Positions 1-64,000 of a stretch of DNA of 64,000 nucleotides are shown here, piece after piece. The position numbers and the translations under genes were made by a program. This DNA is from a virus (lineage: Duplodnaviria; Caudoviricetes). Under the pieces are notes generated by a model, which was not told the DNA's origin, ran no database searches, and saw only the letters and a list, made by a program, of their open reading frames with translations. The stretch spans positions 4,197 through 68,196 of the IMG/VR virus record IMGVR_UViG_3300046779_000717; one strand, written 5' to 3'. The first letter of the stretch is position 1, and every line of letters begins with the position of its first letter.

Positions 1-17
1 TACACAAAAGAAACATT

Positions 18-308
18 ATGAGTGCACTAATTAGTTTATCAATCGACGTGACCAAGATCACAAGAAGCAAAATCAAGGACGGCAAGTACCTTGAAGTAAC
101 CATCTCTGTAGATGACCAAACCAACCAATGGGGCAAGAACGCATCCATCTATGAGTCGCAGACAAAAGAGGAACGCGAATCTAAGGCCTCTAAGACGTAC
201 ATCGGAGGTGGAAAGGTAGTTTGGACTACCGGAACCATTTCAGTGGCTGAGAAAGCCTCTAATGAGCCCAAGAGGGCAAATCCTCCAACCGAGGAGTTAC
301 CATTCTAA
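18..308 (+). CDS. Putative ssDNA-binding protein (small Bacteroidota-phage type)
   Basis: 96 aa, beta-rich N-terminus, flexible C-terminus ending in acidic-aromatic EELPF like SSB tails; lies in the replication module. Confidence 0.5.
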   Translation: MSALISLSIDVTKITRSKIKDGKYLEVTISVDDQTNQWGKNASIYESQTKEERESKASKTYIGGGKVVWTTGTISVAEKASNEPKRANPPTEELPF

Positions 309-343
309 CAAACCAAGACACTGGCACGAGGGACCACCCCTTG

Positions 344-557
344 TGCCGATGTGTCGGTTTTTAGCCCCTCTATTCTCTATATATATTTTTATACTATTTA
401 CTTTTTTCTTTCAAAAAGTAATAAGAAGGGTAAAAATCGACACTAAAAAGCTAAGTAAAAGAAAATCAATGCGTTTGATTGTGTCGTTTTATTTTGAAAT
501 CGACACTAACTCGACACAAACGCCAAAAAATCGACACAAAATGAGAAAAATCGACAC
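344..557. repeat. Origin-like element A: iteron-like TCGACAC repeats with AT-rich tract
   Basis: TCGACAC at 437, 500, 511, 531, 551, usually preceded by an A-run; inverted GTGTCG at 351 and 481; AT/pyrimidine tract at about 368-420; near-IHF consensus AATCAATGCGTTT at 464-476. Confidence 0.6.
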
Positions 558-1170
558 AAATACAGTAATATTGCTGGGCCATTATGGATCCGACCAGGTC
601 ATTGCACAGTCCGCTTGGACATCTACATCAAGAGATTTAAGCGAGGAGAAGATAGCACGCATACCAAAGTTGATCGAGATGCTTTGGACAGAGGGACATG
701 AAAGTCCCTTTGAGAAAGGAAACGTACACTTCTTGGTTACATGTGACATTGCATCACACATTCATTTGTTGAAGCACCGGATCGCATCAATCAATGCAGA
801 GTCAGCAAGATATAAAGAGTTGAAAGAAGATAAGTATTACATACCGGACGATTGGAGTGATGAATGGGCTAATCGCCTTAAGTCTTTTACTGAAATGAGC
901 AATCAGCATTACCATCAGTGTTTGGAAGATCTAACTCCTTTGATAGGTCGTAAGCGTGCCAAGGAGAGTGCACGATTCTTCAAGACGTACAACTCACAGA
1001 TTACTGCTGACGTGCAATTCAACATGCGTTCCTTTGCCAACTTCCTTAAACTTAGGGCCTCAGAGCACGCACAAGTAGAGATAAGAGACATCGCATGGGA
1101 GATGTATAGACTAGTAGAGGGCATCGAGGGTAATCCATTCAAGCACACACTTAAAATGATTAAGCCATGA
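541..1170 (+). CDS. thyX: Flavin-dependent thymidylate synthase
   Basis: ThyX motif variant KHRIASINAESARY, plus N-terminal GSDQVIAQSAWTS, GHESPFE and FLKLRASEHAQVEIR; start moved to ATG 541 because the upstream part of the tracked ORF is the repeat region. Confidence 0.93.
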   Translation: MRKIDTNTVILLGHYGSDQVIAQSAWTSTSRDLSEEKIARIPKLIEMLWTEGHESPFEKGNVHFLVTCDIASHIHLLKHRIASINAESARYKELKEDKYYIPDDWSDEWANRLKSFTEMSNQHYHQCLEDLTPLIGRKRAKESARFFKTYNSQITADVQFNMRSFANFLKLRASEHAQVEIRDIAWEMYRLVEGIEGNPFKHTLKMIKP

Positions 1171-1343
1171 TAATAAGGGTAAAACACAAAGACACCGAGA
1201 TTGAGATTGATGACAAGGACAATGGGACAACCATCAAGTATTCAACTGGCGAATTGATTAAAGTGCTTGAAAAAATGTCACTAGAAATTCAAGCAATAGA
1301 AAACAACTATAATCAAACAACCTACGAAAATGAAACAAACTAG
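1167..1343 (+). CDS. Hypothetical protein (58 aa, not in ORF track)
   Basis: ATGA overlap with the thyX stop; open frame MIIRVKHKDTEIEID... to TAG 1341-1343. Confidence 0.7.
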   Translation: MIIRVKHKDTEIEIDDKDNGTTIKYSTGELIKVLEKMSLEIQAIENNYNQTTYENETN

Positions 1344-1548
1344 CAAAGAGTGGTTAGAAGACATAGAAGGAACCATCATACAACCAAAACCAAAAAAGGT
1401 AGTAGGATGGTATTGCTTATCCAGTAAGATTATGGTAAATACTATTGCATTTGCTACACATAGTAAGCCTAACTTTATTAAAAGATTCTTTATGAGAACT
1501 TTATTAGATTTTTATTGGGTTAAAGACACAAACCATGACAAACAATAA
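1330..1548 (+). CDS. Hypothetical protein
   Basis: 72 aa, overlaps neighbours in operon fashion; MKQTSKEWL start resembles the KQTAVEWL family. Confidence 0.65.
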   Translation: MKQTSKEWLEDIEGTIIQPKPKKVVGWYCLSSKIMVNTIAFATHSKPNFIKRFFMRTLLDFYWVKDTNHDKQ

Positions 1549-1819
1549 ACAACAGAAGGCAATGAAACTATACACAGAAGATCAAGTATTAAAAATGTTT
1601 GAAGTTTGTAGGGATACAGACTTATACGAACACGTTCTTACATTTGAAGACATCCTAAAAACTCAAAATCCCATTGAGCTAATGACGTATGATGAGTTAA
1701 TGTATATCATCGAGCCATTGCTAAACACAACGGACGAGTTCGACAAGGGGGTTAGACATGGTGTACAATGGATACTAGAAAAAATACAGGGCCATGACAA
1801 AGATCAAGATAGAGGTTGA
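1535..1819 (+). CDS. Hypothetical protein, MTNNKQQ-leader family
   Basis: Begins with the same ATGACAAACAATAAACAACA cassette as the genes at 63197, 63659 and 63883. Confidence 0.7.
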   Translation: MTNNKQQKAMKLYTEDQVLKMFEVCRDTDLYEHVLTFEDILKTQNPIELMTYDELMYIIEPLLNTTDEFDKGVRHGVQWILEKIQGHDKDQDRG

Positions 1820-2036
1820 GTTTGAAGTAGACGACTTCTGGTGTGCAAACTCTGAGGACCAAGAAGAAAGAGATTGGTTCTGGAAAGAGATTCTACCGAA
1901 TGCCACATTAATACTTCACAGCAACGAGGTTGGCGATGAAATAGCGTCAACAAATGAGTTAAAAATCAAATCATCCATAAACCCAGTCTTTTTTAAAGGT
2001 ATGGACAATAAACATTTTATAATCATAGACGAATGA
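1794..2036 (+). CDS. Hypothetical protein
   Basis: 80 aa, overlapping operon arrangement. Confidence 0.65.
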   Translation: MTKIKIEVEFEVDDFWCANSEDQEERDWFWKEILPNATLILHSNEVGDEIASTNELKIKSSINPVFFKGMDNKHFIIIDE

Positions 2037-2266
2037 ACGAACTACCAAGACTAGACAAGTGCTCCTTTACATTTAACCAAACGGGCAACTGCAATGGAAC
2101 AACTGATGACTACGAGGAGCTTATCATCGAGTGCGAATCGTCGCTTGGCATTGACAACGACGATGGATGCTTCTATGTTCTAAAGACGACCACCGGATGG
2201 AGCATGGATAGCGTAGATGAACTACAGAAATTATTTGACAGAATACAAAAAGCAATAAACAAATGA
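2033..2266 (+). CDS. Hypothetical protein
   Basis: 77 aa, ATGA overlaps at both ends. Confidence 0.7.
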   Translation: MNELPRLDKCSFTFNQTGNCNGTTDDYEELIIECESSLGIDNDDGCFYVLKTTTGWSMDSVDELQKLFDRIQKAINK

Positions 2267-2556
2267 GTAAATTGAACCAATCCAAAATACTACTGCATAC
2301 TTTCACGTACAAGCTAGTGAGAGAGCGGGACGGACTCGTTGTTTCCGGAAGGGACGTCGCGTGGATAGAATGGAACCAAGAAGGAAGGTTTGACAAAAAA
2401 CATGGGTCTCCTGCAGTTGGCCTATCTCTTATCGTAGATCCGCAAAGGATTAACTTCACGTGGCTGACCACGCCGATAACCGTGATAGTGGAAGAGAGAG
2501 ACGAATACGTCAAGTTCAAAACGGAAAACAGCACATACGAATTATTTAAATACTAA
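2263..2556 (+). CDS. Hypothetical protein
   Basis: 97 aa, ATGA overlap; beta-rich, ends FKTENSTYELF. Confidence 0.7.
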   Translation: MSKLNQSKILLHTFTYKLVRERDGLVVSGRDVAWIEWNQEGRFDKKHGSPAVGLSLIVDPQRINFTWLTTPITVIVEERDEYVKFKTENSTYELFKY

Positions 2557-2557
2557 C

Positions 2558-2761
2558 ATGCCGGACATAACTATGTGTAAAGGCATTGACTGCCCGATGA
2601 AGGAGTCATGCCATCGATTTACGTCGAAGCCAGACGAATACCAGTCTTACTTTACGGAGTCTCCAGTAAAAGACGGAAAGTGTAAAATGTATTGGGGAGA
2701 TGCCGCACAAGACATCTACGACGCATTAAAAGAGATAGTAAGTGGTTCTAGAAATACATAA
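2558..2761 (+). CDS. Small Cys-rich (possible metal-binding) protein
   Basis: MPDITMCKGIDCPMKESCHRF...CKMYW, four conserved-looking Cys. Confidence 0.7.
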   Translation: MPDITMCKGIDCPMKESCHRFTSKPDEYQSYFTESPVKDGKCKMYWGDAAQDIYDALKEIVSGSRNT

Positions 2762-2927
2762 GTGCACAGCAAGGCAGTACGCCATGCTGATCATGAAGGA
2801 CGACCTAAAGTATTCTTACCAGAAGTGTGGAATCAAGCTAGGAATATCTAGATACGCTGCATTTCAAATGTACAAACGAGCAAAAATTAAATTAAATGGG
2901 AAACATAACAATATTCAAGAGCATTAA
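2742..2927 (+). CDS. Small HTH DNA-binding protein
   Basis: YSYQKCGIKLGISRYAAFQMYKRA resembles a sigma-region-4/LuxR-type HTH. Confidence 0.55.
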   Translation: MVLEIHKCTARQYAMLIMKDDLKYSYQKCGIKLGISRYAAFQMYKRAKIKLNGKHNNIQEH

Positions 2928-5292
2928 AGATACCTCTGCTCCTTTCTACAGGTCGGTTGATTATATCATCCACCGTATCAGAGAGGGTAAGTCAAAGGAT
3001 ATCGTAAAGAGAATTAGAGAAGAGAAGGACAAGGACAAGCGAAATCAAATCAAGAAGGAGCTTCCTGCCATCTGTTTCTCCGGCGAGTTCACAAGACGTG
3101 AAGACTCGGCCCTGTTAAACCACTCTGGCGTCATCTGTCTTGACTTTGACGGGTTCGACAAAAAGAGCGACATGCTGGCCAAGAAGGACGAGTTCTCAAA
3201 GGACAAGTACACACTGTCTGTGTTTATCTCTCCATCTGGTGATGGACTCAAGGTTCTAGTAAAGATACCGGCCGATGAGAACAAGCACAAGACATACTTC
3301 AAGGCACTAGAGAAATACTACGCATGCGAGCAGTTTGACAAGACGTCAAAAAACGTGAGCCGTGTGTGCTACGAGTCTTACGACCCGTTGATATACCACA
3401 ACCCAGACTCAAAACTTTGGGACAAGTTAGCCGAGGAAGAGTTTGAGCCGATCGAAAGACCAGCAAATAGAAGCACAATTACGGTTACGGACCAGAACGA
3501 AATCATCAGACGCCTGCGTCTGTGGTGGGATCGAGAGTACGGCATTGTCGTTGGTGAGCGAAACCAGAACGTGTATATATTGGCTGCCGCCTTCAACGAC
3601 TTTGGCGTCAACAAGGAGCTAGCGAACTATGTACTTAACGAATTTGCCCATGACGGATTCCCGTTGTCAGAGATCAAGACCACGATCGACAGCGCTTACC
3701 GTAAGGACATGAACTTCGGCACCAAATTTTTTGAGGACCGCGATGCCATTGATGGTATACGCAGACAGATCAAGAAGGGCGTGCCAAAAAAGGACATACG
3801 TCACCAGCTGAGAGAGTCCGGCCTGAATGACGAGGTAACCGATGCCGTTATATCAAAGATCGAAGAGGACTCGTCAAACAAAGAGTTTTGGACCAAGTCA
3901 TCAAAGGGAGTTGTCTCTGTGGTGCACTATTTATTAAAAGAATTTTTAGAAGATAATGGCTATTTCAAGTATTCGCCGGAGGGCACAAAGAATTATATTT
4001 TTGTTAAGGTTACGAACAACCTTATCTCAAATACTACGGAAGATGAGATAAAGGACTTTGTCCTAGACTATCTGTTCAAGATGGACGACCTGTCTATCTA
4101 TAATCACTTTGCAGACAAGACACGCTACTTCAAGGAGGACTTCTTGTCAATGCTATCTCCTGTTGACGTGTACTTTGTGGAAGACGACAAGGAGAACGCC
4201 TATCTGTACTATCGCAACTGTGCCGTAAAGGTAACGTGCAGCGACATCACCATGATTGACTACGTTGACTTAGGTGGTTATGTATGGAAGGACCAGGTGA
4301 TTGACAGAGACTTCCAGATTTGTGACGACTACGACTGCGACTTTAAGGTGTTCATATCGAATGTCTCCGGTGGTGAAAAGGATCGTATCAGATCGGTAGA
4401 GAGCACAATAGGATTCTTGTTGCATAGCTACAAAAACCTAGGATACTGCCCGGCTGTTATTATTAACGACGAGGTCATCACTGACAATCCAGAGGGTGGA
4501 ACGGGTAAGGGTCTATTCATGAACGCCGTTTCCAGGATGAAGAAGTCAGCCGTTATCGATGGTAAGAGCTTCACCTTTGAGCGTAGCTTTGCGTATCAAA
4601 CCGTATCAACAGACACGCAAATTATCGTGTTTGACGACGTTAGAAGGAACTTTGACTTCGAGAGATTGTTCTCTATTGTAACAGAGGGAATAACGCTTGA
4701 GAAGAAGAACAAGGACGCAATTAAGATTCCTTTCCACAAGTCACCGAAGGTGGTTATCACAACCAACTACGCCATCAAGGGGAAGGGAAACTCTTTCGAG
4801 CGTCGCAAGTGGGAGCTTGAGTTTAAGCAGTACTACAGCAAGGACTTTACGCCACAGGTTGAGTTTGGTAGGTTGTTGTTTGAAGACTGGAACGAAGACG
4901 ACTGGTGCAAGTTTGACAACTACATGGTCAACAACTTGAAGAACTACCTGTGCTTTGGATTTGTACGATCAGATTTCAAGAACTTGAAGACTCGTAAGTT
5001 TATCGCTGAGACAGACCATAACTTCTGGGAGTGGATAACAGACAGAGAGAACAGGTACTTGAAAGTAAATGCCAAGATCTACAAAGAGGACGTACACAGA
5101 GACTTCGTGTTAGACAACCCTGACTACGGCCAGAGAGGTAAGACATCGATATCGTTGAACAAGTTCTACAAGTGGCTTGAAGCTTTCGGCATGTTCTACA
5201 CCGGAGAGACTCCAGAACAGGGACGTGACGGATCTGGTAGATGGATCAAGTTTGTAAAGAGTGAGCCAGAGCAATCAGAATTCGACTTCTAA
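2896..5292 (+). CDS. Primase-helicase (BT4734/VirE-N-like primase, PriCT, SF3/D5-like helicase)
   Basis: N-terminal KKELPAICFSGEF...SGVICLDFD...SPSGDGLK; PriCT-like GERNQNVYILAA; Walker A EGGTGKG, Walker B IIVFDD, motif C ITTN. Confidence 0.88.
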   Translation: MGNITIFKSIKDTSAPFYRSVDYIIHRIREGKSKDIVKRIREEKDKDKRNQIKKELPAICFSGEFTRREDSALLNHSGVICLDFDGFDKKSDMLAKKDEFSKDKYTLSVFISPSGDGLKVLVKIPADENKHKTYFKALEKYYACEQFDKTSKNVSRVCYESYDPLIYHNPDSKLWDKLAEEEFEPIERPANRSTITVTDQNEIIRRLRLWWDREYGIVVGERNQNVYILAAAFNDFGVNKELANYVLNEFAHDGFPLSEIKTTIDSAYRKDMNFGTKFFEDRDAIDGIRRQIKKGVPKKDIRHQLRESGLNDEVTDAVISKIEEDSSNKEFWTKSSKGVVSVVHYLLKEFLEDNGYFKYSPEGTKNYIFVKVTNNLISNTTEDEIKDFVLDYLFKMDDLSIYNHFADKTRYFKEDFLSMLSPVDVYFVEDDKENAYLYYRNCAVKVTCSDITMIDYVDLGGYVWKDQVIDRDFQICDDYDCDFKVFISNVSGGEKDRIRSVESTIGFLLHSYKNLGYCPAVIINDEVITDNPEGGTGKGLFMNAVSRMKKSAVIDGKSFTFERSFAYQTVSTDTQIIVFDDVRRNFDFERLFSIVTEGITLEKKNKDAIKIPFHKSPKVVITTNYAIKGKGNSFERRKWELEFKQYYSKDFTPQVEFGRLLFEDWNEDDWCKFDNYMVNNLKNYLCFGFVRSDFKNLKTRKFIAETDHNFWEWITDRENRYLKVNAKIYKEDVHRDFVLDNPDYGQRGKTSISLNKFYKWLEAFGMFYTGETPEQGRDGSGRWIKFVKSEPEQSEFDF

Positions 5293-6545
5293 TGGAAAAC
5301 AAAATAACATTACGACCATATCAGAAAGCCATAGTAGAGCAGACTTGCGAATTATTGAGGGGAGCCCCTCGTTTTGCATATCTTTCTATGGAGGTTAGGA
5401 CGGGCAAGACCTTAACGGCCTTGTCCGCTCTTGATCATATTGTTGACGTCAACGAAATGGTCTTTGTAACCAAGAAGAAGGCGATCGCTGGCATCCAAAA
5501 GGACTACAAAGCTCTAGCCCCGAAGTATAAGTGCACGTTTATCAACTACGAGAGCCTGCATAAACTCGACGTAAGCAAGATCGACGCCATTGTATTCGAT
5601 GAAGCACATGGCATGGGAGCGTTCCCAAAGCCAAGCAACAGGGCCAAAGAGGCCCGTGCCTTGGTGTTGAAGCACAACCCATATGTATTGTTCTTGTCTG
5701 GAACTCCAAGCCCAGAGTCTTACTCTCAGATGTACCATCAAATGTGGGTGCTTGGATCGAGGTCTCCGTTTACAGAGCCAACGTTCTACAAGTGGGCACA
5801 TACATACGTAAAGGTATGGGAGCGCATGATCAACGGATTTAGAGTGCACGACTACAGTAATGCTTATCAGGAGATGGTCATGGGAGCTTTAAAGCCATAC
5901 ATGATTAGCTACACGCAGAACGAAGCTGGCTTTACGTCAAAGGTTAACGAGCATGTGCTGATGGTAAAGATGAGCGATACTACGTACAAGATTGCAGACA
6001 AGCTGAAGCGTGATTTGGTGTTTGAGGGTAAGAACGACGTTATACTTGCAGACACGCCAGTAAAGCTGATGCAAAAGCTGCACCAGATCTACAGCGGAAC
6101 CATCATTTTGGAGTCGGGGAATAGGTTGGTGTTCGACAACACGAAGGCTGAATTTATAAAAGAAAGGTTTGCGGGTAAACGCATAGCTGTTTTCTACAAG
6201 TTTCAGGCTGAGCTAGAATGCTTGTTGTCTGTATTTCAAGAAGATATGACCACCGATTTAGGAAAATTTCATGCAGGTGAGTGTAACAATTTTGCTATAC
6301 AAATTGTCACTGGGCGTGAGGGAATCTCGCTAAAGGAGGCCGACTTCTTGGTGTACTTCAACATTGATTTCTCCGCCACGTCTTACTGGCAAAGCAGGGA
6401 TCGCCTAACTACGATGGACCGTCTTGAGAATAACGTCTACTGGGTATTTGCAGAGGGTGGCATTGAGGAAAAAATTTATCAAGTTGTGCAGAAAAAAAGA
6501 GCTTACACAGTAAGCCACTTCAAGAAAGATTTGTTAAATTTGTAG
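5292..6545 (+). CDS. Superfamily 2 (SNF2-like) helicase
   Basis: MEVRTGKT (Walker A), DEAH, LSGTP, GREGISL, QSRDR. Confidence 0.88.
   Translation: MENKITLRPYQKAIVEQTCELLRGAPRFAYLSMEVRTGKTLTALSALDHIVDVNEMVFVTKKKAIAGIQKDYKALAPKYKCTFINYESLHKLDVSKIDAIVFDEAHGMGAFPKPSNRAKEARALVLKHNPYVLFLSGTPSPESYSQMYHQMWVLGSRSPFTEPTFYKWAHTYVKVWERMINGFRVHDYSNAYQEMVMGALKPYMISYTQNEAGFTSKVNEHVLMVKMSDTTYKIADKLKRDLVFEGKNDVILADTPVKLMQKLHQIYSGTIILESGNRLVFDNTKAEFIKERFAGKRIAVFYKFQAELECLLSVFQEDMTTDLGKFHAGECNNFAIQIVTGREGISLKEADFLVYFNIDFSATSYWQSRDRLTTMDRLENNVYWVFAEGGIEEKIYQVVQKKRAYTVSHFKKDLLNL
6535..6542 (+). promoter_or_regulatory. Bacteroidota -7 promoter box
   Basis: TAAATTTG matches TAnnTTTG, 7 nt before ATG 6550. Confidence 0.6.
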
Positions 6546-6549
6546 CCCC

Positions 6550-6810
6550 ATGTTAGAATCCAAACTGCAATCGAAGATGATCAAGCTTGCAGAGGAGTCT
6601 GGCTGGTACGTCCTAAAACTTTTGAGTACAAACAAACCAGGGATACCCGATCTGTATATGTATCGGGCGGGAAGAACTGTCTTTGTTGAGGTCAAGAGAG
6701 AGGGCGGAAAGGCCAGGCCATTGCAAGAATATCGAATGAAAGAGCTGAGAGAGATAGGTGTCGAGGCATTAGTCTGCGACTCAATTGAAAAATTTAAAGA
6801 ACTACTATGA
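6550..6810 (+). CDS. VRR-NUC domain nuclease
   Basis: ESKLQSKMI...GIPDL...FVEVKREGGKARPLQ (PD-(D/E)xK). Confidence 0.9.
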   Translation: MLESKLQSKMIKLAEESGWYVLKLLSTNKPGIPDLYMYRAGRTVFVEVKREGGKARPLQEYRMKELREIGVEALVCDSIEKFKELL

Positions 6811-7205
6811 AAAAAATAATATCACAAGCACACGGAATGGCCAAGAGCAAAGGCTTTTGGGAAGGAGAAAGAAACAAGTCTGAATTGTTGATGCTGATCG
6901 TATCAGAATTAGCCGAAGCTATGGAGGCCTTGAGGAAGGATCACTTTGCAGACAAGGTTGCAGCAGAGAGTCTGTATCAAGACATACAGGTTAACCTGTG
7001 GGACGACGAGTACAATATTATGGATGGCCCATGGAAGGCTGGATTTGAAGCAAATATTAAGTCATCATTTGAGGATGAATTGGCTGACGTAGCTATCCGC
7101 TTGTTCGACCTATGCGGTGGTCTTGGTGTGGACCTTGAAAAGCACATCGAATTGAAAATGATGTATAACTCAATGCGTGGTTACAAACACGGTAAGAAAT
7201 TTTAA
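6807..7205 (+). CDS. MazG-like NTP pyrophosphohydrolase
   Basis: LIVSELAEAMEA...EDELADVAIRLFDL, all-alpha NTP-PPase pattern. Confidence 0.85.
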   Translation: MKKIISQAHGMAKSKGFWEGERNKSELLMLIVSELAEAMEALRKDHFADKVAAESLYQDIQVNLWDDEYNIMDGPWKAGFEANIKSSFEDELADVAIRLFDLCGGLGVDLEKHIELKMMYNSMRGYKHGKKF

Positions 7206-7209
7206 AACT

Positions 7210-9066
7210 ATGGAACTAGAAAAAGAAATATTGTCGGACCTCGTTGTGTGGTCAAAGTACGCACGATTCGTGCCTGAATTAAACAGACGTGAAACGTGGC
7301 AAGAGCTTGTTACAAGAAATAAGTCTATGCACTTGAAGAAGTTCCCGGACATGGAGAACGTAATCGAGAAGGCATACGAGTTGGTGTATGACAAGAAGAT
7401 TTTGCCATCAATGCGTTCATTGCAGTTTGGTGGAAGACCAATTGAAGTAAACAACAGTCGCCTGTTCAACTGCAGTTACTTGCATGTTGACGACTATCGT
7501 GCATTCTCTGAGACTATGTTCCTGCTTCTTTGTGGAACTGGTGTTGGATACTCTGTACAAAGCTTCAACATCAACAAGTTGCCAGCGATCTCGAAGGCTT
7601 CAAAGACTCGCAGATACTTGATCGGAGACTCTATCGAAGGATGGGCTGACGCAATCAAGGTGTTGATCAAAGGGTACTTGGGCCTAAGTGCAACTATTCC
7701 TACGTTTGACTTCCGTGCGATCAGAGCAAAGGGTGAGCGATTGATTACGTCTGGTGGTGTAGCTCCAGGACCTGAGCCATTGAAGATTTGCTTGGCACAC
7801 ATTCAGTCTATCTTGGATCGTAAGAAAGATGGAGACAGGCTTACATCTGTTGAGTGTCACGACATCATGTGCTTTATCGCTGACGCGGTATTGAGCGGTG
7901 GTATTAGAAGAAGTGCAATGATTGCTTTATTCGATATCGACGATGAAGACATGCTGACATGCAAGTTTGGCAACTGGTGGGAATTGAATCCACAGCGTGC
8001 ACGTGCAAATAACTCGGCTATCCTAAAGCGTGATAGTGTAAGTAAAGAAGAGTTCTTGGCACTTTGGAAAAAAATTGAGTTGAGCAATTCTGGTGAGCCA
8101 GGTTTTTACTTTAGCGACAACGAAACTATGGGAACCAACCCATGTGCGGAGATTGCCTTGAACCCATTCCAGTTCTGTAACTTGGTAGAAGTAAACGCTT
8201 CTGACGTTAAGAGTCAAGAAGACTTGAACGATCGCGTGTACTGGGCCTCTGTTATTGGAACATTGCAGGCTAGTTACACTGACTTCCATTACTTGCGCCC
8301 CATCTGGAAAGAAACCACAGAACGCGAGGCGTTACTTGGTATCGGCATGACCGGTATTGCTAGCGGAGCTGTTATGAATTTAGACTTGGAGCTTGCGGTT
8401 GGATACGCCTCTATGGCAAATGAAACAGTAAGTGAGCAGATCGGAATTAACAGAGCTGCACGTATTACATGCGTTAAGCCATCTGGCACGTCTTCTCTAG
8501 TATTGGGCACATCTTCTGGCATCCATGCATGGCACGATGACTACTATGTTCGTAGAATGCGTATTGGTAAGAACGAGGCGATCTACACGTACATGTCAAT
8601 CTACCATCCAGATATGTTGGAAGATGATGTGTTCAAGCCGACACAGCAAGCTGTTGTTTCTGTTCCGCAGATGGCACCAGCCGGTGCGATTACTAGAAGC
8701 AGGGAGAACGCAATTGAGTTCTTGGAGCGTGTAAAGTATTTCCATAAGCATTGGATCATGCCAGGCCACTGGACTGGAGACAACACACACAACGTCAGCG
8801 CTACTGTGACCATGAAGAATGACGAATGGCCTGCTGTTGGTGAGTGGTTGTGGGAGAACAAGAAGCACTTCAACGGTCTTTCTTTCTTGCCAGAGGATCT
8901 AGGAACGTATGTTCAAACTCCGTTCGAGACCATCACAAAAGAGAGATACGATCAACTCGTTACAAATCTTAACGCCTTGGACGTAAAAAGTATCGTTGAA
9001 ATGGCAGACAACACAAACTTGACTGACCAAGCTGCTTGTTCAGGTAGTGCTTGCGAAGTTCAATAA
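7210..9066 (+). CDS. nrdJ: Class II (adenosylcobalamin-dependent) ribonucleotide reductase
   Basis: PSMRSLQFGG, NPCAEI, FCNLVEVN, TCVKPSGT, C-terminal CSGSAC; no beta subunit nearby; start at ATG 7210. Confidence 0.9.
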   Translation: MELEKEILSDLVVWSKYARFVPELNRRETWQELVTRNKSMHLKKFPDMENVIEKAYELVYDKKILPSMRSLQFGGRPIEVNNSRLFNCSYLHVDDYRAFSETMFLLLCGTGVGYSVQSFNINKLPAISKASKTRRYLIGDSIEGWADAIKVLIKGYLGLSATIPTFDFRAIRAKGERLITSGGVAPGPEPLKICLAHIQSILDRKKDGDRLTSVECHDIMCFIADAVLSGGIRRSAMIALFDIDDEDMLTCKFGNWWELNPQRARANNSAILKRDSVSKEEFLALWKKIELSNSGEPGFYFSDNETMGTNPCAEIALNPFQFCNLVEVNASDVKSQEDLNDRVYWASVIGTLQASYTDFHYLRPIWKETTEREALLGIGMTGIASGAVMNLDLELAVGYASMANETVSEQIGINRAARITCVKPSGTSSLVLGTSSGIHAWHDDYYVRRMRIGKNEAIYTYMSIYHPDMLEDDVFKPTQQAVVSVPQMAPAGAITRSRENAIEFLERVKYFHKHWIMPGHWTGDNTHNVSATVTMKNDEWPAVGEWLWENKKHFNGLSFLPEDLGTYVQTPFETITKERYDQLVTNLNALDVKSIVEMADNTNLTDQAACSGSACEVQ

Positions 9067-9076
9067 TGAATGAATA

Positions 9077-9115
9077 ATCCGCCATTATTGTCTATTTTGT
9101 ACAGTAATGGCGGGT
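9077..9115. terminator. Long hairpin after nrdJ, probable terminator
   Basis: ATCCGCCATTATTGT (9077-9091) pairs with ACAGTAATGGCGGGT (9101-9115), 15 bp including G-U pairs. Confidence 0.65.
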
Positions 9116-9197
9116 TTATCATGCAAATTCCACGTATTAAATATCCAAAATTGTTAAAAAATCACAAAAATGGCAGATAAGGATTTTGCGAAATGTA

Positions 9198-9227
9198 TTG
9201 CTTTTTGATACTTTTCGCATATATTTG
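9198..9227 (+). promoter_or_regulatory. Bacteroidota promoter driving the ncRNA cluster
   Basis: TTG (9198-9200), 19 nt spacer, TATATTTG (9220-9227). Confidence 0.7.
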
Positions 9228-9240
9228 CTTTAAAATAATT

Positions 9241-9350
9241 AGCCCAAAGTACACGGGATCGAAAACAGGAGGGCATACCGTAAGATCTGCTCACTCGTCC
9301 TCTGAATCGTTAGTCAGCATAGTTATCGGGTTCTATGGTATGCGATAAGC
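9241..9350 (+). ncRNA. Candidate structured RNA with loop-loop pseudoknot
   Basis: Stems GAGGGC/GTCCTC (9269-74/9297-302) and TTATCG/CGATAA (9323-28/9343-48); loops ATACCGTA (9275-82) and TATGGTAT (9334-41) are complementary. Confidence 0.5.
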
Positions 9351-9365
9351 GAAAAACTCGGCAAT

Positions 9366-9475
9366 AGTCAGGTGGCGGAATGGTAGACGCTACAAGTAAG
9401 TCCAACGATGACCTAAGGCATGATGACCGAAGGAGTTACTGGTTGGTATTACAGGTTCGAATCCTGTCCTGACTA
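9366..9475 (+). ncRNA. tRNA-like element 1 (anticodon arm replaced by extended stem-loop)
   Basis: Acceptor AGTCAGG/CCTGACT, D arm TGGCGGAATGGTAGACGC, T arm ACAGG-TTCGAAT-CCTGT; 60-nt central domain with no 7-nt anticodon loop. Confidence 0.8.
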
Positions 9476-9480
9476 CAAAA

Positions 9481-9552
9481 GCATTGATAGCCTTCCACAC
9501 TGAGTGGCGGACTTTTAAGGAAGTGCCTTAATGACGGCTCGGAAAGACGAGC
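9481..9552 (+). ncRNA. Candidate structured spacer RNA between tRNA-like elements
   Basis: Nested GCATT/AGTGC, CCTT/AAGG and CCAC/GTGG stems, then GCTCG-GAAAGA-CGAGC hairpin preceded by TAATGACG. Confidence 0.4.
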
Positions 9553-9557
9553 AACAT

Positions 9558-9666
9558 AGCCAAGTGGCGAAAGGTTGGGGACGTCCCCGACGTGGTAGTC
9601 GCTATCCTGTAATAAGGAGATGCTGAGTTAAAAACGGCGTTCAAGGTTCGAGTCCTTGCTTGGCTA
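9558..9666 (+). tRNA. Atypical class II (Tyr-like) tRNA with hairpin inserted in the D loop
   Basis: Acceptor AGCCAAG/CTTGGCT, T arm CAAGG-TTCGAGT-CCTTG, long variable arm ATGCTG/CGGCGT; CTGTAA in a misregistered anticodon stem; GTTGGGG-ACGT-CCCCGAC inserted in the D loop. Confidence 0.7.
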
Positions 9667-9746
9667 CAAACTATATTTTGGCAAAATTGCTAACAATTGC
9701 CAGTTAATTGTGAAAAACTGGTTTACAACTATGCCGTGTTGTGAAT

Positions 9747-9754
9747 TAACTTTG
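9747..9754 (+). promoter_or_regulatory. Bacteroidota -7 promoter box
   Basis: TAACTTTG upstream of ATG 9818. Confidence 0.45.
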
Positions 9755-9817
9755 CTTTGTTCATATCTCGTTTGGGTGACATTGGGGTTCGGAACATCCG
9801 GCCCCATTGTTTTTAAG

Positions 9818-10003
9818 ATGAAGTCAGAGCATAAAAATATAGCAAACTACGTCAACCACGCCATGAGCGAGTTGAACGAACTGTCGACAGAGCTTTATGA
9901 AGCTATGATGGACCAGGAGAATGCGGAAGTGAAAAAGATTGTCGACAAAATGATTCCTATCCTTAAGGATATACAATCGACCCACACAAATGAAATCATA
10001 TAA
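9818..10003 (+). CDS. Small helical hypothetical protein
   Basis: MKSEHKNIANYVNHAMSEL..., 61 aa; the upstream extension in the ORF track overlaps the tRNA-like element. Confidence 0.7.
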   Translation: MKSEHKNIANYVNHAMSELNELSTELYEAMMDQENAEVKKIVDKMIPILKDIQSTHTNEII

Positions 10004-11102
10004 ACAAGAGGCTGTTGATCTTTTCTCAGAAGGAAAGATGAATAAGTCCCAGATTGCTCGCTTTTTAAAAGAGAAGCACAATTTGCCGATGTCTGTAGAG
10101 ACAGTGAGAAAGGAAGTTTGTAGGCAAGTAGGAAAACACAAGGCTCTTCTTGAAGAGTGTAACAAACTGGGAATACCAGCAGATCAAGTAAAACATTACT
10201 GGCACAAGGGAAAACACTTCTCTATTAACGTAAAGGGCTCTGAAGCTCCGTCATACGACGAGATTAGAGATGAGTTGATCGAGCAGATGTCTAAATACTC
10301 TCCTCAATACCAGTACATCCACAGAAGCCAAAGCAAGGACGGGCACTTGTTGGTGTTAGATCCGGCAGACGTTCACATTGGAAAGCTTGCTAGTTCTTTT
10401 GAGACTGGCGAAGATTACAACAATCAAATCGCAGTACAGCGAGTAAAGGAGGGCGTTAAAGGCATCCTAGACAAGACGGCAGGGTTCAATATCGACAAGA
10501 TACTTTTCATTGCCGGAAACGACATTCTACACATCGATACGCCACGCAGAACTACTACGTCTGGCACGTTCCAGGACACAGATGGTATGTGGTATGACAA
10601 CTTCTTGATCGCTAAGCAGCTGTATATTGAGGTTCTTGAGATGCTTGTTACTGTTGCTGATGTTCACTTCTGCTTCAACCCAAGTAATCACGATTACACA
10701 AACGGATTCTTTTTGGCCGACACGATTCAGTCATGGTTCTCTAAGTCTGAAAATATTACTTTCGACTGCTCTATTGCACACAGAAAGTACTACACTTACG
10801 GGGCCAACATGATTGGATCAACACATGGAGATGGTGCCAAGGCACAGGACTTGCCATTACTTATGGCTCAAGAGTCTCCAATGTCTTGGGCACAGACCAA
10901 ACATCGCTATGTGTATACACACCACGTACACCACAAGACGTCTAAGGACTTTATTGGTGTAACTGTGGAAAGCCTACGCTCACCATCTGGCACTGACAGC
11001 TGGCACGACCGTAATGGCTACAAGGGGGCTCCAAAGGCGGTGGAGGGATTCCTCCACCACCCAGAGCACGGACAGGTTGCCCGCATTACCCACTTATTCT
11101 GA
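9990..11102 (+). CDS. Calcineurin-like metallophosphoesterase with N-terminal HTH
   Basis: DPADVHIGK, AGNDILH, PSNHD, STHGD, HHVHH metal-binding motifs; N-terminal MNKSQIARFL...SVETVRK HTH. Confidence 0.82.
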   Translation: MKSYKQEAVDLFSEGKMNKSQIARFLKEKHNLPMSVETVRKEVCRQVGKHKALLEECNKLGIPADQVKHYWHKGKHFSINVKGSEAPSYDEIRDELIEQMSKYSPQYQYIHRSQSKDGHLLVLDPADVHIGKLASSFETGEDYNNQIAVQRVKEGVKGILDKTAGFNIDKILFIAGNDILHIDTPRRTTTSGTFQDTDGMWYDNFLIAKQLYIEVLEMLVTVADVHFCFNPSNHDYTNGFFLADTIQSWFSKSENITFDCSIAHRKYYTYGANMIGSTHGDGAKAQDLPLLMAQESPMSWAQTKHRYVYTHHVHHKTSKDFIGVTVESLRSPSGTDSWHDRNGYKGAPKAVEGFLHHPEHGQVARITHLF

Positions 11103-14100
11103 TTCTTCTACGTTTTCAGCGCGTTTCTGAATACGTTTGTTGATGTTTTTTGCGACTGTGGCTAAGTCAGAAGGCAGCACTCCGGCAAAGTTACCGGTAA
11201 TCAATAGTGCATTTAGCTTAGCCAAGTCTGCATCTTCTTCTAGTAGTTGTTTTTCTACTTCGTTACCTCTGATCTCTTTAGAGAACTTGCCATCTGCGGC
11301 CATTCTTCCGTAGTCTGAAACCTCTTTTGCTCTATCTATAGCAATACCAAGGGTCCCAAGAATCTTCATCCATGAAGCGTCCTCTCTATCGTAGAACTCA
11401 AACTTCTGATTTTCGTCCTCTATGTCAAACCACTTCTTAGGGATATCCTGTGACATTCCTGTGGCTTCCATTAGATCGTTAACATATCCGCTAACGAATG
11501 CGTCAACGCCTGGAATTGGAGGCAATACGAAATCTTTCATGAAGTTCTGAACTGTAGATGCAGACCTTCTCATGGTTCTTACTTTCTTTTCTTCCTCGTC
11601 ATCCTCCTCGCCCATTATCGCTAGAGCTGTAGCGTACATAACTTCAGAGAAGAACATGCTAAGTCCAGAGAATACAGCCATCTCCGCTAATGCACCAGCC
11701 AATGACTTAGATGCTTCTATCTTGTCTTCAACGCTAGCTACTTTATTAGACAGGATTCTAGAATCAGACCATATTCGTGTCTTCTGGTTCAACACAAATG
11801 TCATCAATGGGAATACACCTCTTCTAACAGCCGCTGTTAATGGGTCTTTACTTGCCAAGAAATCACCCTGCATGTCTGTGTCACTGATGTTTTGTTGTGA
11901 ATCAACCATCATCTGTGCATAGTCTGCAGCTTCTTTGTTTAGCTTGTGGGTATTCCAATCGATATTTGCAGTAGGCAGTCCTTGCTTTTTTAATCCCTGC
12001 TTATAGAAAGATATCCACGCAGCCCTGGCGCCAAATACGTCTGGGTTCTTAAGTGTTATCTCAAGTGCTTTGTTACTCCACTCCGCAATACCATCTATTG
12101 TTCTTAGCGCTAAAGCTTTTTCAGCCTCTACGAGCTTTCTGTTAATAGACTTCAACTCTCCTTGAGATCCTATACCACGATTAGCAATAGGATATCCAGA
12201 CTCGTCGATAAACTTCATGCCTCCGTTAAACAGCGTATGAATGTCTACACGGCCTGTTTGAATCAGCGTATTTACCAATGGTGGGATAAACTGTTTAAAC
12301 GGCTGTGCTATGCTAAACAAGGCCTTTGCAGTACCAAAAGCAGCAGCAGTATTTATAGCTCTGTTTACCTTTGCGAGTTCCCCTTGGTCTACATATTCTC
12401 CACCTTTGATTCTATTAACGTATCCGACAAGCCTCTTCTTGTATATGTTTTTGTCTTCGTTATTAGAAAACAACTTTGAGAAGTTGTTTGAGGTGACAAA
12501 TCCTTTCATTCTGGCAACAGAAGATGCTGTTTCTACATCAACCATTGATGAAGTCATAGCATTTACGTTGTTGGTGTCAAAGTCTAGATTTACAATACGT
12601 GTCCTTGTTCCATTCTTGTCTTTAGGAAGCTCTTTGATCCTGTTGTTTTCTTTTAAAGATCCAGACTTAGAGGTATTAACATATTCGAAGTTGCTAAAGA
12701 ATCCAGACTCAAAATCTTCTTCACTTGTAGAAGATATCTCTTTAGTTTGGAATCTGTCAGGTATAAAGTTGGCATCTCTAGAAAGAATTGTGTTATACAC
12801 GTTTCTAGAAACCTCGTCCATTCTGTCATACTTGCTAGCCCACTGAGATACCCACCAGTCAACAGCCTTTTGGTTTGTTTCGCTAACCTTTGACTTGACG
12901 TCTGCGACATTTTTAGATCCTTTTAAGATCTTGTCATACACATTTTTAATAGTCTCGCCTTTCTTAATTTCCGCTTCAGTGTTGGTGTTAGGATCTTTTA
13001 GCGCCTCAATTGTTTGCTCAATCAGTGTTTTGCGCCTATTAAATTCGTCTTGTACCTGGAATTCGTCACCAATCACAGTTCTTGACATAAAGGCAAGCAT
13101 ACCCCTTTCGATAATATTTTCTGCAGTTAAGAAGTCTTTGGCTTTTGAAAATTTAGAGATATACTCCTTAACTATTCCATCAACCATCTTAATTGCTTTC
13201 GCCTTCCCGTTAGATACTCCGGTAACTCCTGACGCATCCATTACTTCAAGAGCCCTAGAAGTGCTACCCCACATAATCTTATTGAGCATCGGAAGACTTG
13301 CAATGTTTTTAGACCACCAACGCCCGATAGACTTAGACTTATTCTTTTTGATAGGTATTGATTTTACCCCTTTCTTTTCTAGCTTGGCCGCACTTAAGCT
13401 TCCGTCATAAGTATTTACAAGGCCAACCACACCAGACGTAATACCGTTAGCGATAAAGTTGTTTGCATACTCTACGGCTTTAATGGCGTCTGTAAGAGAT
13501 AACTCATCCATGTCCATGTTGGCCAATGATGCTAGAGCCTTTCTTTCATCATAAGTCAAGTCAATAGGATCACCTGTGAATGGATCTTCTCCGGTCTTAA
13601 CAATTTGCTTAATGATTGGAGACATGGTAGCCATCATCTCCTTCACGGCGTCTCTAGCCTCTTTCATCTTATCCTCAGACTGCTCTTTTTCTCCTTCAAT
13701 TGCATCAACTACCTTTTTGATTTCGTTGATTGTCATCTTGTCAGACAAGATACCAGCATCTACCAAGTCTTGGTTCTGGCTAAGAAGCTCATTTTTGATT
13801 TGCTCTCTTTGCTTCTGTATTTGCTCGTCGATGTAGTTAATCATGCTTTCCAAGTTGGCAACATCTCTCATCAATGGAGTGCCAACCTTTCTAGCTACAG
13901 ACTTCAACAAGCTATCTGCTACCTCAATGTATTGGTCGATATCTTCAACCATTGATGGGCTGATCTCATTGAAAGCTTTCGCAATCTTCGCTACCTCTGC
14001 TTGGTTTGATTCAGACTTCGCTGCCTTGCTGATGGCGCGTCTTAGCTTAGAGGCCTGTGCCACCTTGTCTTTGTACTCTGCAGTTTGAAGAACGTTTGAC

Positions 14101-17100
14101 ATGTAGTCAATAAACCTATCTCTCATTACTGGATTCAAGATGTTCATCTTGTCGTAGCGAGAGATGATGGCTGTGGCTTGCTTAGCAGAGATTACGCCAC
14201 GCCCAGTCATAGAGCGAAGAGATGTTGAGATTTGCATCCTCAAGTCTTTCACATACGCAACAGCGTCCTTGGCAGCCTTAGCTTCCAGTTTGATTTGGTC
14301 CTTAAGTGCTGTCTTTTCTTTTACTGTTACTTCCTTGGTGTCCTTGATCTCACCCATGATACGAGCCACGGATGGAGCAGTCTTCATCTTCTCACCTCTC
14401 AATTTCTTGAAGTCTCGGATGATTTGCTCACGCTGAGAGTCGTCGGCCCTTTCGTATACTGCTGACTTTTGAATGTATCCAATTGCAGCTGCACTTGCCT
14501 GATTGTAGCTTCCGCCACGATTCATGCTCTTTTCTAGGATGCCTTCAACTTCACCCATCATTCTCTCGTATCCAGGGATTACGGTTACGTCTACCTTTTG
14601 AGAACGAGTAGTTACTGATGGCTTAGCCTTCTCGACCAACAAGATTTTATCTCTTGTAAAGTTTGTTACTTGAAACTTGCTTGTGTCAAATGAACCAAAT
14701 GCATTTTCAGACTCTATCGTCAACACATTCCCGTCAACGGCAACAATATTACCATATTTGCCATATACAAATACTTCGTCTCCAACCTCGAACACATCGT
14801 CTGGTAGTTGTTTGAACCCTTGGTACTCAGCCTCTGGAGTTAATTCCTTTACCGTCTGAGCTCTGTAACTCTTAGGTCCTCCCCAGTTAGTAACGACCAT
14901 GTCGTATCCATTCTCTGCGGCAACCTTGGTAACCCATGCTGCTGCGTTGTTTGAGTCGAATGCGTATTCTGTTGGTCTTGCTTCGTTTCCACGGTTCCTA
15001 TATTCCTGGAATCTACGGCGTGCTTCTGGCTCGAAGTTTTTAGGATCGTTAGAAACCTTACCTCTCTCAGTAGTTCCGTAGAAATATACCTTATCTTTTG
15101 GAACCAATACGGTGTGTGGAATGTCTCCAACACCTTGTTCTTTCTGTCCCTGCTTGGTGTAGTACATTGCAACACCACCAACAGATGAGATTGCAGCAAC
15201 CTCGTCACGTCCTGTGAAGTTCTTTTTGGAACCAGACATTGGCTTAATAGTGTCACGTTTCTCGTCAGAGTAGTGAACGAACAAATAGTTGCCCTTACCG
15301 TCGTCGGTAAGAACTTCGTCTACAACTGTTGGTACAGACTTCTGTGATTTAGATTTAATCACTGGCCCGCCTTCAGAGGCAATACGACCCATACCCATAC
15401 CCATTTGAGCAAGTCCTAGCTTAGCGTTAGACGCTTGCTCTCCAGACATTGTTCTGATGGCTTCTACGGCCTTTGGGCGATAGTTGAATACCTTGAGCAC
15501 TGGAGGCTTGCCGCTTTTCGTTACGATGCTAAAAGGATAGCTTGGGTGTTGATCGTCTTTCTTTACTTCAACGTCCTCATCTACCTCAACAATTGCATAT
15601 GCGTTTCCAGAGTCTAATCCGATCAACAATCTCTCAGTAAGTACTGTTCCAATTTGTTGGCGAATGCCACCCTTGGTGAAACGAATATTCTTATCAGCTC
15701 CTAAAGCTTTTTGAATTTGCTTTATATTTTTCTTGGCAGAATCAAGCTTGCCAATTTCGTCAACTAGTTTACTAAAGAAGTCTCCGCGTCTAGCAAATGT
15801 AGAGTCAGAGACATTCATAAACTTGTCTTCAATATCCTTTTGTATTTTCTTTGCAGAGTCGCTTCCAGAGAAGTCGATATCGTAAGCCTTCCCAGCTATG
15901 GTCAAAGCTTTCCTAAAGTCTGCTGTAGAAATCAAGTTGTCAAACACCAATTCCTCTAGAATACGCATTGCTGCCTTTACTCCCTGAACTGAGCTGATCA
16001 TTTTGTCTTGACTTCCGCGAACTAGAACCATACGTCCAATTCCGTCAGTAGATTCTTTTCTAGACTTATTGATGTATCCAGCAAGTGTCTTGGCACTAGA
16101 TTGCTTTCCAGAAGCCCATACGTTGCCAAATTTCAATACATAGTAAATACCGCCATTACCCTCCATAATTTGCTTGCCTTTGTAATTTACATTACCTACA
16201 AGCAAGTTATCTGGCTGGTGTGTAGCAACTGGTTGACCAGCAGCGTCATCAATAGATGCGTTTTGAACAACAAGTCCTCTATCTACCAAGTCCTTGAATT
16301 GGGCCTCGTCTTCAAAGTATTGAATATCAAAGTCTCCAATCTTCTGGCTTCTATTGCTAAATACCTTTTCAGTATTCTTAATAGTCTCTGTATTTTCTTT
16401 TGGCCTAAAGAACTCTTTAACGCTCTCTCCCTTAGATACCTTTTCAGATATCGTAGTCATGAAGCCAAGGATATCCTCTGGTGTTGCTTGGTCCAAGAAC
16501 TGCTTCTTGCCGGTAAACAACTGAGCAAACTTGTTGATGATGTCACCAATCTTCTGCAAAAGAGTCTTCTGTTGAGCCGTTAGTGGTCCCTTTCCAAAGC
16601 CTGAAGCTACCAACATACCACCAAGCTCAGCCATGTACTCTGAGTATTTAACGGCCTCGTAGCCACGCTGGCTAGCAAATGCGTCTAGCTTGTCTGCAAT
16701 ATCCTCAAATCCTTGAGCCCTTAGCTGTGCGTCAATGCTGTCAACAAACTCTTTCATTCGAGCTTGATCGTCAGCAAATGCATCGTTCAGCAAAATCTCC
16801 CACGCCTCGTGACCTACGGTAGTAGAGTCTGCAGTCTCTTTGTTGAATACCATGGCAAATGGCTTGCCGTTAACGAACACGGTCTGTCCTCTGGTCTCTG
16901 TGGTGAAGCCACCAGCAACCTCGCCAGCTTGGCTTGGAGCGACTGATGATAATGCCTCTGCTATCTGCATCTGTGCGTCATCTGTGTTCTCAGCAACGAT
17001 AATCTTCAGGTCTGGAGCCACCATATTCAATGACTGAGCAGACTTGTTTACGGCTTCGTTGATGCTTGGTTGTAGTGGGTACTCTGTCTTTGCCTGATCT

Positions 17101-19397
17101 ACAAGTTGATCACGGTATGCCATTGCCTCATCGTAATCTTCAAACTTGCGTTCTTCAATCTCAAGCTTGTTTTGTGGGTCGTACACCATCGCCACTACGT
17201 CAGGTGTTCCGTGCTTCTCTTTGTTCCAGCCCTCTGGAGCGTACTCCTCGTTGAACGGAACTCTAGACACAACTCTGAAACCGGCCTTCTCATAAACTGG
17301 AGTAAGGTAGTTGTCAAAGTTGTCTAACTTAATACCACCAGCCTCAACGGCTTTTTGAAGTAGCTTCTGAGCTACTCCCTTTGCTTTTGATGTAGCCTTC
17401 TTAAATAACCCTTTGATGTCTCCTTCTTTAGAAACCACAACACCACCATCTTCATCGGTAATAACAGTGCCTTCTTTTGCTGCTTCTTCTGTTACGGAAT
17501 CAACAGACCAGTACTGTTCTGGATCTGACTGCTTGGTTTCTTGCAGGTCGGCAACGTATTGCTTTACTACTTCTTCTTTGGCTTGACCTTCTTCGGCAAC
17601 GCCTTGAGGTTCTGGTTGGGGTTTTCCTTCGACCACTTCTTCGCCAACTCTGGCTTCTGGCTGTACAGGTACTTCACTTGTTGTTTGCTTTTGAATGGCA
17701 TCTTCTTCTATTTTTTTAATTTGTTTCTTTCGTGACTCAAGCTCTAGTTCTAAAGCTTCTCTTATGATTGGATCGGCTTCTCCATCAATCTCAACTTCCA
17801 AATCCATTGCGTCTTGCCTCAATGAGGCGTATAACGGCCTAGACTCTTCTGGTATTACACTTAGTTTTTCAAACGCTTTTCTTTGAAGAGTTTCATTTTC
17901 TTGAACCTTCTTGTTGATTAGCTGTTCTATTGCAGTTCTTTTTTCTTCTGTTAGATTTGGATCTGCAGCAATCTCCTTTGCACGTATAATGGCTTCTTGG
18001 TTTTTGGCAACCTGTTCTCTCTTGTCTTGCGGCAAAACAGTTTGAGCTAGCTTAACAACTCCACCAAGCCCCATACCCATGGCATTTCCAGCGATGAACG
18101 CATCGGCAGTTCCTGACAGCACGTCTCTTTCTGGATCAATCCCTCCGTATTTATCCGCAGCATTCTGTGCTATGGTTGTAGCTACCTCTGACAATCCTTC
18201 TGCTGAAGATCCAAATACCATTGGATACTTCATGGTAAGGTCGTCAACCATGTCAAGTATCCCCTTTTCTACAATCTTCTTTCCAACTTCTGGACCTTCT
18301 CTTTTTATGATATTTTTACTTACTCTAGCAATTGACCCTAGACCGAAAAGTTCAAACATAACTTCAGCGCCTCCATAGGCCAATGCGTTTGTATACTTTT
18401 GTTTTTCGGTTATGTCAGCACCTTCAAGATCTGCTACTCTTGTTTGAGCGCTGTTAAGGCCAAGCAATGTCATACCTGCAGGGCCACCTCCAGACATCAT
18501 AACAGCCAACATTTGAGGAGTTGATGAAGCTAATTCATTAGACAACAATCTAAAACCATCAGCATAATCACCTCTAGTAAATCTATCTGTAACATCACCC
18601 TCAACCTTCTGCATCTTAGACTCCATTTCCTGAGCCCTTTCTTTTAGCATTTTCGCTGGCAAGTTGCCCTCTTTAAACTTAGCCATTGTAGGCTCAAGAG
18701 CAGCCATGATTGTGGCTTTCTGGACTGGATCCATAAACGCCTTTGTCAAGTCATATGCAAAAGAAGGTGTGCCAGCAAGTTCGCCCAAGGCTTTAAAAGT
18801 AGTAGCTACTAATTTGTTGGTAATGTCCGTATCTACCTTTTCCCCCTTGTATTCCAGTTCGTATTTAGGGCCAGGTATTACAGCAGCCTTAGCTTCTTCT
18901 TCCGTGGCTCCGCCAGCCAGTATACGGCCAACTCCACCAAAGAATCCTTCGTCTTTTCTTGGCTCAACTACAGTAGATGTTTCAGCTACTTCTCCCATCA
19001 TAGGGGCCATAGCCATAGCTTCTTCTGGAGTAAGAGCTTCTGGCTTTATAGCTGCTTGCTTTGCGGTTACTCTTTTCTGAAGGTCGCTTTCTGCAGCAGA
19101 TACATTATACCTTTTTCTTGCAGAAGGCTCCGAAGGCCCAGCTTTCTGAGTCTCTCCAGAAACCGAAAAAGCATCTTTTGCTTTCGGTTGACCAAGAGAT
19201 TCCGTACTTTTTTTTTTAAATCCGTAAGCCTCTTCAAATTCGTCGATAGATCCTACTTCATATTCAGGAGCGATTACCTCTTTAAAAAACAACTGTCTCT
19301 TTTTAGGATCTGACAGATACTTTTGAAAGTCTTGAATCGATCCTACATCATAGGTCTTTGATACTTCTGAGTAAAGTGCGTCTAATTTATTTGGCAT
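11094..19397 (-). CDS. Giant internal virion / ejection protein, polyvalent type
   Basis: 2767 aa, last gene of the structural operon; GNAT-like, metallopeptidase-like and ART-like segments plus a long helical C-terminus. Confidence 0.75.
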   Translation of the reverse strand: MPNKLDALYSEVSKTYDVGSIQDFQKYLSDPKKRQLFFKEVIAPEYEVGSIDEFEEAYGFKKKSTESLGQPKAKDAFSVSGETQKAGPSEPSARKRYNVSAAESDLQKRVTAKQAAIKPEALTPEEAMAMAPMMGEVAETSTVVEPRKDEGFFGGVGRILAGGATEEEAKAAVIPGPKYELEYKGEKVDTDITNKLVATTFKALGELAGTPSFAYDLTKAFMDPVQKATIMAALEPTMAKFKEGNLPAKMLKERAQEMESKMQKVEGDVTDRFTRGDYADGFRLLSNELASSTPQMLAVMMSGGGPAGMTLLGLNSAQTRVADLEGADITEKQKYTNALAYGGAEVMFELFGLGSIARVSKNIIKREGPEVGKKIVEKGILDMVDDLTMKYPMVFGSSAEGLSEVATTIAQNAADKYGGIDPERDVLSGTADAFIAGNAMGMGLGGVVKLAQTVLPQDKREQVAKNQEAIIRAKEIAADPNLTEEKRTAIEQLINKKVQENETLQRKAFEKLSVIPEESRPLYASLRQDAMDLEVEIDGEADPIIREALELELESRKKQIKKIEEDAIQKQTTSEVPVQPEARVGEEVVEGKPQPEPQGVAEEGQAKEEVVKQYVADLQETKQSDPEQYWSVDSVTEEAAKEGTVITDEDGGVVVSKEGDIKGLFKKATSKAKGVAQKLLQKAVEAGGIKLDNFDNYLTPVYEKAGFRVVSRVPFNEEYAPEGWNKEKHGTPDVVAMVYDPQNKLEIEERKFEDYDEAMAYRDQLVDQAKTEYPLQPSINEAVNKSAQSLNMVAPDLKIIVAENTDDAQMQIAEALSSVAPSQAGEVAGGFTTETRGQTVFVNGKPFAMVFNKETADSTTVGHEAWEILLNDAFADDQARMKEFVDSIDAQLRAQGFEDIADKLDAFASQRGYEAVKYSEYMAELGGMLVASGFGKGPLTAQQKTLLQKIGDIINKFAQLFTGKKQFLDQATPEDILGFMTTISEKVSKGESVKEFFRPKENTETIKNTEKVFSNRSQKIGDFDIQYFEDEAQFKDLVDRGLVVQNASIDDAAGQPVATHQPDNLLVGNVNYKGKQIMEGNGGIYYVLKFGNVWASGKQSSAKTLAGYINKSRKESTDGIGRMVLVRGSQDKMISSVQGVKAAMRILEELVFDNLISTADFRKALTIAGKAYDIDFSGSDSAKKIQKDIEDKFMNVSDSTFARRGDFFSKLVDEIGKLDSAKKNIKQIQKALGADKNIRFTKGGIRQQIGTVLTERLLIGLDSGNAYAIVEVDEDVEVKKDDQHPSYPFSIVTKSGKPPVLKVFNYRPKAVEAIRTMSGEQASNAKLGLAQMGMGMGRIASEGGPVIKSKSQKSVPTVVDEVLTDDGKGNYLFVHYSDEKRDTIKPMSGSKKNFTGRDEVAAISSVGGVAMYYTKQGQKEQGVGDIPHTVLVPKDKVYFYGTTERGKVSNDPKNFEPEARRRFQEYRNRGNEARPTEYAFDSNNAAAWVTKVAAENGYDMVVTNWGGPKSYRAQTVKELTPEAEYQGFKQLPDDVFEVGDEVFVYGKYGNIVAVDGNVLTIESENAFGSFDTSKFQVTNFTRDKILLVEKAKPSVTTRSQKVDVTVIPGYERMMGEVEGILEKSMNRGGSYNQASAAAIGYIQKSAVYERADDSQREQIIRDFKKLRGEKMKTAPSVARIMGEIKDTKEVTVKEKTALKDQIKLEAKAAKDAVAYVKDLRMQISTSLRSMTGRGVISAKQATAIISRYDKMNILNPVMRDRFIDYMSNVLQTAEYKDKVAQASKLRRAISKAAKSESNQAEVAKIAKAFNEISPSMVEDIDQYIEVADSLLKSVARKVGTPLMRDVANLESMINYIDEQIQKQREQIKNELLSQNQDLVDAGILSDKMTINEIKKVVDAIEGEKEQSEDKMKEARDAVKEMMATMSPIIKQIVKTGEDPFTGDPIDLTYDERKALASLANMDMDELSLTDAIKAVEYANNFIANGITSGVVGLVNTYDGSLSAAKLEKKGVKSIPIKKNKSKSIGRWWSKNIASLPMLNKIMWGSTSRALEVMDASGVTGVSNGKAKAIKMVDGIVKEYISKFSKAKDFLTAENIIERGMLAFMSRTVIGDEFQVQDEFNRRKTLIEQTIEALKDPNTNTEAEIKKGETIKNVYDKILKGSKNVADVKSKVSETNQKAVDWWVSQWASKYDRMDEVSRNVYNTILSRDANFIPDRFQTKEISSTSEEDFESGFFSNFEYVNTSKSGSLKENNRIKELPKDKNGTRTRIVNLDFDTNNVNAMTSSMVDVETASSVARMKGFVTSNNFSKLFSNNEDKNIYKKRLVGYVNRIKGGEYVDQGELAKVNRAINTAAAFGTAKALFSIAQPFKQFIPPLVNTLIQTGRVDIHTLFNGGMKFIDESGYPIANRGIGSQGELKSINRKLVEAEKALALRTIDGIAEWSNKALEITLKNPDVFGARAAWISFYKQGLKKQGLPTANIDWNTHKLNKEAADYAQMMVDSQQNISDTDMQGDFLASKDPLTAAVRRGVFPLMTFVLNQKTRIWSDSRILSNKVASVEDKIEASKSLAGALAEMAVFSGLSMFFSEVMYATALAIMGEEDDEEEKKVRTMRRSASTVQNFMKDFVLPPIPGVDAFVSGYVNDLMEATGMSQDIPKKWFDIEDENQKFEFYDREDASWMKILGTLGIAIDRAKEVSDYGRMAADGKFSKEIRGNEVEKQLLEEDADLAKLNALLITGNFAGVLPSDLATVAKNINKRIQKRAENVEESE

Positions 19398-19400
19398 ATC

Positions 19401-20798
19401 TTATGTTCCTGGTAGTTTTTTCTTTTGTGGTGCATTGGCATTAGGTACAAACTCAGATGCTCCGAAAACGAAGTCGATAGGAATGTTTGCATCTCCACCT
19501 TGTGTATTCAATATTTGGTTCATAACAGAAATAGCTTGATCTCCTTTAGGAGCCCTAGCCTGTGGATTGATAACCTTTTCAACCAAATCTATATACTCTC
19601 CAGTTTTTTTATCTTTTTTCTTTGTAGTTCTCAAAGAATATGTTTGAAACTGAACGTGACCATCTGGAGTAAAAGTAACTCGTTCGATCTTCTCTTTAGT
19701 GCCAGGATATGTCAAGTCTTTCAAATAAGAAGTGGCTGAAGCTCCAGTTTTGTCATTAAACATAGAGTTCAAATTCCTTCTCCTATTCGCATATCTTTGT
19801 TGCTTCATTCCTTCAGAAACTTCTGCAGAACTTGGCCTCTCATACTTAACTGCTTCTGGCTTTTCTCTAAGCTTGTCTACTTCTGCGTCTATTTGCTTTT
19901 CTATTACAGTCTGAGCCTCTTTTAATTGAGCTGGCGTTAGCTTTGGAGTAGCAATACCATTGGGGCCCATAACTAACTGTATGCCCTTTCCTCCGGCTGC
20001 TTCAATCTCTTTCCTCTGCTGTTCTGTTTCGTAGAAATCATATCCACCAACATAGTCAGACAAAATACTAGCAGCAGATCTAGCGTTCTTTAATAAAGAT
20101 CCAGCAAAGTTTTGCTTTGCTTTTGTGTATGCTGGATTTAACGTAGCTGACTTTGTCCAGAATCCCTGGTCGTATCCGGTTACTGCACCAAGAGTTTTTG
20201 TGAAACCACCAATCTCTCCAAGCAAGTCTAACTTTTCTGGTGTTTGGTTTTCTGGAATAAGCAACGACTTAAAGTCTACAACCATTCCAGTAGTAGGATC
20301 TGTCATTAATACGTTATAGCTAGATGGATCAACTACTAACTGCTTATTGGCTACGTCGGCAAGCTTTGACTGTTTATCCAAGAAATACTCACCAAGCTTT
20401 GACGCTTTAGGATCGTTCAAGTATTCAATCTGCTTGTTAACAATATCGTTATAAGACTTTGTAAAGTCTCCGAAGTATTTCCAGTCTTCAGACATCTTAG
20501 CAACACGAGACTTGTATTCGGTTGGTGTAAGCTGTCCATTCATCAACTGCTTCTTAAGGTCCAGTGTGGTATTCCTAACACGGTCAGCACCTTGCAACAC
20601 CAAGTTATTCAGACTACCTGATTGTCCTGGCTTGTATTCTTTAGACGCAGCAACTAAGTCATCTGCCGACTTCTCAAGTGCGTCTCTTTGCTTTTGGCGA
20701 TCTGCTTCAATCGTGTCTATGTCAGAGATAGCTCCCTTAGCAATGCCCAACCAGTCTACTGGTTTTGGTCTTCCTGCGTAACCTATGTATTCTGCCAT
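19401..20798 (-). CDS. Internal virion (ejection) protein
   Basis: 465 aa, helical, second of three genes after the GNAT, the usual podovirus core-protein position. Confidence 0.6.
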   Translation of the reverse strand: MAEYIGYAGRPKPVDWLGIAKGAISDIDTIEADRQKQRDALEKSADDLVAASKEYKPGQSGSLNNLVLQGADRVRNTTLDLKKQLMNGQLTPTEYKSRVAKMSEDWKYFGDFTKSYNDIVNKQIEYLNDPKASKLGEYFLDKQSKLADVANKQLVVDPSSYNVLMTDPTTGMVVDFKSLLIPENQTPEKLDLLGEIGGFTKTLGAVTGYDQGFWTKSATLNPAYTKAKQNFAGSLLKNARSAASILSDYVGGYDFYETEQQRKEIEAAGGKGIQLVMGPNGIATPKLTPAQLKEAQTVIEKQIDAEVDKLREKPEAVKYERPSSAEVSEGMKQQRYANRRRNLNSMFNDKTGASATSYLKDLTYPGTKEKIERVTFTPDGHVQFQTYSLRTTKKKDKKTGEYIDLVEKVINPQARAPKGDQAISVMNQILNTQGGDANIPIDFVFGASEFVPNANAPQKKKLPGT

Positions 20799-20800
20799 AA

Positions 20801-21586
20801 TTATCGTTTAAATGGAGTTACAAGTCCTGGGAATACACCATATGGTGTGTATCCTGGGGCGTAAGACGCGTTTGAATATTGGCCAGTTCCTGCAGGGGCT
20901 AATGCTGGATTCATCATTGGCCCGTATTGTGTAGTTGGTACAATTGTTTCTGCGGTTTTTTGCAATATTGATGACGACGCTTGAAAAGGGCTTTTCGCTT
21001 GTTGTATGGTAACCGAAGGCAACCCTGTCTTTTTTGCATCATACAATGGCTTGGCCTGTAAATATTGACTATACCCCAACTGCAAAGCTCCCAGTCCACC
21101 AGAAATCGCATCATTTACGATCTGTCTGTTTTCAGAGGCTGCCATCTGTGCTCCGGCTACTTCTTGAGACGCAATATCCGCTTCTCTAGCAACTCTTCTT
21201 TGGTCGATAGCCTGTTGGTTTTGTGCCCTGAACAAATCTCTTTGGTATTCTTGCTGTTGAAGATCTGCGCCTAATTGCAAGTTTGCTTCGTTTACTTGCT
21301 GCTGAAGGTTTGGCATGCCGCCAATAACACCAGCTGCTCCGGCCTCTTGAAGGGCCTGAACTCCTGTTGCTGCTTGTTGTTGGATTCCCTGTTGAGCTAA
21401 GTCATAGCCCATAGTTGGCACCTGAAGACCAGCCGAAAAGTCGGTCTCGGAAATGCCTTTAAGCCTAGACGCTGCGTCCTTTGCGGCGAAATCGGCTTCT
21501 TTTCTCCGCTTGTTTGCGGCGATTGCTTGCCCAGCACTTGCTGCGGCTGAAGCTCCTGCGATTATTAATGAGGTTGCTGCTGGCAT
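20801..21586 (-). CDS. Internal virion (ejection) protein, Ala/Gln/Gly-rich
   Basis: N-terminal MPAATSLIIAGASAAASAGQAIAA typical of the smallest ejection proteins; Q/A-rich coiled region. Confidence 0.7.
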   Translation of the reverse strand: MPAATSLIIAGASAAASAGQAIAANKRRKEADFAAKDAASRLKGISETDFSAGLQVPTMGYDLAQQGIQQQAATGVQALQEAGAAGVIGGMPNLQQQVNEANLQLGADLQQQEYQRDLFRAQNQQAIDQRRVAREADIASQEVAGAQMAASENRQIVNDAISGGLGALQLGYSQYLQAKPLYDAKKTGLPSVTIQQAKSPFQASSSILQKTAETIVPTTQYGPMMNPALAPAGTGQYSNASYAPGYTPYGVFPGLVTPFKR

Positions 21587-21587
21587 G

Positions 21588-21995
21588 TTATAGTATTTTT
21601 ACAAGTTCTGTACACCCAACGCTTCCTTCTACAAAACCACACTCTTTGTACTTGTTGATCAGAGCTTGGTTTCTCAAAGAAACATAAGCGTACTTCGCTC
21701 CGTTTTCTTTTCCGTATTCTGATAGAGTGTCTATCAAGAACTTAATCGCTTCTTTACGATCTGGCTCCTTATAGTCAAAGCTAGATACAATAAACTCTAT
21801 CCATACAGCTTTCGAGTTGGTAAAGTAAATGTATCCAGCACAAATGTCAACACCGTCCTTTGAGACCATGATGCCACCTCTACCGTCATTTGGCAAGAAG
21901 TCTTTAGCTGGGGCTTCCCATCTCCACTGGTTCCACCACTTCGTTAACGTAGTGCTGTAGTCGTGATCTGTGAGTGGCCTTGGCGTAAAACTCAT
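21588..21995 (-). CDS. GNAT-fold acetyltransferase-like protein (T7 gp13-like position)
   Basis: 135 aa; ICAGYIYFT...WIEFIVSS...LINKYKECGF; lies directly upstream of the ejection genes. Confidence 0.7.
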   Translation of the reverse strand: MSFTPRPLTDHDYSTTLTKWWNQWRWEAPAKDFLPNDGRGGIMVSKDGVDICAGYIYFTNSKAVWIEFIVSSFDYKEPDRKEAIKFLIDTLSEYGKENGAKYAYVSLRNQALINKYKECGFVEGSVGCTELVKIL

Positions 21996-22016
21996 TGCTA
22001 CGCAAAGATAGCGAAG

Positions 22017-22766
22017 TTATGGGTAACTTTTGAATACTTGTGAAGAAACCGCAAATAATTCAACAGCAGTTGAACTTGTGTTTTCAAGAAGCACTTGCAT
22101 GTAATATCCACGAGCCCCGTAAGACTCTGCCACAGCATTTTTGACGAACATAATAAAGTTTCCAGTCAATGGAACTGTACCTCCAACAACCATAACAATA
22201 GTCACAGATGTTGATGTCACGTTTGTAACCTGTCCAGACACCAACGCTGTACCACTGGGCACAGTGTAAATCAAGTCGCCAATACTTACTGTTGATCCAA
22301 TGTCGAATGAAAAATCTATTCTGTATGTAGCAGCAGCAACGAGGGTAACGGCAGATGCGTTTCCAATACCTTGAGTAGACAAAGCTTTGTAGTCAACTGT
22401 GTCTGGGTTACGTCTGATGTATGTAAAGTAGTCTCCCTCCTTTAGCTCAAAGTAAGAAGCCTCCATAACGCCAGAGTTCAAGTCTGTAGTGATGGTTGTC
22501 TTCCATGGAGAATCGGTCTCACACGCGAGCGTCTTAAACATTTTTGACTCGCTAGGCGCATCGTTAAATACGATAGTCACTGTAGACGGATCTGAAGCAG
22601 CTCCATACCAACTATTGCGTGTAGCATTTGTGTTGTGCTTCCATAACTCACCACTTTTGAACGTGTACAAAAAATTGTTCATATTGGTCATCCATTCTGG
22701 ATAGTAAGAGTGGAACGATGTCCACCCTTCTAGCATTGGAGAGTATGTAAGAGTATAGTTAGCCAT
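22017..22766 (-). CDS. Tail protein (resembles the C-terminal part of tail stabilisation/nozzle proteins)
   Basis: TLTYS..LEGWTSFHSYYPEWM..MNNFLYTFKSGELWKHN and TIVFNDAPSESKMFKTL. Confidence 0.6.
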   Translation of the reverse strand: MANYTLTYSPMLEGWTSFHSYYPEWMTNMNNFLYTFKSGELWKHNTNATRNSWYGAASDPSTVTIVFNDAPSESKMFKTLACETDSPWKTTITTDLNSGVMEASYFELKEGDYFTYIRRNPDTVDYKALSTQGIGNASAVTLVAAATYRIDFSFDIGSTVSIGDLIYTVPSGTALVSGQVTNVTSTSVTIVMVVGGTVPLTGNFIMFVKNAVAESYGARGYYMQVLLENTSSTAVELFAVSSQVFKSYP

Positions 22767-22783
22767 TACACAAAGTTACGACA

Positions 22784-25700
22784 TTAGCAAGCTTCTGTTG
22801 ACGTCCAGGCCGTACCATTCCAGTAGTGTGCATTTGTTGGAGCTGCTTGATTCTTGTAGTATCCAGGAGACGCAACAGACGTTCCAGAAGAGTTCAAGTA
22901 CAATGTGCCGCTCACACCGATAGTTCCGTTGGTCCAGTACGCATAGTAGTTGGTGTCTGCACAAACGGCCGACTTAGTACCTGCATCTGTCAAGAACACC
23001 TCTGTAAGGCCTGGAGCCTCACCGGTGCATATAGCGCAGCTAGCAGATGTTACTAGCGTTGTAGGAACTGTGAATGTGTATGTCTGTGGCAACAAGTCAG
23101 CAGTCTTGGTCCAGCAGTTACCGTCTGTGGTCTTAAAGATAGTTCCGTTAGCGATTACTCTTGTTACAGCATCATAAAGAACCGCACTGTACGTGCTGTT
23201 ACACAATGTAGCTTGGTAGTATCCGCCAGCAGGAGGAGTCGGAGGAGTCGGGGGAGTTGAGCCACAGTTGAACACTGACTCTACAACTCCGTCATCACCA
23301 ACCAGAATTGACTGATTGTTGTTTATCTTATACCAAAGACCGCCGCCCTCGAATACATTTCCACCTCTAGACTGCAAATAAACAGTGTCCCCAACAATTG
23401 GGTAAGTGTAGTATCCATTGTGGTACAGGTAGTCCCACCCAAGAACTAGCAAAGCACAAGCTGATGCAGCAGTTGATTGACCGTTTATAAACACATCGAA
23501 TGAAGTTGCAGGAGAATCGTTCACAACAGACGATACGGTAACTTGAGTGGATGGGCTAGTGCCAACACAGTTTGTTGCAGTAAATGCTGCCTGATAGTCT
23601 CCAATGCCCTCTACTGTTCCGCTAATAACACCAGTTGCAGAGTCAAAGTTAAGACCAGCCGGCAATGAGAAGCCAGAGCATGGCCCATCAACTGTCAACG
23701 TAGCGTCGTCAGATCCAGAGATTTTGCTAACAGTTCCAGACGCGAAGCATGTTTCTGTGGTCTGCCCACCAGATACAACTACTGTTTGGTAGTATCCTGT
23801 TTCGCAATTAGCCCCGTAGAATACAGCACCCTCTGATCCTCCGAACAACTTAAAGTTGCTGCACGCAGAAATAAGATTGTAGCTAGTAGGATTGTTGGTG
23901 GCAGGAACCTTGATATTCACAACCTGTCCAGCAACGAACTCCATGTTAGAAGCTGTAACGATCGGAGGCGCTGTCTCTGCACAAACGCAAGTTGCGATTT
24001 CGGTAACAACACCAGATGAAGTAACAAACATCAAGTTTGTGCCTGTCTTGTGGTATGCGTTTCCTCCGTCATAAACAGAAGATCCAGTTGAGTCGTTGTA
24101 AATTGTGCAACCAACAGACACTACACCGCCATCAGCGTTGTGATACTTTGTGGTAGATGGTGTCTGAGAGCACACGTTATCGATCGTGCCATTTGCAGTA
24201 GCAAGTGTGAACGATGTCAAAGATGCACAAGCAGTAGTAGCTGTCCAGCTATTTGATGATAGTGGAGAGTAAACTGTAAGAACAGTTTCTGCACTTGAGT
24301 TTTTAACATAGCTCAAAGTCCCAGTGCTATTGTTTACTAAGCCATCGTATGGCTCAACCAAATTGATTTCGCTATCTGGAACGCCAGCTGCGATCAATGC
24401 GTTGTAGTTGGCCAAGCTGTTAAGACCAACATATCCAGAGTCTGCAACCACGTTGCCGCCTACAGAGATAGTAAATCTGTCAGGAGTTGACTGTGCGTCG
24501 TAGGTATAGGATACTTTACCATTGCTAGACCCCATGTTTACCACGACGGGCGTAGTAGCGGCAACTCCAGTGTAAGATACAGACGATCCACAGCTTATGG
24601 TGTTTCTGTAATCCCAGATAAGATACAGGTATTGTTCGTTAGATGGCGCATTGTACACAAAAGTTCCAGAGTACTCAGTACCAGACAATGTCATGGATAT
24701 AGGAGTAGCCAAGCCGATGACGGCTGCGTAATCCTCTTGCGTGTACTCTGTATTAGACACTAAGTAGTATACCTTGTTGCCGGCAGTTGGAATGAATGGA
24801 TTCAATTCAGCATCCAATGCAGATGTGGCATCCTTGTAAGCATACACAGTAACTGTATCTCCAGGTGCAGGAATTCCGTTTATTCCAGCCACGTCTGAAG
24901 CTGTGTCGTAAAGTGAAACTGGAGCTGGCTTGAATATTATGTCGTTAACCTCGTAGCCAGTGGTTCCTGAGCTTGTGTAGTTGTACTTCAAGCTGCTAAC
25001 CTTTCCTGTCTCCTTTGGAGCGCCTACAACGATCGTAGATCTTCTTTTAACGACTGTAGCAGTCTGTGTGATTGTGAAGGTCCTAACTACACCACAGCTA
25101 GCTGTGATTGTAAGTGTAGCCGTTCTAGATATGCCAGTGTTATTTGCAGCGATGTCTGCCTCTACGTCTTGGTTTCCTGTGCCACTTGATGGTGCAACAG
25201 TCATCCATGAAGGAATGTTGGTGATAACCCATCCAGAGTTAGACTGAATATCAAAGATGTTTTTGCTCTGAGATGTTTTATCTACAGTGATTGAAGATGG
25301 TGTTACAACGAGTTCACATGGTGATGCGGTATCGTCATTTGATGCAAGCACATACATTTGGTTGTATGGGTCAAACGTTCCAATCTTCTGCTTATTAATG
25401 CCAGAGATGAACAAGTCCTTGAACCAGTCACGCATGCCCTGCATAGAAATTTCTTGAACAGAGTTTCCAACAATTCTCAAAGCAACACCACGCCTAGCAT
25501 CTGTAAAGAACAAGTCGCTACCCCATACAGCAAAGCTTTCTGGGTTTAAGCTAATTCCATATTCGCCAGGGAAAGAGATTTGAGTTCCAAGAACCTCTGG
25601 AGTACTAGAGATTGTACCTCCACCAACAGAGTCGCTGATCAAGTTCTTTCCGTACAATACCACAGATATCTTGTTCTCTTGGAATACAACCAAGTCAGTA

Positions 25701-28639
25701 TCTCTAGCGTAAAGCTTTTGAATACTACCAAAGAATCTGTCTACGTACTTAAAGTTCGCAGTAGACAAGTTGAACTCATTCAATCTATTTGTTCCAGTAT
25801 CTTCACGGAAAACACCACTATATGTAAGCCCGTTTGTTACCTGCTCTTGCTCGTAGTTCTCTATGTTTGACAATACACGTGGGCTGTACTGCATCAAAGA
25901 ACCATTGAAGTCATCTCTGATACGGTCGCTTTCTACACCATTTCTGAAGCAGAATGCATTGTATAAGTTATCCAAGCTAACAACTGCAGACTTCTTAGAA
26001 GTTCCTGCACCTGCTCTTGTTTGGTTTGTTACGTTTCCAGAGTGAAGGCCATTGACTACGTCGAATGTAGCTGCTTCATGGTAGATATCCGCATCGCTAG
26101 AATCTGGAACTGTCTCAAGTACTGTTGGTCTTTCTACTTGTGTAATAGAGAAATCTACAGTCAATAAAGACCTTTCGCAATCAGTAGCCGATCCAGGAGT
26201 GTTACCATATCCAAGAATGTACATTCTGATGGCACCCTTATTGGCTTGAGCACTCGTATTGACGTTGTCGACCATCTGGAATAAGATAGACCTTCTGAAG
26301 AAGATGCTTCTATATCCCTTGTTACCATCGGCAATCATGACGAACTTAGTGTATGCCCCATCCTCAATAAACCACTCTTCAATGTTTGCGTAGTTTCTTG
26401 AAGACACAAATGTTTGAAGTGGCTGATCAGTTCCGCCAGCAACTCTAGTTTCGTTGATCTTGATCGTTATTACAGCTCCTGCCTTAATTTCCAAGTCGTC
26501 TTGGCTTATTGGACCAGTCGCGGTCAAATTTCCTGGAATTATAGCACAAGACCCAATAGCGTCGTTCTTTCCGTTAAACGCAGTTCTGTCGCCAAAGTAG
26601 TTAAGACCGTTTACTGATCGGCAGTTGATTCTCCAGCTGTCACCAATAGTGTGACCGGTTGTTGTAGCAAATTTGATGCTCGCAATATCCTTGCCAGTGT
26701 CATCTTTCAATATTTGTGCAGCCCCAGTAATAGGTATCTTAGAGCCCAGTACTTGAGACGACCCAAACATTGTGTACTTAAACGTGCCTACGCCATCGAT
26801 AGTTACGGTGTATCTAATGTCCTTTACGGTATTGTTAGATATCCATCCGTTGCTAGTCAATGCCAAGTTGTTCAACCCAGTTCCGTAGAAAATAGGGTCT
26901 TCGATTACCGCAAATCTATTTGTTAATGGATTTATGGTTTCTTTGCTGCACAACAATCTTCCAACCCCAGTGCGTCCTTTACCTATAGACTTGTAAACAA
27001 ATAGGTTATCTTCGTTAAAAGCACTGTTGTTTCCAATCTTAATCTTCAAGTAAACGCCAGGGATATTAGGTCTTGCTGGATTGTTTAAGAAGTCTTTTGG
27101 CTTAACAGCAACGTCAAGCACTTTGTATTGCTCTGCGCTATATGTTATCCCAAGTGGGTTTGCCTTGATTGTGATGTAGTCGTTTGCCTTTACTTTGTCA
27201 ACGTCTGACTCGTTGATCAGCATGTATACAAATGGCCCGTCTACATAGAACAGCGTTGGATAAATTGTATAGTAAGCACCCTTGTTTTGCTTAATCATGA
27301 CACGATACTTCGTGGCAAAAGCAGGAGCTTCGTTGTTAATTGTCAATACTAACTTGTTGCCGGTGTCAGAGTTATCTGGACCAATATAAACAGAGTTGTC
27401 TACAGAGGTAAGGACCGTACTCATTCTTCCATATGCGTCAACATAAGATATACCGATTTCGTAATCTCTGTCGCTACGCATGGTCTTCACTGGAGACCCA
27501 ACGACATAAGACGTAGACAGCTTACTTTCTGGAACAACATCGACGCCATAGTCCATGGTTATGCCCCTTGACGCAATGTCTACGATGTTGTAAAACTGCG
27601 TGTAGTTACCATATACCAATCGGCTACCAATGAGCTCCTGAGCCTTTGCTTTCAACGGAACGTTGTCAAACAGTCTTGTCAACTGGTTAGCGGCGAGAAC
27701 TCCGTATATCTTGTTATTTGAGAAAGACTGGAATGTAGCCGTAGTGCCAGAAAGACTGACAGAGCTAATGTTTCCAGACAGTATTGCTTCTCTAGAGAAG
27801 TTTTCAAGTACGTTTACATTTAGTCCAGAAGAGTCTCTGAACACCAACTGAATCTCCTTTACGTTCTCAGATCCGATATCGAATGAAACATCTACTGCGT
27901 TGTAGTTGTTCACCATCGACTTGTTTACGCCGGTTCCGTAGTCATACTGGAAATCTTTTGGAACAAACGCAACATCAGAGAAAGGAGCAAGTGAGCTATA
28001 CTCGTTGTTCTGGTACTTGTATCTGTAAGAGAAGTACAAGAACTTGTCTGTAATGTTGTTTGTGTCCGTGCCATCATTCTTCAACGCCAATGTTGGTGCC
28101 TTCAATGGTGGCTTCACAATCACATTGATGTCCTCTTCTGTGAATGCATTGTATGCGTAGTTTTGCTTTGTGTCTATTCTTCTTGGCTGGTTAAGGCCAT
28201 CAGTCCAGAAAAGCAAGTCGCTAATATAGTTTACTCCAGTAATTAAGTACTGAGTGTTGAAATTTAAGATGTTTGCAGCACCAACCCTTGTGTCCATGAC
28301 GTGAACAGTGGTCAATCCTGTAAGCTCGTTGTAAGAAGCGATAAGGTTTCCGCTTGCCGCCTTTATGAACCAGAATATTAAGAACTCAGAAGGAACCGCA
28401 ATTGACCCAATGGTCTTTGCTCCGGCCAAGGAGAATGCAGATCCAGAAAACGCAGTAGCTGCAGCAGCAAGGCTACTAACCTTGGTGTTACCCAATTCAT
28501 TCGACAAAGCTCCAACATCAGAACCCTCGGACGTGCCGACGGTTATGTTCATTGCATCTCTGTATTGTCCATCAGGGATCAGGCGCTCGTCCAGATCCTT
28601 GTTCATTATACCAGCTACTAAGCTTCTCTTTAATTCCAT
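22784..28639 (-). CDS. Tail stabilisation/nozzle protein with C-terminal Ig-like (BACON, He_PIG-like) extensions
   Basis: N-terminal GIMNKDLDERLIPDGQYRDAMNI; YKYQNNEYSSLAPFS; GEYGISLNPESFA; BACON-like segment at about 25070-25310 and LPAGLNFDSATGVISGT at about 23560-23690. Confidence 0.75.
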   Translation of the reverse strand: MELKRSLVAGIMNKDLDERLIPDGQYRDAMNITVGTSEGSDVGALSNELGNTKVSSLAAAATAFSGSAFSLAGAKTIGSIAVPSEFLIFWFIKAASGNLIASYNELTGLTTVHVMDTRVGAANILNFNTQYLITGVNYISDLLFWTDGLNQPRRIDTKQNYAYNAFTEEDINVIVKPPLKAPTLALKNDGTDTNNITDKFLYFSYRYKYQNNEYSSLAPFSDVAFVPKDFQYDYGTGVNKSMVNNYNAVDVSFDIGSENVKEIQLVFRDSSGLNVNVLENFSREAILSGNISSVSLSGTTATFQSFSNNKIYGVLAANQLTRLFDNVPLKAKAQELIGSRLVYGNYTQFYNIVDIASRGITMDYGVDVVPESKLSTSYVVGSPVKTMRSDRDYEIGISYVDAYGRMSTVLTSVDNSVYIGPDNSDTGNKLVLTINNEAPAFATKYRVMIKQNKGAYYTIYPTLFYVDGPFVYMLINESDVDKVKANDYITIKANPLGITYSAEQYKVLDVAVKPKDFLNNPARPNIPGVYLKIKIGNNSAFNEDNLFVYKSIGKGRTGVGRLLCSKETINPLTNRFAVIEDPIFYGTGLNNLALTSNGWISNNTVKDIRYTVTIDGVGTFKYTMFGSSQVLGSKIPITGAAQILKDDTGKDIASIKFATTTGHTIGDSWRINCRSVNGLNYFGDRTAFNGKNDAIGSCAIIPGNLTATGPISQDDLEIKAGAVITIKINETRVAGGTDQPLQTFVSSRNYANIEEWFIEDGAYTKFVMIADGNKGYRSIFFRRSILFQMVDNVNTSAQANKGAIRMYILGYGNTPGSATDCERSLLTVDFSITQVERPTVLETVPDSSDADIYHEAATFDVVNGLHSGNVTNQTRAGAGTSKKSAVVSLDNLYNAFCFRNGVESDRIRDDFNGSLMQYSPRVLSNIENYEQEQVTNGLTYSGVFREDTGTNRLNEFNLSTANFKYVDRFFGSIQKLYARDTDLVVFQENKISVVLYGKNLISDSVGGGTISSTPEVLGTQISFPGEYGISLNPESFAVWGSDLFFTDARRGVALRIVGNSVQEISMQGMRDWFKDLFISGINKQKIGTFDPYNQMYVLASNDDTASPCELVVTPSSITVDKTSQSKNIFDIQSNSGWVITNIPSWMTVAPSSGTGNQDVEADIAANNTGISRTATLTITASCGVVRTFTITQTATVVKRRSTIVVGAPKETGKVSSLKYNYTSSGTTGYEVNDIIFKPAPVSLYDTASDVAGINGIPAPGDTVTVYAYKDATSALDAELNPFIPTAGNKVYYLVSNTEYTQEDYAAVIGLATPISMTLSGTEYSGTFVYNAPSNEQYLYLIWDYRNTISCGSSVSYTGVAATTPVVVNMGSSNGKVSYTYDAQSTPDRFTISVGGNVVADSGYVGLNSLANYNALIAAGVPDSEINLVEPYDGLVNNSTGTLSYVKNSSAETVLTVYSPLSSNSWTATTACASLTSFTLATANGTIDNVCSQTPSTTKYHNADGGVVSVGCTIYNDSTGSSVYDGGNAYHKTGTNLMFVTSSGVVTEIATCVCAETAPPIVTASNMEFVAGQVVNIKVPATNNPTSYNLISACSNFKLFGGSEGAVFYGANCETGYYQTVVVSGGQTTETCFASGTVSKISGSDDATLTVDGPCSGFSLPAGLNFDSATGVISGTVEGIGDYQAAFTATNCVGTSPSTQVTVSSVVNDSPATSFDVFINGQSTAASACALLVLGWDYLYHNGYYTYPIVGDTVYLQSRGGNVFEGGGLWYKINNNQSILVGDDGVVESVFNCGSTPPTPPTPPAGGYYQATLCNSTYSAVLYDAVTRVIANGTIFKTTDGNCWTKTADLLPQTYTFTVPTTLVTSASCAICTGEAPGLTEVFLTDAGTKSAVCADTNYYAYWTNGTIGVSGTLYLNSSGTSVASPGYYKNQAAPTNAHYWNGTAWTSTEAC

Positions 28640-29538
28640 TACTTGATCCAGTTTCCTTGGTTTCTCAATACCATCAAAATACGTCCTGGCTTGATATTAG
28701 AAAGCCTGATCTTAGCGTTTCTAAGCATTGCAGACTTCTCTTCTCTTGCTCTACGTACAATGTACTCTTGCACTCCAACTTTGTTATTCAAGATAGCCCA
28801 CTTGATGTAGCTATAAATAAAGTCCTCTGCTAATTTGTTTACCTTAACTGCGTCGTCATCGCCATTTTCAAGACCATCAGAGATGTATTCAATGACAACC
28901 AACTTGTCGCTCATTCCTGAGCTGAAGTTAATTACACCAGATGCTTTGTCAATTCTGAACGTGGGGTTTACATTTGCAACCTCTGAGTTCAAACCAAAGA
29001 AGCCACCTAGGCTATAGTTGAAGTACCAGTAGTCATCAATGTTCCATCCCCATCGGCCATTGGCCCAGCCTTCTCCTGTGAACAATGTCTGTGGATAACC
29101 TTGAATTCTTTTGATATCTAACTCTGAAGTCCCGGTGATTACGCTACCATTCTGGTCATACAAAATGTTATCGCTAGAGTCTTTCAAGTACGCCTGAGCG
29201 TAGTTTACAGTCATGTTTTCGCTCAGAGTAAACAATACGCCGTCTACTTCCATAGAAATTCTAGCGTAGTTCACATAGTCTGGTGGCAAAACCAACTTAA
29301 GGTCTTGTCCAACATTCAGCTCTAACACCTTGACATTTCTAGCTGCATCATAGTTCAACTCCTGTATTGCACGCTTTGCGTGAAACAGGACATTGTACCT
29401 TTTAACTGTGCCTATTAATTTGTCATCGCCAACATACATTAGCATGAAGTTATTAACTATGTCAGACAAACTGACATATTGATAGTCTCCGCTATTGTTT
29501 GGGTCTGAGTAGTATGCTTGATTAGTTATGTATGCCAT
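28639..29538 (-). CDS. Virion structural protein (head-tail adaptor/ring)
   Basis: 299 aa in the structural operon; FHAKRAIQELNYD...LVLPPDYVNYARIS. Confidence 0.6.
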   Translation of the reverse strand: MAYITNQAYYSDPNNSGDYQYVSLSDIVNNFMLMYVGDDKLIGTVKRYNVLFHAKRAIQELNYDAARNVKVLELNVGQDLKLVLPPDYVNYARISMEVDGVLFTLSENMTVNYAQAYLKDSSDNILYDQNGSVITGTSELDIKRIQGYPQTLFTGEGWANGRWGWNIDDYWYFNYSLGGFFGLNSEVANVNPTFRIDKASGVINFSSGMSDKLVVIEYISDGLENGDDDAVKVNKLAEDFIYSYIKWAILNNKVGVQEYIVRRAREEKSAMLRNAKIRLSNIKPGRILMVLRNQGNWIK

Positions 29539-30230
29539 TAGCTTTGCTTAGTTTGTTCAGCGTTGTCAGATCCGGTAGCGAATTGAACAACCTCTGATTC
29601 ACGAATATTCACACCAGCGTATGACAGGATTTTATATACTAGGTCGTTTTGTGCGCTTTCCGGAAGCTCAAAGTCTTGATAGTCAAGAGCTGACTGGTTG
29701 AATATAGGCGAGCCTGCCACGACAGTATATGTCCACTTAGGATCAAGAGGGTAGCGAACATACATCGCACTGACGTTGCTCTGGATTGATGCGGGGTAAA
29801 CTTTAATATCATTGCCTTTTTGGTAGTATGCAGGGTATGCTACTGTTGGTGCAGTAATGTTAGAGTTTAGCAAATTCATGACCTTGTTTTGGGCCACAAA
29901 TTCAATTTCTTTAGTACCGTATAGTACAACATTAATGTAATACCAATCACTAGGAAGGGCAAACGATTCAGTAAGGCCTGAATACGATAAATTGCCAGAT
30001 GTAGAAAATGTATCAATTGTCTCTGCTATGTTTTTCTGAATGTCCGAATAACCGTCATTAGCCAATCTTGCATTTCTTTTGTTCACCCAGTTGGTGTAGT
30101 CGTAGAAGTACTGCTCAAATATCTCAAGCTGTGCTTGTTTGGCAAATAGGTTGAACTCTTCCGGTGTAATGTAACCGTTGTTATCCTTATTAAGGATAGC
30201 CATAACAGTATTTCTAACCGTGTTTATCAT
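29538..30230 (-). CDS. Virion structural protein (tail tubular/adaptor)
   Basis: 230 aa; MINTVRNTVMAILNKDNNGYITPEEFNLFAKQAQLEIF...FELP. Confidence 0.6.
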   Translation of the reverse strand: MINTVRNTVMAILNKDNNGYITPEEFNLFAKQAQLEIFEQYFYDYTNWVNKRNARLANDGYSDIQKNIAETIDTFSTSGNLSYSGLTESFALPSDWYYINVVLYGTKEIEFVAQNKVMNLLNSNITAPTVAYPAYYQKGNDIKVYPASIQSNVSAMYVRYPLDPKWTYTVVAGSPIFNQSALDYQDFELPESAQNDLVYKILSYAGVNIRESEVVQFATGSDNAEQTKQS

Positions 30231-30247
30231 GTCCTCACAAAGATAGC

Positions 30248-30277
30248 AAAAAAGAAGGGGACATTGCGTCCCCTCCT
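30248..30277 (-). terminator. Rho-independent terminator
   Basis: AGGGGAC/GTCCCCT stem with U-tract on the minus strand, just after the 246-aa gene. Confidence 0.75.
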
Positions 30278-30282
30278 ATTTG

Positions 30283-31023
30283 TTAAAGTTTAGATTGTAC
30301 CATCTCTGCGATCGGCTTGCCTTCCTCTGATTCAAAGAAGGTTGTCAATATAGACACCGGATCATCGCCTGGTTGAAGATTCATCAGCTTGCGCTTATTC
30401 CCTGGCATATTGAACCAGATCTCGCGGTTGTTGTTCCTCAATGCGAACAAGCCAGCTGACAATGCCTTAGAGGCCATAGCCGTCTCAGCCAGTCCTGGAT
30501 CGTTAATCATCTCCAAGAACTGAATTGGATAGTTTCTAGCGTAAAGCAAGATGTCTCTCTTAAGCTCAGGAGTGGTCATTGTATCAATAACGCCACCGTA
30601 AATCAAACGGCCTACAGACTCCATAGTCTCAAGGCTCATCTCTCTGGCTGCGATCTGTGCGTCAAGCTCGATGTTAAGCTCTTCGATATCCAATGTAGCT
30701 TCTTTCTCTGTGTTAAGCTCTTTGAATACGTCGCCATTCAATGGGTGCATGTCCAAGAACTTGCCAAGGATTGGGTTGCTAGAAGGTACTACCAATGTGC
30801 CATCCTCGAATACGATTGGCTCAAGGATTGCCTTGTCGTCCTGTTCATCCTCAAACACAGACTTTTGGTTTCTAGAATAACGCAATGCACGGTTTACTGT
30901 TCCGTCAAAGTAAAGCAAAGAAAAACGCTTTGTGTTTCTTGATGGCAAAGTGTAGCTCAATGGAGCTTTCTCTTTCGTAAGGATAAATACTCTGTCCTTA
31001 ATTTGGTTAGTTGGATTCTTCAT
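30283..31023 (-). CDS. Conserved hypothetical protein downstream of the capsid gene
   Basis: 246 aa with its own promoter (CAAATATA 31045-31052 on +). Confidence 0.7.
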   Translation of the reverse strand: MKNPTNQIKDRVFILTKEKAPLSYTLPSRNTKRFSLLYFDGTVNRALRYSRNQKSVFEDEQDDKAILEPIVFEDGTLVVPSSNPILGKFLDMHPLNGDVFKELNTEKEATLDIEELNIELDAQIAAREMSLETMESVGRLIYGGVIDTMTTPELKRDILLYARNYPIQFLEMINDPGLAETAMASKALSAGLFALRNNNREIWFNMPGNKRKLMNLQPGDDPVSILTTFFESEEGKPIAEMVQSKL

Positions 31024-31051
31024 AATTTGATTTAATTAACGGTGCAAATAT

Positions 31052-31088
31052 AAACAAAAAGGGTGAGTACAATTGTACCCACCCCTTT
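31052..31088 (-). terminator. Rho-independent terminator after the major capsid gene
   Basis: GGGTGAGTAC/GTACCCACCC stem with U-tract on the minus strand. Confidence 0.8.
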
Positions 31089-31107
31089 GTATAATCGATT
31101 GTTACGA

Positions 31108-32514
31108 TTAGGCGGTCTTGAACAAGAAGAAGTTGTTCGCGCCCAAGGTGCACAATGCACGCTCAGACAAGAAGTTAACTCTCATTGCATCCAAGTCGCT
31201 AGTAGCAGCACCACCGGCAGAACCAGTGATCCAAGTCTTGTAGCGACGGTTCTCAGTTTCGCTAGCGCGGTAACGAACGTGCAAGAAAGGACGCTTAGCG
31301 TTCTTACCCAACACCATGTCGTACACGTTAGTAGAACCAGCAGGAACCAACACACCATTAACCTCGCCGCCAGTGATACCACCACGCAAGGTTGCGTCGT
31401 TCAAGTATTTCCAGTCGGTCTTGTAGAAGTCATAGCCACGCTTGAAACCCTTGAAGCCCAAGTTCAAGGCCATAGTTTCGTCGTTGTTGAACACACCGTA
31501 GCTAGTACCGTTAGCACCGTAGCTGTTCTGAGAAGCCAACATATCGTCGATATCGAAACCGAAGTTACGGTTAACGAACAACATGTTCTCTTGGATAGCA
31601 CCTTGCTTGTCCAAACGCTGAATGATAGCGTCGAAGTCAGCCAAAGTACTTGGGTTGCCACCAGCCCATACGTTACCGCGTTGCTCGATGGTGTAGAACA
31701 AACCGTCTGTACCAGCAGCAGTAGTAGGAGAAGGAGACAAGTAAGCAATAGCTCCAGATGCTGCCTCAGCAGGAACACCTTCAATCATAGACATTTCCAA
31801 GTAGTCCTCGAAACGCAAACGAGTTTCGTGCTCAGACTTGATGTACCACAAGTAGCCAGTAGCACCATTCTCAGTAGTAACTTCTACCCATCCGATCTGA
31901 GCCATGTCAGAACCAGATACTTCGTAGTTGTCCTTGATGATGATAGGCTTGTTGTCGAAGATGTCGTCTTGAGCTTCCAAAGAACCTTCCATACCGTTAG
32001 ATCCTTTTCTGAATTCAGAACCGTAAACAAATGCAGTAGATGCAGTTGATACAGGGATAGTCTGACCACCAGCAGCGTAGTAAGCAACGGTGAAAGTCAA
32101 ACCAGAAACGGCAGTAATGATAGCTTTGTCGCTTTGAGTACCACCAGAGTTACGAGACAAGAACACAGTCTGACCTACACGGAAGTTACAAGCAGTGATA
32201 CCTGCGTCAGCAACAGTCCAAGTAGCGGTGTCAGAACCGGCAGCAGCAGCAGAAGTACAGCTTACATACTTGGTATGCAAACGACCTTGCTCTGCCCACT
32301 TGATCAAGTCAGAGTTAGAGGGCATCTCAGCACCAACCTGGCGCAAGAAAGATGCGATAGAGCGATTACCATAACGCTCGAATTCTTTCTCGTAGGTATC
32401 AGGAAGATACTGATTCAAGAAATCGAAGTTGGTAATGTAGTTTGTAGGCAAAGTTGCCTTGACGGACGAGGGAGTAATAGCATACCCGGGGCTCGTTTGA
32501 ACTGATCCAGCCAT
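31108..32514 (-). CDS. Major capsid protein
   Basis: 468 aa, strong codon bias, follows the scaffold gene, ends at a terminator; YLPDTYEKEFERYGNRS, HETRLRFEDYLEMSM. Confidence 0.85.
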   Translation of the reverse strand: MAGSVQTSPGYAITPSSVKATLPTNYITNFDFLNQYLPDTYEKEFERYGNRSIASFLRQVGAEMPSNSDLIKWAEQGRLHTKYVSCTSAAAAGSDTATWTVADAGITACNFRVGQTVFLSRNSGGTQSDKAIITAVSGLTFTVAYYAAGGQTIPVSTASTAFVYGSEFRKGSNGMEGSLEAQDDIFDNKPIIIKDNYEVSGSDMAQIGWVEVTTENGATGYLWYIKSEHETRLRFEDYLEMSMIEGVPAEAASGAIAYLSPSPTTAAGTDGLFYTIEQRGNVWAGGNPSTLADFDAIIQRLDKQGAIQENMLFVNRNFGFDIDDMLASQNSYGANGTSYGVFNNDETMALNLGFKGFKRGYDFYKTDWKYLNDATLRGGITGGEVNGVLVPAGSTNVYDMVLGKNAKRPFLHVRYRASETENRRYKTWITGSAGGAATSDLDAMRVNFLSERALCTLGANNFFLFKTA

Positions 32515-32543
32515 AGTTTTGTTTTTTTAGTTTTTTGTTTTTG

Positions 32544-33668
32544 TTATTTGTTACGCATTTTTATCTTTAGCCCGCTTCCGTGGTCACTGTCTAATGCTAC
32601 AACTTTAAACCCAGTAGTAGGTGTTAACTGAGGTGTTGACCGAACGTCCATTTGGATATTCTTTGACTCCTTAGCAACGCTGTCTACCGCTGCGGCCATG
32701 CCTTGCTCATAAAAGTGCTTGGCAAAACCATCGGGGTTCATAGCTACAGCAATAGCCCTGTGATATGCAGCAGCATCCTTCACGTATCCATTCTCATCCA
32801 AGAACGAACCAATGAACTTGCTAATATCAGATTGAGCTTTCTTCAGTTGTTCTGGATTGCCAGGCTTAAACGAGATTGCCTTGTCATCGACCTTAAATTC
32901 AAAACCTTTGAACTGGTCGCTGAAAAGCTCCTCCGTCTTCTTGGCAAAGAACTCTGAGCGCTCTAGCTGAGACTTCTGCACTTCCTCGGACTCTTTGGCA
33001 TATCTCTTAAAAGCCTCGTACTCACTCTTTTCTTCGTCAGAAACTAAGCCACCCCTTGACTCAAGAGGCACCCTGTATTGTTCCTTCAGTTTATTTAAGT
33101 GGTCCTTGGCCTTAGCAAGATCTTTTTTCATTGCTAGCTTCTTTCTCTTGATTTCCTTTGGGTCGTCAAGATCTTCATCAAACTCGTACCTGGTTTCGAT
33201 TTCAAACTTTACGTCTTCTTCGTCGAACTCTGGGTTCTCTTGCTTGATGTAATCAGCTAGCAGTTGATTTGCAGGAACTGAATCGTAGTCCTTATTCAAT
33301 TGAATAAAGTCTTCGATGCCTCGGCCTGTCTCCTTCTTATACTTCAAAAAGGCTGACACGTCCTCTGGTAGTTCCTCTGCATCTTTTCTCGCCTGAAACA
33401 AATCATCAACAGAGTTGATTTCTTTGTTGTACCGACTCTTTAAATATGTAAGAACGTCTTCGTCTCCGAGTTCTTTGGTGGCTGTCACCTCGGGCTCTTC
33501 GACCTTTTCTATTGTCCCATCAGATGCCACAATTGTGGTCTCTACTGGCGTTTCTTCTGAAGAGAGGCCATGCTTCTCTTCGTGTTCTTTCAGAAGTTGC
33601 TCTTCCACTTCTTGAACAGATTTCTGTTCCTGGAACGCAACCTCCTTCACTTTGAATTCAGTTTCCAT
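32544..33668 (-). CDS. Capsid scaffolding protein
   Basis: 374 aa, very acidic and helical, between portal and MCP. Confidence 0.7.
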   Translation of the reverse strand: METEFKVKEVAFQEQKSVQEVEEQLLKEHEEKHGLSSEETPVETTIVASDGTIEKVEEPEVTATKELGDEDVLTYLKSRYNKEINSVDDLFQARKDAEELPEDVSAFLKYKKETGRGIEDFIQLNKDYDSVPANQLLADYIKQENPEFDEEDVKFEIETRYEFDEDLDDPKEIKRKKLAMKKDLAKAKDHLNKLKEQYRVPLESRGGLVSDEEKSEYEAFKRYAKESEEVQKSQLERSEFFAKKTEELFSDQFKGFEFKVDDKAISFKPGNPEQLKKAQSDISKFIGSFLDENGYVKDAAAYHRAIAVAMNPDGFAKHFYEQGMAAAVDSVAKESKNIQMDVRSTPQLTPTTGFKVVALDSDHGSGLKIKMRNK

Positions 33669-33716
33669 ATTTTATTAGATTATTTTCGTCACAAATTTAC
33701 ACAAAATAGTGACACG

Positions 33717-36149
33717 CTATTTTGGCTCGAATCCAGCTAGGTCAAAGCCATCAAGAGTATCCTCGTTAGATTCAAAATCAATCGGAGGCAAATTGTTCTT
33801 TCTTTGATCAATCAACTTTGACTGTTGAGTGTTCTGAATAGAAACCCTTTTATCTTTAGCCTCCTCTTTCATCTTCTCCTTCTCGGTAATGAGTTGTGAG
33901 TCAATACCCTTCAACTGCATGTTCATCTGGAACTCTTGACGCATTAATTCTAGTTTTATTGCAGCTTCTTGTCTCATTGTTTCAACATCAAATTCAGCCT
34001 CGGCCTTTTTGATTTCAATCTTAGACTGAGTTTCTGCATCTATCTGCTGCATCTTAGCATCTGCCGCTGCCTGTGTAGCCGCAATGTTAGAATCAGACTG
34101 GAACTTAGATATCATTTGCTGCTTCTCCAAGTCTCTCTTCTCTTTGTCTTTGCGTTTAACCTTCAACAATTGATTGGCAAGCTTCAAGTTCTTGATCTCA
34201 CGGATGTCAATTGCGTCCTCCAATGCGATCTGGTCTCTGCTCAATGCCATCTGAATGTTAGCCTCAAGCTGTTGCTTTTCTTCTTCGTCAGGAGAAACCT
34301 CAATGAAGATACCAAAGTTGTGCAAGTAAAGCTCCTTGATGCTGTCCAGAATCTGGATGTTGTACTTACCGATTTGGTTTGCAAACTCGTCTCTGAAGTC
34401 AGCGTACTCCAAAATGTCAGAGATACGGCAAGACAAAGCCTCAGACAATCTGCGTGTGATAAAGATACCACCGTCTAGAATGTGTCTTGTTGCAGTATTT
34501 GAGTTAGCTGCAGCTAGCTTCTGTACGCCCACCAAAGCGTCCGAGCTAGGCATAGACCCATCTCGTGCTTCGTTAAGCCCTGTAACGTCACGCAGCATGC
34601 TCATGTATTGGTTGTATGCTGCGATCAGGCTAGATATTTTCCCTTGTGCGGCGCTAGAGTTTAATTCTTGGATTGGAACACGGGCATTGTTGAACTCGCC
34701 ATCCTGAGTGTAGCTTCTTCCGATTACGCTACCAGTCTGGAAGTACATGCGAAGTGCATCCTCTGGGTTGTATGCAGCACCATTGCCCAAGTCAACCTCG
34801 TTAAGACCATCAGCATCGATGAACACACCGTCTGGTACCATCTTAGACAATACCTGTTGCAACTTAAGGTGAGTCATTTGAATCAAGTCAGCGAACGCTG
34901 TCATGCGTCGGCCCAAAGACTCAATGGCACCCTTGTACATGCGAGGAGCAACCATCACGTAGTTAGAGTATGCAAACTGTGACGCAGACTTAGGTCTGGC
35001 CATGTTCTTAGACATCTCCCACTTTAGCAACTTGTTTGATCCCAACACCATGATACCTTCGTACCATACGTCGATGCGCTTCTCAACTTTCTCGAATCTC
35101 TCTTCTGTCTGGTCTGCTGGAGGATTGAAGCCTTCGTCCTTACGGATTACACGCTCTCCGCCATTGTCAAGAAACTTCTTCTTGTATACAAATGTCTTGT
35201 CGGTTTTATAGTTGAAGTACAACAGGGTAACAACGTCCTTGTCGAACAAGTCGTTTCTGTATGTACGCATTACACCATAGTAGTCCCACCATGCAGTTCC
35301 CAACTGAGAAACTTCTTCTAGTTCCTCCTTGGTGATGTCTGGCTTGATCTTGATTAACTCAGTGATTGGAACTTGCTTTACTTCGCCCCAGTAGAATACA
35401 TCGTCGAAATATGGTGACTCAGTGTAACTGTATACCACGTTGGCGGGGTCGACATACTCAACCTTGACTCCGGCTCCTGGGTAGAATGAGTGCTTAACAC
35501 CACCGATACCCAATGTGGTAAGGTCGTAGTCGACACGCTTTTTAGTGTCTGCATAGTTATTTTGTTCAAGTAAGGTATTAATTGCTTCTTCCTCTGCGAT
35601 CTCAATGCTTGGCTTGTACTTGAGCTGCATGTAAAGTTGCAACTCTTCATCGTTTGATGGAAGCTCTTCTACATTGGTATTAAACGCATCAACGCCAAAC
35701 TGCTCCTTTGTCTGGAGCAAAAAGTCCTTAGCGACCATGTCGCCCTCAATCATGTCCTGGAACTGATTGCGCTTCTCAGCGGCCATCGCATCTTGAGCAA
35801 CTGCCTTTACAGAGAAATTACGGTCTGCCATACCATTAACAACGATGTCAATGAACTTGGGCATGATTGGAACTGGCGTCCAAGAAAGGTTAAGGTACGA
35901 CAAGTCGCCATCGAATGACATCTCCTTCTTGTACTTTTCAACAGACTGTTCTCCACGTGCATACAATCGAAGACGATGAAACTCAATCCACTGATTGTAG
36001 AACCTGCACGAGCCAGCGTCCTTGCGGAACCACTCTGACTGAACAGCAAGTCCAACCTGAAGGCCAAACTCTTTAGATGCCTTTTGTGCATCTGTGGCCA
36101 ACTGACTTGGGAATGTCGTTGGGTTGATTACTATTTTCGGATCTGTCAT
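33717..36149 (-). CDS. Portal protein
   Basis: 810 aa after terminase; LRLYARGEQSVEKYK, LSWTPVPIMPKFIDIVVNGM, Q/E-rich coiled C-terminus. Confidence 0.85.
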   Translation of the reverse strand: MTDPKIVINPTTFPSQLATDAQKASKEFGLQVGLAVQSEWFRKDAGSCRFYNQWIEFHRLRLYARGEQSVEKYKKEMSFDGDLSYLNLSWTPVPIMPKFIDIVVNGMADRNFSVKAVAQDAMAAEKRNQFQDMIEGDMVAKDFLLQTKEQFGVDAFNTNVEELPSNDEELQLYMQLKYKPSIEIAEEEAINTLLEQNNYADTKKRVDYDLTTLGIGGVKHSFYPGAGVKVEYVDPANVVYSYTESPYFDDVFYWGEVKQVPITELIKIKPDITKEELEEVSQLGTAWWDYYGVMRTYRNDLFDKDVVTLLYFNYKTDKTFVYKKKFLDNGGERVIRKDEGFNPPADQTEERFEKVEKRIDVWYEGIMVLGSNKLLKWEMSKNMARPKSASQFAYSNYVMVAPRMYKGAIESLGRRMTAFADLIQMTHLKLQQVLSKMVPDGVFIDADGLNEVDLGNGAAYNPEDALRMYFQTGSVIGRSYTQDGEFNNARVPIQELNSSAAQGKISSLIAAYNQYMSMLRDVTGLNEARDGSMPSSDALVGVQKLAAANSNTATRHILDGGIFITRRLSEALSCRISDILEYADFRDEFANQIGKYNIQILDSIKELYLHNFGIFIEVSPDEEEKQQLEANIQMALSRDQIALEDAIDIREIKNLKLANQLLKVKRKDKEKRDLEKQQMISKFQSDSNIAATQAAADAKMQQIDAETQSKIEIKKAEAEFDVETMRQEAAIKLELMRQEFQMNMQLKGIDSQLITEKEKMKEEAKDKRVSIQNTQQSKLIDQRKNNLPPIDFESNEDTLDGFDLAGFEPK

Positions 36150-38359
36150 TATCTTATGAGCTCACTGTGAGAGCCTTTGTTGTCGTATTGTGCAAATTTA
36201 AGGCTTATTTTTGACTTCTTAACCTCTGGAACATACAAGTGCCTTTGCGTTGCCATAATGGCAAGACCAGAACTAATAGATGCGTCATGTTTGGTACGAT
36301 TGTTAATATCAAACCTGGCCCAGTCCTCAAGAGTACGTATGAAAGGCATCACGCCCATCTCGTCTGACGGACGATAAGTTCCCTCGAAATCTACGCCTAC
36401 GTACTTCTCAATATAACTCTCGATAGCTGCAGCGTGTGCTTGCTTTACGTCCTCCGAAGTGTTTGGAATACCACCCAGCTCTATCTCAGTCTTCGACAAC
36501 TTTGACACATGCTTGTCTGGTCTGTTCATCGCAAATGCACGATATCCCCTGTTCTTGAAGTGGTATAATAGTCGTGGCTTGTTATTCTCCACAAGGATCG
36601 GCATGCCATAAAAGAAACACGCCATCAATACATCCTCGAAGAATATCTCTGCCGTCTGTGGTCTTGCAATGTATTCCAGAAAGAACTCGTTCGTTGGTCC
36701 ATCGTCCATGTGGTACTTTGTCAATCCGTGAAGTGATCCGTTAGAACCACCACCACCTACGGCACCAGAGATGTCGTATGGGTCACATCCAAAACATCCC
36801 ATGTGCTCATTGCCTGGCTTGAACTTGCCGTTCACCCTAAGCACTTTGTTCCTCTTGTTTGCGTCTGGAACCCATGACACCAAGAAGCGTCCGTTACGGT
36901 CTGGAGTCCACACAACCTCCGAGTCCTTGACACCATCTCTCCAGTGGAATGACCCACGAGTCACAGACTGAATGCCAGCCATAGAGTCGTTGTAGTCGAT
37001 CTGTTGGTAGATCTTTGTTAAGTTGAACAGAGATGACTTAGACTCGTCCCTAAACGCATGCGACTCTGTGCGTGGAAACTGACGATAGAATTCGTTCAAT
37101 GCGTCAGCGTCTCCCTTAAGGGCCGCAACTTCATTGTCCCAGTAGTCAATAACGCTCTGATATATGTATCCGCCATCAATGCTCTTTACTGGCGTCTCTG
37201 GCTTTTCGAGTACAGGCCACCCATGCTCGTCAATAAACCCTTCAAAGTTCCACTCCATTGGAATGAACAATGAGTAAAGCCCACTCTTGGTCTGTCCGTT
37301 ATTGCTTCTTTTCTTTGGGTCTGAGTCGTAGTACAAGTCCTTGAACCCCGAACCACCCTTGTCAAGCGCGTTTGATGTAGAACCCATCATACACTTCCCG
37401 ATAATCCTAGAACCAAGACGAAGACATGTCTTTGTTACACGCCAGTTGTTCTCAATGTTGTTAGGAGGAAGCCACTTACCGCTTTCGTCATGGATCAACA
37501 GCCTCAACTTCTCACCGTCATAACTGTTGTCAGCCGTGTTCTTCCAGTCAATAGACGTATCAAGACCCTCGATGTCCTCATCGTTCTTGTCCATGTTCTT
37601 CCTGGTGATCTTAGACGCAGGAACACGATAGCCAAGCTCTGTCTTTGGCTTGTCCATACCATCCTGCACCGGCTTGAAGAAGAACGGATAGTTGCTAGAT
37701 ATCGGAACCACCTTGTCCGTAAACATGATCTTGGCGTCATTACCCGTCTTTGACAGGATGCCAAGCCTAGCATTCTTTGTAATTGTTGCCGTATTTACCA
37801 ATTCGGAACTGCTCATAAACGAGAATCCAGAACGCCGGTTCTTCAAGTAGCACATCCCAAAGCACCTAGTGTCGGCCTTGCAAGCCTCCCAGTAGATAAA
37901 GAATATCCTATTTGACTCACGGAACTCTGGAAGACCTACGTCAATCTTCGTCCACTGCAAGTACATGTAGTGAGTGCCAGTAATATACGTCTTCTGCTTT
38001 TTGTTTAGGAACCAGAATCCATTCTCACGCCTATCAAACTCGGTCTCGATGTAGTCAATCCACTTCGTCTTGAACTGGTTGTCGTACTTGTTCCAATCAA
38101 ACATGCTCTTAATCTTGGAGAGTTCTTTTGGATATTCCTGTGGCTGCCACTTGCCGCCTCTGTCTTCTATGTTCGACGGCTTAGGCAGTGCTATTCTTAG
38201 CCCGTTTATCTCATAGATAGGACCAATTGTCCCGTCTTTAGAGATAACGACAAAGTCATAGTTCGGATCGTAGCCATACTTCCACGACTTCTCAGCGTTC
38301 TTTTTGTTCAGAACGTCAGACTTTACTACCTCCTTGAGTACTTGGTATAGCTTTGTCAT
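36149..38359 (-). CDS. terL: Terminase large subunit
   Basis: Walker A KNRRSGFS, Walker B LIHDESGKW, motif MGST, nuclease GCDPYD and HDASISSGLA. Confidence 0.93.
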   Translation of the reverse strand: MTKLYQVLKEVVKSDVLNKKNAEKSWKYGYDPNYDFVVISKDGTIGPIYEINGLRIALPKPSNIEDRGGKWQPQEYPKELSKIKSMFDWNKYDNQFKTKWIDYIETEFDRRENGFWFLNKKQKTYITGTHYMYLQWTKIDVGLPEFRESNRIFFIYWEACKADTRCFGMCYLKNRRSGFSFMSSSELVNTATITKNARLGILSKTGNDAKIMFTDKVVPISSNYPFFFKPVQDGMDKPKTELGYRVPASKITRKNMDKNDEDIEGLDTSIDWKNTADNSYDGEKLRLLIHDESGKWLPPNNIENNWRVTKTCLRLGSRIIGKCMMGSTSNALDKGGSGFKDLYYDSDPKKRSNNGQTKSGLYSLFIPMEWNFEGFIDEHGWPVLEKPETPVKSIDGGYIYQSVIDYWDNEVAALKGDADALNEFYRQFPRTESHAFRDESKSSLFNLTKIYQQIDYNDSMAGIQSVTRGSFHWRDGVKDSEVVWTPDRNGRFLVSWVPDANKRNKVLRVNGKFKPGNEHMGCFGCDPYDISGAVGGGGSNGSLHGLTKYHMDDGPTNEFFLEYIARPQTAEIFFEDVLMACFFYGMPILVENNKPRLLYHFKNRGYRAFAMNRPDKHVSKLSKTEIELGGIPNTSEDVKQAHAAAIESYIEKYVGVDFEGTYRPSDEMGVMPFIRTLEDWARFDINNRTKHDASISSGLAIMATQRHLYVPEVKKSKISLKFAQYDNKGSHSELIR

Positions 38360-38643
38360 TTAGAGAACCTTTCAGCGAATCCCTTTTTAGTCTCAACGCT
38401 AGATGGTGCGGCCTTCGTTTCTGGAGCTTCCAGGATGTTTCTCTCCTCCTGTATGCGCTTTAAGATGTCAAACGCATCCATAACTGCAAGCTTCTTCGTG
38501 GCGGCCGCATTCTTCAGCTTGTCTGCTGCTATGTCGTTGTCTGGGCCGCTACCTATGATAGGCTCCTTAGCAACCAAGATGAGCTCATAGATGGCTTTCT
38601 CTGCCGCCTCGATAATCTTCTCTTTGAATTCCTTTTCGGTCAT
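38356..38643 (-). CDS. Putative terminase small subunit
   Basis: 95-aa helical protein immediately upstream of terL, ATGA-coupled at both ends (start ATG 38643). Confidence 0.5.
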   Translation of the reverse strand: MTEKEFKEKIIEAAEKAIYELILVAKEPIIGSGPDNDIAADKLKNAAATKKLAVMDAFDILKRIQEERNILEAPETKAAPSSVETKKGFAERFSK

Positions 38644-39197
38644 AGTGCTACGCATATGTTCTTGCTTAACATTCGGTACAACTTCTCTCCGTCCACGGTG
38701 AATGGGTATTCACTCTCTGGCTGAAAGCTTATCAAGTCTCCATCCTTAAGGCCTTTTGAGTAAAGATATTCATTGCCATACCTAAGAATTCCTAACAATG
38801 GCTGTTCTCTCTCTGGATCTACCAGAATACTCTCTTGTAGATTGTCAATTGGCTTCACCATGCAGTACGGATGTGGAGCTTTCCACTGGCCGTCATGCTT
38901 GTACAGGAAGTACTGGTCATGGTCAATCAAGAATGTCTTGTCTCTGAAATGCGATGGTCCGTACACCTCTTTACCACGCATGTCGAAATACTTACGAAAT
39001 ACGTTGTGGTGAACCATCAATGTGTCACCAGGGACAATTTCCCCAGTGTATCCAATCGGAGTGGCGATGACCGTGGCAAATCTGTTTGTTACCGTGTGGT
39101 CCTCCTTTGAGGCGCTCAATACGAGGCCGTAATCCGTTGTGTTGTCGTAAAGCTTGTCGCCAACAGGCTCTACCACAAAGTAGAGCGGTGATTTCAT
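38640..39197 (-). CDS. GroES-like co-chaperonin with two tandem cpn10-like halves
   Basis: FVVEPV...GLVL...ATVIATP...IVPGDTLMV, then CMVKPI...GILRYGN...LKDGDLISF...VDGEKLYRM. Confidence 0.65.
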   Translation of the reverse strand: MKSPLYFVVEPVGDKLYDNTTDYGLVLSASKEDHTVTNRFATVIATPIGYTGEIVPGDTLMVHHNVFRKYFDMRGKEVYGPSHFRDKTFLIDHDQYFLYKHDGQWKAPHPYCMVKPIDNLQESILVDPEREQPLLGILRYGNEYLYSKGLKDGDLISFQPESEYPFTVDGEKLYRMLSKNICVAL

Positions 39198-39202
39198 TTT
39201 AT

Positions 39203-39421
39203 TTAAAAGTCTATGTCGTATTCAATAGAGATTGGCATGTTGCTATTGAAGGACTTCCAAAGCATCACACCAGAAGAGTTCTTGATCCATATTTCTATAG
39301 ACCCTCCCTCACGCATGATAATAAGGTCAATGGTGTACTCACCACGCAGAACTTCCTGTCCATGAAGATAGTTCATGGCGTTCTTGTAGTCAGCTCCTAT
39401 TGATACCTTACGTATAATCAT
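39203..39421 (-). CDS. Hypothetical protein
   Basis: 72 aa MIIRKVSIGADYKNAMNY...; ATGA-coupled start at 39421. Confidence 0.7.
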   Translation of the reverse strand: MIIRKVSIGADYKNAMNYLHGQEVLRGEYTIDLIIMREGGSIEIWIKNSSGVMLWKSFNSNMPISIEYDIDF

Positions 39422-39678
39422 AATGCGAACCAGCCAGTTGACTTGTACTGATACAAGCCTTCTGTAGCGTCTGTTTGGTAAACAACCATACCAACGGTAG
39501 CAGTCAATGCCAATCGTTGAGCCTGGGTGTACTGTGGGGCTCCAGACAACCAAGTAAAGTCAGCAACTGCATCTACAGTTGTGTTCTTGGTCGCTCCACC
39601 TGATGGTGTGTCTGACATCAAAAGTTTTTCGGTGCCAACCAAGGCGTTGTCTGTTGCGTAGTTATTAATGTTGCCCAT
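39418..39678 (-). CDS. Small virion/fibre-associated protein
   Basis: YTQAQRLALTATVGMVVYQTDATEGLYQYKSTGW resembles the head-binding modules of phage fibres. Confidence 0.6.
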   Translation of the reverse strand: MGNINNYATDNALVGTEKLLMSDTPSGGATKNTTVDAVADFTWLSGAPQYTQAQRLALTATVGMVVYQTDATEGLYQYKSTGWFAL

Positions 39679-39913
39679 CTTTTATTTCTCCTGTGCTTAA
39701 ATCAATAGATACATCTCCGTACTTCTCGTACAACTCTGACTGGAACTTGCCCAACTCGTCAGCAGCTACCTCAATCTCGAACAGAGCGCTCTGTTTTTTT
39801 GTCTTCAATCTTGACATAGAAACTTCCATGTCTGCAATATCCTCTTTCAAAGAACGCACTTTTGTGCTGAGTCCCTTAAGAGTTTCTAATTCTGTAGATT
39901 CGAGTGATTTCAT
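39665..39913 (-). CDS. Coiled-coil protein (paralog of 41049-41327)
   Basis: Heptad pattern, ends LYEKYGDVSIDLSTGEI. Confidence 0.7.
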   Translation of the reverse strand: MKSLESTELETLKGLSTKVRSLKEDIADMEVSMSRLKTKKQSALFEIEVAADELGKFQSELYEKYGDVSIDLSTGEIKDGQH

Positions 39914-40320
39914 TTCAGTACAAATCTAAGTATAATAATTAACAATAACAATGTACCAATGCCAACTACCAATGATTTCCAAAATGGATCGTCCTTGTAA
40001 GATATTGTAGGAGGCAACTTGAATGGAATCTTCGTAGTAATTCTAACCGTATCTGACTTACACTTGGTGTAAACTTTAATGACATTGTCCTTTCTAATAA
40101 CTTGCGTATACACAAAGCTATCCTCAAGCGTGATAGTGTCATACTCTGTAGTCACAAAGCTATCGACAAGGATCTTTTCCTTTGTAACGATTTGGGTGTC
40201 ATGAACAAGCACAGTATCGCCACCCTTCAGCAGTGAGGGGTCTTTTTTAATTGCACGCTTAAGGTGCCAAGTGGCACTGCATGATGTGAAAAGAAGAATG
40301 GCGACAGCGTACTTAATCAT
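39910..40320 (-). CDS. Predicted lipoprotein (spanin-like lysis accessory)
   Basis: Lipobox LLFTSC, C-terminal transmembrane segment. Confidence 0.6.
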   Translation of the reverse strand: MIKYAVAILLFTSCSATWHLKRAIKKDPSLLKGGDTVLVHDTQIVTKEKILVDSFVTTEYDTITLEDSFVYTQVIRKDNVIKVYTKCKSDTVRITTKIPFKLPPTISYKDDPFWKSLVVGIGTLLLLIIILRFVLK

Positions 40321-40460
40321 TACTTTTTCTTTTTAGAAGCCATCATCTTCTCTTTCTTCTCAACTTTCTTGCCTTCTGACTTTTCGTGCTTCATCATAGC
40401 TTTCTTTGAGGTGTACTTTTCCATTCCACCATACTCGGAGATCATTTTTTTATTTTTCAT
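40320..40460 (-). CDS. Tiny Lys-rich protein (46 aa, not in ORF track)
   Basis: MKNKKMISEYGGMEKYTSKKAMMKHEKSEGKKVEKKEKMMASKKKK. Confidence 0.7.
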   Translation of the reverse strand: MKNKKMISEYGGMEKYTSKKAMMKHEKSEGKKVEKKEKMMASKKKK

Positions 40461-40464
40461 AGTT

Positions 40465-40755
40465 TTAACATTTCCATCTTTTACGGGCCTGTCTCAGGCG
40501 TGAATTCGGATCGGCAGCAGCAGCCGGGAACATTTTCATTTGTCCAGCACTACGAGCACAGAAAGACTTGCGTCTCTTTGCGTCAGCACTACCTGGCTTT
40601 ACCTTTCCAGTAACGGCAGTCTTCAACTTGCTTCCAGGATTGGCCCTTCTATAAGCAGCCACTCCCTTGGCAGTCATGCCGGCTCCCTTGCTCGTTGGCA
40701 AGTAGTTAGCACCTTTTCCGGTAGTAGTCTTTGGGATTGGCTTATCCTTCGGCAT
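40465..40755 (-). CDS. Small basic phage protein
   Basis: MPKDKPIPKTTTGKG...RRKSFCARSAGQMK...NSRLRQARKRWKC; start at ATG 40755. Confidence 0.75.
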   Translation of the reverse strand: MPKDKPIPKTTTGKGANYLPTSKGAGMTAKGVAAYRRANPGSKLKTAVTGKVKPGSADAKRRKSFCARSAGQMKMFPAAAADPNSRLRQARKRWKC

Positions 40756-40975
40756 TTGCTTTCTTTTTAAAGATCTTGTTTGCAGCTCCAAGACCCAACG
40801 CACCAAACGCAAGAGCGGTAACGCACTCTACCAATATAGCAGCTGGTGCTACATGCTCCTCTGAGAAAGAATTATGATACATGGTAACGCACAAAGAGAT
40901 GGCACACAAGATGCCAACGAAGCGATTAGATGACCACTGTTGGTTTTCGTCTTTGAATATCTGCAAGAATTTCAT
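40742..40975 (-). CDS. Holin-like two-TM protein
   Basis: WSSNRFVGILCAISLCV...ALAFGALGLGAANKIF; own promoter at 40983-40990. Confidence 0.55.
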   Translation of the reverse strand: MKFLQIFKDENQQWSSNRFVGILCAISLCVTMYHNSFSEEHVAPAAILVECVTALAFGALGLGAANKIFKKKANAEG

Positions 40976-40996
40976 ACTGTAGCAAAGATAATGAAT

Positions 40997-41025
40997 AAAA
41001 ACAAAAGGCGACCATGTGGCCGCCT
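40997..41025 (-). terminator. Rho-independent terminator
   Basis: AGGCGACC/GGCCGCCT stem, U-tract on the minus strand. Confidence 0.7.
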
Positions 41026-41048
41026 CTCGTGCTTTTAGTTGTTAGAGT

Positions 41049-41327
41049 TTACTTAACTACTTCCATTGTTGCTTCTGGCTCTTCAGCAGGAACGAACTCA
41101 AAAGTTTCTAAGTTCAATTGGCCTTTACCATAAGAAGACTCGATGCCCTTGAAGAATTCGTTTTGGTCGGTAGCCATTTTCACTTTGGCTTCTAATACCT
41201 TACCTTTAACTTCCTCAAGCTCAGCCATTTGAAAGCTGATCTTACCCAAGTCGCTGATGATGGCGTTTGATTGTTGTTGGAAACCTTTAATGGTTTCGAT
41301 CTCTTGTTCAGTTAATTTGATTGACAT
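41049..41327 (-). CDS. Coiled-coil protein (paralog of 39665-39913)
   Basis: KLTEQEIETIK...IESSYGKGQLNLETFEF. Confidence 0.7.
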   Translation of the reverse strand: MSIKLTEQEIETIKGFQQQSNAIISDLGKISFQMAELEEVKGKVLEAKVKMATDQNEFFKGIESSYGKGQLNLETFEFVPAEEPEATMEVVK

Positions 41328-41364
41328 ATTTTTCTAATTAGTGATGCGAATATAGGACAAAATT

Positions 41365-41847
41365 TTAACAATCCTCTACTTTTGACGCTCCGTACAAAGA
41401 AATTAATTTTTCTTTCAACTTGGCGTAACCAAAGGTAAAGATGTCTGTTGCTTGAGCTGGAGACAAGTCAACAACCATGCTCTTGCGAGTTCCTGTCATT
41501 TCCTTTTCTACTGGAACCATTTCTTTTACGGTCTCAGATACTTCTTCGCCAGCTTCGTTGGTGTAGGTCTTAACTACTTCTTTCTCCTCTTGAACTGTTT
41601 GAGTATATGTGTAAGTCTCTTCTACTTCGTGCATCAAAGAAACGCTCAAAGATTCTCCGATTTCAAAGTTCTGTGCTTGAGCACCCATCATAGGAGCGCT
41701 GCTTTTTGCGTCAGCTTCGCTCATGAACAATTGCAAGCGGAAGTTCGCACTACCAGACTTACTGATTTGATAATCAGCAATACGCACGTATGCTTCTGAT
41801 GTAATTCCACGGCTAGTACCGATAGATTTAGTTATTTTCAATGCCAT
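41365..41847 (-). CDS. Tail-fibre-associated protein (possible assembly chaperone)
   Basis: 160 aa downstream of the fibre genes; Glu/Val-rich central insert. Confidence 0.55.
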   Translation of the reverse strand: MALKITKSIGTSRGITSEAYVRIADYQISKSGSANFRLQLFMSEADAKSSAPMMGAQAQNFEIGESLSVSLMHEVEETYTYTQTVQEEKEVVKTYTNEAGEEVSETVKEMVPVEKEMTGTRKSMVVDLSPAQATDIFTFGYAKLKEKLISLYGASKVEDC

Positions 41848-41860
41848 GGTGCAAATATAA

Positions 41861-42430
41861 TTAATAAACCCGAATATATATACTTTGTCCGTTAGGAGTA
41901 TGATCTATTGCTCCAGAAGAAGCACTTGCTCCTGGGGTGACTTGGAACGGAGATCCAGGGAAAGCAGTCCATGAAGAACCATTATACGAGTACTCGACAT
42001 TTGCCGTTGGGAATGGTGGACTAGTTGGATTGGCGTTAAAGTTCACCTGTAGCGTTACTTGGTCCCAGTGCGGAACCCCTCCACCACCCTGTGTAGTATT
42101 TGGCGGAACCCCGTTAACCATGAATGGAGATACAGCTGGGTTTAGTCCAGACGTACCAGATCCACCAGACTCTTGCACCCAGAAGTCGCAGCTGATTAAG
42201 TTTGCTGGAACAGACGACTGAACTTGAAACGAGTAGCCAACTTTTGCCTCTAGATCGTAGAACCCGCTCATCTTTACAGTTGTCTGAGCGACATAACCGT
42301 AAGCATCAGCATACCCATCGAATAGCTTGTAGTCGTTAAACTGAGAGAATAGGGCGGGACTTGGAGTGCTTATGTCCAAGTCCGTTATCAAATCCCCTAC
42401 CAATATTACCCCTGATGTTGGTGTGCTCAT
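41861..42430 (-). CDS. Tail-associated protein
   Basis: 189 aa, ATGA-coupled to the fibre gene, Ser/Pro/Gly-rich and beta-rich. Confidence 0.6.
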   Translation of the reverse strand: MSTPTSGVILVGDLITDLDISTPSPALFSQFNDYKLFDGYADAYGYVAQTTVKMSGFYDLEAKVGYSFQVQSSVPANLISCDFWVQESGGSGTSGLNPAVSPFMVNGVPPNTTQGGGGVPHWDQVTLQVNFNANPTSPPFPTANVEYSYNGSSWTAFPGSPFQVTPGASASSGAIDHTPNGQSIYIRVY

Positions 42431-45400
42431 TTTTCGAGTTGCTTAATTCTATTCTCTAGTCTTTCAATCGTAGCTTGCTGCTCTTTCATTCCCTCGATCA
42501 ACAGTGCGATCATGTTAGAGTAAGCCACGTTTAGAGTGCCGTCTGGGTTAGCAGACACAACCTCTGGCAATACTTTCTGTACTTCCTGTGCGATAACACC
42601 CGCTCTTCTAGTGTTCGTCTCATCGTCTGTACGAACATAAGTGTAACCGTTCAACTCTTTTACCTTCTCGATAGCATTCTCAATCTTCTGTACGTCTTTC
42701 TTAACTGTAATATCAGAGAACGCTGCGATGTCATGAGACGCATAGATAGAGATTCCAGATGTATTCCCTTCTACGTGTAACTTATAGGATGGGCCCGTAG
42801 TGCCAATACCTACACTGCCCGTTGGTATAATAACATTTGGTGTATTGTTTGAGTCACCATACAGCACCCACGTATTACTCAATGAGTTATATATACCACC
42901 TTTTCTTGAATCTCCGGTGTTAGGGTAGTACTTTAGCCTAGTACTATAATCAGGTACGCCAGATGTTCTTGCTATGTCAAATCCCCAGTTTGTGTCAACA
43001 GATGTTGCGCTTGTATTAGCATATACACCACCATTGTATGTTCCTGCCCCAACTCCAATATTGCCTACAACTTGTAACTTTTCCGATGGGCTAGTGCTAC
43101 CAATACCTACATTTCCAGAGGACTTCATAACTACAGAATTCGAGAACCCTGGAGCAAAATAAATGTCAGTAGCTGATTTTAAAACTCCATAATTACCTCT
43201 AGTTCCATCTTCCCATACAAGAGAAAGTTTTTCGTTTCCAGAGTTTTTTATTATTAAAGCAGTTTGAAAGTTTGCGCCGTTAGACTCAATTACCTCATAG
43301 TTATGAGTAGAGTCATATAGGTGTAACTTAACCGACGGACTAGTAGTACCAATCCCTACGTTACCATTTCTTAAAAATGTTACAGTATCATAAAAAGTAG
43401 GTGTATTGTCTTGATATGATATATGAAGGTTGTCAGTTGCTGCATTATGTCTCAACGCCCATCCCCAATTAATACCATACTCAGTAAGCATCAATCCGCT
43501 ATAGTTTCCAGCTTGACCTCCAGCTTCTACCTTTATGTAGTTATCTGTTGATGCTCTACTTAATGTTAGTATTTCGCTTGGAGCAGTAGTACCTATTCCA
43601 ACATTACCACCTACTGGATTTAAATGCATATTCATGGCAGAGCCCCCAGCTCTAGCCTGCAAAGACGCCTTCCCTCCCTGGTTTTCTATATTAATGCTAT
43701 TGCTATTTCCTCCATACACAAAAGAAGCAATGGTTTGGGTATATGGTGCTGAATTTGCGGCTATAACATACAACCCTCCTCCATCAGCATGTACTTGCAA
43801 TTTGTAAGAAGGACTAGTAGTACCAATGCCTACACTGCCTGCCGCAGATATAACTAATCTTTGAGTACCATTTTGTGCTATTTCAAGACCTCCATTTGAT
43901 ACACCTGAAATATATGGATTTATGTCAATATAATTACCGCCCCCAAAGTTTGTGTTTAATCTTAAGGCATTTCCACCACCCGAAGTTACATACGCTTGGA
44001 TTAATCCATTAGAATTAGACCCATCAACTTGTAGTTTAGCAGACGGACTGGTAGTGCCAATACCTACATTGCCATCACCCTTTATTGCCAATTTAGTACT
44101 CCAACTTCCTCCATAATAAGTTTGAAAAGAAAAATCTACGTTATTACCACCAGTCCAACTTCCGGCTCTAAAGGCCATCCCTGTAGAATTGTCGTAGAAG
44201 TTTGTTATATAGTTATAGTAAAATCCGTTATCATAAGCCCAAGCAAGATTTTCTTGATTTCCAAGTTGTATAGTTCCTTCAACATGAAGTTTTTGTTCTG
44301 GTGACGTAGTACCAATACCTACGTTGCCTTGACCATCAAGAGTCATTCCTTGTTGCAGGCTATATCCACTTCCAGAGGGGTTATTAAAGTAATAAAACTT
44401 TAACCCGCCAGCATAGTAATTTGTTCCATTTGCTCCCTGAGTCCAGAAACCTTGAACTGCGCCACCAATATCTGAGTTTGAATCAAATGGAAAATGCATC
44501 AATCCAGCAACGCTCAGTTTTGCTGAGTGGAATATTGTTGTAGTACCAATACCTACGTTACCACCAGAAGTGATACGCATGCGTTCGGCATTATTAGTAC
44601 CAATAGCTACATATCCGGCTTTTGAGTTCCAAACCAACATATCTGTACCTGTGTGATACAAATACCCAGAATCAACTCCTCCAGTTGTCAATCCTAATAT
44701 AGCATTTGAAGCTCCATTTATTTGAATTACACCCCTGTTAGAAAATGCATAAGTTGATGTTGTAGCCCCTATAAGTAAATCTCCGCTTGAGGTGATGCGC
44801 ATTCTTTCTAATCCGGTTCCCCCTGTTGAAAAAACAGTATTGTTAATAGATTGAAATCCAAAATCAGTAGCACTTCCACCACCAACTACTCCTATTCCAT
44901 TACCTACATAGCCAACATCTGTACCGTTAGCCCTATAAGTGACATATAAATTAGTATTGCTAGATCTAAATACAGATACCTCTCCAGTACTTAAAACATC
45001 AAGTCTTGCTCCTGGACTAGCAGTACCAATACCCACTCTTTGACTGTCATCAATAGTCATAGCGGTCGTAGCACCATTTGTTTGAACCTGAAATTTTAGT
45101 CCTCCAATTGTAGGCCCCACACCAGCTTGGTTCCAAAAATATGCTGCGGTGCCATCTGCTGTTACTGATGGATTTGAAGTTAATCGTAAAGCACCATCTA
45201 CTTGAAGTTTTTGAGATGGGCTAGTAGTGCCAATACCTACGTTGCCATCACCACGGACATAAACACGAGTAGACCCATTAGATATTAGTTCAAGTATATA
45301 TGTGCTTGAACTTGCATTAGATCCTGCATTTATATATCCTCCATATCCGCCACCATGTGCAAAATAAGCTGATGCTCCAGCATTAGATGAAAATCTTGCC

Positions 45401-48400
45401 GCCCAGTCACCAGCCGCTCCAGCAACGTCAATCTTATACCCAGGACTAGTAGTGCCAATACCTACGTTTCCTGTAGCTGGTTCTATCTCTACAGCATTTA
45501 ATGCATAGCTAGATATTCTAAAGTTTCCACTATTTGCAGGTCTACTAACTGTCCAATAAGCTGTTCCTGAATCACCTAGTATAAGAGATGCCGCATTATT
45601 AAAGGCAACACCAATTCTAATTGAAGAGTTAGCATTTATATCTGATCCTAAGTTTGTAGTAGTTCCAACAAGTACGTTTCCACCAGGTGTGATACGCATT
45701 TTTTCGGTAAATACATTACTAGAACCGTTATAGTAATTTGTCCAAAATGTAAGATACCCATTCCCGGTACTTGCAGATTCATCCCAGCTACGAATCATAG
45801 CCATTTTGTTGTCTACATACCCTTTAAAATTAAGATCTAGGTTAAGAGGGCTTCCATTAGTCCCTGCTACTTGATTTGTTGAAATAGAAATTGAAGTTCC
45901 TATAGATTTTCCAACATAAAGATGGTCAGACGGACTAGTAGTACCAACCCCTACGTTACCATCATTTTGAATAAACATTCTGATGGTCTGAGATTGTATA
46001 TTGGTTGTACTTGATCTAAAATTAATTCCTGAATATCCCGAAATATTTGTTACATTGCTATTAAAAAACAATCCTGCAGAATCTGCAGCAGAACCATTGT
46101 ATAGTCTATTTCCTGCATTTCCTATATTTATGTTTCCTGATACATCTAATTTGTCCGTTGGACTAGTAGTGCCAATACCTACGTTTCCACCATATGGCTG
46201 AAGAGATAAGTTTCTATACGAAACGGCCTGCTCTACTGCTTGTATAGTTGCAAAATTGCTACTGTGATATCCAATTATTAATTGCTTGTTACTATCTGAA
46301 TACCTTCTTATCCTAAATTGTTCGTTAGCTCCATCAGCTGTCAAAGTAAAAGACGTGGCATTAGTAGTGTCTACAATTTCAAACTTTGATGAAGGGTTGC
46401 TAGTATTAATACCTACATTACCACTTGCTACTACATAAATTGCAGCATTGTTATAAGATGTTCCGCCTATAGCCAACCATTGTTGGTCTGTTCCAAATCC
46501 AAAATTCCATATTCCACTAAGAGCTGTTCCGCCTTCTTGACTATTGAATCTTATTCCTACTGCATAAGCGGATCCATCACCATTTATATCAATTCTACCT
46601 GCTCCGCCACCCTCTAAAATAACGCTTCTTCCTCCAGACCCAGTGAATTTGCCTATGCCAGTTACTTCTAATTTGCCAGACGGGCTAGCAGTACCAATAC
46701 CTACGTTTCCGCCATTAAAATGAGTCACTCCATTAGATCGAATAGCAATTGTTGTTGATCCAGCTGCTGAGCTTGCAAATAATCCAGCATCTATTCCACC
46801 AGCAGCATAAGCGTGAACATTTCCAGCTACGTGAAGCTTTTCATTTGGACTACTAGTGCCAATACCTACTCTAACGTCTTTTGTGTCAAATCCTGGAGTG
46901 ACAACTGTAAGACCTGTAGTCAATCCGTAGTCAGATCCAGTTCCCCAAGTCTGAACCATAAGATCAAGTCTACCGCCACCAGAAACTTGAGAGTATTGTA
47001 GTCCAGTTAGCGGATTGCTATCATAAGCAGAAGCACCTATAGATAAAGCTGTAGTTGGGTTTGAAACCCCAATACCTACATTCCCTCCACTTGTCAACCT
47101 CATTTTCTCAGAGTACGTCAACCCTGTAGGGTCGCTACCATAAGGTACGCTATTGGTAGATACCTCCCAACTCATGTCTACTCCTGAACTACCGCTAAAT
47201 CTTGCCCAAGTTCTCCAGCTTTTTTGGTTAGCCCCAGCATCTCCAGACATAATCAATGCAGTTCCGTAGTATGGATTACCACTTTTAAAGAACGTGTTGT
47301 AGTAAGTGTCAACCCAAGATAATTTACCTGCTGGGCTAATAGTTCCAACGCCTAAGCCTGTTGGGGTAAATGCTCCGTAGTTAGTAGATCCAGCTGCGCT
47401 TCTGAAATAATGATATGTATTATCGTAGTAGTTTCCTGGATCAGCATTTCCTCCAAGATACATCGATATTGAGTTCGATGCGTTGTATATTATATTGTAT
47501 GTTCCACTATTTTGAGCTATAGATATACCTCTTGACGATATTACTCCGTTAACGTCAAGTGGAGATACTGGACTAGTAGTGCCAATACCTACATTTCCAT
47601 CTGCGGTGATACGCATCCGTAGATTTGTGTTGGTGTAAAAATCCATTGGAGCATTAGTCATACCATAAAAAAACGGCCTGCTGCTATCTACTCCTACTCT
47701 AAGTAACCCTGTAGTACCTTGCCTATACTCAGTAAATGTACCATTAACAGCATCAAGAGCCAATGTTACGTAACCAGGATAACTTGTTGGGCTAGCAGTC
47801 CCAATGCCCACGCTCGTTCCATTGTCAAAAATCTGACTATTGCCAAGAGAATTGGCGCCTGTAAACTTGCTTACATAGTTGGTTGTACCAGATATGTCTA
47901 AACTGGTCATGTACTTTTGCCAAGCACCGAAAGATGAAGCATAAGAAGCAGTTCTATACCAAGACCCACCAGAAGCATCAAAGTATACCTGCGAGTCAAC
48001 GTGTCCATCACGGCTGTAATACTCTAACACAGTTCCATAGTCACTACCTAATCCAGTGCCATTGAAGTAGTTCTGCCACATCTTAATAGACATGGGATCT
48101 GTCGTAGTCCTTGCTCCAGCAGATGGATCAAACGCTACGAATGGGAATATGTATTGATTAGAGCGAGTATTTCCATTAACGTCAAGCTTGTATGCTGGAC
48201 CGGTAGTTCCAATTCCTATGTTCCCAGTAGAACCAGAAATATACATTCTTATTGCCTGGCTACCAAGAGCAGCGGCTGAAGTGGTAAATACTAGTCCTTC
48301 GTATGATCCTATATGAAGCGTATTTCCAGAAGAGGTTATAGAATTTAACTCACCTCTGAATATTCCGTTATCATAATATCCAGACCCGTTAGCGTAATTT

Positions 48401-49449
48401 CCAAACGCAAGTACTCCGCTATCATTAACTCCGCTACGAGAAACTCTAACAATTCCTCTTACATCTAGCACTTCCGTTGGGCTAGTAGTACCAATACCAA
48501 CGTTGCCTCCAGATGTTATGTAAAACTGATGTCCAGACGTTGTCAACCCGCTAACTCCAGTTCTTACTCCAAATCCGCTTAATGCATTTACGTTTAAGTC
48601 ATTTGCATTTGTGTCCGTGTATCTTGTTAGCGCCCATATGAAAGACCCGCCAGATGGAGCATCGTATGCAAATAATCCTCCAAGCGTTGGTGTTACTATA
48701 CGAGTATTCCCGTTTACAGTTAATTTATTTCCAGGACTGTCAGTACCAATACCTACATTACCACCGCTTGGATTTATTGATAGCCACTTGTTAGAAGTAT
48801 TACCTAATGCCCTAGAATCTATTGTGCTTATATCAGAATCAGAATATAACTGAAGTTCACTAGACGCTCCAGCAACAACTAGTTTTTTAGCTGGGCTACT
48901 AGTTCCAATACCTACATTGCCATTAGTATCAATCGTCATGTCTGGAGAAGCACCATTAGACGCTAGATACAACTTATTTCCACTTGTTGCATAAACTGTT
49001 GCTTGCCCCGTGTCCCAAGTCAGTCCCCCGTATGCTGTCGAATATGGTCCCCAAAGTGTAATTGCTGAACTAGTAGTCCATATCGCATTTGATGAGAAAG
49101 TTCCATTAACACTTAGTTTTTCAGATGGGCTACTAGTTCCAATACCTACATTTCCAGTAGTTCCAATCCACACCAAGTCTCCATTCCCATTGCCAAAAAC
49201 AAGCTTTCCAGTGCTAGCTTGATTTGTCATGTACCACTGAATAACTCCAGATTGGTTTAATAATAGTGATGTGTTATACCCAGCCGTCTGGTCAACTACC
49301 AAATAACTCCCATATACTCTAGTATTCCCTATGACATCAAGTTTGTATGCTGGGCTACTAGTTCCAATCCCTACTGTACCTAAAACATAGGCATTCTGTT
49401 CCACGCCAAGGGATGCCTTGACAAGTATATCACTTAAAAATTTTCTCAT
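42427..49449 (-). CDS. Long repeat tail fibre with C-terminal peptidase S74 intramolecular chaperone
   Basis: About 28 GNVGIGTTSP-type repeats; C-terminal SDITVKKDV...GVIAQEVQKVLPEVV...VAYSNMIALLIEGMKEQQ. Confidence 0.9.
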   Translation of the reverse strand: MRKFLSDILVKASLGVEQNAYVLGTVGIGTSSPAYKLDVIGNTRVYGSYLVVDQTAGYNTSLLLNQSGVIQWYMTNQASTGKLVFGNGNGDLVWIGTTGNVGIGTSSPSEKLSVNGTFSSNAIWTTSSAITLWGPYSTAYGGLTWDTGQATVYATSGNKLYLASNGASPDMTIDTNGNVGIGTSSPAKKLVVAGASSELQLYSDSDISTIDSRALGNTSNKWLSINPSGGNVGIGTDSPGNKLTVNGNTRIVTPTLGGLFAYDAPSGGSFIWALTRYTDTNANDLNVNALSGFGVRTGVSGLTTSGHQFYITSGGNVGIGTTSPTEVLDVRGIVRVSRSGVNDSGVLAFGNYANGSGYYDNGIFRGELNSITSSGNTLHIGSYEGLVFTTSAAALGSQAIRMYISGSTGNIGIGTTGPAYKLDVNGNTRSNQYIFPFVAFDPSAGARTTTDPMSIKMWQNYFNGTGLGSDYGTVLEYYSRDGHVDSQVYFDASGGSWYRTASYASSFGAWQKYMTSLDISGTTNYVSKFTGANSLGNSQIFDNGTSVGIGTASPTSYPGYVTLALDAVNGTFTEYRQGTTGLLRVGVDSSRPFFYGMTNAPMDFYTNTNLRMRITADGNVGIGTTSPVSPLDVNGVISSRGISIAQNSGTYNIIYNASNSISMYLGGNADPGNYYDNTYHYFRSAAGSTNYGAFTPTGLGVGTISPAGKLSWVDTYYNTFFKSGNPYYGTALIMSGDAGANQKSWRTWARFSGSSGVDMSWEVSTNSVPYGSDPTGLTYSEKMRLTSGGNVGIGVSNPTTALSIGASAYDSNPLTGLQYSQVSGGGRLDLMVQTWGTGSDYGLTTGLTVVTPGFDTKDVRVGIGTSSPNEKLHVAGNVHAYAAGGIDAGLFASSAAGSTTIAIRSNGVTHFNGGNVGIGTASPSGKLEVTGIGKFTGSGGRSVILEGGGAGRIDINGDGSAYAVGIRFNSQEGGTALSGIWNFGFGTDQQWLAIGGTSYNNAAIYVVASGNVGINTSNPSSKFEIVDTTNATSFTLTADGANEQFRIRRYSDSNKQLIIGYHSSNFATIQAVEQAVSYRNLSLQPYGGNVGIGTTSPTDKLDVSGNINIGNAGNRLYNGSAADSAGLFFNSNVTNISGYSGINFRSSTTNIQSQTIRMFIQNDGNVGVGTTSPSDHLYVGKSIGTSISISTNQVAGTNGSPLNLDLNFKGYVDNKMAMIRSWDESASTGNGYLTFWTNYYNGSSNVFTEKMRITPGGNVLVGTTTNLGSDINANSSIRIGVAFNNAASLILGDSGTAYWTVSRPANSGNFRISSYALNAVEIEPATGNVGIGTTSPGYKIDVAGAAGDWAARFSSNAGASAYFAHGGGYGGYINAGSNASSSTYILELISNGSTRVYVRGDGNVGIGTTSPSQKLQVDGALRLTSNPSVTADGTAAYFWNQAGVGPTIGGLKFQVQTNGATTAMTIDDSQRVGIGTASPGARLDVLSTGEVSVFRSSNTNLYVTYRANGTDVGYVGNGIGVVGGGSATDFGFQSINNTVFSTGGTGLERMRITSSGDLLIGATTSTYAFSNRGVIQINGASNAILGLTTGGVDSGYLYHTGTDMLVWNSKAGYVAIGTNNAERMRITSGGNVGIGTTTIFHSAKLSVAGLMHFPFDSNSDIGGAVQGFWTQGANGTNYYAGGLKFYYFNNPSGSGYSLQQGMTLDGQGNVGIGTTSPEQKLHVEGTIQLGNQENLAWAYDNGFYYNYITNFYDNSTGMAFRAGSWTGGNNVDFSFQTYYGGSWSTKLAIKGDGNVGIGTTSPSAKLQVDGSNSNGLIQAYVTSGGGNALRLNTNFGGGNYIDINPYISGVSNGGLEIAQNGTQRLVISAAGSVGIGTTSPSYKLQVHADGGGLYVIAANSAPYTQTIASFVYGGNSNSINIENQGGKASLQARAGGSAMNMHLNPVGGNVGIGTTAPSEILTLSRASTDNYIKVEAGGQAGNYSGLMLTEYGINWGWALRHNAATDNLHISYQDNTPTFYDTVTFLRNGNVGIGTTSPSVKLHLYDSTHNYEVIESNGANFQTALIIKNSGNEKLSLVWEDGTRGNYGVLKSATDIYFAPGFSNSVVMKSSGNVGIGSTSPSEKLQVVGNIGVGAGTYNGGVYANTSATSVDTNWGFDIARTSGVPDYSTRLKYYPNTGDSRKGGIYNSLSNTWVLYGDSNNTPNVIIPTGSVGIGTTGPSYKLHVEGNTSGISIYASHDIAAFSDITVKKDVQKIENAIEKVKELNGYTYVRTDDETNTRRAGVIAQEVQKVLPEVVSANPDGTLNVAYSNMIALLIEGMKEQQATIERLENRIKQLEK

Positions 49450-49460
49450 TTTCTATTCAA

Positions 49461-50891
49461 TTATGCAACTTTAATCAATAAGATACGTAAGGTGTTGGCC
49501 GTAACTGGCTGAGCAAACATTAATGTCATCTGCGTCAAAGACGTCCTTATACAGTCGCACTCGACTGTATCTCCTGTAGCTATTTCGTAAACTTGCACGA
49601 TTATATCTTTTGTATTTAAGTTGTGTGTGATTGTCATGTTCGTTGACGTAGTCAACGGACCGGTCGTTACGTACCTTAAAGCAGCCAAATTTGACGGAGT
49701 GACAGCTCTTGTGGTGTCTACCATCAAGTTTGCCTCTGCGTCTGTTGCTAACTCTACGATACCCTCGTTTGTTGTTGATGCTGTCTCTGCCGAAATGGTT
49801 ACAGTAGATCCAGATACAGAGATGTCAATGCCGTTACCCTCTACGAACGTCATCGCTCCGGTAACATCGATTGCCAGCTCTGCCGCTGTCAAGTACTTAA
49901 CTACGCCGTTGTCAGACACCAAGTACTTGTTGCCAGAGTAGGCGCCGCCTGCATCTGCGATCGATCCGATCTGCAATGGCTTGTCAACTGTCGACCAGTA
50001 TCCACCAGACTCAATCCACAAGAAGGAGACGTTTGGCGATGTGCCACGCTCAATCTCGATACCCGCGTTCATTGATGGCGTTCCAGTCTCGTTCTTGTTC
50101 AGTACGATGATATTGTCGCCAATCTCAAGCGTGGTAGAGTTGATGTATGTAACCGTTCCGTTTACGGTCAAGTTACCTCCGATGATTACGGTTGTACCGT
50201 CATCAGTAATGGTGCTATTTGAGAATCCGCTTCCGTTCCACTTAACTACAGCGTTTGTATTAAGCGATCCAGCTCCGGTAATTGCAACGTTGTCTGCGTT
50301 TACAGTAATACCCGTTCCTGCCCCAACGTCAAACGTTCGAGAGGCTGTAATGTCTCCTCCGCCAGTTAAACCTGCACCAGCTGTAAGAACTACAGAAGCG
50401 TGGTCAGTGTTGCGTGTAGAAGCAGTGTCCAACTGAACACTGTCGGCATTTACAGTAATACCTGTACCTGCTCCAATATTCAGCGTGGCAGATCCTCCCA
50501 AAGAGATGGTCCCGCCACCAGAAAGACCGGACCCAGCAGTTACTGTCAAAGAAGAGTTTACCAACATGGCATTGGTGATTCCTCCTGCCTTTACGTACAG
50601 CTGGTTTGACCCGTTAACTCCGATAGACGAGTCGTCATATACTGTGTTTACGGTAATGTCCCTAGTTCCGGTAACAGATATACCCATACCAGCGACGATC
50701 GACCGCAAGTCACCACCCACGTCAACCCATGTAGATCCGTCCCAGAAGTAGATAGACTTGTCGCCTACAGACGAGTCGTAGTATATCTGACCCTCTAACG
50801 GGGAAGACGGTGCAGTGGCTAGGTTTTGAATCCTAGCGTTTAGTAATTCGTTCTGGTTTAAGTCTAAGGAGACTAAAAATTTTCTTGCCAT
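49461..50891 (-). CDS. Fibre-like structural protein
   Basis: AGxGLTGGG / GAGTGITVNAD repeats, fibre repeat ASTTNEGIVELAT. Confidence 0.7.
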   Translation of the reverse strand: MARKFLVSLDLNQNELLNARIQNLATAPSSPLEGQIYYDSSVGDKSIYFWDGSTWVDVGGDLRSIVAGMGISVTGTRDITVNTVYDDSSIGVNGSNQLYVKAGGITNAMLVNSSLTVTAGSGLSGGGTISLGGSATLNIGAGTGITVNADSVQLDTASTRNTDHASVVLTAGAGLTGGGDITASRTFDVGAGTGITVNADNVAITGAGSLNTNAVVKWNGSGFSNSTITDDGTTVIIGGNLTVNGTVTYINSTTLEIGDNIIVLNKNETGTPSMNAGIEIERGTSPNVSFLWIESGGYWSTVDKPLQIGSIADAGGAYSGNKYLVSDNGVVKYLTAAELAIDVTGAMTFVEGNGIDISVSGSTVTISAETASTTNEGIVELATDAEANLMVDTTRAVTPSNLAALRYVTTGPLTTSTNMTITHNLNTKDIIVQVYEIATGDTVECDCIRTSLTQMTLMFAQPVTANTLRILLIKVA

Positions 50892-50892
50892 G

Positions 50893-51765
50893 TTAGTTTA
50901 AAAATGCCTTTCCTGAAAAAGACGATGCGAAATTAAGCGTTATGTTATTCTGGTCCACATAGTTTATGTCTCCGTCAACTTCGTTGTTTGCAGAGTCCAC
51001 GATGCTTACCGATGGGTACTTGTTTAGTGTGTGTGTTATGTTCCACGTACTAGCCGGAGCTGACTGCACGAACACAAATGTCTCTGGAGGCTGCGTTTGG
51101 TTGACCCATAACTGAGTGGTGCTGTCATAAACTAACACCTGGTCGTCCTGCGGAGACGTAATGCTTACGTTATGAAGCTCCTCTAGCTCGTACCCGTTCT
51201 GGATCTTCACCTCGATCACGCCCTGTGTAGGATGCGATCTGACCACGATGCCAACATACACCAAGTGTGCTGGTGCAAGCTGCTTTACGGTTGTATATCC
51301 GCCTGGAACTGTCGAACTTAGATACAGCTGTGCTCCTTCTGGAATAGCTTGAGTGTCTAGCCCTGACAACTTACCTACAACAACCAAAAATCCGTTGTTG
51401 TTGTTGGTAATGTCATCTCTTACAAACCCGAATGTCTGTGCAGATGTAGCGTCGCCAGTAGCTAACGCCTTTGTTACCGTAGGAAGGTTTCCGTGAGCTC
51501 CGTTGATATACACAATAGTGCCACGTGTAAGCGTAGCACCTGTTTGGTTGTATACCTCGGTGATTAATGTTGTTGAACTTGATGCAGGAACCGGGCCGAT
51601 AAGAGATATCGTTACGTCACCCTGTCCAGTTGCTGGACTGATCGTGATGTTTTCGCCGGCGATTATTTTAGATACATATTTTGCGTTTACACGCTTCAAT
51701 ATATAGTCTATAGACTTCCTTACGTCAACTAGGTACTCGGAATATTTGGTAGGCGGCCTAAACAC
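50893..51765 (-). CDS. Fibre/structural protein
   Basis: GTG start 4 nt after TATATTTG; LEELHNVSITSPQDDQVLVYD fibre motif; C-terminal WNITHTLNKYPSV. Confidence 0.65.
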   Translation of the reverse strand: MFRPPTKYSEYLVDVRKSIDYILKRVNAKYVSKIIAGENITISPATGQGDVTISLIGPVPASSSTTLITEVYNQTGATLTRGTIVYINGAHGNLPTVTKALATGDATSAQTFGFVRDDITNNNNGFLVVVGKLSGLDTQAIPEGAQLYLSSTVPGGYTTVKQLAPAHLVYVGIVVRSHPTQGVIEVKIQNGYELEELHNVSITSPQDDQVLVYDSTTQLWVNQTQPPETFVFVQSAPASTWNITHTLNKYPSVSIVDSANNEVDGDINYVDQNNITLNFASSFSGKAFLN

Positions 51766-51782
51766 CCTACAAATATACGGCT

Positions 51783-52052
51783 TTACTTTTTAGTTGACTT
51801 GCCGTTTGATCCTTGTCTGGCGCGATTTTTTGACTTATTTTCCAAAACCATCTTACCGTTCTTGGTATGAGATAGGTCCATGGACTTTGCACTACGCTTT
51901 CCGTAAATGCCCCTTTCTCTCGCCTCTGCGTTCAGTTCTGCACGATATCTTCTGCGTTCTGGACTAGACTGGTACGCCTTTTCCTTAGAATAGTCACGAC
52001 CAGTAGCCTTGTTGCTTCCTGCTCTAGTGTTTTTTCCTATAATCTTTGCCAT
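51783..52052 (-). CDS. Small Arg/Lys-rich protein (degenerate HNH-like DLSH..N motif)
   Basis: RDYSKEKAYQSSPERRRYRAELN...MDLSHTKNGKMVLENKSKNRAR. Confidence 0.7.
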   Translation of the reverse strand: MAKIIGKNTRAGSNKATGRDYSKEKAYQSSPERRRYRAELNAEARERGIYGKRSAKSMDLSHTKNGKMVLENKSKNRARQGSNGKSTKK

Positions 52053-52127
52053 CCAAATACTCTCCTATAACGTAAGAAATACCTATCGTAAAAGTCACAA
52101 ATATAAGACCGAACAAGAAGCCTTCCA

Positions 52128-52265
52128 TCATTTCTTCTTGGCGGATTGCTTGAAAGCCTTCGCTGTTGGAGCGCCCTTTGTTCCGGGCTTTCTCATCTTC
52201 TCGCCACTACCTTCCTCTATCCGCTTTCTCTTGGCGTGTATGTTTGCGTATAGTCCCTTTTTCAT
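52128..52265 (-). CDS. Tiny basic phage protein (45 aa, not in ORF track)
   Basis: MKKGLYANIHAKRKRIEEGSGEKMRKPGTKGAPTAKAFKQSAKKK; ATGA-coupled. Confidence 0.8.
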   Translation of the reverse strand: MKKGLYANIHAKRKRIEEGSGEKMRKPGTKGAPTAKAFKQSAKKK

Positions 52266-52411
52266 CGTCCTTGCCCTTTGTATTTCTTAACGTAGTTTTT
52301 GCTAGTCTTCAATGAAGAGCTTTTCTTCTTTGACACGACGCCTGGACGCTTGATGGATGCCTTTGGCTTCCACTTCGCTGCCTCTTTTGTGCTTTTTACT
52401 TTTGCTGCCAT
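52262..52411 (-). CDS. Tiny basic protein (49 aa, not in ORF track)
   Basis: MAAKVKSTKEAAKWKPKASIKRPGVVSKKKSSSLKTSKNYVKKYKGQGR. Confidence 0.75.
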   Translation of the reverse strand: MAAKVKSTKEAAKWKPKASIKRPGVVSKKKSSSLKTSKNYVKKYKGQGR

Positions 52412-52800
52412 AGGTACATTCTGAAATAGTCAAATTCTTCTTTACCGCCTTCCTCTACATAGTTTAAGTAAGCGTCGTATGCAGGTCCGGTCATTTTTAC
52501 TTCTACAAACGATGTGTCAATTCCGTTGGCGATCATCTTGGCTGAAAGCATCTCTGATTTTTTCTCAGCCGCAACAACAGCCTCCTTCAACTCCTCTTTC
52601 TCCTGTACCTTTTGGGCAACAAGTGTTGCACTTTTCTCCTGTGCCAACTTTGTTACCTGAGAGGCCATACGCAAGTTGCTGTTGATCTTTGCCATCATCA
52701 TCTCGACCTCGTCAACTGGAGGTGCCGAAATAGCCCCAACAGGAAACGCAATCTCTATGGCGAACAAAAACGCAAATAAGGCGATTAGAACGTACCTCAT
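52396..52800 (-). CDS. Exported/membrane-anchored coiled-coil protein (lysis accessory candidate)
   Basis: N-terminal hydrophobic signal, central coiled coil. Confidence 0.6.
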   Translation of the reverse strand: MRYVLIALFAFLFAIEIAFPVGAISAPPVDEVEMMMAKINSNLRMASQVTKLAQEKSATLVAQKVQEKEELKEAVVAAEKKSEMLSAKMIANGIDTSFVEVKMTGPAYDAYLNYVEEGGKEEFDYFRMYLWQQK

Positions 52801-53054
52801 AGCTTTTTTACGGTATTTATAATCCGAAGCTCAGTTATTGCAGCAGAGAGCGCAGAATCGCTTTTTTTGAGGGCATACGCCATCTTATCGATCTTCACTT
52901 CTAACGCGTCAATCTTTTTATTGGCTTTGTCGATCTGGTCTGTGTATCCAGAACGTAGATCAACGTACAAATATCCAACAACCACCAGCATGCAGAAAGC
53001 TACTGCAGCTACTGGATTTTTTTGGAACTGTTCAAAGCTAACAGGTAGTTTCAT
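52797..53054 (-). CDS. Membrane protein with coiled coil (holin/spanin candidate)
   Basis: FQKNPVAAVAFCMLVVVGYLYVD followed by heptads. Confidence 0.6.
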   Translation of the reverse strand: MKLPVSFEQFQKNPVAAVAFCMLVVVGYLYVDLRSGYTDQIDKANKKIDALEVKIDKMAYALKKSDSALSAAITELRIINTVKKL

Positions 53055-53227
53055 TTCTTAATAATTCCTTTCACGTAGTAAATACAAGCTAAAATCCCAG
53101 ACACTATACCAATCATACCAACAACCATAGAGATTATTGGCTGCCAAGCGGTAGCAAAAGACGTTACCGCTGCCACGCCTGTCATAGTAGCAAGCGTGTT
53201 TGCTGCTGTGTCAGTTTGTTGCATCAT
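53051..53227 (-). CDS. Small holin-like membrane protein
   Basis: 58 aa, two hydrophobic segments, basic C-terminus; TAATG-coupled start at 53227. Confidence 0.55.
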   Translation of the reverse strand: MMQQTDTAANTLATMTGVAAVTSFATAWQPIISMVVGMIGIVSGILACIYYVKGIIKK

Positions 53228-53484
53228 TACCAGAGGGCAAGAATGTTTGTTGCTGTAGTTCCGGTTGACCAAACCTTAACGACTTGGGTGCTCATGAATG
53301 TTCCAGCTGGAACGGCACTGAAGGTAACCTCGTCGCCACCAACAGTAGTTACTTTAACGTCGCCAGTTCCGCCGATGTAAAGCAAGCATCCGTTGTTGCT
53401 TGTTCCGCCTGTAATGCTTGGAATATTGGCGCTGTCTGACTTAGTTACTGCTGCAGCACGCCCTGTTTGTAGTTTCTGATACAT
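53227..53484 (-). CDS. Head-spike base protein homolog (RcGTA Rcc01079-like)
   Basis: AAAVTKSD...LYIGGTGDVKV...VTFSAVPAG...VVKVWSTGTTATNILAL. Confidence 0.7.
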   Translation of the reverse strand: MYQKLQTGRAAAVTKSDSANIPSITGGTSNNGCLLYIGGTGDVKVTTVGGDEVTFSAVPAGTFMSTQVVKVWSTGTTATNILALW

Positions 53485-53502
53485 AATACTACAAATATAA
53501 CA

Positions 53503-53661
53503 CTAATCTTTTTTCTTCTTGTAAGGCACCAGCTTGTTCAAAGTCTCTTGCCTGGCGTCACATCCGCAGTTTTCTCCGAAGATAGATTTCACCAATGCCT
53601 CGATCCCGGTCGCCTTTGTGATGACCGCAACGGTGTCTCCTAAGCCCTTTTGTTTGCTCAT
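53503..53661 (-). CDS. Small CGC-motif protein (52 aa, not in ORF track)
   Basis: MSKQKGLGDTVAVITKATGIEALVKSIFGENCGCDARQETLNKLVPYKKKKD; promoter 4 nt upstream. Confidence 0.8.
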   Translation of the reverse strand: MSKQKGLGDTVAVITKATGIEALVKSIFGENCGCDARQETLNKLVPYKKKKD

Positions 53662-53701
53662 GTAGCAAAATTAGTCTATTTTTGTTACAGAATTCAATCA
53701 A

Positions 53702-54169
53702 ATGGACTACAAAGAACTGGCCGACTGCCTGAGATATCTCACGCCGGCCAAAAAAATGATGTGCGAGCGGTATAATTTCACTCGGTCACACATGGAATTG
53801 CTTATTTTTATCTACTCAAAGCGTGAATTTCAGCTGAAACGCCTGTACGAGTATGCCGCATTGACACACTGGGAGTCAAAACTGTTCTCGGACCTAAAAG
53901 CTCAACGGTTTATTAAGATCGTAAGACCACACAAGCGGTCTTTGGGCACTGTTTATGGCTCCACAAAGAAGACCGACAAGATTGTCGAGGAGCTTTTTGC
54001 CATTATTACTGGTCAGGCCCCCTTCTCAGACGATCCAAAAGTGAATCCGATGTTCAAGAAGGAGACCTACACGCAGCGTTACCACTCTAAGTACATGCTT
54101 AGAGCGAATCTAGAACGAGAACAACGTCCCGCTCCTGGATTATATGATACGGAAGACGATGAATTCTAA
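53702..54169 (+). CDS. Putative winged-helix regulator, antisense to the late module
   Basis: MELLIFIYSKREF...LFSDLKAQRFIKIV...VYGSTKK wHTH-like; + strand TATTTTTG at 53677-53684. Confidence 0.6.
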   Translation: MDYKELADCLRYLTPAKKMMCERYNFTRSHMELLIFIYSKREFQLKRLYEYAALTHWESKLFSDLKAQRFIKIVRPHKRSLGTVYGSTKKTDKIVEELFAIITGQAPFSDDPKVNPMFKKETYTQRYHSKYMLRANLEREQRPAPGLYDTEDDEF

Positions 54170-54368
54170 CGCCATGGCCGGCGCGTCGATCATAGTATAT
54201 GACAGATGATTCGGCTATGTCAGATATTACGTCACCACCAACATAAACGACACGAGCCTTGCCGTAGCGTAGCTCGTTCTCGTCCGTGTTTGTCATGATC
54301 AGCCCAGAGGCAGCGGTTGTCTCCTCCTTGATGGGCTCTACTACGATATATTTACCGATTGCTCTCAT
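54099..54368 (-). CDS. groES: Co-chaperonin GroES
   Basis: IGKYIVVEPIKEETTAASGLIM...ARVVYVG...IIQERDVVLV; ATGA-coupled to groEL. Confidence 0.88.
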   Translation of the reverse strand: MRAIGKYIVVEPIKEETTAASGLIMTNTDENELRYGKARVVYVGGDVISDIAESSVIYYDRRAGHGVRIHRLPYHIIQERDVVLVLDSL

Positions 54369-55933
54369 GCTCTTACGTTAGTGATGATACAGTTTGTGCT
54401 TAAGATGGTCGTGGCAACGCTCACCGCGTTCTCCAACGCACTCTTGGTTACTTTCAGTGGGTCGATGATGCCCATCTCGATCATGTTGCCTACCTTTCCG
54501 TCTTTCACGTCGTAGCCATACCCGAACTTACCTTGGTATCCCAAAGCGATCTCGCCCTTGATCTCGTTCGCGTCGTATCCGCCGTTCTCCAAGATCGTGT
54601 TGAAAGGCTGTTGCATTGCGTGCTTGATGATGCTCTTTGCAGTAGAGCAACCGCAGATCTCTCCGGCGATGTTCAACAGTGCAATACCACCACCAGGAAG
54701 AATACCTCCCTCCATAGCGGCCTTGGTCGCGTATACCGCGTCCTCGACCCGGTCTTTCTTTTCTTTCAGCTCAACGTCGCTCTGCGCTCCAACGTAGATA
54801 ACACCAACACCCCCCGCAAGGTTCGCCAAGCGCTCCTCTAAGTGTTTTTTCACGTACTCGTTTGTCTCGTCGGCCAACTTTGCACGGATACCCTCCACGC
54901 GGCTGTCGACACGCTGCGATACCTCGTCGTCTGTCATGATAACAGTGCTGGTAGAGCTAACCACTACTTTCTGTGCGTGACCCAGGTCAGCGAAAGAGAT
55001 CGTGTACAGGTTGTCCCCCGTTCCGTCAGAGATGAACTTTGCACCTGTTGCAGCTGCGATGTCCTCCATGATCTCGGAGCGGTTAGCACCGAAACTAGGT
55101 GGAACGATAGCACAAACCTTGATCACGCCCTTCAGCCTGTTCAAGTTTAAGCTGTTCAATGCGTTCTCGGCCAGCTCAGCAATGATTAATATACTCTTTC
55201 CACTCTGAACTACCGGCGCCAGTAGGTGCTCGATAGAGTTCAAGCTCTGGATCTCCTGGTCAGACACCAACACGTAGCAGTCCTCAAGGATCGCTTCGTT
55301 CTTTTTCTGGTCTGTAACGAAGTACTTGCTGGTCCATCCCCTGTCAAGTTTCATCCCGGAAACAACCTCAGAATAGGTTGTTGCATTGTTTGAGTTCTCG
55401 ACAGTCACAACGCCGTCTTTGCCGACCATTGAGTAGGCGTCAGAGATGATTTGCCCCAGCTCGGGGTCGTTGTTGGCAGAAATGGTAGCCACAGACGCCA
55501 AAGACTCGTCGGTAACTGGTATCGCCATTACGTCCAACGACTGAGCGACAGCTGCTGCAAGCTCCTTGATCTCTCTCAAGACCTTTGTCTTGTTGTCCTC
55601 TGGCTTCATGAACTGCTGAGCGCCATGGATCAGGCCCTGTGTCAGCACAATGCTGGTAGTTGTGCCGTCTCCGGCCGCTGTTGCGGTCCTCTCAGAGGCC
55701 TCACGCATCATCTGCACAGCCAAGTTCTCTGTGGGATCGCTCAAAATGATGGATCTTGCCACACTTACACCGTCTTTTGTGATGTGAAGGCCATGAGTAA
55801 ACTGGTCAGACTCAATCAAAACTGTTTGTCCTCGTGCTCCGAGGGTGCTCTTTACTGCATTCGCGATGGTGTCAATACCAGACACCAGCTTTGCACGGGC
55901 GTCAGCCCCAAATTCAACTTGTTTTACGATCAT
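54365..55933 (-). CDS. groEL: Chaperonin GroEL
   Basis: ITKDGVSVA, AGDGTTTS, KDRVEDAVYATKAA, ILPGGG, GIIDPLKV; start ATG 55933; no GGM tail. Confidence 0.96.
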   Translation of the reverse strand: MIVKQVEFGADARAKLVSGIDTIANAVKSTLGARGQTVLIESDQFTHGLHITKDGVSVARSIILSDPTENLAVQMMREASERTATAAGDGTTTSIVLTQGLIHGAQQFMKPEDNKTKVLREIKELAAAVAQSLDVMAIPVTDESLASVATISANNDPELGQIISDAYSMVGKDGVVTVENSNNATTYSEVVSGMKLDRGWTSKYFVTDQKKNEAILEDCYVLVSDQEIQSLNSIEHLLAPVVQSGKSILIIAELAENALNSLNLNRLKGVIKVCAIVPPSFGANRSEIMEDIAAATGAKFISDGTGDNLYTISFADLGHAQKVVVSSTSTVIMTDDEVSQRVDSRVEGIRAKLADETNEYVKKHLEERLANLAGGVGVIYVGAQSDVELKEKKDRVEDAVYATKAAMEGGILPGGGIALLNIAGEICGCSTAKSIIKHAMQQPFNTILENGGYDANEIKGEIALGYQGKFGYGYDVKDGKVGNMIEMGIIDPLKVTKSALENAVSVATTILSTNCIITNVRA

Positions 55934-55957
55934 AGTAGATTTTATTGGTGCAAATAT

Positions 55958-55983
55958 AAACAAAAATGGGGCCGTAGCCCCAC
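55958..55983 (-). terminator. Rho-independent terminator
   Basis: TGGGGC/GCCCCA stem with U-tract on the minus strand, adjoining the groEL promoter at 55951-55958. Confidence 0.7.
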
Positions 55984-55999
55984 TTTCTGTCAAATTGTC

Positions 56000-56170
56000 T
56001 TACTTTGATTTTGCTTTCTTCAAGAACTCGTCCTTGGAGAAGCTCACTCCCTCGCGTATAAACTGCGATACCATGCCCTTGGCGATAGCCTTGCGGTTGG
56101 CCGGGCTCTTGACCTTGCGTAGGATCGATGCCACACCAGACACCATAGCCTTGTCGTTCTTGTTTGCCAT
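56000..56170 (-). CDS. Small basic protein (56 aa, not in ORF track)
   Basis: MANKNDKAMVSGVASILRKVKSPANRKAIAKGMVSQFIREG...; TAATG-coupled to the endolysin. Confidence 0.75.
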   Translation of the reverse strand: MANKNDKAMVSGVASILRKVKSPANRKAIAKGMVSQFIREGVSFSKDEFLKKAKSK

Positions 56171-56748
56171 TATAAGTCCCTGCTTTCAATTAACGTGTAT
56201 GTCCACTTCTCGCCCTTGTCCAACTGCACGATCCGCATGAACTCATCAAAGTCCTTGACCCGCTTGAACACCTGGCAACCCTCTGACCAGTTCTCTACCA
56301 CCGCCGAGTCAGCACCCGCGTGGTGGATGTTAATGCCAAAGATCCCCGTCTCTATCTTGGTCTCGTCGAACACCATGTCCTTGTTAGCGTCCCTGTATAC
56401 TTTCACCGGCCCGCATTGTTTCAACGCCTTGTACTTGCCCTGGTGCAAACCAACAAAGTGTGAGCCAGGATACTGGCCTGGTACTACGCGTGCAACGCCA
56501 CCCGCATTGTGGAACTGCTTCACCGCTTTTGTTCCTGGGTCAGTTGTGCATGCCCACTTGTGGAACTGCCAAATACCCTTGTCGTCTTTGTACGACAATG
56601 TCATCCAGTCGTCGAAGATGTTCGTTACCTTTTTTCCAGGAGATGAGTTTCTAACTCCAATTACATTCATGTTGTACGATCCGTTGTCGAAATACTTGTA
56701 TCCAAGTTTGGCGCAAGCCGCCATGACCGTTTCTCTAGTTACTTCCAT
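56170..56748 (-). CDS. Putative endolysin, L,D-transpeptidase (YkuD)-like peptidase
   Basis: GINIHHAG...NWSEGCQV (HxxG...SxGC), TTDPG, PGQY. Confidence 0.7.
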   Translation of the reverse strand: MEVTRETVMAACAKLGYKYFDNGSYNMNVIGVRNSSPGKKVTNIFDDWMTLSYKDDKGIWQFHKWACTTDPGTKAVKQFHNAGGVARVVPGQYPGSHFVGLHQGKYKALKQCGPVKVYRDANKDMVFDETKIETGIFGINIHHAGADSAVVENWSEGCQVFKRVKDFDEFMRIVQLDKGEKWTYTLIESRDL

Positions 56749-56808
56749 ACAACGAAGATAATAATCTTTGTTGACAACATAGGCTATAATCTCACTTTGC
56801 GAGTTTAT

Positions 56809-57021
56809 GCCGTTGTGTCGTTTTTTGGGTTCCCTATTCTCTTTATATATTTTACTACTCTTTATATATTTTTTTAAATCCTTATTTAAAGTAAAAAAAT
56901 CGACACAAATAAAGTAATATAATAGAAATCAATGAGTTAGAGTATGCCGCTTCAAGTGTCACTTTAAGTAGAAGCGACACATGTCCACAAAAAATCGACA
57001 CTTATCAACAAAAATCGACAC
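56809..57021. repeat. Origin-like element B, homologous to 344-557
   Basis: GTGTCG at 56815; TCGACAC at 56900, 56995, 57015; GCGACAC at 56974; AT tract; exact IHF consensus AATCAATGAGTTA at 56927-56939. Confidence 0.6.
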
Positions 57022-57076
57022 AAGACAAGCCGTATTTTCGGCTTGTTGTTGATGCCCGTTGTTATTGTACACAATA

Positions 57077-57101
57077 CAAAAAGCCACCCTTTTGAGGTGG
57101 C
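57077..57101 (-). terminator. Rho-independent terminator
   Basis: GCCACC/GGTGGC stem, U-tract on the minus strand, after the 57130-57309 gene. Confidence 0.7.
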
Positions 57102-57129
57102 CTTCATGAATAAGGTTAGATACTAGTTG

Positions 57130-57309
57130 TTACTTACAGCTTCTTTTGACCCTCATTGTCATCGGCATGTCTTTCATTTTAGATGCCATTGACATGGCTT
57201 CGGCCATCTGCATGGTCTTTTTCATCTGCTTCATCTGACTCTTGGTCTCAAGCAATTTTGCGATGCCAGTCGACTGAGGAGGCATAGGATTGTTTAATGG
57301 TCTTTTCAT
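57130..57309 (-). CDS. Small Met/Lys-rich protein (59 aa, not in ORF track)
   Basis: MKRPLNNPMPPQSTGIAKLLETKSQMKQMKKTMQMAEAMSMASKMKDMPMTMRVKRSCK; promoter 4 nt upstream. Confidence 0.75.
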   Translation of the reverse strand: MKRPLNNPMPPQSTGIAKLLETKSQMKQMKKTMQMAEAMSMASKMKDMPMTMRVKRSCK

Positions 57310-57351
57310 GTAGCAAAGATAGCTAAACTATGTTTAGTTATGTTGGAAGCG

Positions 57352-57486
57352 TCACCATATAAACGTAACACGGATCAAACCAAGGTTGATGTCAAGCTCC
57401 TGATGCTCGCCAGGATAGTTAGACTCAAAGTACTCGACGCCTACCAGAAAGGCGGAGGGAAACAGTAATGCAATTTCAATGCCCAT
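57352..57486 (-). CDS. Small hypothetical protein (44 aa, not in ORF track)
   Basis: MGIEIALLFPSAFLVGVEYFESNYPGEHQELDINLGLIRVTFIW; TACATTTG 4 nt upstream. Confidence 0.7.
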   Translation of the reverse strand: MGIEIALLFPSAFLVGVEYFESNYPGEHQELDINLGLIRVTFIW

Positions 57487-57687
57487 AAGGCAAATGTAAA
57501 CCTAAAAGTTGAGAGTTTCAAGATGTGTTTGTACCTATAGGTATAATACCGGGGAGTATCAGATAAGGGGACTCTTTGGGTTATCCCCCCACATTCTGCG
57601 CCCGGCCCCCGATCGGAAAGTCGATTATTTTGACCCATGCCCCTTGCGTTTTGAAAGTTCGGCCCGAAATTTCTACCTTTTTGGGCG

Positions 57688-57721
57688 GTGCTACCTGTCC
57701 GCCCCTGTGCTACCTGTCCGC
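57688..57721. repeat. 15-bp direct repeat in the GC-rich divergent intergenic region
   Basis: GTGCTACCTGTCCGC at 57688-57702 and 57707-57721. Confidence 0.8.
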
Positions 57722-57877
57722 GCCCGTCAACACGCGGGAAACTGCGGAAACACTGAGGGTTTCCTCTGCATCCTCACACACACGCCTAGATAAACTTTTG
57801 TCCCTGTATCTCGTTGACTGATTTGCGATTTCTTTTAAAAATATTTTGAAAATAATTCAATTATTTTTGTGAAAATG

Positions 57878-57908
57878 TTTGTAGGTATCAACATAAGTAG
57901 TATATTTG
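57878..57908 (+). promoter_or_regulatory. Consensus Bacteroidota early promoter
   Basis: TTTG (57878-81), 19 nt spacer, TATATTTG (57901-08), preceded by an AT-rich UP-like tract. Confidence 0.85.
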
Positions 57909-57931
57909 TGTACCCTTAAGAATTAAACGAC

Positions 57932-58207
57932 ATGAACACACAAATCAACCTAACCGAACTAGAGCAGACCTTGCTCACCGAATTCATTGGAAGTCTTTAT
58001 GCCGAGGAAGGCTATTCAGACGTCGACGCAAAAGACCTTGCACAGGGAACAGGTATCGACATTAAGATAGTACGAGGCGCACTAGGCAGTCTAGTTAAGA
58101 AAGGCATTGTATCAATTGAGACTATGCAAAATTGGGGCGAGAAGGCCTATGAAATTATCTATCTGAACGAGGATTATTGGTACATGCATCCAAGATGGGG
58201 CAAATAG
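57932..58207 (+). CDS. Winged-helix DNA-binding protein, first early gene
   Basis: LTELEQTLL...DAKDLAQGTGIDIKIVRGALGSLVKKGIV. Confidence 0.7.
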   Translation: MNTQINLTELEQTLLTEFIGSLYAEEGYSDVDAKDLAQGTGIDIKIVRGALGSLVKKGIVSIETMQNWGEKAYEIIYLNEDYWYMHPRWGK

Positions 58208-58260
58208 GTTAACTGACGAGTCCTTAATGGACGAAACGGGCAGAGATGCCCGTCTTAACC
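58207..58260 (+). ncRNA. Type I hammerhead ribozyme
   Basis: GGTTAA-CTGACGA-GTCC(TTAAT)GGAC-GAAA-CGGGCA(GAGA)TGCCCG-TC-TTAACC: complete catalytic core and three perfect stems; GUC cleavage after 58254. Confidence 0.95.
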
Positions 58261-58274
58261 AAACCAACAAAGAC

Positions 58275-58457
58275 ATGGAATTCTTATTAATCAACGACGG
58301 CAGAATTGTAAAGGCCAAAAACAAGGTAGAAGCGCTAAGGTCATCGGGCTATGATTTTATCTATTGGGAAGGCAACACACCATATGGTGTAGAATATCCC
58401 GCTAGCAAGCGTAAGGCATACGCCATCAGAAAGCCCAAGAATGCAATTTGGAAATAA
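58275..58457 (+). CDS. Hypothetical protein
   Basis: Start moved to ATG 58275; the tracked start 58227 lies inside the ribozyme. Confidence 0.7.
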   Translation: MEFLLINDGRIVKAKNKVEALRSSGYDFIYWEGNTPYGVEYPASKRKAYAIRKPKNAIWK

Positions 58458-58469
58458 ACACACAAAGAC

Positions 58470-58742
58470 ATGAAAATCTATTCAGTAAAACTCAGCGAAG
58501 ACGGAACTGCTCGTCAAGTTTACACCAACGTCAAGGCGTTGTACAATGGAATCGAGACCTACGGGTACACCCCGAAATCAATACACATTGATGCCAACAA
58601 CGACATGCCTTACAACTACAACAATTTGCTCAAGGCAATCAAGGACTCGTCAAACGATGGTCAGTACTACGCAATCGCATTCATCAACTGCGACAACGGA
58701 AGTGATATAACCATAGTAGAACACGAAATCATATCAAAATAA
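58470..58742 (+). CDS. Hypothetical protein
   Basis: 90 aa early gene. Confidence 0.7.
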   Translation: MKIYSVKLSEDGTARQVYTNVKALYNGIETYGYTPKSIHIDANNDMPYNYNNLLKAIKDSSNDGQYYAIAFINCDNGSDITIVEHEIISK

Positions 58743-58792
58743 ATTTGGTAGACTCAGAAATAATAACTAAAATCGTGAACAATTTAATCAAC

Positions 58793-59191
58793 ATGAATAC
58801 ACTTATGCAAACCCCAAGAAATTTAGTTGCCTTGTTGCGCAACGCGGAGACAAACAACGAAGGTTTCTCCTACAACATCAACAACGGAGACGTAAACCCC
58901 GACAAAGGATTTATGGTATCGCGTATCGGTCACGAAGAGATTGTGCCACAAGGCGCAGACCTAATGGCCTATGGCAAACACTACTTCTATCGCCATGCCG
59001 AGGCATTGGCCGAGAGCAACGCCTACATGGGATGTTGGTACAACGGCAGTCAGTTTGTATTTGACGTATCAGACAACGTACAAACCAAAGAGGTAGCCAT
59101 CGCATTGGGCGAACTGAACAACCAAGAGGCGATTTGGGATTGCGCATCGGGCTCTGAGTACCGATTGATGAGAGAGGGGGACGCGATATGA
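58793..59191 (+). CDS. Conserved-looking early protein (possible SAM-lyase-like fold)
   Basis: EGFS...GFMVS...YMGCW...FDVSD...ALGELNNQEAIWD; start ATG 58793. Confidence 0.6.
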   Translation: MNTLMQTPRNLVALLRNAETNNEGFSYNINNGDVNPDKGFMVSRIGHEEIVPQGADLMAYGKHYFYRHAEALAESNAYMGCWYNGSQFVFDVSDNVQTKEVAIALGELNNQEAIWDCASGSEYRLMREGDAI

Positions 59192-59520
59192 AATACAATT
59201 TAGTAATCAGCAGAACTTACGCCACCGAGATTGAGGTGACCGCAGACAACATGGCAGAGGCATGGGATTGGGTAAACCAAAACAGCGACGCCATCTACGA
59301 AGCAGAGATGGAGCAGTGCAACGTCATCAGCGAGGAGACGGACATGAGAGAGATAGGGCCATCATTGAACGAGGCTGAGGAACTTCTCGACCTTGCTCAG
59401 CACATCGGCCGATATCTTGACAAGTACATTCACGTCTCAAGTTATGTCCCAAAGGAGATGAGAGACATCTTGTCACAAATGGCATCACACGCACAAGAAT
59501 ACTACAACGACGAGGATTAA
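59188..59520 (+). CDS. Hypothetical acidic protein
   Basis: YNLVISRTYATEIEVTADNMAEAWD N-terminal motif. Confidence 0.7.
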   Translation: MKYNLVISRTYATEIEVTADNMAEAWDWVNQNSDAIYEAEMEQCNVISEETDMREIGPSLNEAEELLDLAQHIGRYLDKYIHVSSYVPKEMRDILSQMASHAQEYYNDED

Positions 59521-59527
59521 ATCCTCA

Positions 59528-59572
59528 TCCCAAGCCAAAGGAATGCAGTCAGTTCGAGTCTGACCTTGGGAG
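59528..59572 (+). ncRNA. tRNA-like minihelix 1 (acceptor stem and T arm only)
   Basis: TCCCAAG/CTTGGGA, GTCAG-TTCGAGT-CTGAC, 13-nt linker; intergenic. Confidence 0.8.
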
Positions 59573-59591
59573 CAAATTAATAACACAACAT

Positions 59592-59861
59592 ATGAACATT
59601 CGAACAATTTACGCAAGACAAAAGTCAGCAGGTGTTGACTACATGCAACGACTCATCAACAACGGATCGGTTTGGCAGATGGAAGGGTCAATGGGACGCG
59701 AGGCAATGCGCCTACTAGAGGCAGGCATCTGCATGCTACCAAAGAAATCATTCACCGACCACTACGGCAATCGTGTTCCATCACGTGACGAACTGAAAGG
59801 TTGCACAAAGGGAACATACGCCAATGCGGTTAGGTATTGGTCTAATGGATGGGAGGACTAA
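59592..59861 (+). CDS. Hypothetical protein
   Basis: 89 aa; QRLINNGSVWQMEGSMGREAMRLLEAGICML. Confidence 0.7.
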   Translation: MNIRTIYARQKSAGVDYMQRLINNGSVWQMEGSMGREAMRLLEAGICMLPKKSFTDHYGNRVPSRDELKGCTKGTYANAVRYWSNGWED

Positions 59862-59863
59862 TC

Positions 59864-60052
59864 ATGACATTCGACGAAAGAGTAGACATACTGAAAAGAA
59901 TTGGTTTCACAGAGACCCGTGTTGGGATGACAAATGGAACATATGCATTCCTATGGTATCAGATAGACACGGGTGCGATGAGCGACAAAGAATTTAAAGA
60001 ATATTACAATTCAATGACAAATAAATTAGGTTATCAACAAGATAGTAACTAA
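59864..60052 (+). CDS. Hypothetical protein
   Basis: 62 aa from ATG 59864. Confidence 0.6.
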   Translation: MTFDERVDILKRIGFTETRVGMTNGTYAFLWYQIDTGAMSDKEFKEYYNSMTNKLGYQQDSN

Positions 60053-60080
60053 TATTGCATACCCAAACAAACAAAAAGAT

Positions 60081-60650
60081 ATGGCTAACCATTGTTACAA
60101 TTCAGCAACTATCGAGGGCTCAGAGCAGATGCTCAACCTATTCGAGCAACGCCTCAATGAGGCAACTAAAAGACACCAAGGTTTCTTGTTCCATGCATCA
60201 TTTTACGAAGTGCTTGGTATGGAATCGACTGACGAAGAAACATGGGCAGACTCATATTTCGACCTTGGGTCTAGGTGGTTCTACCCGTTGTGGGAGAGAC
60301 AATCGCCAACCACTGGCGTATTGAGCGGTGACTCTGCGTGGTCGCCAGTATCTGAGTTCTTTCGCAAACTATCTGAGGCATACGAACTGAAGATTGAGTC
60401 AACATACGAAGAATGCGGAGAAAACTTCGGTGGATGGTATGACTGCGTCAACGGAGAGGTAACACGTGACGTAACAACATCATACTTCGCATTCAGATAC
60501 ATGGACGAGGGCGACTACTACATTCAGAACCTAATCGAGGATGCAGAGGATGGATATTGGGAGAGCGCAGATGAACTAGACGAGGACTTGCTCGAGGTGA
60601 TGAGTGACGAGGACAAACAAAGTTTAATTAACGCAATAAACAAGATATGA
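60081..60650 (+). CDS. DUF1281/YubB ferredoxin-like family protein
   Basis: MANHCYNSATIEG...LGSRW...DSAWSPV...YEECGENFGG. Confidence 0.7.
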   Translation: MANHCYNSATIEGSEQMLNLFEQRLNEATKRHQGFLFHASFYEVLGMESTDEETWADSYFDLGSRWFYPLWERQSPTTGVLSGDSAWSPVSEFFRKLSEAYELKIESTYEECGENFGGWYDCVNGEVTRDVTTSYFAFRYMDEGDYYIQNLIEDAEDGYWESADELDEDLLEVMSDEDKQSLINAINKI

Positions 60651-61048
60651 AATACACAACACAAGACAACTTCACGTGGTACACAATTGAACCACACGTG
60701 GCTAGAATCCTACACGACGCAGACTACTGCGTGTATGAACTGCATGACGACGACTCAGAGTCATTGTGTGTAGATGGTCACGAGTTCAGTAACGCTAGCG
60801 GTGTGCGCTACGCCATCGAGACTCCGTCAAACGACGTTATCCATTGCTTGTGCGGAGAGAATGCAATTGCTCCATTCATTGATGGTAATCTTGAGAACTG
60901 CTTTGACGCCATCTTTAGTTATCGCACTGCTGACATCACGTTCTTTGGTCACAACGACGAACTGACAAGTGTGTTGAAGAAATTGTCAAAGTGTGGTGCT
61001 ACCATGTCAATTTCGCCAGCAGAGTTCTTGAGTATAATTGAATTGTAA
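60647..61048 (+). CDS. Hypothetical protein
   Basis: 133 aa, ATGA-coupled. Confidence 0.65.
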   Translation: MKYTTQDNFTWYTIEPHVARILHDADYCVYELHDDDSESLCVDGHEFSNASGVRYAIETPSNDVIHCLCGENAIAPFIDGNLENCFDAIFSYRTADITFFGHNDELTSVLKKLSKCGATMSISPAEFLSIIEL

Positions 61049-61257
61049 TCAACTAGACGTGGCTTGACCGCCACCCTAGTTCAAGCACCGCTATCAGCCC
61101 GATAGCACAAGCCAAGGTGGATCACTTGGGGTGACAAAGTTCTTTGACATATTGGACGATTGTTTGGTGGTCGAATGACCGACCAACTATGTACGCACAC
61201 TTCACTGAGTCTCAGTGATTGAATTGGTATGGAACAGCCAAGGTGATGCGGTGAACA
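61049..61257 (+). ncRNA. Hairpin-dense candidate ncRNA segment
   Basis: Successive hairpins GCTTGA/TCAAGC, GCTATC/GATAGC, TTGGTGGTC/GACCGACCAA, TCACTGAG/CTCAGTGA; no credible + strand ORF. Confidence 0.5.
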
Positions 61258-61304
61258 GCACGGGATATGAACGGATATATGGGGTTCAAATCCCCACCCG
61301 TGCG
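61258..61304 (+). ncRNA. tRNA-like minihelix 2
   Basis: GCACGGG/CCCGTGC, TGGGG-TTCAAAT-CCCCA, 15-nt linker ATATGAACGGATATA. Confidence 0.8.
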
Positions 61305-61308
61305 CAAA

Positions 61309-61382
61309 GGTCAGCCAGCACTGACCCTCAACGATAGGTTGAAAAGTCATGATATTGAAAACGGGTGACTGCTGGGTCACCC
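61309..61382 (+). ncRNA. Kissing-loop RNA
   Basis: GGTCAG-CCAGCA-CTGACC and GGGTGAC-TGCTGG-GTCACCC; the two loops are exact complements. Confidence 0.7.
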
Positions 61383-61387
61383 TATAT

Positions 61388-61509
61388 AGCAGAGTGGCGA
61401 CATGGTTGTCGCATGAGAGATGATGGACTAATTGCCATCCCTGTTGCATAGCAGAAAGTAGCTTAAATAAAGCGCTCATTTGCAGGTTCGAGTCCTGCCT
61501 CTGCTACCA
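61388..61509 (+). ncRNA. tRNA-like element with branched 57-nt insert replacing the anticodon loop, CCA encoded
   Basis: AGCAGAG/CTCTGCT+ACCA, D arm GCGAC-ATGGTT-GTCGC, ATGAG/CTCAT stem, T arm GCAGG-TTCGAGT-CCTGC. Confidence 0.8.
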
Positions 61510-61511
61510 CT

Positions 61512-61880
61512 ATGAGATTGACAAATGGTAAGTTCTACGATGGGGACAAGGAAGTCCCTCTAGAGTTCGGAAATCGGGAGCAGATTGAACTGCTCAAGAC
61601 GGCTATCGCCGAGGCCGAGAAAGGCCACAAAGTTAATGTCAACACAAACGAGAAGGTAACTTATAAGTTATCAATGGATTGGAAGTGTTGCAAATGTTTC
61701 AAGTTAAACGTGGATGACGATTGGAATGAGTACGAAGACTGGGAGCCAGACTTTGACGACATCCAGTGCTTCATTGAAGACAACATAGAATGCTCACATT
61801 GTGGGCAGGAACACAAACTAGTAGTAGACAAGACAAATAGATTTAGCCCACAATATTATGTTCAAGCAGAAACTGACTAA
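61512..61880 (+). CDS. Zinc-ribbon-containing protein
   Basis: CCKC...CSHC. Confidence 0.7.
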   Translation: MRLTNGKFYDGDKEVPLEFGNREQIELLKTAIAEAEKGHKVNVNTNEKVTYKLSMDWKCCKCFKLNVDDDWNEYEDWEPDFDDIQCFIEDNIECSHCGQEHKLVVDKTNRFSPQYYVQAETD

Positions 61881-62091
61881 CGAATTCCCCTCCATCGTGA
61901 TAGTGGAGGATGCCTGCACAAAGGGTTACGGAGATTGCTTTTGTGTAGAGTCGACTGGCCGTGACAAAAACGGATTTCCCATCATTAGTAGGAGCGTTGG
62001 AAACTCTGAGAGTTTCGATAGTTTCCTATTTAACAACGACTACTTCTGCGAGTTTATAGAAGAGAACAGAGTAATGATTTGTAAAGAATGA
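61858..62091 (+). CDS. Hypothetical protein
   Basis: 77 aa, overlapping operon. Confidence 0.55.
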   Translation: MFKQKLTNEFPSIVIVEDACTKGYGDCFCVESTGRDKNGFPIISRSVGNSESFDSFLFNNDYFCEFIEENRVMICKE

Positions 62092-62270
62092 TATACTATG
62101 CAAGACATTCTTGGGAGGCCAAAGACATACTTCTCAAGGCCAACGGATGCCAATCGGAGACACTTACGCTTGACGTAAAAGAGGACGGCTACACATTGTG
62201 TGACCCAGTTAATGACGAAAATATTGTAATAATTTGCGACAATGAATACCCGACTATTAAAGAAGATTAA
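62088..62270 (+). CDS. Hypothetical protein
   Basis: 60 aa, ATGA-coupled. Confidence 0.6.
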   Translation: MIYYARHSWEAKDILLKANGCQSETLTLDVKEDGYTLCDPVNDENIVIICDNEYPTIKED

Positions 62271-62454
62271 AAAAAGATATGTATACTTTTGGCACAAAAA
62301 CCAACTACATTCTTACGACAAGAAGAAGCAAGAGGTTGTGCATAAGAACATGTCGACCCAGTACTGGATGATACGCAATGCGTGTGGCCCATTCACAGCA
62401 GAGAAATTTCTAAAGAGAGTATATGAACAAGCAACTAAAAGACCTGTGCATTAA
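62242..62454 (+). CDS. Hypothetical basic protein
   Basis: MNTRLLKKIKKRY N-terminus. Confidence 0.6.
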   Translation: MNTRLLKKIKKRYVYFWHKNQLHSYDKKKQEVVHKNMSTQYWMIRNACGPFTAEKFLKRVYEQATKRPVH

Positions 62455-62626
62455 TTTGGTGCATCGGTATCAAACGGGAGACATTGAATTGTTTGAGGAA
62501 GCAGTTCAGATGTTACAAGAGGCGGTCGAGGACTACATGGACTCACACCCAAGGCTAAAGCAAGACACCACAGAGTGGGACTTTGAGCAACTATTTTTAA
62601 ACATATTAAGAGATGAACAAGACTAA
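62423..62626 (+). CDS. Hypothetical protein
   Basis: 67 aa, helical. Confidence 0.6.
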   Translation: MNKQLKDLCINLVHRYQTGDIELFEEAVQMLQEAVEDYMDSHPRLKQDTTEWDFEQLFLNILRDEQD

Positions 62627-62783
62627 AGCATTATTGATGACAGCCATCACGTTATTGCTGGCCATCGCATTTGTTGTGCTGTGTATTTACAGCCCGTTAT
62701 TTTTCATGTGGTTCGTGCTTGTATTGAGCGCAACTATTTTCACTTACTCAGCATTCAAGGTATGGTATACACGTGGGTCTTAA
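62613..62783 (+). CDS. Small two-TM membrane protein (56 aa, not in ORF track)
   Basis: MNKTKALLMTAITLLLAIAFVVLCIYSPLFFMWFVLVLSATIFTYSAFKVWYTRGS. Confidence 0.65.
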   Translation: MNKTKALLMTAITLLLAIAFVVLCIYSPLFFMWFVLVLSATIFTYSAFKVWYTRGS

Positions 62784-62968
62784 CTGAGGACGGGCAGATC
62801 GTTTGTGGGTTCACACAGAAGCCAACAGAGGACGAGATGCTTGACACAATAAACGCCGTCACTGGATACGAGGGCAAGTTCTTGGACAGACTGACGGAGA
62901 GTACGTATGTCTGGGCATACGACGACATGACAACAGAGGTATCACTATTTCAAACAGAACTAATATGA
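62762..62968 (+). CDS. Hypothetical protein
   Basis: MVYTWVLTEDGQIVCG...; start moved to 62762. Confidence 0.6.
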   Translation: MVYTWVLTEDGQIVCGFTQKPTEDEMLDTINAVTGYEGKFLDRLTESTYVWAYDDMTTEVSLFQTELI

Positions 62969-63012
62969 CAAACAATAAACAAAAAACGGCAGTAGAAAAA
63001 ATAAAATTATGA
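62965..63012 (+). pseudogene. 15-codon remnant of the MTNNKQ-TAVE family
   Basis: MTNNKQKTAVEKIKL-stop, ATGA-coupled to 63009. Confidence 0.55.
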
Positions 63013-63191
63013 TAGATTTAGATAAAGCAAAATTCATCGGAGAAGGTGAATGGGTTAAAGATTCCGCATACCAAGTGTATGAATTGGATGGTAAGTATTA
63101 TTCCGTTATAGTAATTGGACATAGTAATAAAGAAATTATGAATGATTCTATAACTGAAATAAAATTTGAAGACATAAATTTTTATATTTAA
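63009..63191 (+). CDS. Hypothetical protein
   Basis: 60 aa, AT-rich. Confidence 0.6.
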   Translation: MIDLDKAKFIGEGEWVKDSAYQVYELDGKYYSVIVIGHSNKEIMNDSITEIKFEDINFYI

Positions 63192-63196
63192 AAGCA

Positions 63197-63478
63197 ATGA
63201 CAAACAATAAACAACAAACGGCAGTGGAGTGGTATCGTATAAAAATAAGCAGTTTGACTAGTGATTTATTTAAGGAAAAAATCAGTGGCGAACAATTTCG
63301 CAATCTAGAAAAAGAGGCATACGAACAAGCCAAAGAAATGGAGAAGGAAATAATAATTGATGCAATAATTACTTGTGAAAAAGAACACTATGTACATAGT
63401 AAAGTTTATCCACCACAATTTGTAATTAATAAAGCAGAACAATATTATAATAATAAATACGAAAATGAAAAACAATAA
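63197..63478 (+). CDS. MTNNKQQTAVEW family protein
   Basis: QTAVEWY...EQAKEMEKEIIIDA...AEQYYN. Confidence 0.75.
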   Translation: MTNNKQQTAVEWYRIKISSLTSDLFKEKISGEQFRNLEKEAYEQAKEMEKEIIIDAIITCEKEHYVHSKVYPPQFVINKAEQYYNNKYENEKQ

Positions 63479-63656
63479 AAAACAAACTAATAGATTTTTA
63501 ACATTTTTTCTGTCATTAATATTGATTTACTTAATGGCATCTGCTTCAATGTGGGATTTTAATCCATCTCACTGGAACAAAGCATTTACAAGTATGTTGG
63601 CAATATTTTCGTGTTGCATAATTATGCTTATTGTTCAATTTAAAAAATTAAATTAA
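63465..63656 (+). CDS. Small membrane protein
   Basis: Two hydrophobic segments flanking WDFNPSHW. Confidence 0.65.
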   Translation: MKNNKKQTNRFLTFFLSLILIYLMASASMWDFNPSHWNKAFTSMLAIFSCCIIMLIVQFKKLN

Positions 63657-63658
63657 TC

Positions 63659-63886
63659 ATGACAAACAATGAACAACAAACCGCGGTTGAGTGGTTGATT
63701 GGACAATTACACCGTAAATACGGCGGTACTGATTTTTTTTGGACTAATATGGATGAAATTGAACAAGCAAAAGAAATGGAAAAGCAACAAATCATTGATG
63801 CTTATCATACAAATCCTTTGGAAGCAAAGTGGAAAAATATAGGCGTTAACTACTACAACGAAACCTACGGAGGAGGTGAGCAATGA
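63659..63886 (+). CDS. MTNNKQQTAVEW family protein
   Basis: QTAVEWL...EQAKEMEKQQIIDAY...YYNETY. Confidence 0.75.
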   Translation: MTNNEQQTAVEWLIGQLHRKYGGTDFFWTNMDEIEQAKEMEKQQIIDAYHTNPLEAKWKNIGVNYYNETYGGGEQ

Positions 63887-64000
63887 CAAACAATAAACAA
63901 CAAACGGCAGTGGAGTGGTTGGTTGAGCAATTTAAAGAATATGATTTTGCTGATGTAAAAGACACAGAAAATTACATTATTAAAATGCAATCTTTTGTAT
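63883..64000 (+). CDS. MTNNKQQTAVEW family protein, truncated by the window end
   Basis: ATGACAAACAATAAACAACAAACGGCAGTGGAGTGGTTG, open to 64000. Confidence 0.7.
   Translation, partial: MTNNKQQTAVEWLVEQFKEYDFADVKDTENYIIKMQSFV

What the first reader, a model, noticed from the sequence alone, without database searches (positions are those of the whole stretch)
61309..61382. Compact kissing-loop RNA between two tRNA mimics
Seen: hairpin GGTCAG-[CCAGCA]-CTGACC and hairpin GGGTGAC-[TGCTGG]-GTCACCC have 6-nt loops that are exact reverse complements. Between them lie a TCAAC-GATAG-GTTGA hairpin and an A-rich linker (AAAGTCATGATATTGAAAAC). Processing of the flanking tRNA mimics would release it as a discrete RNA of about 83 nt. 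Inference: an unrecognised ribozyme, aptamer or oligomerising RNA; intermolecular kissing, as in phi29 pRNA, is also possible.
Basis: partly seen in the sequence, partly recalled or inferred. Interest (0 to 1): 0.75.

Follow-up and report, generated by a model that had tools for sequence, protein, structure and literature searches.

The report
Phage small RNA with kissing hairpin loops
A roughly 80-base RNA module in a freshwater phage has two hairpins whose six-base loops stay complementary, through matched changes, in phages of at least two very different genome sizes, which marks an undescribed family of structured phage RNA attached to tRNA look-alikes.

Summary
No other hairpin pair of this kind occurs in the 64-kb window, and 1 of 300 shuffles produced one.

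I collected 18 distinct modules from close relatives and from unrelated 55-126 kb phages. All 108 loop-loop positions pair. One position uses G:C, A:U and U:A; another uses C:G, U:A and U.G. The flanking stems turn over completely. Arrays with two modules use a different loop pair in each. The loop-loop ("kissing") contact is therefore real and under selection on the + strand RNA.

The module always starts after a tRNA mimic plus one base plus CAAA. It ends either at a T-run, where H3 doubles as a terminator, or directly at the next tRNA mimic, as in this window.

Rfam 15 has no matching family, and none of the cultured phages I searched (by sequence across the phage collection, by model in three relatives) carries the module.

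Best reading: a compact small RNA, released by tRNA-processing enzymes and folded by an intramolecular kissing helix. Its function is unknown. Oligomerisation, self-cleavage and termination control remain open.

The parts
61139..61257 (+). Conserved 5' domain of the non-coding unit. A multi-helix fold closed by GTTC (61139-61142) pairing with GAAC (61253-61256), directly in front of the minihelix.
   Evidence: Conservation among 10 homologs starts exactly at 61139, while the sequence upstream differs between lineages. RNAalifold gives the closing stem, a long hairpin and a stem enclosing two hairpins, with compensatory changes. Model R1 scores 150-289 bits in 15 other loci that carry the complete unit.
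61258..61304 (+). tRNA-like minihelix: 7-bp acceptor stem, a 4-bp hairpin in place of the D and anticodon arms, a T arm with a GGTTCAAATCC-type loop, and discriminator G61304.
   Evidence: Read. Sub-threshold resemblance to the mascRNA model (21.3 bits, gathering 42.5). The acceptor pair covaries C:G to U:A in 3 of 9 distinct sequences and all acceptor cells pair.
61305..61308 (+). Single-stranded CAAA trailer between the discriminator base and H1.
   Evidence: Invariant in all 18 modules. The same N+CAAA follows the other minihelix of this window (59528-59572) and a phage tmRNA gene in L119.
61309..61326 (+). H1 hairpin: 6-bp stem and 6-nt loop CCAGCA (61315-61320), the first kissing partner.
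   Evidence: Four of the 6 stem pairs show compensatory changes across the family. The loop is always CCANNA.
61328..61342 (+). H2 hairpin: 5-bp stem, pentaloop GATAG, followed by a conserved AAA.
   Evidence: Four of 5 stem pairs covary family-wide. The loop varies (GATAG, GAAAG, GCAAG and longer forms). A short second module in L119 has no H2.
61343..61362 (+). A/U-rich linker of variable sequence and length.
   Evidence: About 20 nt in this window and up to about 57 nt in the module with the longest linker. It is not conserved apart from the leading AAA.
61363..61382 (+). H3 hairpin: 7-bp stem and 6-nt loop TGCTGG (61370-61375), the second kissing partner. It is terminator-like in most relatives but has no T-run in this window.
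   Evidence: All 7 stem pairs covary, with wholly different stems in different lineages, while the loop tracks the H1 loop. It is followed by TTT(T) in most relatives. The + strand terminator scan does not flag it here.
61388..61509 (+). Downstream tRNA mimic with an encoded ACCA end and a large insert in place of the anticodon arm. It bounds the module in this window.
   Evidence: Rfam tRNA model 33.1 bits over 61388-61506 with a 57-nt insert; ARAGORN negative. It occurs with ORF 61512-61880 only in the window, L086 and L091, where the insert differs.

Best explanation
The stretch 61305-61382 is one copy of a conserved modular phage RNA: CAAA, H1, H2, an A/U-rich tether, then H3.

Shown by comparison: the 6-nt loops of H1 and H3 base-pair with each other on the + strand RNA.

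Inferred:
- The contact is mainly intramolecular. It would stack H1, the 6-bp loop-loop helix and H3 into one rod of about 19 bp. H2 and the variable tether bridge the two ends of that rod.
- The module is cut out of a longer transcript by the host's tRNA-processing enzymes. RNase Z or another 3' trailer nuclease would cut after the discriminator of the upstream tRNA mimic.
- The 3' end would be made in one of two ways. Termination at H3 applies where a U-run follows, as in most relatives. RNase P cutting at the next tRNA mimic applies in this window.
- The compact fold would give a stable RNA of about 80 nt.

The cellular role of that RNA is unknown. Selection acts on shape rather than on any single-stranded seed sequence, so I favour a structural, protein-binding or decoy role over antisense regulation.
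For: 1. The complementary loops are real and unlikely by chance.

2. Among 16 closely related loci found with patterns that do not touch H1 or H3, the loops always pair. They occur as CCAGCA/TGCTGG, CCATCA/TGATGG, CCAACA/TGTTGG and CCAGTA/TGCTGG, the last with a U.G wobble.

3. A pattern that specified only the T arm, CAAAGG and CCANNA found nine more contigs from other phages of 55-126 kb (some near-identical to each other). In each, a downstream hairpin with a T-run has the exact complement as its loop, including a fifth type, CCAATA/TATTGG.

4. On the family alignment, 108 of 108 loop-loop cells are standard pairs. One pair uses GC 7, AU 6, UA 5. Another uses CG 15, UA 2, UG 1. All 7 H3 stem pairs and 4 of 6 H1 stem pairs covary. 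Sliding the partners by 1-3 columns removes the signal.

5. G.U pairs in the stems and in the kissing helix would be A.C on the other strand, so the RNA is the + strand.

6. Arrays with two or more modules (L098, L099, L119/L120, L112) use a different loop pair for each module.

7. Module boundaries are constant. There is a tRNA mimic + N + CAAA on the 5' side. On the 3' side there is either a T-run or, within 1-6 nt, the next mimic or punctuating hairpin.

8. The loop duplexes are stable on their own (-4.1 to -8.4 kcal/mol). Established knowledge supports feasibility: 6-nt loops can pair along their full length, as in the TAR-TAR* kissing complex. Acceptor/T-arm minihelices are sufficient substrates for RNase P and RNase Z.
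Against: - There is no direct evidence of processing, of the RNA's ends or of its abundance.
- Short contigs from four metatranscriptome runs cover 61124-61383, but they run on past both ends and may derive from DNA.
- Sequence cannot separate intramolecular from intermolecular kissing.
- In this window a nested alternative helix that uses the loops lies only 1.9 kcal/mol above the hairpin fold. It is not conserved in lineages with other stems.
- The family alignment holds few independent lineages. Part of the wider family was found with a pattern that fixed CCANNA in the H1 loop.
- No function follows from the fold.
Confidence: 0.55

Rival explanations
1. The complementary loops act between molecules. 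Each RNA offers one loop to a neighbour, hand in hand, building dimers or closed rings as phi29 pRNA does. The different loop pairs in one array would then give separate assemblies.
For: Loop pairs differ between modules of one array. The covariation fits this reading as well as it fits intramolecular pairing.
Against: The tether is always long enough for the intramolecular contact: at least 20 nt plus H2 in the standard modules, about 16 nt in the short L119 module that lacks H2. At equal strength the intramolecular contact is favoured by local concentration. None of the other pRNA features is present: no 5'/3' terminal helix, no three-way junction, no Rfam pRNA hit, no phi29-type phage.
Confidence: 0.13
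2. The module is a new self-cleaving ribozyme. It would cut at its own 5' edge (N|CAAA) to make the 3' end of the tRNA mimic, as HDV-like theta ribozymes are proposed to do behind phage tRNAs.
For: It always sits directly behind a tRNA-like acceptor end. It has a pseudoknot-like tertiary contact and about 15 invariant unpaired or loop nucleotides (CAAA, C after H1, CCA..A, T..TGG, AAA). There is a precedent for ribozymes 3' of phage tRNAs (PMC10879173, found; I read only its title and abstract line).
Against: No known ribozyme model matches, even at E <= 10. The same N+CAAA follows a minihelix with no module behind it (59528-59572), a tmRNA and other, different trailers. CAAA therefore looks like a feature of the tRNA trailer, not of a catalytic core.
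Confidence: 0.1
3. The module is a cis-acting termination device. Kissing between H1 and the loop of the nascent H3 hairpin would tune how well H3 terminates transcription in front of the next gene, possibly in response to a ligand or protein.
For: In most members H3 carries a T-run. In the window's close relatives it lies 10-20 nt before the next start codon.
Against: H3 has no T-run in this window, L086, L091 and the internal modules of L098, L099 and L112, yet the loops still match there. No alternative anti-terminator pairing is conserved. In the larger phages the module closes a tRNA/tmRNA cluster rather than leading a gene.
Confidence: 0.12
4. The two loops are half-sites of an inverted DNA repeat bound by a dimeric protein, or the match is chance.
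For: CCAGCA ... TGCTGG is formally an inverted repeat. Matched changes in both half-sites would also be expected for a DNA site.
Against: One member pairs through U.G, which is a mismatch at the DNA level. Half-site spacing varies from about 49 to about 87 bp (my count from the sequences). The motifs always sit in the loops of hairpins whose stems covary. G.U pairs are strand-specific. Chance is excluded.
Confidence: 0.02

Closest known systems
   Same: A small phage-encoded RNA near a genome end. It has two loops complementary to each other, and the pairing, rather than the loop sequence, is kept among relatives.
   Different: In pRNA the pairing is 4 nt and obligately intermolecular. pRNA also has a three-way junction and a 5'/3' helix that binds the packaging ATPase, and it occurs in protein-primed phi29-type phages. 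Here the loops are 6 nt, the RNA is a string of hairpins with no terminal helix, the phage has a P22-like portal, and the Rfam scan gives no match.
TAR-TAR* and retroviral DIS kissing complexes (from my own knowledge)
   Same: Two hairpins pair through 6-nt loops. In TAR-TAR* all six loop bases pair and the three helices stack.
   Different: Those complexes are bimolecular model or viral dimerisation systems. Here both partners lie on one transcript 37-74 nt apart (my count), inside a conserved module with a third hairpin.
tRNA-linked small RNAs released by tRNA-processing enzymes: MHV68 tRNA-miRNA units, and MALAT1 with mascRNA (from my own knowledge)
   Same: A tRNA-like element serves as a processing handle next to a structured RNA, so that RNase P or RNase Z defines the neighbour's ends.
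   Different: Those are eukaryotic or herpesviral. Their neighbours are pre-miRNA hairpins or a triple-helix end. Processing of the phage module has not been shown.
HDV-like theta ribozymes behind phage tRNAs (PMC10879173)
   Same: A structured element placed directly 3' of a phage tRNA(-like) gene.
   Different: Theta ribozymes have the nested double-pseudoknot HDV fold. This module is three hairpins plus a loop-loop helix, and it matches no ribozyme model.
Guanidine-II (mini-ykkC) riboswitch (from my own knowledge)
   Same: Two hairpins joined by a variable linker that associate through their loops.
   Different: Mini-ykkC loops are identical, invariant ACGR tetraloops that bind the ligand. 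Here the loops are complementary hexamers whose middle positions vary freely, and there is no conserved ligand pocket.

Membership tests
phi29-type pRNA | Two loops of one RNA complementary to each other, with the complementarity kept among relatives | tested here: met
   108 of 108 loop-loop cells pair, with 3 pair types at one position.
phi29-type pRNA | 5' and 3' ends paired in a terminal helix that joins a three-way junction | tested here: not met
   RNAalifold and the covariance-model alignments give a linear string of hairpins, with no pairing between module ends.
phi29-type pRNA | Match to the curated pRNA model and occurrence in phi29-like phages | tested here: not met
   No Rfam match at gathering score in the window, or at E <= 10 in 60900-61700. 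The phage has a P22-like portal and relatives that infect Flavobacteriia.
phi29-type pRNA | Loop pairing is intermolecular and builds a ring on the portal | not testable with these tools
   Needs native gels or structural work.
Known self-cleaving ribozymes (hammerhead, HDV-like, twister, pistol, hatchet, hairpin, VS) | Match to the family's conserved core and fold | tested here: not met
   cmscan of 60900-61700 against all 4227 Rfam families at E <= 10 lists no ribozyme over 61305-61382.
Known self-cleaving ribozymes (hammerhead, HDV-like, twister, pistol, hatchet, hairpin, VS) | Site-specific self-cleavage | not testable with these tools
   Needs an in vitro cleavage assay.
Guanidine-II (mini-ykkC) riboswitch | Two hairpins with invariant ACGR tetraloops | tested here: not met
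   The loops are CCANNA and TNNTGG hexamers.
Intrinsic (Rho-independent) terminator, for H3 | G+C-rich hairpin directly followed by a U-run | tested here: not met
   In this window H3 is followed by TATAT and the + strand scan does not flag it. The feature is met in most relatives, where TTT(T) follows.
tRNA (Rfam RF00005), for the two flanking elements | Cloverleaf with acceptor, D, anticodon and T arms and a readable anticodon | tested here: not met
   Downstream element: 33.1 bits (gathering 29), but a 57-nt insert takes the place of a 9-nt stretch of the anticodon arm. Upstream element: acceptor and T arm only. ARAGORN finds no tRNA in the window.
tRNA-linked processed small RNA (works-like class, not a sequence family) | A structured RNA abutting a tRNA-like element that RNase P or RNase Z can cut | tested here: inconclusive
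   The adjacency is invariant. Cleavage itself was not observed, and the RNA-library contigs give no ends.

The most novel reading that the evidence does not exclude
The module is an address-coded self-associating RNA. The variable middle bases of the two loops would act as a two-letter address that decides which hairpins, in cis or between molecules, may join. A phage could then build several non-interfering RNA folds or assemblies from one transcript punctuated by tRNA mimics. Alternatively, the fold is the core of a new self-cleaving ribozyme class that trims tRNA-mimic trailers.
Probability: 0.15. Interest if true: 0.9.

Novelty: new variant of a known kind. Interest (0 to 1): 0.75.

Why it matters
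- Loop-loop contacts proven by covariation are rare outside a few textbook RNAs. This one is short, modular and naturally present in at least five compatible loop pairs, with different pairs used side by side in one array.
- It marks an unannotated RNA family in uncultured phages. The family sits beside tRNA mimics, real tRNA-Leu genes and tmRNA genes, and no match to it appears in the Rfam scans.
- It supports the view that some phages punctuate their transcripts with tRNA-shaped processing signals to release small structured RNAs.
- If the RNA proves to be a decoy, a scaffold, an oligomer or a ribozyme, it adds a new kind of phage-host RNA biology.
- It would also give RNA engineering a natural set of orthogonal kissing pairs.

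Tried and rejected
- **Rfam.** Nothing at gathering score in the window. At E <= 10 only the tRNA hit and weak noise.
- **ARAGORN.** No tRNA in the window or in the close homologs.
- **blastn against cultured phages.** No match for the window's region or for the larger phages' versions.
- **Neighbour protein 61512-61880 in IMG/VR.** No relatives.
- **Models R1, R2, R3 on other phages.** No module in more distant complete relatives (portal 63-69% identical) or in Flavobacterium phage elemoA, Maribacter phage Panino and MW202828. The weak R3 hits there are plain terminators after coding sequence.
- **Bacterial genome collection.** One 860-bp contig in a MAG bin carries the unit (L101). The other hit is unrelated.
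- **The look-up of encoding contigs.** The seven homologs of the downstream protein could therefore not be used to fetch more loci.
- **Reads.** Contigs from four metatranscriptome runs cover parts of 61124-61383. They are 151-243 nt long, run on into flanking sequence, and show no starts or ends. They are no evidence of expression or of RNA boundaries.
- **Extended H1/H3 duplex as an anti-terminator.** It is possible in this window (-26.8 against -28.7 kcal/mol). I rejected it because lineages with other stems cannot form it.
- **Extra copies of the loop motifs nearby as third partners.** None, except one case in L119.
- **Loop-free scan.** It returned the known members plus about six other trailers of different shape. 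I could not assign those to the family.
- **Host of the 55-126 kb phages.** Only weak protein similarities, so unresolved.
- **Literature searches.** No description of this motif. A catalogue of about 10,000 unnamed candidate phage RNAs (PMC10690425) may include it, but I could not search that catalogue by sequence.

Full report
**1. What is at the site**

On the + strand:
- H1 is at 61309-61326, with a 6-bp stem and loop CCAGCA at 61315-61320.
- H2 is at 61328-61342, with a 5-bp stem and loop GATAG.
- A 20-nt A-rich linker follows at 61343-61362.
- H3 is at 61363-61382, with a 7-bp stem and loop TGCTGG at 61370-61375.

The loops are exact reverse complements. RNAfold returns the three hairpins as the minimum-energy and centroid fold (-28.7 kcal/mol, z = -3.5), and the H1 loop is unpaired with P = 0.93. 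I scanned the whole window for hairpin pairs with at least 5 Watson-Crick bp, 6-nt loops and a spacing within 120 nt. This is the only pair with complementary loops. One of 300 dinucleotide-preserving shuffles of the window gave any such pair.

**2. Setting**

The window is bases 4197-68196 of a 68,196-bp IMG/VR virus record rated complete. It encodes a P22-like portal, very large virion proteins and a tail fibre. The portal is 45-50% identical to those of Flavobacterium (elemo), Cellulophaga and Maribacter phages.

The finding lies in a 463-nt gap between + strand ORFs (60647-61048 and 61512-61880) near the right end. Rfam has nothing at gathering score in the window. A sensitive local scan gives a tRNA-model hit at 61388-61506 (33.1 bits, with a 57-nt insert in place of a 9-nt stretch of the anticodon arm). 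It also gives a sub-threshold mascRNA-like hit on the minihelix at 61258-61303. ARAGORN calls no tRNA.

**3. Close homologs**

DNA patterns taken from the minihelix or the 5' domain, not from H1 or H3, retrieved 16 related loci from IMG/VR, JGI metagenomes and one MAG bin. A covariance model of the whole unit scores 150-289 bits on 15 loci that carry the complete unit, and also matches two loci cut by a contig end (L087, 238 bits; L101, 151 bits).

Conservation begins sharply at 61139, and the upstream sequences differ between lineages. RNAalifold folds 61139-61257 into a domain closed by GTTC/GAAC, followed by the minihelix, H1, H2, a non-conserved linker and H3.

The downstream context varies. 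In most loci H3 is followed by TTT(T) and, 10-20 nt later, by the start of a conserved small ORF. Only the window, L086 and L091 carry the tRNA mimic plus an extra ORF directly after H3. 'Between two tRNA mimics' is therefore the minority context. In the majority H3 looks like the unit's intrinsic terminator.

**4. The loops covary**

Among the close homologs the loop pairs are:
- CCAGCA/TGCTGG in most.
- CCATCA/TGATGG in the L082 group, and separately in L099, which has quite different stems.
- CCAACA/TGTTGG in a second, tandem module in L098.
- CCAGTA/TGCTGG in a second module in L099. This pair contains a U.G wobble.

On 16 distinct modules, 96 of 96 loop-loop cells are standard pairs. The H3 stem is replaced wholesale between lineages, in at least five unrelated versions, and the H1 stem flips two pairs. 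The constraint is therefore on the loops, not on an extended inverted repeat.

The U.G pair and the many G.U pairs in the stems would be mismatches on the other strand or in DNA. This fixes the + strand RNA as the object under selection.

**5. A wider family**

I ran a scan that specified only a T-arm core, 11 free bases, CAAAGG, 4 free bases and CCANNA, and nothing about H3. It found nine further contigs from other phages of 55-126 kb, some near-identical to each other; one further hit (L113) was false. One of the nine (L112) had already been found by an earlier scan that did constrain the H3 loop. In every one of the nine, a downstream hairpin with a T-run has the exact complement of the H1 loop as its own loop. 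These include CCAACA/TGTTGG again and a fifth type, CCAATA/TATTGG.

In these phages the element in front of the module is a tRNA-Leu look-alike. In four of the five loci read in detail it has the acceptor, D and T arms of a phage tRNA-Leu (L115 shows the real gene next to a mimic with a different acceptor stem). The anticodon and variable region is replaced in all. A real tRNA-Leu gene or a tmRNA gene lies just upstream.

On the model-based alignment of 18 distinct modules:
- The kissing helix is paired in 108 of 108 cells.
- Its fourth pair uses GC 7, AU 6, UA 5. Its fifth uses CG 15, UA 2, UG 1.
- All 7 H3 stem pairs, 4 of 6 H1 pairs and 4 of 5 H2 pairs show compensatory changes.
- Sliding the partners by 1-3 columns drops pairing to 35-47%.

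Two further arrays show the same design with other loop sequences. L119 has a 7-nt pair in a short module that lacks H2. L112 has an 8-nt pair between a large hairpin loop and the loop of the final terminator. In every array with two or more modules, the modules use different loop pairs.

Caveats. The lineages are few and related, and part of the wider set was found with CCANNA fixed. A last scan with free loops returned the same members plus several trailers of different shape that I could not place.

**6. What it is not**

- No Rfam ribozyme, riboswitch or pRNA model matches.
- The pRNA features other than complementary loops are absent: no terminal helix, no three-way junction, no phi29-type phage.
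- The loops are not the invariant ACGR of guanidine-II.
- A DNA-level inverted repeat is disfavoured by the wobble pair, the variable spacing and the covarying stems.
- A nested long-range helix that uses the loops is only 1.9 kcal/mol above the hairpin fold in this window. Lineages with other stems cannot form it.
- More distant complete relatives and three cultured relatives lack the module. blastn finds no cultured phage with it.

**7. How it most likely works**

Shown: H1 and H3 loops pair on the RNA. The module has fixed boundaries, with a tRNA mimic, one base and CAAA on the 5' side, and a terminator or the next mimic on the 3' side.

Inferred from established properties of RNase P and RNase Z, which accept acceptor/T-arm minihelices: the mimics are processing handles that release the module as an RNA of about 80 nt. 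In this window it would run from 61305 to about 61385. Where the module is last in its array, termination at H3 makes the 3' end.

Inferred from geometry: a 6-bp loop-loop helix stacked between H1 and H3 gives a rod of about 19 bp. H2 plus a tether of at least 20 nt can bridge its two ends. The conserved CAAA, the AAA after H2 and the GNRA-like H2 pentaloops are candidates for minor-groove contacts.

CAAA also follows a minihelix with no module behind it (59528-59572) and a tmRNA. It therefore probably belongs to the trailer signal rather than to the fold.

The function of the released RNA is open. Selection on shape and the absence of a conserved single-stranded seed point to a structural, protein-binding or decoy role.

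**8. Expression**

Fifteen run records hold half or more of the stretch's sampled words, thirteen of them labelled DNA. Short contigs from four metatranscriptome libraries cover parts of 61124-61383. They continue into flanking sequence and give no ends, so they show neither transcription nor processing.

**9. Verdict**

The kissing-loop reading is strongly supported by covariation in phages of at least two very different genome sizes. The unit is an undescribed structured RNA family tied to tRNA mimics. Its biological role remains to be found.

Noticed in passing
window 61388-61509 and 61512-61880; L086 from about 923; L091 9325-9820: The downstream tRNA mimic (encoded ACCA end, anticodon arm replaced) and the 122-aa ORF behind it form a cassette. 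It occurs in only 3 of 16 close relatives and is inserted exactly between H3 and the start of the next conserved ORF. L086 and L091 keep the acceptor and T arms, but their D arm is more tRNA-Leu-like and their internal insert is different.
   Followed up: partly
window 59528-59572: A second acceptor/T-arm minihelix lies between two early ORFs. It is also followed by G + CAAA, but no kissing module follows it.
   Followed up: partly
   Followed up: partly
window 61049-61135; L091 8985-9065: More hairpins lie upstream of the conserved unit in some lineages. One 6-bp hairpin with an AGYCY pentaloop covaries between the window and L091 and resembles the hairpin at 61203-61220. The motif AGCCAAGGTG occurs twice (about 61111 and 61237).
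   Followed up: no
L098 about 1000-1035 (- strand); L099 about 11835-11866 (- strand); L112 5474-5506 and 5636-5668: A punctuating hairpin of 11-15 bp with a conserved GGATAG...TTATCC core separates modules in arrays where no tRNA mimic does. It too is followed by N + CAAAG. It may be another processing site.
   Followed up: no
L119 1395-1520 and 1636-1700: The enlarged anticodon-like loop of the tRNA-Leu mimic contains CCTATAA. The same 7-mer forms the H1 loop of the second module, so it too could pair with that module's terminator loop.
   Followed up: partly
L118 5981-6333 (- strand); L119 1051-1403: These phages encode a tmRNA (tag peptide ending in ...MAA) directly upstream of the tRNA-Leu mimic and the module. 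The tmRNA acceptor end is followed by CAAA rather than by CCA alone.
   Followed up: no
L139/L147, L141/L142/L145/L151, L152/L153 (positions as): In other IMG/VR phages the same tRNA-like end + N + CAAAGG leads into different structured trailers without the H1/H3 layout. The CAAAGG trailer start may therefore be a wider signal.
   Followed up: partly
L095, L094, L099 compared with the window and L082: The unit is mosaic. Variants of the 5' domain, minihelix, H1 stem and H3 stem occur in different combinations in different contigs, which suggests recombination between co-occurring phage lineages.
   Followed up: no
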